From Yuukianura sp. NJ FZ-2021 (lineage: Eukaryota), in the NCBI GenBank assembly GCA_046563655.1, contig CM102290.1, forward strand, positions 7,502,001 through 7,566,000: DNA of 64,000 nt, written 5' to 3'. The notes below the pieces were generated by a model, which saw nothing but the letters and a program-made list of their open reading frames with translations, was not told the origin of the DNA and did no database searches. The first letter of the stretch is position 1. Each line of letters starts with the position of its first letter. Of the stretch, positions 1-64,000 are shown in pieces. Made by a program: the position numbers and the translations under genes.

Positions 1-2333
1 GGAATTGACCACTTTTTACTTCAAAATATTATAAATTACAAGTAAGAACTTTATAATTAAAAGCAAAAAAAAAGATGCCGTTACTTTTTGCAAATAATCA
101 CAAAAATACCACTTTCATCAGTCTAATTTCCAAAACATAGGCTACAACAATTTACGAGAGTAATGGTTAGGAACAATGTGCATCTCTTTTGAGTACAAAT
201 TGGAAGAAAAATTTAAATTCGCAAATTTTCATCTTTTGTCATTTTGTCTTCTTCTTTTACGCAAAAAAGCTTGGAATCTTTCTTTGGTCATGCATTTCTA
301 AAGAATTCAGATGAGAATTTATTAAATTTTTTTTTGAAAATCATAAAGAGTTGAGGTACTATAGTATAAGGCGGGATCTGTTGAAGTTGCAAATTCGCAA
401 ATTCTGAGCACACCTATGCATTGAAAATTGCTTAGGAAGGAAAAGTGTTGTGAGTTCAATGGAAGAGTAATGGGCCTACTTGATATGCACTCCCTGTATT
501 CTTCCCAGGAGATAACTTCAAGTTTTCCCAAATTAATTTCCTTGTTTTTTTTTTCTTGTGATGGAATCACATTTTGGCAAAGTGAAAGTCACAATTAGCT
601 TCTCCCTGGTCTCGGTTGCAGTGTTCCGTAATTTTTGTGTTTAATACCGGTTTGCCTTTTCAAATTTGTGCAAATTAACAACGGTTTCACGTGCATTAAA
701 CTTATTCAACATTCAAAACATTTTTATGGGCTCGTTCGTTGTACCTTGTGCACATTTTGGAGTTATTGCTTCCTTGTTACATGTGCTTCTGCACAACAAC
801 TTCAGTGTGGATATCCCGCCATCTACTTACGACGCTTTGAAATTACTTTCACTAACACCAAAATGCAGTTCTACATCAAGATAGAGGAAGCTGTAAACCC
901 GCGAAGAAAGTTTGAGATTTTTTTTTCTCAAAGCAGGCTTCATGCAATTTTGAATCCAAAACAATTTTAAACTAAAACCGACCACATTTTTTTCAGAAAT
1001 TGAGTTTTAAAGGCAGTCACTTTCATAGTGCTTACGACGTTTCTGTGTTTGGATTTTCTAGTCCGCTTTCTTTGGGTTTAGCAACTACATTACTCAAAAA
1101 TTTACGAAGTTTTGAAACGTATTTTTTGAGAATGGTGTTAGAGGAGCTCAACTGTCGCAGTATGTTTGTCGCTTCTGATGTGTACTTAAAAGTTGAATGT
1201 TGCATGAAAAGATGGTGATATGGCAAAGAAAGTCGATCTCCTTAGATTCCATTGTTTCCTTTGTTGATGCACTTTCTTCATGGATCCTATGTGGTGGCTA
1301 TTGGTCCTCTGAGCCTCTTTTTAAAGGTTTTTTTTTGTCTAAAAAGTGAAAGTCCTACAGAGGGAAAGAAAGTGATCTCAGTCACTACTTTCTTCAAACC
1401 TAAATGTGAAATGTGAATGTAAAGTGCACATTGCTCACATAGCGTCCAATCATTAGCCAAAATGGAAAACCTTACTGTAAGAAGATGTTGTTAATGTTTT
1501 CTTAATTCCTGGAAATACAACGTTTGAACTGCATTGTAAAATAAAGTTAACGTTAAGTTAGTCTAGGAGAGTACTGAAAATTGTGGTTAACTTGAAATGA
1601 AAATACTATTTTGAAATTCTGTAAATTGCTTAACTTTTTTTCTTTTTGTGCTGGGATTCGGTGTTTTGGATCGGAGTGCATCGTAGTGACGCAAATGCGC
1701 AGTTGGTTTGGAAAAGTTTTACTTTCACTGTTGTTCCTGGACTGCTGGATGGATTCGGGTGTGGAGAGCAGGGGAACGAAGGCTGTTTTCCAGTGTAGAA
1801 ATCTGAGCAATGCAGTTGAAAGCGTGCTAAGCGTAACTTGGACTTTTACCTGCTCCAGTCCTGTCTCTTCGCTGATTCTGGACGGCTGGAACTTTAGCGA
1901 TTCCTCTGCTCTGTCTTGTCTCTCGTGTGCTTTTTTCCCTCGGTGTCCCGCTCCAGACAAGTGAGACTGGAATGCTCATGTTTTGTGTGAAAAGAACAAA
2001 ATTCTGGGCTCATCAACACCTTAAGCACAAATCAGAAGCAGTTTAAACCCTTGGCCAGTTTCGGACAACGGAGCTGAGCTTTGTCCAAACACCTTTACAA
2101 AACAAAGGACTTTGGGACACTACATGGTAAGCAATGGAGGAGGAACGGAAAAGTGCGGGAACTTTGGCAGTTGGGAAGATTCAAATGTCCCAGAGTCCAT
2201 CGTCCATGGGTATCCTGACCTCATGAAAGTCCGTTGACCGTACCTAACCTTCTTCTTCCTCCTTTGTTCTGCTAACTGAAGTCCTACGCACGCAGAACCT
2301 TGAAATTCTTCAAACTGAAAATACTCGTCGCAA

Positions 2334-27104
<24,771 letters not shown>

Positions 27105-30100
27105 TAGTGACGATAACAAATAAGTGGGCAGTGGATTGGAGTCAGCGGGAGTTTTTGAAAACCAAAACACCGAAAAGTTGTTCCCCGCCCGTCCCCCTCC
27201 ACCTCCGCCCCCTACTTTCCCCAGCCACTTTTGCCAGGAGAGAGACAAGAGAAAGAAGCCACCCAGCGAAACGAAAAGCTCCAACTTTTGAACTTGGGCC
27301 AAAAGAGAGAGGAAGAACAAGGGAAAGGATTATTATTACCATCTCTCCGCCTTCTCGTCGTCCACTTTCTCCTGACTACACTCAACTCAAAGGAACCCAG
27401 TCAAAGTTAAGCCAAAGTTAGACTAACCTAACTGTCGGCTCACCTCCAAACGACGTCCACTGAAAACATGGAGACGACAAACAACGCTCTCGGTTTGCCC
27501 TAAACCAATTGCCTCCCTTGAAGTCAACTAACATAACCTAATGTAACTATGGTTCCCTTCCATGTTTCTGTACATATTGAAACATAGAGTGAACAATGTT
27601 TGGATAGAAATGATGAAAATCAATGGAGTCCATCCTAACCTGAACCTCTTCTGTGTTCTACAGTAAGTCTCAAGAGAGAAAGGAGGTTAGAAGAGAGGTA
27701 ATCAATGGCTCAAGTCGGTGACAGAATGACTGATGGTGGTAAAAGCTTCACTTTTCCTTGGAAGATCAAATCTAAATTTGAGCCCTTTACAACCAACTAC
27801 CATAGGCACAGAATCATCTCAAACAATACTTCCACCTTCAAACTCTACACCATGGAAACAGCTCAAGTCGTGACCTTTGAACCTAAGCTAGCTCTCCGGT
27901 CATAGGTCAACGTCAGTTTGCAAGTTTTTGATGTCACCCGAACCCCGCCCGAAAGCCCTTGTTCTTTCTCTTCCAAAATCCAAAAAAGTGTGAGTGATCT
28001 TGTCTCTTCTGAAAAAAAAAATGGTCAAAGTGAAAGTGAGCTGAAAAGAAGAATGCTTCCAAATTTACACCATTCTTCCAAGTCAAACATTACTTCACAC
28101 CTAACAACACCGTTCGCAAGTTCACGCTGATCTTTGTCAAAAAAATCTCTGCCTTCAATAAGACCGTGCAAGTCCCTCAAAACTGTTTTTCAGAAAAATT
28201 AAATTGAACCACCAATTGACATAAGTAAATGAAAACTTGTTAGAAAAAAGGAACAATTTGCTCACTTTTAAACAAAAGTATTTCATATTCCTACAACTTT
28301 AAAAAATCCGCATCAACTCTAATCAAAAAAACGTCTTGGGAGTTGTATAGGCTAGAACCCTTCAGCACCAATTTTCATCAGTCACCAATCACCAGCTACA
28401 GTAAGTAATGTCAAAGCAAGCCTTGATTTCAACTATTCCAAAAATGAGTTAGGTTGTAAAACTAGCCTAACGATAAATTTTGTCCAAAAAAATAGGAAGA
28501 GTTAGTAGGCACTAGAAAACGGAAACTAAACAAATTGTACTTATAGAAAAAGAAATGAAAATTTTTAGAAAAGTTGCAAGCACTTTGATGGAACAATATT
28601 TTTCCAATTACTAATGTGAAGCCTCATGTTAAAAAAATGAAATAACTCAAGGGTAATCAAGAAAAGCTGTGACGAAAACTTAAAACAGAAAATACTCCGA
28701 AAAAAATTTTTTTTTTGTTTCAAAATTTTGTTGTGGATGCTAATCAATATGACAATCAAAATCTACCTTTTCTGCACCGTTTACCTTCTTAGATTTTTAA
28801 AATGTTTAAGTTATCTAGTTAGTATTTGAAAGAAAGTTTTTTAATTTTGAAGAAATCCAAAATTCTTCCAAATTGTCTAAGGCCTACATCACATAAAGTA
28901 ATTAGTAAAGTAAAATATGGCTACACAAGTCATCTTTAGCAGCAAGCAAAACAAAATGCTCGGTTCCCGAACTCATGCAATGTTTATAATATCGTAAATT
29001 CGGTTTTTCTTTAACACCAAACAAGAAATAGCATTTGGCGTCGTGCACTTTCTTCACCCTCCGTGACAGGAAATTTGAAATATTCAAATCAGTCAAAAAA
29101 AGAAAGCGTTTCCCCGGGTTCTCACAACGTCAAACTTATGCAGTGACAAGGTCAGCGTCAATGTTATGAACAAGACGAAAAACGTCAAGGTCAACGCGAC
29201 AACGTTGGCAACGTCAAAAACGTCAACCCCTCTACTCAAAAACTTTAGGCTTTATGAGCCATGTCGGACTTCCTTAGAAAACTGTGTGTGCGTGCGTCGA
29301 AAAAAAAATGAATTTTTGAAAAAAAAACGGAACTTTACACGATTTAGGTAAACTGTGAAAAAATGGTTTGATATTGCGGAGTGGTGAATGACATTTTAGG
29401 TAAAAGTCGTGAACTTTAAATGTTTTAAGTGAAATTACAAAAAACAATGCAGCGTGTGAGTCTAGTACTTTTGTATTTAAATAACATTAACTTAGTAATT
29501 AATTAAGCAAATTTAAGTTGTTAGGAAAGGAGTCTGTGCTATTGAAGACGAAATTATTAAATGTAAGTTGGGGGTGGAGAAAATACTTTCTCCTTGTTTA
29601 ACCTTATTAGCGGTCAACATTAGGTTATCGGGTTAAGTCTTTGTTAAGTTAAAGTTATGAACTACTTACAGAGTATGTGGGCCTCCCCTTGTGCGCATGT
29701 TACTGAATGTAAAACTCAAAATTTTAAGTTAGGATTTATTACACGAAGCAAGGGTCACTTAAAGCCGTTTAAGAGCCAGACGCTAAACAGGTTATAATCT
29801 CAATTCCACTTTAGTGTAATAATTAACTAAAGTTGAAGTTAAAAAGTTAACGAAAATCCAATGAGAAGCGTAAAATTGTCTAAACATGCAGGCAAGACTG
29901 AGTCTGAATAAAATTACAAGAAACAAAGTAAAAAAAAAAGAACTTTATATAAAAATACACGAAACGTTGTTTTTTTTTTGCAATTTATTTCAAAAGGTCG
30001 CGTCCATTTTTGGTCAAAATTTCAAAAAAAAAAATTTGAACGTCACAGATTCTACCCTTTATTTCAAATGTCTTCTCTTTTTGTAAAGTAAAAGTGTACA

Positions 30101-31713
30101 ACACGGATAAATCCTGCTGGAAAATGTGTCAAATGAACAGTTTTAGGTTAGTAGTAGTTGTGTAGAAAGTTGTTTGACTTTCTACTGTCGTTTTTCCCCA
30201 GTGTCTGTGTGGTTAGGTGGTTGCTAGAGGATGAATCGTTGCGCCGGGTGAAGGATTTGCGGCTTTGGCGTTCAATTCTAAGATAAAAGTTGATTTAGAA
30301 CCTAATCACGCTTCAGCGACTTATTTTGATTCGCTCGAAGTTTCCGCCGCTCCTTTTTTTCTTCTACGACAATAAAAGTTGTCTCTACGGAGTTGTTTCG
30401 GCAGTAGTTGAAGTGGCTTCCTCCACTCGTGAAAAAAAAAGAGTATGACAACCTAACGTTGTGTCCATGGGAGGCCATGACACTACTACAGTCGAATTAC
30501 AACCATTTCTACTTTGGTGCTAAATACAGATGAAGTCCAACAACCTTCGGCCTGAAAAGCAAAAGTTGAAAAACATTTTGTATATCTTCATTTCAAGGCT
30601 ACTGGACTTGCATACGGAGATAGAACTCTTGTTGTCGTTACGGTTTACTTTTCTTAATTATATAAATTTACAATTTGGGAAGGAATATGACACTTCTAGT
30701 GTCGTCCATTTATTATTATTCCACTCCGGAGATTGTGATCTTCTTCTGTCAAGGGAGACTTGCATCTTGTGGAAGTAGAGCACGGCGTTACGCCCAACAC
30801 TCCTCAAAGTTTTTATGACACCAGTGTCCACTTTGACTTCAGAAGGTTTTCCAAGGATCTTGTGCGCACAGTCTGTTTAGCCAACTCACTTTCTTTCTAA
30901 AAAATGTGTTTGTTCTGGAACACATCAGTTTCGGCATTTCTTCAATTTCTTATACTCATATCAATTTTGAGCCTTTGGACAACGCCAGGGACGCATTCCA
31001 CGGTAAAATTTGAACAGTTTTAGTTTTACATCAAGTTTGAGTTTTCAATGAACAATTTTGAAAATAAAAATAGTTGCTAACCTTGTTCATGAAAAAGTGC
31101 TGTTTTGTGCAATTTTACAATTTTGTCTACTCTCTTTTCGTTCCAAGCGAAAACTTAAAAATTTTCATGCAAGGAAAACTAATGGAGAAAGAATAGATTC
31201 ACAATCACATTATAAATGTAGAGGCAAAACATATTTTTTCCCTGGTAGTAATTACTATATTGAACAATTTTTCACAGATTCGAAAGTGTTTTTGCTCAAA
31301 AAATTTGTTCAAAGTGAAACATAATAGAAATTTAACACTCTCTCGCCGTTGACTCCAAATGTAAGCAATAAGAAACAAAGTAAAGATAAAGACTGATTGG
31401 ACAGTTGTTTTTGATCTGTTAAAATGTTGAAACTGTTGAAACTGAAAATGAAGTGGAAGTCCCATTTAGATTTTACAAAAGATGCTTTTCCTACGGTAAC
31501 TCAAATTGAGACAAAGAAAGATGGAAGATGGTAGAAAGAGATTAGTGAAAGTAGGAACGCTATAAATTTTAACTTTATTAGAACACGCGAACGCATGCGC
31601 ATCAACGCATTACAGTAGAAATAATACTTGAATGCTTAATTTTCATAATACGATTTCTGCTAATAACTGATTATGGCTTATGATTAACCAATTTATTGGA
31701 CATCCCTATCCTA

Positions 31714-31914
31714 GAAGGAACATCATATCGGGTGGAATCGCTGGAGAAATGCTATGAACAGCTGGAAAGAAAGCAAAGAAGGCTGGGATTCGCCGCCTCC
31801 GCGGCATGTCATGTCTTCGGACGATTTCCATCCTCGGCACTACTCACGATCAAGAAAAACTAAGGAACCGAGTGATATTGATCTAAATGATTGGAGACGC
31901 TTTGATTTTATTAG
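31714..31914 (+). CDS. Probable upstream exon of the Pro-rich protein gene
   Basis: Open frame KEHHIGWNRWRNAMNSW...DWRRFDFIR ends at AG|GTGATT in phase 2, compatible with the acceptor at 32153. Start codon and any further upstream exons not resolved. Confidence 0.45.
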
Positions 31915-32152
31915 GTGATTGAAATTCTTTTTATTATATTTTAATATTTCAAAGGTGGTGGCAGTACGTTAAGTTAATATAATAGTAAAAGCATTACAGG
32001 AAAGTCAACCCCAAACATTATTAGGTAAATTATGCATCATCAAAGACTTTTGCTTTGGAATTGAAACAAAATTGCTAATTTTAGAATGAGGATAAGTTTT
32101 TACCCAATTCGGTTTGAGGTCAAGTTTGAGACAATTTATTTGGTGGATTTAG

Positions 32153-34442
32153 AAACGGATTGAATCGGTTGAGAAAGTACCCCAGGAGACCCCCAAGGCC
32201 AAGGCCACAAAAGGGGCGTGGCCACGGGTTTGGTGGCGGAGACTTTCACTATTGGTCCACACCTCCAATTGAGAGCGTACGAGACAGTGGTAGTTCCTAC
32301 GAAATTTATCCAGGGGCTCATGTCCTCGACCACGGAGACATTGGAGACACGATTGAGGAGTACTATCACAATTTGGCCAATCTCCCGGGGTTTATCCAGG
32401 ATTATCAAAGTTCATATCTCCAACCGCCACTTTCTCCGGATCAATCCTTCAAACAGACTCCAATCCCAAATGACAACTCAGAGGATCATTTTCAAAACTA
32501 CTTCCAAATTCAGCCACAAACATACACCGCTGATCATAAGGATCAAGACGACCACAACCAACACTTCTACGACTCACCGCAACCTGCCCCAGAAACATAC
32601 GGAAATCAGGAACTCCCAAAACCTGAGCCTCCTACGCAGCCCAAACCTAATCAACGACGTCCACAACTCCCTACGCATCTGAACCAAGAATCTCTTTCAT
32701 TTCGCCACTTTCCGCAACAGGATGACAATTATGAGGCAGAATCGCCTCCGCAGGATCAGTTTCCAGACAATCCGACGTATCACCAATCTGTAGAACAGTA
32801 TGAACCACCCACGCAGGATCTTGATGAAGGACCCCCTTCACATACGTATCGTCAATCTCCAAATTTGAAACAGTTTGAAAATCCAAAGCATAAATACGCT
32901 GGGCAAGGTCAACGACCCCAATCGCCCCCTATTGAACTTCGCCCTAACACAGCGCACGACAAGCATCCCGATCATCAGCATGACGAACGTCCGGAAGTGT
33001 ACAAAACTTATGAGCGTCCAGAACCTAATGCGCATGACCGACGTCCAAATCGTCCTGCGCATGATGAGCGCCCCGGAGAACATGAAAATCATCAGCGTCC
33101 AGATACTCCTACGCATGAACAACGTCCAGATCCTCCAGATGATGATCAGCACCCAGGTCTATATTCAAATGATAGACGTCCTAAACTTCCTATACAAAAC
33201 CAACGCCCGAAACTTTTAAATTCAAATCCCAATCACCCGGACACTCCCTGGTCAAAAGATCGTCCAGGTTCAAATGAAAATGATCCACCTCTGCCTCCTC
33301 CTAAATCTTTTCTCCGTCCAGAAATATTTGCCCATGGTCAACGTACTTCACCTCTTCAGCGCCCTGACCCTAATGATCACTATCCTCCAGGGCACATGCT
33401 CAAAATGCAACTGAATTATTTATCACAAGCCCATGTAGAGACGCCAGACCCTCAACAAGGTCAAGGTCATCAAGTACCCCCACAGTATTCGCAAGAACCG
33501 CCAGCAGAACAACTTATACATGAGCATCCAGACCCACCCGAGATTAAAGATAATGGCCCAGAACACTGCAATCTTGTTAATGGAAGAATCAAATCCTCCG
33601 GATGCAAAAATGAAATTGGATCGCTTCCTACTTTAGACAAAACACGAGAACTACCACAACTAGTACTGAACCTGTTAGCTCCACTACGCCCCAAACCTAC
33701 TTCTCCGCCGCTTTATCCCGTTAACGTGAATCTTCCTTTCTTTCCCAAAGTCCAGATTGAGCCAATTGAAAACCTTTCGTTGACATTCTCTAATGTTTCA
33801 TCATCCGGAATGTTTCTTCCATCAGACGCTGATTCCTTCGAGAAGAAGTTTCCTCATATTTTCGGGGAATTCAATCCGTTCCCAGCAGTCCACCAAATGT
33901 CAACTCCTAAGCCACGACCAGTTTCCACTTCATCCCCCAAACCGATCTCAACGTCACAGATCCCCACGTTACAATCTCTAACGGAAGCTGTAATGGAGAT
34001 GAATTCCAGTCCTGCACCTAACCTAAACGCAACTTCTACTTCTACTACTACAACAACGACAACTGAAACACCATTGCCAGAGTCAACAACGACCGTTCCT
34101 CCCTCAACGGAAGATCCAGGAAATAAAACTGTGGACACGGACTTAACTGAAGCCGTCATTCCGTCATCTCTGGACATGTCTGCGTCAATATCCACTGAGG
34201 TTCATCTTGACGGTAACCAAAAGGAAAATTTCAAAAGGGCTTTGCTCGATGAGCTAATCGTAAGACTCAGAGCGATGGAGACTCCGCTGCAGGCACGCTC
34301 TGCTTCTGCATTGGGAATGCCACTGGTGAGACGACATGGAAAAACACTGGATTCCGTACATTCTAAATATCCAATGGAAAAGCTGAGAAGAAAGCCAACC
34401 AATATACTAAAATCTGGAATTCGGAAACTTTTTACAGCATAA
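32153..34442 (+). CDS. Large terminal exon of a Pro/Gln/His/Asp-rich low-complexity protein with 9-aa repeats and a Thr-rich mucin-like tract (possibly extracellular/cuticular)
   Basis: 760-codon open frame in AT-rich DNA; AG acceptor at 32151-32152; ~10 imperfect 9-aa units ending (E/Q/R)(R/H)P; TSTSTTTTTTTET tract. No domain recognised. Confidence 0.85.
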
Positions 34443-34865
34443 AAGTTTTTGTTCTCATTAGTTAAATCTACTGCTACAGTTAAGTTGTAAAGTACTTGTA
34501 ATAAATTCCAATCCGGTTGCAACTTCGGCGCATACGCATGTGTAGAAAAAAATCACGGGTTGAGGTCAATCACCTTAGCTTTTTTTTCTGTAATTTGAAT
34601 TTTTCATTCTGCATTTGTTTTTAAGAAATTCAAAATCGCCTTGGCAACCAGTTGTAGGGAAATGTTTACTGTTAAAATTTGTCGTTCATTTTGTTTATAA
34701 ATTCGCCTTTGACCTCCGCGACGACCTCTTCACAAAATCTTTCATTCTTCGTTTGACCTTCGACCGAGCAACATCTCTTGTGCTGTCTTCCGTGAATTTG
34801 GAGTTCATTGACCTTTTGAAACAAACTCTTCGGTTTCTGACTTTCTTTGGTCTCCTCGAAGCAAA

Positions 34866-36124
34866 ATGTCGCGGGAAGACAAACTAGAACGTGATCTCCG
34901 ACAACGACTCAAGGACCAATCTCTTATGAATGTTTCTATCGGCCAAACAGGTAAAGAAGGACTCGTTTATGTCGACCGGACAACACTGGCCACTGCGCCG
35001 GTTCCGGACTACTACCGCCTCTACGTCACTGATAAGAATGTAAGTCACTTTCTGTACAACTGATCCAACCTTATCCAAAAAGTGTGTCCAGCATTTCATA
35101 TTTCATTTTGTTGCGCAGGTTCGACTCATGCGGTGGCCAATGCGAGTAGGTCCAATACCTCCACTTCAAGATCTGAACGAGAAGAAAGTGGAACTGAAGG
35201 AGTTCAAGGATCATACTCGGTTTGCATCTGCTATTGCAAGAATCTTCGGAGACTCCGTTGTCGCATACCTGAATGGCCTTAGCAATGGACACTACGATGC
35301 CATCGTTCGTCTTCCAGACAAGCCACTGGCCAAGATCATGGAATATGTCGGGATTGAGTCTCTTGACAAGTTGGCTCCAGTCTGCAAGCGTTTCCATGAG
35401 GTTTGCTTTTAGAAACTATTTTTTAAAACTAGTCATCTGACGGAATTTCAAAGGTTTTTGTATTATAGGTGGCTACAGGAAATACTCTGTGGGAGTCGCT
35501 CTGCGCTTCGTTTTCTCCAAGTGCTCCAGGGTATGACATTCCTTTTGCCGAAAAGCATTGCAAAATCTTCGGCTGGAGAGCAGTATTTTTGGCCTTTCAT
35601 CTTCAGGACAAGGTGAGATTGTTGACTTGGTCTTAAATTGATCATTGCCAATGTTCCCAAGTTAACTTTTTGTGTTTTGTCAGATCTTTCCTGAGAAGAA
35701 GATGCGACTTGGCTCTGTCAACGCCAAAAGGACTCCTGTTATGGTGAAAGCGGTTGATGCTGCTGGAGAAGGTGTTGTTCCTTACTTTGTCTCTCAACTG
35801 CCTCCAGCGCCTACGGAGCAAGTTAACACATATCAAGCGATGATGTTCAAGAACCCATCGCCCGTCAACCAATCACTGAGAGACTTAATCCATCACAACA
35901 ACATGGCGGACATGGCAATGATGTACGGCCGACGACCTCCACCTTCAACTGTCAAAGATGCCGAACCTACTACTTCGTACGCAAGCGTTGTCAAGGACTC
36001 CGAGCGTCTGTCACTTCGTCCGATTCTGGGCCCTCAAGCGACTCGTTCAAAGCAATCGCGTAGTTTGCAAGACGTTCCTGGAAGCTCCAATGGTACAGAC
36101 AAGACGGGTCGCCAGAACAACTAA
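34866..36124 (+). CDS. F-box protein, FBXO36-like, ~346 aa, 4 exons
   Basis: Exons 34866-35039, 35119-35400, 35469-35612, 35684-36124, all phase 0. F-box IVRLPDKPLAKIMEYVGIESLDKLAPVCKRFHE..LWE. Flanking DYYRLYVT, IFGDSVVAY and GWRAVF resemble recalled FBXO36 motifs (DYYQLLVT, IFGARILDY, GWRQLF). Confidence 0.8.
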
Positions 36125-39100
36125 AAATACCATCTCTAGCTCATCACAACAGCAACAAAACCAGCAAATGAAGAATAACTGCGAAATCTGATTTGATACA
36201 AAGTTTGAAAGAGAGCAATACTTTCCAATTTTGAAAGTTGTATTTTCCAAGGGTAAAACTAACGTTTGAATTCTACGCTAAAATTAATGTGAAAAATAGT
36301 TGTGGAAACTGCTGCTCAAAAATTGAAAAAATGTAGTTTTAAATGTTGTAAAAAACTTAAAAAAATATAACTTTGTAAAAAAAACTTAAAAAAAAATAAA
36401 ATAAAAAATCTAAAAAACTAAAAATAATTTAATAAGATAATCTTTACACACTTTCTTCATCATCTAAAATTATCCTGACCCATTCTAATTATAATTGAGA
36501 GCAAAAAAAATTGTAATCACTAATGAACTTTTGGTGGTCAGGAGTCAAATACAAATCAAGAAATTAGTTGTGTGGAGGAGTACTTGGCGGACGCAAAAAA
36601 AAAACAAGGACAAAGCTCAAGTTGTTGACAAGAATTTTAATCTCGACTTTGTCCGTCCGTCTGCCATTCATAGAAAATGAGTGTACCATTTTCTGAAAAA
36701 CAAAAATTTAGCAGAGATCAATGATCTTTGGAAATGAAGACGGGTCATGAGGTGAAATCCTGTTTTAAAAAAAATGCCTACTGTTCCTCAACTGTTGACC
36801 TCCGATGATAAACTGTAGATTTTGACCAACATTTTGGAAATTTTGGATTTTGAGATTAGGTACTTGGTTACTTCTGTTCCTAAAATTAGCTTCGTGGTAC
36901 AAGCAATTATCAATCCGGTTGCGTCTAGCTTTGTATTTTAAGCTTCCTATAATTTCTAATGCCACGTCCTTCACGTCATAGAGAATTTCGAAACTTCCAT
37001 AAAATCCAGCTAAGGTTGACTAAAAACTAGATTTTATTTATTTGCTAGCATAAGAAATTGTGTCACACCTCAGTTCTAAAAAACAAAAAGTTTCCACTAC
37101 TTTTGGTTGACATTTTAATGTTATTTTTTATATTTCGAAAATGTTTCGCCTTGAACTTTTTGTAGAACAGCACCAAAAGCGTTCCTGTTTAGAAATGGAT
37201 GTTCAGAACAAAAAGTCATTTGTTATTCTGCTGGTCCCTTGAGACACAGAACCAAAAAAAAAAAGATTCGCTTGAGCAAGTATCCTTAACCAAGGCAATT
37301 GTCGAACCTTAAATCGGATTTTCCTGCATGTTTTCTCCATGTAAGTTCCTTTGGGAGAAAGTTCAAGCCCCTTGCTTCTAAAGTAGAGTTAGGACTAACC
37401 TAGCTTTCTTCTTTGACTTGGAATGGATTAAAGCCGAAGAAAGTCGTTAGGAAGGCGTGCTCTGAATTTCATTCACCTCCCTTGGTCATCCACGTTTTCT
37501 CATTTTTGTCTCCGCGGGACCTCAAAAAAATTCAAATATAAAATATGGCAGTGTTCGACTAGGATGCTTTGCATTTTTTAACTTCAAGCCCACTGCCCTT
37601 CAAAGTTTTTCAAAAAGAAACAAATTGCGTAATTTCCATTGCATGCCAATTTTTAGTATAGTAGTTGGCAACTTGGCTCAAATTCACGAATGTGGCTTTA
37701 GAACGAGCTTTCGAATGACACTAAAGTTAGCGTTGAGCCTTTTTGCGCTTCAGTTTTTTATCTTGAATGAATATATTTTGAAACGATTTTGGCTACAGTT
37801 TTTGGCTTGGGTTGTGAATCGGCGGAGAAAAAAAAAGTGAAATGTTTGTTGCATTTGTCGTTAGGTTGTTCAAACCGGTTGATGTTAGTCGGACTCTTGC
37901 CAGCCAAAAAGGCAACGTCATTTTAGTCAGGCCGCAGGAAGCTGATCCGTTGATGATAGTTCATGCAATCCAAAACCACTTCAAAAATCCAATAACAACT
38001 TCATATGAAATCCCCTCGTACACTTTACACTAAATGGCTCATCCATCCCAATAGCATAACTAAAGCGTCTGTTGAACTCACATAGCAGAGTGCATGGACT
38101 TCAGACAGTAACTATACAGTCCCCAAAACCCACGAAAGAGGATGAGCTAATGGCGAGGACGCTTCTAGAAGTAGCCCAGATTGACTTCTGTTTAAGTTGA
38201 ATCTCGTTTTGCCCGGTGTTTCACTGAATTACTGATTAACCAAACTAGTAACTTGTAACCCCGCTCCATTTTTTACAACCAAAAGAACAACACAGTTCAG
38301 TTGTCATTTGAGCGTCGACTTACACAGAAGCAAAAAAGTTGAAGAAAAAAACCATTTTCAAAAACGTACTTTCACTCCAAACAGAGAAAAGTTTAACACT
38401 TAAATGATTCAATTTCTACAATTGGGAATCCAGACCATTGCAAATCCAGTATGAAGCTTCACCTTTTCCCGGACAGTTTGTTGATCCTCAACTCTTACGC
38501 AATCACTGGAATCCACATTTTGACTTTTCAGTTGACATTGTTTACCCAGTTTGTGGTTTTATAGCATACGCTATTCACCGGAACTCATCATTTCCGGTAT
38601 CAAATGGTAGTGCTTTGACTTGGAAAAAAAAGTTTCTCCGGGTAAGCGTCGCTTCACTTTTTCTACACTTCAAGGTAAGAAATTTTCCAAATTCTCATTT
38701 TTTGGATTACATGGACAAAGAACAGACGTAGTTTGGACACAACAGAATTTAAGACGACATTTTGGAAAATTTCAACAAGGTTAGAAGGCCAGTGACCACG
38801 GGCAAGGAGCATGTTTTAGCACTGATTCTGAAGTCATTCTGTGGTCGCACCTTGTCAAGTAGTGGTCGTTTTGGTTTAACCAATGTTAAAGTGTACAGGT
38901 TATGGAGTAGTGATTAGCAACTTGAGTGAAAATGTTACGTCAGACACAATTTTGGCTATTGAACTATGGACAGAACCTTACTGCGCCAACGCTTGGTTCC
39001 ATTTCGATTTGATCTTTGACCTTTGCGTTTTTTCGTGTCCAGAGAAAATACAGTTGCAGTTGTACTAGTCAATCGTCCTTGGACGTATGAATTAAGAAAT

Positions 39101-42100
39101 TGGATCTGCAAGAGTTTAAGACTAACGAAGCGTCTCTTGTGTTACAACTTTTCAATAGATGGCGTCACACGTAGCATCAATACGATAGGTTGCATATTTC
39201 ATGCAAACTTATTCTGTGTTACCAAAAAAAATACACCTACTCCAGTATTAGTTTTTCGAATATGTCTGTTCAACACAATTCTAAAATTTCGAATTTTAAA
39301 AAAAGAAAAGACTGTAAAATTTTACCACTAAGTTGCGCAATACGAGCTCGGTTAGTAAGGTGCAGCTTCTTAAATATTGTTTTTTTTTTAAATAAAATTT
39401 GGGATTTATCTACGCGGGGCATTTACCTAAACAAATTGTCACTCAAAGTTAAAATTAAAAGTTGGCGGTGTCTATTATCAGTGTGAATCGCTACGCTAAT
39501 TTCCGGGTTAACTATTGCCGAGTGATTTGTTAGTAAATAGAATTTATTAACGTTAATTTGCCAATTGTGAATCATGACCCAAGAATCCCATGCTATGTGC
39601 ACCCAGGAAATGTTGGAAGGGAATTGCTCCACTTTGATCTTGATGAATGAGCTAAGAGGTTCTCTGACTCTTCCATTTAAGTGGCCGATTATTATCAGAA
39701 GGTGTAGTCTAAATCCTTTCCGCAATTCAATCCACTTCCGGACATACTTCTTCCGATCCAACTGTATAAACAGATCATGGTTGTCAAAGCGTCTAATTAT
39801 TCCAGAATCAGGTATATCCCTTGACAAAGTCACTCCACCCTTCTTCAATCAACTATAGACCATTCATACATCTACAACATCGGAAACCTCCGTAGATTTT
39901 TAGATCCAATTTTGTTAGACTTGACCGTGGCCTCGATCAGTTAAGAAATTTACGACACTTCAAGGTACTCCTCCAATTTGATTCAATTTCCACAACTCCT
40001 TGATTGGATTTTCCAAGAAATTTTGTCCAAATTTTTGAAAATCGTTTTGCGATTTTCTTTGAAAAGTTTTTTAAATTGAAATTCTTTGTAAAGTGTGATG
40101 TATTGTATCTTATGCAGGCTTGTAGAAAAAGTATATCATTTGACTTTGAAAATGAGTAACCTTGAACTTATACAAATTCCAAGGACTTGTCCACTTCCAT
40201 TTCTATAATTGAAGTAAATTTTAAAAAAATCATTAATTTTAAATCCATTAGTTACTTTGTAGTTACTTCGTCGGTCAAGGTTAAGCATGTTGTAGTAGAG
40301 CAATTACAATTTCAAGTTTGTAAACTTTTAAGTTTTTACTAAAGAATTGTAATTTATTGCACTTAACGGAATCCTGGCGTTCTTATATTTCTTTTAAATT
40401 CGGATTTAGAATAGTTATTAAAGACTTTGGAATCCAAAGTCCAAAGCAACCTGGAAATTCAAGTAGCAACATTTGGTAGCCATCTGAAAATGTTCCACAT
40501 AATTCAACAACTTGAAACCAATTTGGATTGTAAATGCTTGCATGGACCTCCTCTGGTCATTGCCCTCAATTCTTAATACAAAAACCGGCTGTGTATCCGC
40601 TTTGTTCCAAGAATCTTCATTAAAATAAAATAAAAACAGTAAAAAATACACTTAAAAAAATTCTTAGGAATGAGTCGTTAAGTTTATTTTAAGAAATGAA
40701 AACAAAGGCAACATTTGCGTTGCAAAAATAGATTGGCCTTTGTTGTTTTCGAAACTAAATCGTTGGAAGCGTTATTTTCATGTTTAAATTTGTTGCAGGT
40801 CCTAACATACTATGCGACGGTTCATGCATGTTTAAAGTTAAGATTTTGACTAATTTTCTGAGCCGGAGTTCCTTGTTTCGTGTTCGCGCCTCCAGACCAC
40901 AACAACGTCTGTTGTGGGAGGTGTTGATGAATAAAGTGTAATTAAAACCTGTCACTTCAGCATAACATTCCATTTTTCAGTGTTACTCATGACACTACGA
41001 ATACATGACCGATGAGTGGATCTGCGTAATGGATATGAATTATGAAATGACTAAACCACAGTGACGCGTGTAAAACTGGACGACGTGACGACGAACAACG
41101 ATATCAAACCGGTTTCCAGTTTATGCTGCCTGATTTACTTCTTTCTTTTCTATTGTTACATTATAAGTAATTAAATGTACTTTTTATGCATATTGACGTT
41201 TTAGCCTGTTTTGGGTAGTTGGCGTCAAAATCTAATAGGATTTTCCTTACCAATTGAAAAGAAAAAATTCTCACGTCACGTTTCGTTTTTAGTTCAAAAT
41301 AACATTTAATTTGAAAATGTTCCGAAAAGAAGCCTTTAAAGTTTAAAAACAAGTTTTGTAACAATGAAAAAAGTTATGAACGGGTTGGAAACTGCGCCTT
41401 TGAACGGCGTTTGAAAACACACTTTAAATATGAAACCGAAATACTGAAAAGTGTTCTGCGTGTATTGCATGTTTGTTAGTTCGAATGACGTCTGTTGAAC
41501 TTATGACATTGATAACATACATTGAAAGTTATACTGAAGTGGCGGCAATTGGTTTCTAAAAAACGCATATTTTTTTGAATCTGCATGGAATTTTATATGC
41601 AATTTGCTGTTTTAATACGCCGATAACTTTTTTTTCGTTAAAGATAATTAGTGGATGGGTCCAAGTTCGACTAGTTAAGTGGACAAAGCATCCGACGAAA
41701 GTTTGAATCTTGAACTAAATTTCAAAAAATGTTTTAGAATTTATTACTGTTAGACAATTTTTAAAAATTTTAGCTGTTGAATATACTAGTAACTATGCCC
41801 TGTAAAAGCAGATTGTTGTTCATTTTTTTAGTATCTTATCGACTGAGGTTAAATTTAATTGTGGTTTGTTTGTTGTTTTTGATAAAGTACATTCCATGAA
41901 CGTTGTGTGGTGGGTGACACAGTTCACGTAGGTCCTCACACACTGTTGTTTCGTCCAAGATTTTAGTTTAGCACTTTAGACAGACTACTCAACGTGTCAT
42001 CGTGGATGTGGTCTCTGTTCATATAAACGGTATGACAACAGGCTTACAAAGTTCAGAATCCAAATTGGCCCGCGTCTGTTTAGTGCTCATTTCAATTCAT

Positions 42101-42462
42101 AGTTTGAGTCAAGGTCGTCTAAATGCCGTAAGGTTGAGGTCGTGCCTACGCGTTTAGGTTGACGTTGAAACAGTTTTTGTACTCTTTTGTCGTCCATATC
42201 CGATTGGAAGTTGCGAAAAATTTGCAGTTGTCAATGTAACCACTGCTCCCATCCCAAAAGCCCACTGCTGTGTGCCTCTCTGCAATTCAAAAGAAGAGCA
42301 CAATAGCCAATTGCCTATCATTCAGCAACTTAAACTCAGGCAACGAGCATCACATTCATCTTTATAAGTCCAGTTAATACTCCCTTTGTGTATCTAATTT
42401 TCAATAATACAGTTTTCACAAATTTCATAACTTTCCAAACTTGGTTTATTCACTTGTTCAAA

Positions 42463-45400
42463 ATGGACACAGTTGTTCTAAGTCCTCATCAACGGTTTGA
42501 CATTCGCAAAAGTTTTCTAAAATCTCTCGTTGAAATTGAGGGAAATGAAAATACTGGAAAAAATCAAGCTGAAGATGGACATCCGTCCAAGCCACCACGC
42601 CAACTTCTTCAATATCTCGTTCGGTACGTTAGACAATTTTGGAATCCATTGTCACTTTCAAACTGTGTTTTAAATTTTCAAAATGCTCATGCTCCGTGCC
42701 GAAACATTTTCGTCTCTCGTTTTTGCTTTTTTTTTTTGAAAACTCCACTTGTCGCACGGTGTTAACTTCAAAAGTCAATTCAAAAAATAAGGTTAATTTA
42801 GTACGAAAATTGAAGGTGTTCGTAAAATATGAATTTTGTTTATTCGTCCACTTGAGACTATCGGGCATTGATTTGTCACTGATACTACGTGATGATGCAA
42901 TGACGTTTTAGAGTTGCTTTCAAATTGATCATCAATTTAGTTCAGGTTTTTGTGTCAAACTATTATTGTGTAAGATTTGGTAACAATTTCGCCAGACATA
43001 GCAGACTCCTTTTCCAGAACTTTTGGAGATTTCAATTTCAATTGTGTTAATGACTTGCCGCACAGCTCGTTCCTATAATTTAAACATTTACTGAATGAGA
43101 CATTTACAGTAAATGAGATTCAGCAGCGAAGTTTTTGTGATCTCCGTTTTCCCCTCTTATTTTGCAATAACTTTTTTGAATTGCAAATTCACCGCATCCG
43201 CACCAAAGTTTGTGCAAAAAGGAGATTCAAACTCGTGAAGAATATTGCAAACGACAGATATCATATTTACTGCTGAGTTTTGTTCAGCCAACATATAAAA
43301 ATAAGGCTCGGTGTCAAAAAGAAGAAAAAAATAGATCAAGTGATCCATGTAATCGGGAAAGGCATGATGACCTTATGACTTTAAATACTTTGACTGACGA
43401 CATACCTCATGACTGACGAAACTGACTGTACTACGCAAGACTATGCTGTTTAAAACGATAAAATTGAAAATTCAATTGATTTGGTTAAAAAGATAATTTT
43501 GACTTACAATTAGGGAAATACTGAGAAATTCCCCCTCTGGGGTAAGATCTCTTCCAAGATGATGCTCGTCATTCGGTCTGGTCCTGGAAAGCGATTTACA
43601 GAACCACTTAAAAATATCCTCAAAATCAGCAGGTATTATTTAAATGCATCTAGTGCAAAAAGAGTTGCAAAAACTATGTCGACAAAATTCCTTTGAGGAG
43701 ACAAAAGTGTCTAGCGACGCATGAGCAAAAAAAAAAAACTTCTTTTTCGAAACCAATATTTGTTTGATCGAAACATCCAAATAATTCTTAGAACTTTTTT
43801 CTAATTTCCAAGTTTTTAGAATATGTTTTTCAAACATTTTTGGATTTCTTTTTAACTAGGATGGGAAGTTTTACTTCGGTTCCAGCTCTACGAGAAGACA
43901 GTCAAGACGTTGATTTTGAAGTTCCACAGCATTGTACACGAGATTCCCTGATTCATCGTTGTCGTTCTGAACTTCCAATGAGTGCACAGCCGATTGCACG
44001 CAATTTTGTAACCGTGAATAACAACAAATCGCTAAACTCTTCCCATCGACTTTCGAATGCTGCTTGGAATGGAATCAAAGATGAAGATGAGCCAAATCAA
44101 AATTTGGCAACGTCTGGGCTTGCCCGACTTTCATTTTTGTCTGAAGGTAAGTTCAAAATTTTTAGAAACTTTTTTAAATTTTCATAAAACTAAATTTTAA
44201 TTTTGTTCTGTAGGGTTTGGTTCTCCCAATGAAACGGAAGAAACGGAAGGTCGTTTCCGCATTCTCACGTGGAACATACTTGCCCAAGGTACATTTTTGC
44301 AATTCTAAAGAAAAGCTAGTTAGCGGAAGCAAAAATTAGCAAAAATCTGGCAACTAAGCCGAAAAAACTATGAATCGCGATAGCTTTTTCTTTTGGGAAT
44401 CATTTTTGTTTTTGTTCATCTTCATATGTAAATCTCTTGTTTTCAGAAAAAGTTAGATTAGGTTGGAAATTTGATTATGTTAGCAAGTACTTCATAAATA
44501 CTAACCAATAATGGACTAATTCTCACTCGTAATATTTGTTTTTGTTTTTTTTAGCCTTGGCTGTGAGTCATGACAATTTTGTTGGACTCCCAGCAGGAAC
44601 TTTGGACTGGAATCTTCGTCGGCTTCACATCCTACATGAAATTATTGCCTACGACCCTGATGTCATTTGTCTCCAGGTAGGGTTAGCACGTTAAGAACAT
44701 TTCCTTTAAAGTTTTGCGGTTAAAATTGGACTAAAAAAACTATTTGTATTTGTTGTCAACAGGAAGTGGACCATTTCAACTTCCTTCGAAGCTCTCTAAA
44801 ACCATTAGGCTACACTGGCGTATTTTGTTCCAAACCTGACTCACCATGCATCTACTTGGAGCAAAACAATGGACCAGACGGATGCGCCCTCTTCTTCCGT
44901 CATGAAAAGTTTGATCTGATCTCTGCCACAAGTCGAATTATTGAAATTTGGAAAATCAAATCCAATCAGGTAAATATTTTTTGGATATTTTGCCTATTTT
45001 TTTCTCATTTCCTGATGGCTTGTTTTGTTTTCCTTCAGGTTTGTATCTTGGCCAACTTGAGACTCCGTGAAACTGGTCAGCAAGTGTCTATTGCGACGAC
45101 GCACCTCAAAGCACGTCACGGTGGCCTCCTGGCTACAATGCGGAATGAGCAGGGAAAAGATCTTGTCAATTTCTTTACATCTTGCGGAACCACCTCTAAA
45201 CCGTTTATTCTTTGCGGAGATTTTAATGCAGTTCCTACAGAACCTGTTGTGACCACACTGAAAAAAAGGTGCGAACCAAACACTATTTAAAAAACTAGCT
45301 TAGCATATTTTGAAATTCAAAATTTTTGCGTGACCATAAAAAAATTAAATACGTTTCTACAGGTTATCGGTCAAAAGTGCTTACTCCAGTTTATACAACG

Positions 45401-45702
45401 GTGACGAACCACCATTTACAACTTGGAAGGTTCGCGGCGACGGCGAGTACTGCCACACACTCGATTACATATTTCACAACAAGTAATTTTTTAAGTTGAA
45501 TAATTATGCAATTTCACTAACTTTTCCTAAAATTAAAACGTTTTTTTAATTTCAATTTTTTTTCAATTTTGAAAGGTTTTTTGCAGTGGAAAAAGTCCTT
45601 AGTCTCCCTACAGCCGATCAAGTTGGTCCCACTCGCCTTCCAAATCCGAGCTACGCCAGTGACCACATCTCAATTGCATGTGACGTTCGACTTACTTCGT
45701 AG
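42463..45702 (+). CDS. nocturnin: Nocturnin (curled), EEP-family NADP(H) phosphatase / CCR4-like, ~442 aa
   Basis: Exons 42463-42623, 43860-44146, 44214-44288, 44555-44676, 44763-44969, 45039-45268, 45363-45482, 45576-45702 are phase-consistent. Motifs PPRQLLQYLVR/MGSF, WNILAQ, PDVICLQEVDHF, KPDSPC..NNGPDGCA, TTHLKA, GDFNA, TTWKVR, TLDYIF, SDH. Confidence 0.95.
43559..43632 (+). CDS. nocturnin: Candidate alternative first coding exon of nocturnin (MMLVIRSGPGKRFTEPLKNILKISR)
   Basis: AG|GTATTA donor in phase 2 matches the acceptor at 43860; TAG acceptor ends at 43513; basic peptide with a single acidic residue. Confidence 0.5.
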
Positions 45703-47298
45703 AGAGACAGACAGAAGCTTCTGGTGACCACTTCAGATGGAATTTCTTCAAGAGGTCATCTCATCAATCACTTTCACAACCAGAAGGAAATTCCAATGGA
45801 AAGAAGCCTTAAAACCCACGAACACTTTTCAGTTTCAATTTTTAGAAAAAGCGAAGCGACGCTTCACCCGAACCTGCCTTTCCCTCTCTCTTTATCTCTT
45901 TTTTACTTATTAGTAATTTTAAATTACTTTCTATTTAATTTTTCCGCATAAAAGTTTTTGTGTAGCAACAAAAACTATTTTCCTGTAGGTTTTCCATTTG
46001 TTTCAATACCATTTTAGTTGTCCATTGAATCCGTAGTCCAAATTGTTCCAAACGTTTAGTTAAATCCTAAGTCCTCTTTGTGATACCCGAATAGACTACT
46101 TTCGCAGAAAAACTAGCTTGATTTTCTTTTTTTTTCAAGGTAACAGCTAACTTATATTAAAAAAACGGCAGTTCTTAACTCCGAGACTTGTAAAATTGTG
46201 TTTTAGGAAAATTCAAAACTTAAAAAAATGTAGTGACATCATATCATAGTGTAGATTTTTTGGAGGAAAGGTGTTCCTCAACCTGGTAGTACCGTCAATT
46301 CTAAACTAGATGTTTTGTAACTCCAGTTTCATTTTAAATAAAAATACTTTACAAAACTTAAGCGCTTGGCATGTATACAGTTGTACATGAGAATTGAATT
46401 AAATAAAACCGGACGCCTTCAAAACCAATTTGGGGAAATACATTTTATTTTATTAATCTAATTTGTTTAGCAAAAGCATTCATCATTTGACAAGAGTTAG
46501 TAACGGACCTTTTTGAAAATAATAATTAAGCATGTTAATTGTAGCACTTTATAAGTGCTTACTTAAATGTTCAATTAAAAGTTAAGGGAGGTTGGCTTTA
46601 GTCTTAGTCAAGACAGACGATCTTAATTTTAAGGTGACGAGGACTTAAAAGCACCTTATGCACAGGACTTCAAACGCAACTTTTTCAATTCAACAAACAT
46701 TTCCCAAAAATTTAATATGCTAATTCTAAAGTATTAGGTAACAAATTGACGATTCCCAAATTCAAATTTGTAAATGATGGAGCCTAACAAATTTGACTTT
46801 CGTTGTGTTGAAAAAGCAAAAAAAAATATTAATGATTTTTTTTTGTATTTTAAAAAAAGTGTTAAAAAGTGCTTTTAAGCCCTGTTTTCAACCAATGCTT
46901 TTACTCCATCAATTTTAAGTGCCTAATGAACAGAACACCTCAAAAAGCACTTAAATAATATTGAAAAAATCTTTTTAAATTATTTTGGAACTTGGTACAT
47001 TTGAATTCACAGCTTTAACAGTAGAAAGAATCATGTTAATAAGTAATTCTTAAGAGGAAATTTTCTAGCCTTGTGCCTGGGACTATACTTCACAATTGCA
47101 TTTTCAAAAAGATATTTTAGATCCTTAAGGCTCTTAACTCTGTTAGTTTACAGCTTAAAGTGTTTTCTAAGCTTGCTTAACTTTTTAAGTGTAATTAATA
47201 ATGTTCTTCTGTCTTTCAACCAGGAAGGCTTTGATTTTCTAGTTTTAAATATTCAAAAGACATCTTGGCTTCGTTGTATTCTGATGAGATGGAATGAT

Positions 47299-47914
47299 TC
47301 AGACTTGCTTCTCCTGATCGATAACTACAAAAATGCAAAGTTCAAAATAAGTAAGTTCAAACATTTTCCAAAGATAAATTAAAAACCATATTCATACTTT
47401 CCTTCCACAAGGAAAACTATCAAAAGGCTTGTCCATCAAAGTCAGAGATGGGGTTTGACCTTGAGTGACCTTTTGAAAGTCTAACTTAGCGACGGGAAAG
47501 TATGCAGCCGACGTCAAAATTTTTATTGGAAGTGGTTGTTATACCCTCTTTGGTTGGCAAGGAATTTGATTCCTTGGTTTCCGTATGTTTCAAGTTCTTG
47601 ACATCAAAGTCCTCAACGCCTTTGAGTACTGCCTGTTGGTTCTTCTCAGCCAAAATGTCTTCTTCGCTGGGCAAAACGACCTTGACCTCTGGTTCGGTGT
47701 GCTTCAAGTTCTTGGGATCAAAGTCCTCAATTCCCAACTTGAGCACGGCCTCCTGCGTCTTCTCTTTCTTGATGTCATCCTCGTCAGGCAAAACGACCTT
47801 GACCTCGGTCTCTGTCGACTTCAGTTCAGTCGCCTTGAAGTTCTCGAGCTGATCCTTCAGGGTTTCAGAAACCTTGGGGAGGTCGCCAAGAGCTGGAGCT
47901 TGAGTATCTGCCAT
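47299..47914 (-). CDS. cib: Three-repeat beta-thymosin/WH2 actin-binding protein (ciboulot-like), ~131 aa
   Basis: Exons 47914-47545 and 47324-47299 (VIDQEKQV*). Three repeats with LKSTET, LKHTEP and LKHTET; N-terminal DLPKV. Confidence 0.93.
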
Positions 47915-49445
47915 TTTTAGTTAGTTTTCTGCAATAAAAAAAATAACAAATCATTAATACAAATATGCTCTTTTTTCGTAGAATTTCAGATTTTTGGAGA
48001 CCTAATGTCCTGCAGACGACTTGAGAAAAAGGCTTAATGAAAATTAAGTTGGTGAACTTTGATTTCCATTGAATGTCACTTTGGTGCCTCAAATTAAAAA
48101 AAAAATTTAAAGGAAACAATATCAACCGCAGTATCCGACATAACAGAACGAAGTTCCAACAGAAGCGTGGTTAGAAACCACAGGAATTAACTTCCGTTAA
48201 AAATTACACACGTTTTGTTACCAAAAGCAACTTTTTAAGAATTCCGTTCCTACTTTTCGCAATTTGTATTCATGAATTAAAACTGCGCCAATTTGTAACC
48301 GTGAAACATCAATTTTCTACAAAATGATTGCCAGGCGGAGTTGCCAATTTGCTAAGTTGTGTCTTCTGCATGCTAATAAAAATTTTCCTTGTCCTCAAAT
48401 TCTCTCTTTGATTTTGTGTTCAATTAGGCAATTCTTTCTATGAACTTATGCATTTTTCGAACAAAATTGAGAAAAGAAAAAATAAATTGTTTTTTTTTTA
48501 AATTTATTGCTCAAGATGTTCAACACCTTGTTAGCCCAAAAACTTTGATTTAATAACCCGATGTCTGAAAACATGAAAAACAACTTCACCGCTTCAAACG
48601 GCGCTGCGCCTTTTTAGGGTTAGAAAACTGATGTCAATTTTAAGCAAATTTCGAAATTACGGTGTGTGTTTCAAAAAGACTCTTGGCATCAAGTTACAAT
48701 ATGATTAGTGTTTTTGGTGTTTCTGTCGGCAAAAGTATTCAAGACCAACCGACCAGCATGAAATCCCAAAATTTGCGATGAAATAGTCGAAACTGATTTT
48801 ACGTCGCTGATGTTATGCAACACTTGCGTCATTTTGAAGCTAATTTGAACAAAAATACAACGAAATAGTAAAAATTTGACCAATTTTATATTTCATACTA
48901 AAGTTGAATGGGATAATAGTCGTGCACTAATCTTGATTCATTGTTGCTTGACAGACTTGAAATGGGGTTTAAATTACTTTAAGGTTGCAGTAATACCAAC
49001 GCCCCTCTTGCGGAAAGATTTAATTACTTGGCAGCAGATAGATTTTGATCCTAATCAAATTCATTTCACTGAACTTGGAAATAATGAACATAAAGAGGAG
49101 GGTTTAGAAGATGGGGGCGGTTGGTTTTGCAATGTGTAGATTTCAAATAAATCCGGTCGTAACCCGGAGTATACGAAAGTAGCGAAGCACTTGACCTTTG
49201 ACCCGGAAGGAGTTATTCCGGGATGATATTCAATAGTGAACATCACCGGGTCACTAGGTGTCCCCCGGTGAAAGCAGATCCCGGAAATGTTAAACCGTTT
49301 CCGAGATAATTGCCGCCTACGGCCCGCCAGACAGACAGACAGTGTGGCGTTTGGGAACAGTCCCACTCCCAACCGCCAAGGATAGAGGTGTAGGAATTGG
49401 ACAGTGCCTTTGATGGTAGCCTTCCTACTCTATCCTGTGCAAGTT

Positions 49446-49520
49446 GTGGCCTGGTAGCATAAGGGCAGTGCAGTCTCCCCGGATTGGAGAAAGACGTGGG
49501 TTCGAATCCCACTCGGTCAC
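49446..49520 (+). ncRNA. tRNA-like Pol III cassette in the 5' LTR (not a canonical tRNA)
   Basis: Acceptor-like stem GTGGCC/GGTCAC, D-arm/A-box-like TAGCATAAGGGCAGTGC, stem TCTCC/GGAGA with 7-nt loop CCGGATT, T-arm GTGGG-TTCGAAT-CCCAC (B box 49499-49509), T6 at 49524-49529. Confidence 0.8.
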
Positions 49521-49733
49521 TTATTTTTTCTGCACTATCATCCTTTGTCTCTCAAGCTATGTGAGCCCTGAATCTCACATTTGGTGCCCCGAGGCAGGCG
49601 GCGCCGTGAGGGAGCTTGAGGGGCGGGTGATGTGGCGTTTGGGAACAGTCCCACTCCCAACCGCCAAGGATAGAGGTGTAGGAATTGGACAGTGCCTTTG
49701 ATGGTAGCCTTCCTACTCTATCCTGTGCAAGTT

Positions 49734-49808
49734 GTGGCCTGGTAGCATAAGGGCAGTGCAGTCTCCCCGGATTGGAGAAAGACGTGGGTTCGAATCCCAC
49801 TCGGTCAC
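49734..49808 (+). ncRNA. tRNA-like Pol III cassette in the 3' LTR (second copy)
   Basis: Same sequence as 49446-49520, shifted by 288 bp. Confidence 0.8.
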
Positions 49809-52800
49809 TTATTTTTTCTGCACTATCATCCTTTGTCTCTCAAGCTATGTGAGCCCTGAATCTCACAACAGACAGACAGACAGACAGACAGACAAGGCCA
49901 ATGCATAAAGTAGCTTCGCTACTTAATAAACTAAATTTGCAGAAGCTCCAACTATACAAAATTTATAAGCCCAAATTGCTCCTGCACAAATTATCGTTCC
50001 ATTGTTCCTTCAAAACTTTTCTCCCGTTTACTTGCAGATCTCAAAAACACATTAGTCATGTCCACCATGCCAACTTTCATATGAAGTTTTATTGTGACTG
50101 GCCACTCCCAAATTTCATTTCTAGGAAAAGCAGGTGCTAACTGGAAAGTATTACAAAACAACCAACAAAAAATGTTTTATGAAACGAAGAATTCCAAACG
50201 CATTTCCTTTCTTCTCATAAACAGATGCTAAAGCCTTTCATCAAAATTATTAAAATGCAAAGATGACATACATGCAAAACTAACCCCGTTAAAAGCTACG
50301 TTCATAATTTCATTTAAAATTAGTAATTTTGAACCAAGATTATGAAAGTGGATATTTCCTACCAAAAGTTTGTCAAAACCTTTGCAAAAAAAAAAACGCC
50401 AGTTCCAAAAAAAAATGCAAAAAGTTATGTATGGCTTTTTTAGGAGTATACTGAAACTACAGGTGGTCAAATTTATTAGGCTGTGCAAATTTGCGAAAAG
50501 TTCACGCTAAGGTCATTCTCATATTCCGTGTCTCATGGTGTGACAAGTCAGTTTTTTTTTGCAAAAAAATGGCCAAAAAGTATATAAAACAAAAAACCTC
50601 CATTGTCACATTTGTCATGCATGTGTCACATCACATCCATCACAAACAGAAAAAAGAAACGAAATCAAAATGCTACTCAAGTTTCTTATTGAAATCCCAA
50701 TTTAAAAAAAAGTGACTAGAATTGGAAAGTTGCTGCAAAAATGTCTTTCTAACTGAACATTAGCTTTAGGAGTACCAAAATTGCAGCATCCAAATCTCCA
50801 ATTGTTCAATTTCTCATATCACATCTTACATCCTAAGTCCTCAATTCCCTTTTATGGACTACTGACGCCTTTCACAACGACTTAACAATGACTCCTAACT
50901 CAAATCAACTTCTTTGCTCAATCTGACACATAGTGTCCATCATTTTCAAAGTACTCAGAGGGAAACCATTTTGAATTGGGGATTTAATTTACAAAATCAA
51001 CTTATTACTCAAGACTAGGCTCAGAGCAAGGCGAAGTTCTGTCAAGAGATTTACTCAAAACCAAAATCATAACTGAAACGCCCAGAAGTACGATTCGACA
51101 TAAACAATGCCAAATTTCTCAGAAACCTTTGACCTCAATAATTGTTCTGACTTTAAGGTTTGACCTCATCAAATCCACCTTTGACCTCAATATGTCGAAG
51201 ATTCCAAATAAAACTTACGCTAAGCCTAGTCCTAGTCCTACTTTTGAAGTGACTAAAGACTTGATTTGTGCTCAATTGACATCATTGACGGCGTGTCTCC
51301 ATTCTTCGGCATTGTTTCACTAAAAAGTAGTTTTATGGTACAGGAACAATGGGATGAGAACTAAAAAATTTGATGAAGGGAATAAATTTGTGTATGTTTT
51401 AAGAAAGTGCCTGTGTCATCGGGAAAGAATGGTGACATGACTGGGTTCAGCCTCAGAATTTTTATGAGACAACCCAAATCCAACTGGCAAAATCCCTAGG
51501 TACACACAACTATAAGTCACAGCAGTTCTAAGGTTTCTGTCGTCAACCAAAAAATTCGAAACCTAAATCAACCAGTACTACTGTAAGACAGCATCATCCG
51601 AAAGTCCAAGTGACTCACACCCCCTTAACGCTCTACTTTCTTCACCACATCTGTCTAAAAGCTTCAAGCATTTTCCTGCTTCTGTAACTCTAGCCCTTAA
51701 GCCCCCCATTTTCAACAAAACTAGTCTAACAAACTTCTGCAGTTAATGACTCATGGAAAATTTCCCAAAAACTAAAAACGAAAGAACAAAATTTGAGCGG
51801 GCGCCCCTTATTCTGCATCAATACAAAACCAACCAACGAATATAACATAGTAATTGCGAAGCATTTTGGCAAAAAGTATCTTCAAAGTGCATCTCTGTGC
51901 CTTAGAGTACATGACATCATCTATCTTCGTCTTTGTGCTTCGTCAGTGAACATGCATACTGCGCCAAAAAGTAGGGTTCATGACCTCCAGTCACCCCCTC
52001 CCCCTGCTAGTACGTTCCACCCATTTAAGCTTCAAGTTATAATTGCCGGCAAGAATGAATGACTCATTGTTGCAAAAGAAAGAAATGTGGCTAAATTAGT
52101 GCAAAAATTCAGCACACTGCGCACGAATGAGGTTCGTATTGTACTTTTTCGCAACATTTTGGTAGAAAAAAAAATTTACCGGCACCACCCTCCACTTACT
52201 TTCTGACTAAAAGTGTAAGCCAAAAGATAATAAAATTCCGATAGTCCTTAAGAGCATATCCGGAACCGATTCTGCAAAGTTGTACTAAACTTTGAAGCAA
52301 ACACTTCTTACTTATGACCTTTGCAATTCTAATCGTTTGAGTGGTTTCAAAAAATTAATCTCAAAAAAGTATTCACTCGTAAAAACTTCTAATTTATCCA
52401 AACCTTTCAAGTACTTCAAACTGTATCAAAGTTACAAAAAAAATTTTGACCTGTTGAACTTGACTTGGTTCCAAGAAGTGTCGTAATTTCTAATCACTTA
52501 AGGTGACACATATTCCAGAAGCTTCGGTTTCAAAGTGCATGCCAAAATGCTGGATCATTACAATACAAAAGTCTAAAGCTCGGAAAAGTCTATAATACAG
52601 AATAAAAGTCTATAAAAGTCTGTAATACTATGAAGGAAATAACAAAGCATGCACCACTACCGGCCCCACCCAAAGTCATCCGGATTTGTCTTATCGTTTT
52701 AGCAGCTAACCAGCGCTAAAAAGCCATCACTGGACACACTTGCAGCATACTAAAAGTCACGTATTAGCAGCATTAGCAGCGTCACCCATACAAAATCTAA

Positions 52801-54343
52801 AGCTTTAGCTCAAATGAGGACGCACTCTAAAAGATATGACACATCCCTCCAAATGTCGACGTGTTTTACAAAGGAAGAACGAAGACCATAAACTTTAGTC
52901 ACGACTTTTATCCATTTTAAAAGTCCTCGAACTCTACTGTCTTTCTTAATTCAATTGTTCAATCTAAGTATTGTTTTCAAAGTGGCCTAAAAAGCTTCAC
53001 AAAAGACAAACTCAATTACACTTCAAAAATAAAAAGTCCCCTCCAACCAATCATGCATCATAACTCCTTCAACAAAAGTCAAATTAAAAATTCAGTTTTG
53101 AAAAGTTCGTTTTTGTGTATTCAAATAATTTCGAATTTGAACCACTAGTTAAACAATTTTGAAACGTAAACATGCTAGAGTTGTTGTTTTACACACTTGT
53201 TGATGTTAATTTTTAAAAGACTTAAAATTACAAGTGAGTCATTGTTTAAAATTGAAGTTCTAGGCGACCAAGGGACGCCGTGTTGTACGTGACTCCTTGT
53301 AGTTATTACGGCTTTTATGAAGGGGATGGACTTTGTGTACATTCATTATACAAAGATTATGGAAGATGCTGAATGAAAAATAATAATTTTTTCTTGCGTT
53401 AAGTCAAGCACATTGTTGTTCAGAAATGTTTAATAATAGGATATGTGAGATGCTCAAAATGTGGTTCCTGTCATGGAAGACCCATTTGTCAGAGGATAGC
53501 TTCATGTTTAATGGTTACTTTTTCTAAACTTGAAAAGTTGAATGTCAGCAGGGTCGTTAGTTGAAGCCATAAGAACATTTTGAAAATCAGGAAAACCTGC
53601 ATGGCGGTTCTTAACAAACCATAACTCTTCCAGGACTAAAACAGAATTTGGAAACTCCTTTTTCCGTTTGAACACATTTTCTAATTTTATGACCCTTGAC
53701 CTTAACATTGTAAAGACCTTGACAGTGACAGAGGGGCTTTAAAGTAATAATCCTCTGAAAACCGAAACTAATCATGGACCTAACCTCTGATTTGATCTAC
53801 ATGTTAACTCAAGCGGCGTAAAATACTTTTAGAGTTTACGTTACAGTTATTAGTTATTGGTGTGTGAAATTGAGCAGGTCATTCTCAAAGTACGTCATGC
53901 GTTAAAACTAGTTGAGATAAAATTACGAAATGTCACAAAAGTCGTAGCGTAACTTCCATACTTAACTGACTTCTTTGCGTCTGCCCCAAAGTGACAAATG
54001 ACTCATGTCCTAACAAATTTCTAAGCAAAAGGCTGCTGGGCCAGACCGGTTTACACACAAAAAAGTCGAAAGATGTGCAAGCGTTATAACTTCGCAGATT
54101 CTAGTCATAAGTTAATTATTATGCATATTAAGGATTGTTTATGAATTGCCTTAAACTTATTCCACGGACTGAACCGGTTAGCGGCAGCTTTCCAAAAAGT
54201 TTGCTTCCAGCAAATTCGCAGCCCCCAAAAATTTGTGCAATTTTTTGGCAAGGCGTCTCTACGAATCTCGTTTGCGCCGGTTAGGTTTTTAGTCCAACCG
54301 AATTTGAAACCAAAAATTGAATAAGAAAAGAGCAACCACTTAC

Positions 54344-54457
54344 GGTATTTGAAGAGTCTGAAATTGAAATTAATTGAGGGAGGGAAGGAATGTTATTGAT
54401 CCGATGAAGTGGTTGAGCGTCGGTGACTGTTCGACTGCAAGTGAAGACTGTGACTGA
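54344..54457 (-). promoter_or_regulatory. Inr+DPE core promoter and non-coding first exon, probably of the thymosin gene
   Basis: Minus-strand TCAGTC initiator (54457-54452, +1 at 54455), G at +24, AGTCA (RGWYV) at exactly +28 to +32, GTAAGT donor at 54343. A matching acceptor (47929-47930) lies just upstream of the thymosin ATG. Confidence 0.7.
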
Positions 54458-55443
54458 AGTGGAAGTTTAGGGAGTTGTCTTTTGAAACGAGAAATACGAA
54501 TAGGGTTGACATGGATCTTTTGTAGACACAGGGAGGCATAGGGTGTGTTAGGCTAGGGTGTCCATGGCCATCGTCGTCGCAATGGAGGCTACACTCAAAA
54601 TCCAACGGGGGGAAATTCAACTTTGGTAAAAACGAAGGGGGGATAGGGTTGGTTTGTGGTAGATTTCTGTTCCTGGATGCTGCATCACCAAAAACTTTTC
54701 ACCATAGTACTCGTCGTAAGTACCGCCACTCCCTGGCAACTAAACACACCCTCCGTCCATAAATATGTCGTATCAATTTTCACCTTAAAATCATTCACTC
54801 TGTATTTACAGGAACAGAAGACACAGGAGCAGTGACGCCATCCGACGCTTCTGTTCAAACCAATGACGACGCCGGAGAAAAGCTGATTCATTAGTATTTT
54901 CATTCGAAGTTGAAAAAGTTGCAGACGCAGTTAGATTTTAAAAATACTGAGTCAATAAATTTCCGTTTTAAAAGTTCAAGTGGGCACACAGTAATGATGT
55001 TATTGTGTTTGATTTAGGCAAAAACGCAATACATTCTCAGTAAATAATAAACTGATGAGTAATTGTCGATAATACAAGGGGTCGTTGATTGATAGTAATT
55101 AATCATATTTGACAAGAGCCGTAAATTTCCTAATTAGCTTAAACTGTGTGAAAAATTCTCAACTACGACATAAGTCCGGCTTATTTTGGTGCAGCAGATG
55201 AAGCAGCGGAGGATGCAACAGAAGATGCTGTTTGAATCAAGGATCTTTGAAGCTTTTCTGTAATCGTAAACTGTATAGGAAGGGGAGATTTGCCTCCGAA
55301 TCTCCCGAATTCTTCACAAATATTCTGGAACGAAGGTTAAGGGCATCATAGGGTGGGGTAAGTGCATGCCTCACCGCGGCGGTGAAAAGACAATAGAAAG
55401 GCTTGGTTTCAAGAAACCTCAGCCTCTTAACAAGCATCTCCAC

Positions 55444-56558
55444 TAGGGGTCGAAATTCGGATTTTGACTTCGGATTCAAATCCGAATTTTTGACGAATCC
55501 GAATAATTCGGAATTCGGATTTGACATCATGCGAATTCGGATTCAGACGAATTTGAGACTTAAATAGATGTAGGCGCGAATTTAAATTTTAAGGAGCCGA
55601 AAAGTGATCAAAACTTATCGAAGATCTCCACTAAAGTCTGAAAATCTAGAACGTCATTTTCGCAGTGATACTGGGACAAGCTTGTAGCTCATCTGGATTC
55701 AAAAACCAGGTGGAGTAGTTTGTTTTCAATGGTTGAACGATTTCTGTTTTTAAAAACTTCACTTCAGAAATCGCTAATCGACACGAACCTTGAAATTCCG
55801 TTTCAAGATTTTGAGTGGCGTGGATTGGAAGAACTAGTGGCAGCTCTGGGACCAGTGAAATTGACAGTTGAAGCGTTATGTCCGCGGGATGCTAATTTGC
55901 TTACCGCTGATTCTGCAATTAATTTTGCACTTCAACAACTGAATGAAAGGGATTCTGGAATCAGCCTGGAACTTGCCACTGCACTGAGTAACAGAATTCA
56001 AGAACCTCGCACAACACTTTCTGGCGTTTTGCATTAGATCTCAAAGCGTGCTCATCGATTCAACACAAAATCTGGCGAAAAGGACTTAAATGCAACAATT
56101 AAGAAGGAAATGACCATGTTCGAAAATGGTGGTAACCGGGGACTCCATTTGGAGCTCTGCTACAATTTCCTAAAAATTGTTCCACCAACAACAGTTGAAG
56201 CGGAAAGATCAATGTCGTCTGCCGGATATTTTTGAAACAAAATAGGATCACGCCTAAGCGATGACACTTTAGACAAACTCTGCTTTCTTCGTTCGTATTT
56301 TCAGGTTCTCTCATTTACTAAGAGTCGTAGTCATCACTACTGAGTTTCAATACTTTTTACTTTAGAAAAGAAGCTCAACATAAACGGGTAGTTAGTGTTC
56401 AATTATAAATAAAAGTGTTATTTTTTAATTTCTATTATGTAAGTGCGAATTTCTTTAGAAAAATGAAATCCGAATTTGAATTCGGATTTTGCCGAGATGA
56501 AATTCGGATAAATTCGGAATTCGGATTTGTGCAAAACCACGACGAATTTCGACCCCTA
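55444..56558 (+). mobile_element. Internally deleted hAT DNA transposon
   Basis: 16-bp perfect TIR TAGGGGTCGAAATTCG / CGAATTTCGACCCCTA; perfect 8-bp TSD ATCTCCAC (55436-55443, 56559-56566); subterminal ATTCGGA/TCCGAAT arrays. Confidence 0.95.
55590..56310 (+). pseudogene. hAT transposase C-terminal remnant; boundaries approximate
   Basis: DSKTRWSSLFSMVERFL motif and a dimerisation-domain-like VPPTTVEAERSMSSAG...SRLSDDTLDKLCFLRSYF, interrupted by stops; N-terminal part absent. Confidence 0.85.
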
Positions 56559-57769
56559 ATCTCCACAGATGCTCTGTTGGCCTCAACGTTGCAAAACTTT
56601 ATGTTCATCTTCTGTACAAAAAAAAATGAACAAAAACAAACAGAAACAAATAAATTCAGCAGTGAAATTTCTCTGGCATGCGTAGCTTTTAAATACAAAA
56701 TTAGACAACTTTAGAACAAAGTTAACAAGATGAAGCTTTGTAATGATACTCTAACTTTCCGCAGAGTGGATGATGTCTTGTTATTTGAAATTTTGCAGGA
56801 AAAAACTTGGACTGATGACCCGAGGAGTCACATGACGAAAATTTAGACGACTTTTCCCTAGTTTTTAGGCGGAAAAGTCAAAAGTCAAAAATTTGAGTGG
56901 TCGTATAACCCTCTCTTGGCCAAAGTTTCTAGAAGATCCATATTAAAACTGTAATAAAAATCAAGATGACATGACGATGACAGGTCATCTTTCGGCATAA
57001 CTTTTTGTGGACAGGACTGTTCATGAAACTTTTAATTAGAAGTCAAGTGGATGCGCAACTTGAGATTTACCCTTGAAAGCGTTCATTGCACGAAACTAAA
57101 CTTAAGCAAGGACATAGTAAAGTAAGCAGAGGATCCAGAGATTTTCATCTTATGTTGATGTTGAGAACTTTAAGCAAGAAAAATACCTATGTACTAGTTC
57201 ATATCCACTGAAAGTTTAACATGGGTTGGAGTGGCAGAAGAAACTTTTTAATCCGCAACGTAGTGCGATTTTGGCGCAATCCAAAACTGGAAAGTGAATA
57301 AACAATGGATGTGGGATCAAAAGTCTCTTCAAGTTTATTTGAGTTCTGCCAATGCCCAATCCGCCCCTCAACACTTACATCAATAAAATTATCCGTTATA
57401 ATTCAGTTACTCAAGCCCACAAGCTTTACACAAAACTTTTTTTTTTTATATATTTCAAAATTTCCTAAAACTTATAAAAAAAAATGAAGCAATTATTTTT
57501 TTTATAATGCAACTCACAGCAGTGTTGGAACCAATCATTGTAGCGTAGCGGAAAGACGAGACGCAGTTAAACTCGGGCTGCCCAACAACTGGAAACTTTT
57601 GGCTTCATGTCATGCCGGTGCTATTTAACTTCTGCACGGCAAATGCTAAGAAATTTCGCCCGATTGTTCTGATTTAAGCAGCAAACAAAATTGAACTTTA
57701 GATATTCACAGAGTATCAATTAAATTGAAAACATTTTATAAAAATAAATTCTTAAAAATAACATTTCAT

Positions 57770-59641
57770 TTACATCATTGCGGAAATTGAAACTTCTGGT
57801 TGCAGTAATACCATTACTTGGAATCCATTTTCCTCTGAAACATAAGATGCATAACTCCGATTGATTTCATAAAATTCCCCGTAACCGTTGTCATCTAAAA
57901 ATTTTGAAAATATTATAACTTGATCTTTTTTTTGAAATACAACGACATTCTTACCAGAATTTGTGGCCTGCGTTCTGCCAAAAATTTGTCTCAGGATCTG
58001 AATCCGACGGAATACTGTCCGATTGTCTTCTATCTGGTCCCATTTTGAACGAACCGAAGACCAACATCTTCTGGACGATTTGCAAAGAATTAGAAATCTA
58101 GACACACATTGAACAGGCATATATTAGGTTCTGAAAATTTTTAAATAGTTTTATTTCTTTTTTTGTACTGGTGAATTTTTTAAAGAATTTTACCCCTGAA
58201 TATTATTTTGAATGAAGAACTCAGCAGTTGAAATTTTACCCTGTTCGTCAAATATTTGAATTGTTTTTTCATGTTTTCTGCAAAACTTTAGTCCACATTG
58301 CATCCACTTTTCACGGTTCTCAGTTTTCATAATTCCAACGAGTTTAAATTCGGGTCGGTATTGGAATGTATAAATGAATTTTTTCGCCTAAAAGTAATCA
58401 ATAAAACCAATTATCAGTTTACAAAAAAAACTAATCAATATACTAAATCGATAATGTGACTAATAGGCACAAATTTTTTTAGAACTTACTCCATCCAAGT
58501 AAATTTCAATCGATGTTTGGGATTGTTGTGCAAGTAGAATCAAAATCGACTTTTGAATTGCTGGCAATACGTCAATTGAATCCGCAATAACGACGCCAGT
58601 AGAATGTAAAAGAAAACAACCATCGGCTCCTACGTCTTCAGCTAGCTGATGCAAGATGGCCTACAGGAAATCAAATATTAAATATTGAAATTAACAACTA
58701 AAAATTCACACAATTTCAAATCTAAGTGATAAATACACCTTACCCGGTCAAATAAATTAGATCCAACAAAAGCAGAATCCTGATACCCTGTTACGTCCAG
58801 AAAAATTTCTTTAGTGGGAGCAGAGAATCCTAAAACAAGGAAGTCAATGATCTCGTTGAGTGCTACCTACAAAACAGCAAACCTATTAATTACTTTCCAT
58901 AACGTTGTAATAGTTAAAACGTTGCTTCTGCTCTACAGTTAAACTCACATTTTTCTTCAACTGGTGCTTAAGTTCGCGAGCAGTATAAGATTCAGTTGTT
59001 CGACGATTAGTCAAAGTGGTAAGTGCGTACGTCTCACTAATCAGAGCCAAAACGTTCTTCATATGAAACTCACTACACGCTTGATCCAATTCTAAACCAA
59101 CCAGAAGCCATGTAACGCTTTAAAAAACAAATTATAGATATTAACCAATTATTATTTTTAGTGACAAAAGATCTGTTTTGTAAATACGGAAAAGTTGCCA
59201 TTACTCAATACACTCTGCCCAAATCAATCTTCGGTTTTTCCAGTGACAAGAGGTGACTACTGCTGATTTTCCACCGGCTTCCGACTCTCCCCATACCCTC
59301 GTAGCTTTGAGAGCCTACCTAACAGAAACAGTTCAACTATTTTATTAACTTCATTATAAACTTTCAAATAAGTATGAGTTTTTTATTTGTACGGTGGATA
59401 TTTCCAGCTAAGAGGAACAAACCAATTGCAGGCAGCTTACCATCAACGCGGTGTTTTCCATCTGAAACAGCAATATACTAGTAATGAGAGCTTTTAATCA
59501 GCAAAATATTCACTTAACTTTAATTCCAATTTACATCTAAACATGCGTTACTGCAAAATGACTTACCACCAAACTTCGGTCGCTTGCTTTCACCATGAGG
59601 ATCATTCCACTTTCACTGCAAAAACAGGTCACACATGCCAT
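57770..59641 (-). CDS. fuz: Divergent Fuzzy-like tri-longin protein (planar-polarity effector / CPLANE), ~376-396 aa
   Basis: Phase-consistent exons 59641-59567, 59461-59441, 59314-59205, 59117-58949, 58866-58744, 58660-58490, 58387-58194, 58097-57770 (possible extra 60-nt intron 57954-57895). CVTCFCSESGMILMVK, RLIWAECIDVTWLLV, RELKHQLK..IIDFL, LHQLAEDVGADGCFLL..GVVIA and IQGFLILCKSSRRC align in order with recalled FUZ longin-domain motifs. Confidence 0.72.
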
Positions 59642-59981
59642 TGTTCAACTTCTGACCTCCAACAACGCCAACACTTTTTCAAATAAATTCGCTGAGTTAA
59701 GAGTCAAATTACACTAAAATTATGTTTATGATTACATTTTTTAATTATTACCTAGTGTGATTGACGAACTTTCTCCAAGTACATAAGAAATTTAACAAAA
59801 ACTGGCAAAGTTTAGGTTGGTTGTTCCAGACGCCAGCTGAAACTTGAAATGTTTAGCGGAGGGATTTGATATACATGTCAAAGCAAATTTTTGTTTTGAA
59901 AAAGGTGCATTGTGTGACATGGGGGAAGAGATGGGAGAAATACAAGTGAGAAATTTTTTATTTTAGTGCCTCTCGGCACTC

Positions 59982-61086
59982 AAAGGCTACCGTAGTTCGC
60001 TTATGGGACAGACCGGACCCGTACGATTTGGCTGAAAATTTAACCACATGTTCTCGGCACCTATAGGAACAACTTTTGTACAGGGTCCAGATGGGGCGTC
60101 AAACGGTTTGACCCCCAGGGGTCACCAAAGGTCAAGGGGTCATCCTATGACAACCCCCCTTATATAAGGTGTCGTTGCAAAGGTATTGACCTCCTGATTC
60201 AGAAAATGTATGGGTATCAATACTTTGGTTCAAACGTTTAGCCGTAAGAGGTCACTGAAGGTCAACTATGAAAAAAGTTGCAAAGTACTAAAAAGTGATA
60301 ATCGTTTCATGACAACCGACAAAATGACTTATACATAAGTTGTTCCAATCAAAAAAATAAGCAACTTTTCCCTCTTGCATTTTTTTCTACGGCAAACAGC
60401 TGATGAGATACCGACCCAGGCCAAAACTGCTAAAAGTAGATTTCAGATAGGACTTTCGCGACGGTAAAAAGGAATCTGATTCTTTTTTACATTTGGACTT
60501 AAACGTCAGCATATTGTTTTAAAAAGTTAGTTTCTGCAACCATTTCCGTGTTCTGGGGGAATCTAGAGGCGTAGAACCGTTGTTCTTGTCCAATTTCCTT
60601 TTGCCGTCGCGAAAGTCCTATCCGAAATCTACTTTTAGCAGTTTTGGCCTGGGTCGGTATCTCATCAGCTGTTTGCCGTAGAAAAAAATGGAAGAGGGAA
60701 AAGTTGCTTATTTCTTTGATTGGAACAACTTATGTATAAGTCATTTTGTCGGTTGTCATGAAACGATTATCACTTTTTAGTACTTTGCAACTTTTTTCAT
60801 AGTTGACCTTCAGTGACCTCTTACGGCTAAACGTTTGAACCAAAGTATTGATACCCATACATTTTCTGAATCAGGAGGTCAATACCTTTGCAACGACACC
60901 TTACATAAGGGGGGTTGTCATAGGATGACCCCTTGACCTTTGGTGACCCCTGGGGGTCAAACCGTTTGACGCCCCATCTGGACCCTGTACAAAAGTTGTT
61001 CCTATAGGTGCCGAGAACACGTGGTTAAATTTTCAGCCAAATCGTACGGGTCCGGTCTGTCCCATAAGCGAACTACGGTAGCCTTT
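59982..61086. mobile_element. 1.1-kb foldback element / long palindrome (non-autonomous DNA transposon-like)
   Basis: Arms 59982-60474 and 60595-61086 are reverse complements with about 6-7 differences seen by eye; ~120-bp spacer; no ORF; no clean TSD. Confidence 0.85.
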
Positions 61087-64000
61087 CCCTCCTCACTCAT
61101 GATCCGTCCAAATCCACAACTAAATTTTTCAAATTTGAAAGTGGCGTTGAGTCCATGCAATGCTACTGCTCGGTACATCTTTTGACGCTAATTGTAAAGT
61201 CAATTTTAATCATGACGTGGACAAATTTAATAAAAATTTTAATCGATTTCTTGCATTCTTGCATTCCTGCATTTCACTTAAAATCCGAAGAAGTTTCGAA
61301 AGTCGCAAAAACTTCTAAAAAGAAAAAGCAAACTTTCCCAAAATTTTTGGAACTTTAGGCTATAAGTATTTTGCACAGGAATGAAAATAAGCAAAGCGTT
61401 TTTTTCTTAACTGCGGTTTGTCTTTAAAATTTTTCAGTTCCTCTTCTACTGTGTTAAAAATACAGAATTCAATTAATTTAATTAATTCAATTAACACCAG
61501 AGTTGAACTAGGGAATTAATTTCTTGCTCGATTGATTTAGTAAAAATCAGCAGCCATTTTGTGTCAATAACTTTGTAAAATCAGTTTTAAGCCCACACAT
61601 CCGTTTGGGAATGGTGAACATAACTGAATTGTTATGTTTTGATGCATCCGGATTGACTAACGTGAGAGGTGTGAATGTAGGTCACTGGAGGATAACGGGG
61701 CTGACCTATTTTTGGATTTCGTACAAGAATCATCCCTAGACACAACGTCCTACTCCACTCACTCCCTGTCCAAGCAACAGTCAACACATATTCAATCGGA
61801 ACAATTTGCCAGTATTCAGTAGTAGAAGTACCACTGGCAAGTACATTGTAGGCCCAGTATCCACAAGTTCCCTTGCCACCCCATGTCAAGTCACTGGTCA
61901 CACTACCACTCTGTAGCATTTACCAATTTCGCATATTCTGACAGCCCAATCACTTCTCTTTCACTCCTTGCTCTTTCACTGTCTCCACAAAACACAACAC
62001 TCAAGTTTCAACACCACAATAACTTTACCAGTCAACCAAAATTTACACGGTTCATGCCAAAACCAAATTTGTACACAAACACACAGTTTCAAAACACCTT
62101 GTACAAGTGTTCAAAAGTTTGAAATTAAGAAAACCTAATCCTACAGTGAATTTAATTTAAATTTGGACGAAATTTAACCAAGATCTTGGATTCAGAATCT
62201 TAACTGTGTTCAAATAGTGTCATTCAGGAGGAGACGCACTTTTCAAAAATATTTGGACTTGATCAATGTAAGTACAAATTTTTCACTTCAGTTTTTTGTC
62301 GAAATTTTCGGCAATTAAAATGAAAAATTTATTTGATCAAAAAAATCCTATTTAGTACAACGTTCACCGGTTTTAATTCATTTCGTTTCAGTAATTTGTT
62401 CAAATATGTTTGGAAATGAAAAAAAAATGTTCTTTTATTATGTCTTTGTGGACACACCAACAAATGCTCAAATGCTTTTTTCTCTGAAAATTGGCAGTAA
62501 CTGAGTGTTTAATTGAACTTTTGCTTTTAACTTACATCCATAATTTTTGCAATCTGGTCGGATCCAAACGTTTTTAATATGTTTAAATATTTTGAAACGG
62601 GTTTAAAAGCAAACCGTAGTTACCGAAATTCTAGCACTTTGCTCACCTAATGCTATGAACAGTTAGCCAGTTCATTTTTAATTATAGCAAATGACAGTTC
62701 GAACAGATTCAAATGAATTGAACAATTGAAGTCAGTTAGTGCTAACTTAATTATTTAACTTTCAGTTCCTCATTCGATGAAACATTGGTTTTGTTATTTA
62801 TAGAACTAGAACCATAAGTCAATTCATTTTTAATAGCAGAGAAAAGGCACGGTGAACTCCTTTTTCAAAAAAATTCTACTATTTTGAACTCCAAATACTC
62901 CCGACAGCATTTTGCAATGTGAGGTCAGTGAGAAAAAATAGTGCAGTTGAGGAGGATACCCTTGAAGGCGGATGCAAAATGCAATTTTGTACCCTGTAAT
63001 TTTTGAATTCCCGTTCAAACGTATAATTTTAGGGCTCCCGTGCCACATAACCTGCATCTTTGGTAATGAATGCATCTTTTAGAAAAAAGTTGGCGAATGA
63101 GCACACTTAAAGAACGTCGAATGTGTTTACAAGGAAATCAGGCTCAGATGCAACAAAACGCCGGTAAAAAAAAGTTTTTCACCGGTGAGTTGAGATAGAA
63201 TTTTGGGTAAAAATTTGCCACAAATACAATTAAGCAGTTTTGCATATTTCCCTAGTTTGGAAAGTAAGTTAACAACAAGGAATTGGATTTTAAATTAGTG
63301 TAGGGGCAATTGAAAATTAAAGTAAATCACGACTTGCGCTTAATTTGGAAGTGAGGCCTCGTAACTGCTTCGTTTCTAACCGGAGTGGGTGACATGATTT
63401 TGTTTAGAAACGTAAACTGAATTAGGATAACCTGTTGACTTCAGTCTACTTAAACACACATTTGTAAGATTTCGTGTTTATTGGTTGGTGCTCTAGATTG
63501 GAGGGAACCGTGACACGACCAAACTTGAGCAGCAGGCACTTCATTATACTTTTCTAAGAGTGTTTGGTTGTTGAGTACCTAGGCTAACGACTCCGCCCTT
63601 TCCTTTAGACTAATTGCCATGTAGGGCCCTCCTGTACCCACCACCACAAATGTAGGAGGGGGTGGAGGGCCCCACCACAAAAGCCTTCCTCAGGTTAAGT
63701 TACCATAACGAAAGCCTATTATTTAAAAATTTAGATTAGCACAAGTCGAGAGAAGATTCGGAACAGAGTGGGTTCATTAGTAGGTCAACTCCCATCTTCA
63801 TCCTCTTCCTACCCCACAAACTCATCTCTCAGGTCAATGACTTCTTTTTTGAATTTCCCCCTCCTCTGCTCATTCCATTGACATTTGGACATGATTTCAT
63901 AATAAAACAAACTTTGGGAATGGGAATTATTGAGTCTGTTGCAGAGGAAACCAGGCCAGATAAAAGTTCTCGATTTAAATTGAACTCTGTGATTCAATAG

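Follow-up and report, generated by a model that had tools for sequence, protein, structure and literature searches.

A probable Helenus-type miniature LTR retrotransposon with a degenerate tRNA-derived unit in each LTR

The element at positions 49343 to 49867 of the window, by which we mean the whole 64-kb stretch of DNA analysed here, is probably a Helenus-type TRIM (TRIMp3), an LTR retrotransposon of 525 bp that is non-autonomous and carries a degenerate tRNA-derived unit in each LTR. Helenus (TRIMp3) was described by Kojima (2024, Biology 13:119; PMC10886601), and the initial annotation of this DNA, which had given the name Helenus for TRIMs with a tRNA-like sequence in their LTRs, was correct on this point. 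It had also proposed a miniature layout with two LTRs, and the sequence bears this out, with 237 + 51 + 237 = 525 bp, identical repeats, TG..CA ends, a primer-binding site (PBS) close behind the 5' LTR and, ahead of the 3' LTR, a purine tract. The parts of the element are the following.

49343..49579, + strand: 5' LTR, 237 nt, with TGTG...CACA ends
49580..49630, + strand: internal portion, 51 nt, holding PBS and PPT only
49582..49599, + strand: primer-binding site, tRNA-Met(elongator)-like, beginning 2 nt past the 5' LTR
49616..49630 (approximate), + strand: putative polypurine tract (PPT), adjoining the 3' LTR, a role suggested by position and composition
49631..49867, + strand: 3' LTR, 237 nt, 100% identical to 49343-49579

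The two direct repeats start 288 nt apart (TRF score 1050), and a perfect repeat of 237 nt is far beyond chance expectation. The PBS opens with TGGTGCCCCG, which begins at 49582 and has no other exact copy within the window. At 15 of its 18 positions, the first 10 of them contiguous, it agrees with the 18-nt PBS complementary to tRNA-Met that is printed in PMC1084362, the tRNA in question being human and not that of the host. The earlier reading of this site as the complement of an elongator tRNA-Met is upheld as a likeness to the human molecule, and not as a match to the host's own tRNA. No Pfam family was found in the five stop-to-stop frames that overlap the element or its flanks, consistent with the claimed absence of coding capacity.

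The element is inserted in another repeat, whose features are listed here.

49328..49342, no strand: left part of an (ACAG)n microsatellite, the insertion target, (CAGA)3.8
49868..49894, no strand: right part of the (ACAG)n microsatellite, (ACAG)6.8
49146..49924, no strand: nested block, a high-copy host repeat of about 250 bp with the TRIM inside, with AATAAA flanks at 49146-49151 and 49925-49930

The host repeat is made up of 49146/52-49342 and 49868-49918/24, includes the (ACAG)n tract, and has no further copies within the 64-kb window; the nested block lies upstream of a beta-thymosin exon, at a distance of about 1.4 kb. ACAG is present at both ends of the element, and the target itself is an (ACAG)n microsatellite. 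Since any insertion into (ACAG)n appears to be flanked by ACAG, the length of the target site duplication (TSD) is unreadable here, where duplications of 0, 4 or 8 bp look the same, and the 4-bp ACAG duplication noted in the initial annotation is therefore uninformative.

We compared the window with Logan contigs of public runs (X1, X4, X6 and X7), which are contig-built, apparently from 31-letter words; X1 is a DNA run, X6 and X7 are RNA libraries. In run X4, which comes from a related organism, a 719-nt contig joins 49145 to 49925 and omits the 779 nt between them, 6 letters fitting both sides. In run X1, the summed contig depth, which is not a copy number, climbs from 38 to some 3800-4400 over 49149-49322, and copies of the host repeat cross the insertion point without interruption (at least 6 contigs, with loose ends behind 49342). 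These observations support a recent entry of the TRIM into a different interspersed repeat, at its (ACAG)n tract; that repeat had itself been inserted recently. The suggestion of a very recent insertion is supported as well, given that the LTRs are identical and that the block which carries them is missing at the orthologous site of the related organism. For the same reasons, namely identical LTRs and the absence of the surrounding repeat from this site in a close relative, the element family may still be mobile. In that case it would offer a tractable system for studying how an LTR element with a Pol III promoter obtains a full-length template despite a terminator in its LTR. As to the nature of the host repeat, we considered a Helitron, given its 3' hairpin, and rejected it in the lack of a CTRR end; a MITE, given a 12-nt inverted repeat (I1), was rejected as well, one arm lying about 26-31 nt inside the left end.

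The public runs also contain a sister variant of the TRIM. A 108-nt X4 contig (49552-49659) crosses the LTR end, the core and the LTR start with 12 other letters and 2 gaps, and the 10 substitutions listed for the variant, together with one of its two indels, fall between 49581 and 49613, the other indel being at 49571. The depth of this variant, which is not a count, is 37 in X4 against 5.35 for the flank and 463 in X1 against 38, and the variant is also present in X7. Its PBS equals a Drosophila tRNA-Phe probe at 17 of 18 positions, the probe being that of a fly and not of the host. Judged from these sequences, the sister subfamily is diverged and shares the repeat-core-repeat layout, with the PBS exchanged as a block, tRNA-Phe-like there and tRNA-Met-like in the present copy. 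A block swap between the complements of two tRNAs is what a working PBS would predict.

Further LTR pieces point to other copies. Record 15 of X4 covers 49656-49758 with 96% likeness (4 other letters, 1 gap), and since X4 lacks the insertion at this locus, a close copy lies elsewhere in that organism. In two organisms, the LTR and the LTR-core-LTR junction occur in several variant contigs, with a summed depth well above that of the unique flanks, depth again not being a count. The contig pieces listed yielded no complete second copy together with its flanks, and neither a true TSD nor dispersed TG..CA ends are seen among them. The exact pattern of T-arm and acceptor gave 0 matches in metagenome contigs (34-mer and 24-mer), genome contigs and viral contigs, and a protein-word search with the 93-aa frame that runs across LTR, core and LTR returned no candidate copy.

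These data bear on whether the structure is a retrotransposon at all. A tandem duplication at this locus, or a short satellite with period 288, in either case arisen from a tRNA-derived SINE, would agree with the TRF description of 1.8 copies of a 288-nt unit, with the lack of a second TRIM copy in the 64-kb window and of a demonstrable TSD, and with the tRNA-SINE-like relatives present in the genome. Nevertheless, the array is bounded exactly by the TG and CA of the unit, its spacer consists of a tRNA-complementary PBS and a purine tract, and the insertion sits precisely inside the host repeat. The sister subfamily also argues against a local duplication, since two organisms have the same layout in a diverged form whose PBS has given way to the complement of a different tRNA. 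We therefore regard such a duplication as very improbable.

Even less probable, to the point of being hardly credible, is an assembly artefact in which a single solo LTR or SINE was expanded to two by mis-assembly of a repeat. None of the listed contigs spans the whole element, so that the assembly of this copy has no independent confirmation, and the long unique X1 contigs end at 49174 and resume at 49902. Breaks of this kind are, however, expected at repeats for contigs built from short words, and contigs across the junction of LTR end, core and LTR start occur in four runs, one of which (X6, record 18) differs by 3 letters in 256 nt. The structure is, moreover, complete and canonical.

Each LTR of this TRIM contains a tRNA-like unit, together with a hairpin and a run of six T (T6).

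49379..49436, + strand: imperfect hairpin directly upstream of the tRNA-like unit, with a twin at 49667-49724
49446..49521, + strand: tRNA-like unit of the 5' LTR (ARAGORN), A box at 49455-49465, B box at 49499-49509
49524..49529, + strand: T6 run, Pol III terminator-like, a role suggested by the sequence, with a twin at 49812-49817
49734..49809, + strand: tRNA-like unit of the 3' LTR (ARAGORN), B box at 49787-49797

A cloverleaf-like cassette with a perfect B box had been described in the middle of the LTR, and this description is confirmed by ARAGORN, by the Rfam tRNA model (31.4 bits in both LTRs, for a gathering score of 29) and by the B box itself, GGTTCGAATCC, which is exact at both places and occurs nowhere else in the 64-kb window. 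The cloverleaf is the minimum-energy fold of the unit, with an energy no better than that of shuffled sequences (z -0.70). The hairpin, at -23.6 kcal/mol, is more stable than most of its shuffles (z -2.57), only 2 of 200 folding equally well. The T6 run begins 3-5 nt past the unit, depending on whether the ARAGORN or the Rfam end is taken.

Functional tRNAs have U33 and a purine at position 37, and tRNA-Ser has a long variable arm. The anticodon loop here is CCGGAUU, in which U33 and the purine at 37 are both missing, and ARAGORN calls the isotype Ser(gga) for a unit that has no long variable arm. For these reasons the unit is unlikely to be a working tRNA, and we discarded a functional tRNA gene as its identity, the score of only 31.4 bits pointing the same way. 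In annotation, each copy of the element yields two false tRNA gene predictions, and we advise masking it in springtail genomes. The core of box B, GGTTC, is exact, and box A retains TRGC without the following Y or YGG, which are present in "most" Helenus families according to Kojima (PMC10886601).

Replication of this TRIM would depend on a reverse transcriptase and integrase that an autonomous LTR element provides in trans, presumably a Gypsy-like one; the initial annotation had proposed a Ty3/Gypsy-type helper. A host tRNA, Met-like in this copy, would prime the first strand at the PBS with its 3' end, and the second strand would begin at the purine tract. Among the 134 frames scanned, of the 143 of at least 75 aa in the window, none matched a reverse transcriptase, integrase or gag family, and no candidate helper was found there. 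The template RNA might come from the tRNA-like Pol III promoter. Along this route Pol III would have to pass the T6 in the 5' LTR and terminate at its twin in the 3' LTR, so that the tRNA-like unit would become the R region. Kojima considers the Pol III promoter to be functional in Helenus, arguing from the conservation of the boxes, with transcription itself unproven (PMC10886601). For the present element, Pol III transcription of the template is a tentative proposal, to which we give somewhat less than an even chance. A T6 just past the promoter would halt most Pol III transcripts before they reach the PBS, and this weakens the proposal.

That early stop also speaks for a reading in which the TRIM is real and its tRNA-like unit only a passenger, left by an old insertion of a SINE or tRNA. 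The template would then come from Pol II or from read-through of a neighbour, and Pol III would make at most a dead-end RNA of about 80 nt per LTR. RNA-library contigs that cross the T6, the core and the next LTR (X6 record 18, 49496-49752, with 3 other letters; X7 record 20, 49495-49680) fit this reading, as does the fact that other repeats of the same genome have no more than the 3' half of the unit in common with it, as expected with a SINE donor. Nevertheless, the unit has intact A and B boxes even though it is unlikely to work as a tRNA, suggesting that a promoter has been kept, and on reading the sequence we see neither a TATA box nor an AATAAA/ATTAAA signal in the LTR. Kojima's arguments on the functional Helenus promoter and the transcription of Cassandra from its 5S promoter (PMC10886601) also weigh against a passenger, and the RNA-library contigs are possibly derived from DNA and carry no information on strand or ends. 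On balance we find the passenger explanation doubtful, although it is a serious possibility.

Two other features of the RNA libraries concern X7. Its contigs 19 and 21 cover LTR positions 21-182 and end at the first T of the T6, which might be taken for Pol III termination; we rejected this, because their ends lie 30 nt outside the outermost variant sites, as in the bubbles of a 31-word graph. In the same run the TRIM has a depth of 8-14 and the host repeat has none, whereas in X1 the host repeat has at least 4 times the depth of the LTR. This pattern hints at an RNA origin of the contigs, or equally at another species without the host repeat, and we do not count it as evidence.

A broader model, which we consider unlikely as a whole, would be that springtails harbour an active Helenus lineage with two sibling subfamilies, between which a Met-like PBS was cleanly replaced by a Phe-like one. 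The tRNA-like unit plus the T6 would form the R region, and the template would arise by Pol III read-through or by trimming of a longer transcript through tRNA processing. If true, a switch of primer and helper would have been caught almost in the act, and the layout of hairpin, tRNA-like unit and T-run, common to a wasp Helenus, would be a functional module and not a chance arrangement.

Other known systems share part of this organization. PbTRIM of the harvester ant and the bivalve TRIMs have the same miniature LTR-PBS-PPT-LTR arrangement and invertebrate hosts, and differ in having no small-RNA gene in the LTR, to judge from their abstracts. The tRNA-derived SINEs (SINE2) resemble the element in their tRNA-like head, which has A and B boxes; relatives that share the 3' half of the tRNA-like unit occur in the same genome (loose ends before 49470, 49780 and 49784), a SINE being the donor that Kojima proposed for the tRNA part of the LTR (PMC10886601). 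SINE2 elements, in contrast, consist of one unit, depend on LINEs for their mobility and have LINE-related or simple-repeat tails and duplications of variable length, whereas LTRs, a PBS and a PPT are all present in the element described here. We rejected an identity with SINE2, the tRNA-like unit lying 103 nt into a 237-nt LTR, two copies of which enclose the PBS/PPT core. Cassandra resembles our element in having a promoter and terminator derived from a Pol III gene inside each TRIM LTR, and according to Kojima it is transcribed from the 5S promoter, beginning in the 5' LTR and finishing in the 3' LTR (PMC10886601). It differs in being 5S-derived and not tRNA-derived, in being found in plants, in having 5-bp TSDs, and in showing no sequence relation to this element.

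The closest system is Helenus itself. Both have two short LTRs that begin with TG and end with CA, each containing a tRNA-derived sequence with boxes A and B, and a tiny non-coding internal portion made of PBS and PPT, and the length of 525 bp is inside the published Helenus range of 311-1263 bp (PMC10886601). In the hymenopteran Helenus families of Torymus geranii (DataS1, PMC10886601), comparison by eye shows a T-run directly after the tRNA part and a short inverted repeat before it, as here. Animal Helenus families have a 4-bp TSD, on which the ACAG flanks of the present copy are ambiguous. No animal Helenus family with the dimensions 237/51/525 appears in the lists of PMC10886601. The fungal Helenus-1_CCin (236/51/523) is the one listed family that comes close in size and was rejected as a relative, its sequence being different and the window carrying animal genes. 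Six of seven window-specific 10-14-mers are missing from the published Helenus consensus file, a comparison by words in which line wraps may hide some matches, and the seventh, a 14-mer of the T-arm, matches a single fungal Helenus family.

Helenus has already been reported from six animal phyla, arthropods included, and among arthropods the published hosts comprise only chalcidoid and cynipid wasps (PMC10886601). The host here is most likely a springtail, which is outside the published host list, and neither the Met-like nor the Phe-like PBS is among the primers given for any Helenus group (PMC10886601). The idea that the family was undescribed in this lineage is sustained as far as checked, the host being absent from the published list and the sequence words not being shared with published animal consensuses. 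The known picture of TRIMp3 elements is unchanged by this element, and Helenus/TRIMp3 gains a new host group, most likely Collembola, together with two unlisted primer types, Met-like and Phe-like.

The 525-bp element at 49343-49867 consists of two 237-nt repeats separated by 51 nt, both beginning with TGTG and ending with CACA. Together with the primer-binding site (PBS) and a purine-rich run, these identical, TG..CA-ended repeats show that the miniature LTR element of 237 + 51 + 237 nt proposed in the initial annotation is real and was read correctly. Its features are as follows.

49343-49579, + strand, 5' repeat (LTR), 237 nt, direct repeat, 100% identical to 49631-49867
49446-49521 and 49734-49809, tRNA-like unit, one per repeat (ARAGORN)
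49524-49529 and 49812-49817, T6 run, beginning 3-5 nt past the tRNA-like unit
from 49582, PBS sequence TGGTGCCCCG, 2 nt past the first repeat
about 49616-49630, purine-rich run adjoining the second repeat
49631-49867, + strand, 3' repeat (LTR), 237 nt, direct repeat, start-to-start spacing from the 5' repeat 288 nt

The PBS sequence has a single exact occurrence in the 64-kb window, at 49582, and the window holds no further copy of the element. Five stop-to-stop frames overlap the element or the sequence flanking it, and none of them has a Pfam family. In each LTR, the tRNA-like unit is immediately preceded by an imperfect 14-bp hairpin (49379-49436 and 49667-49724; z -2.57).

The element is flanked by (CAGA)3.8 on the left and (ACAG)6.8 on the right. 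The ACAG annotated initially as a 4-bp duplication is indeed present at both ends, but it is no proof of a target site duplication (TSD), because both flanks are (ACAG)n microsatellite. This microsatellite belongs to a separate high-copy repeat of ~250 bp, as seen from public contigs compared over 48743-50467 (X1 and X4, DNA of two organisms; X6 and X7, environmental RNA libraries). A 719-nt X4 contig, with 10 differing letters and no gap across its length, joins 49145 straight to 49925, 779 nt being absent, and six letters at the joint, AATAAA, fit either side (49146-49151 and 49925-49930). In X1, the unique flank has a summed contig depth of 38, which jumps to about 3800-4400 across 49149-49322; six contigs start at 49146, each with unlike upstream sequence, and six pass from 49342 directly into 49890-49924-like sequence, without the element. 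Thus, the ~250-bp repeat inserted here with a 6-bp duplication, and its microsatellite later received the 525-bp element. The insertion of the element is young, as initially claimed, since its LTRs are identical and the related organism X4 has neither insertion at this site. The host repeat itself (49146-49342 and 49868-49924) shows many CCGG/CCCGG motifs, a 3'-terminal palindrome and the AATAAA duplication at its flanks; MITE and Helitron were rejected as assignments, its ends fitting neither.

Several contigs resemble the element itself. A 164-nt X1 contig (depth 995) corresponds to 49661-49824 with 18 differing letters and 2 gaps and represents a diverged LTR subfamily, while a 112-nt X1 contig with 1 differing letter and depth 90, about twice that of the flank, fits the two LTRs of this copy itself. 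A 108-nt X4 contig (depth 37 vs 5.35) spans 49552-49659, comprising LTR end, core and LTR start, and this same variant recurs in X1 (depth 463) and X7. The X6 contig covering 49496-49752 (256 nt) has only 3 differing letters and 1 gap, and X4, empty at this locus, nonetheless carries a 96%-alike LTR piece. Summed contig depths are not copy numbers, and this evidence comprises the pieces listed, with 218 loose ends and 410 pieces beyond them; it indicates indirectly that there are related copies, numbering in the order of tens, and that LTR-core-LTR is a recurrent layout.

Over its 18 nt, starting at 49582, the PBS is alike at 15 positions, the first 10 contiguous, to a PBS complementary to human, not host, tRNA-Met printed in PMC1084362. 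By our own reading of tRNA numbering, the three mismatches are acceptor-stem and T-stem positions. The variant junction contig carries 10 substitutions and one of its two listed indels within 49581-49613, the other indel lying at 49571. Its PBS is alike at 17 of 18 positions to a Drosophila tRNA-Phe(GAA) probe given in bioRxiv 10.1101/699934, a fly and not a host tRNA. Two sibling subfamilies therefore hold, at one place, sequences complementary to the 3' ends of two different tRNAs, which could hardly be explained if the site did not function as a PBS. A simple tandem duplication is strongly argued against by this difference in tRNA complementarity between siblings.

The Rfam tRNA model scores 31.4 bits on each tRNA-like unit, against a gathering score of 29, and these are the only above-threshold Rfam matches in the whole window. 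The minimum-energy fold is a cloverleaf, with an energy not better than that of shuffled sequence (z -0.70). An exact B box, GGTTCGAATCC, is found in the two repeats only, with an A-box-like TAGCATAAGGG 44 nt upstream of it. Working tRNAs have U33 and a purine at position 37, and Ser tRNAs a long variable arm. Because the anticodon loop (CCGGAUU) has neither U33 nor a purine at 37, and the 'Ser' assigned by ARAGORN comes without the long variable arm, the unit appears, by textbook tRNA rules, to be no working tRNA but a promoter unit derived from one. Other families of repeats in this genome have only its part from anticodon arm to T run in common with it (49470-49532, 49784-49820) and differ upstream; loose contig ends before 49470, 49780 and 49784 mark such repeats with only the 3' half, and one of the families has a canonical TAGCTCAATGG A box. 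Such families probably represent SINEs of tRNA origin or additional LTR families of Helenus.

The anatomy of the element suggests mobilisation in trans by the reverse transcriptase and integrase of an LTR retrotransposon; for animal Helenus, a Gypsy-type helper was inferred in PMC10886601. The 134 scanned frames, out of 143 window frames of at least 75 aa (all but the nine nested in 32139-34552), showed no family of reverse transcriptase, integrase or gag. Template RNA might arise from the Pol III promoter of the tRNA-like unit, a route on which the polymerase would have to read through the T6 run of the 5' LTR. The main rival is that the tRNA-like promoter is merely a passenger in the LTR, the template being made otherwise than by Pol III. 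The intact boxes and the lack of obvious Pol II signals on reading the LTR favour the Pol III source, which we consider plausible, if at somewhat less than even chances. Contigs from the RNA libraries (X6, X7) cross the T6 run, in a form from which strand, ends and even RNA origin are not readable.

The animal genes in the window, listed here with one further open frame, bear on the identity of the host.

16541-24988, + strand, Cys-loop neurotransmitter-gated ion channel exons (ligand-binding domain and two transmembrane-region pieces)
32130-34442, + strand, open frame of 770 codons with much Pro, Gln, Asp and His, located where the window is richest in GC
44724-45287, + strand, nocturnin gene piece, compared with the Allacma fusca protein
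47489-47920, - strand, three-repeat beta-thymosin exon (Pfam Thymosin, 7e-27)

The host is most likely a collembolan, since the nocturnin piece resembles springtail proteins most: it agrees with Allacma fusca at 111 of 151 ungapped positions, with identities of 58% for Orchesella, 56% for Folsomia and 53% or less for insects. An ostracod ranks highest by score in this search, but owes this only to a duplicated domain. Searching with the thymosin led to arthropods. The nocturnin frame crosses a 23-codon stretch that the protein of Allacma fusca lacks; this stretch is presumably an intron, short and in frame. The two transmembrane-region pieces of the channel may be alternative or duplicated exons, and the 770-codon frame, which matches no Pfam family, may encode a lineage-specific low-complexity protein; the window also contains an F-box exon. 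The beta-thymosin start codon lies ~1.4 kb from the nested repeats, and its upstream region now holds two Pol III-type units.

The name Helenus, given initially for miniature elements with tRNA-like LTRs, is correct, and the element is built as a Helenus in the description by Kojima 2024 (PMC10886601). Published Helenus measure 311-1263 bp, compared to 525 bp here, have 4-bp TSDs in animals, and are proposed to originate from SINE insertion into the LTR of such an element (PMC10886601). Table S1 of that paper includes no animal family sized 237/51/525. Six of seven window-specific 10-14-mers are missing from its consensus file, in a word search where line wraps could hide words, and the seventh, from the T-arm, matches one fungal family. 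No springtail report was found in the literature on Helenus and on Collembola LTR retrotransposons and SINEs, Repbase and Dfam lying outside this comparison, in line with the earlier suggestion that the family is possibly undescribed in this lineage. In the Torymus geranii LTRs (DataS1, by eye), a short inverted repeat is followed by the tRNA-like part and then TTATTTTTT; the order here is similar, with the hairpin at 49379-49436 in the place of the inverted repeat. The only arthropods among the published hosts are wasps, chalcidoid and cynipid (PMC10886601), whereas the host here is most likely collembolan. The element is a new family within the kind described in 2024, with a new host group and new primer types.
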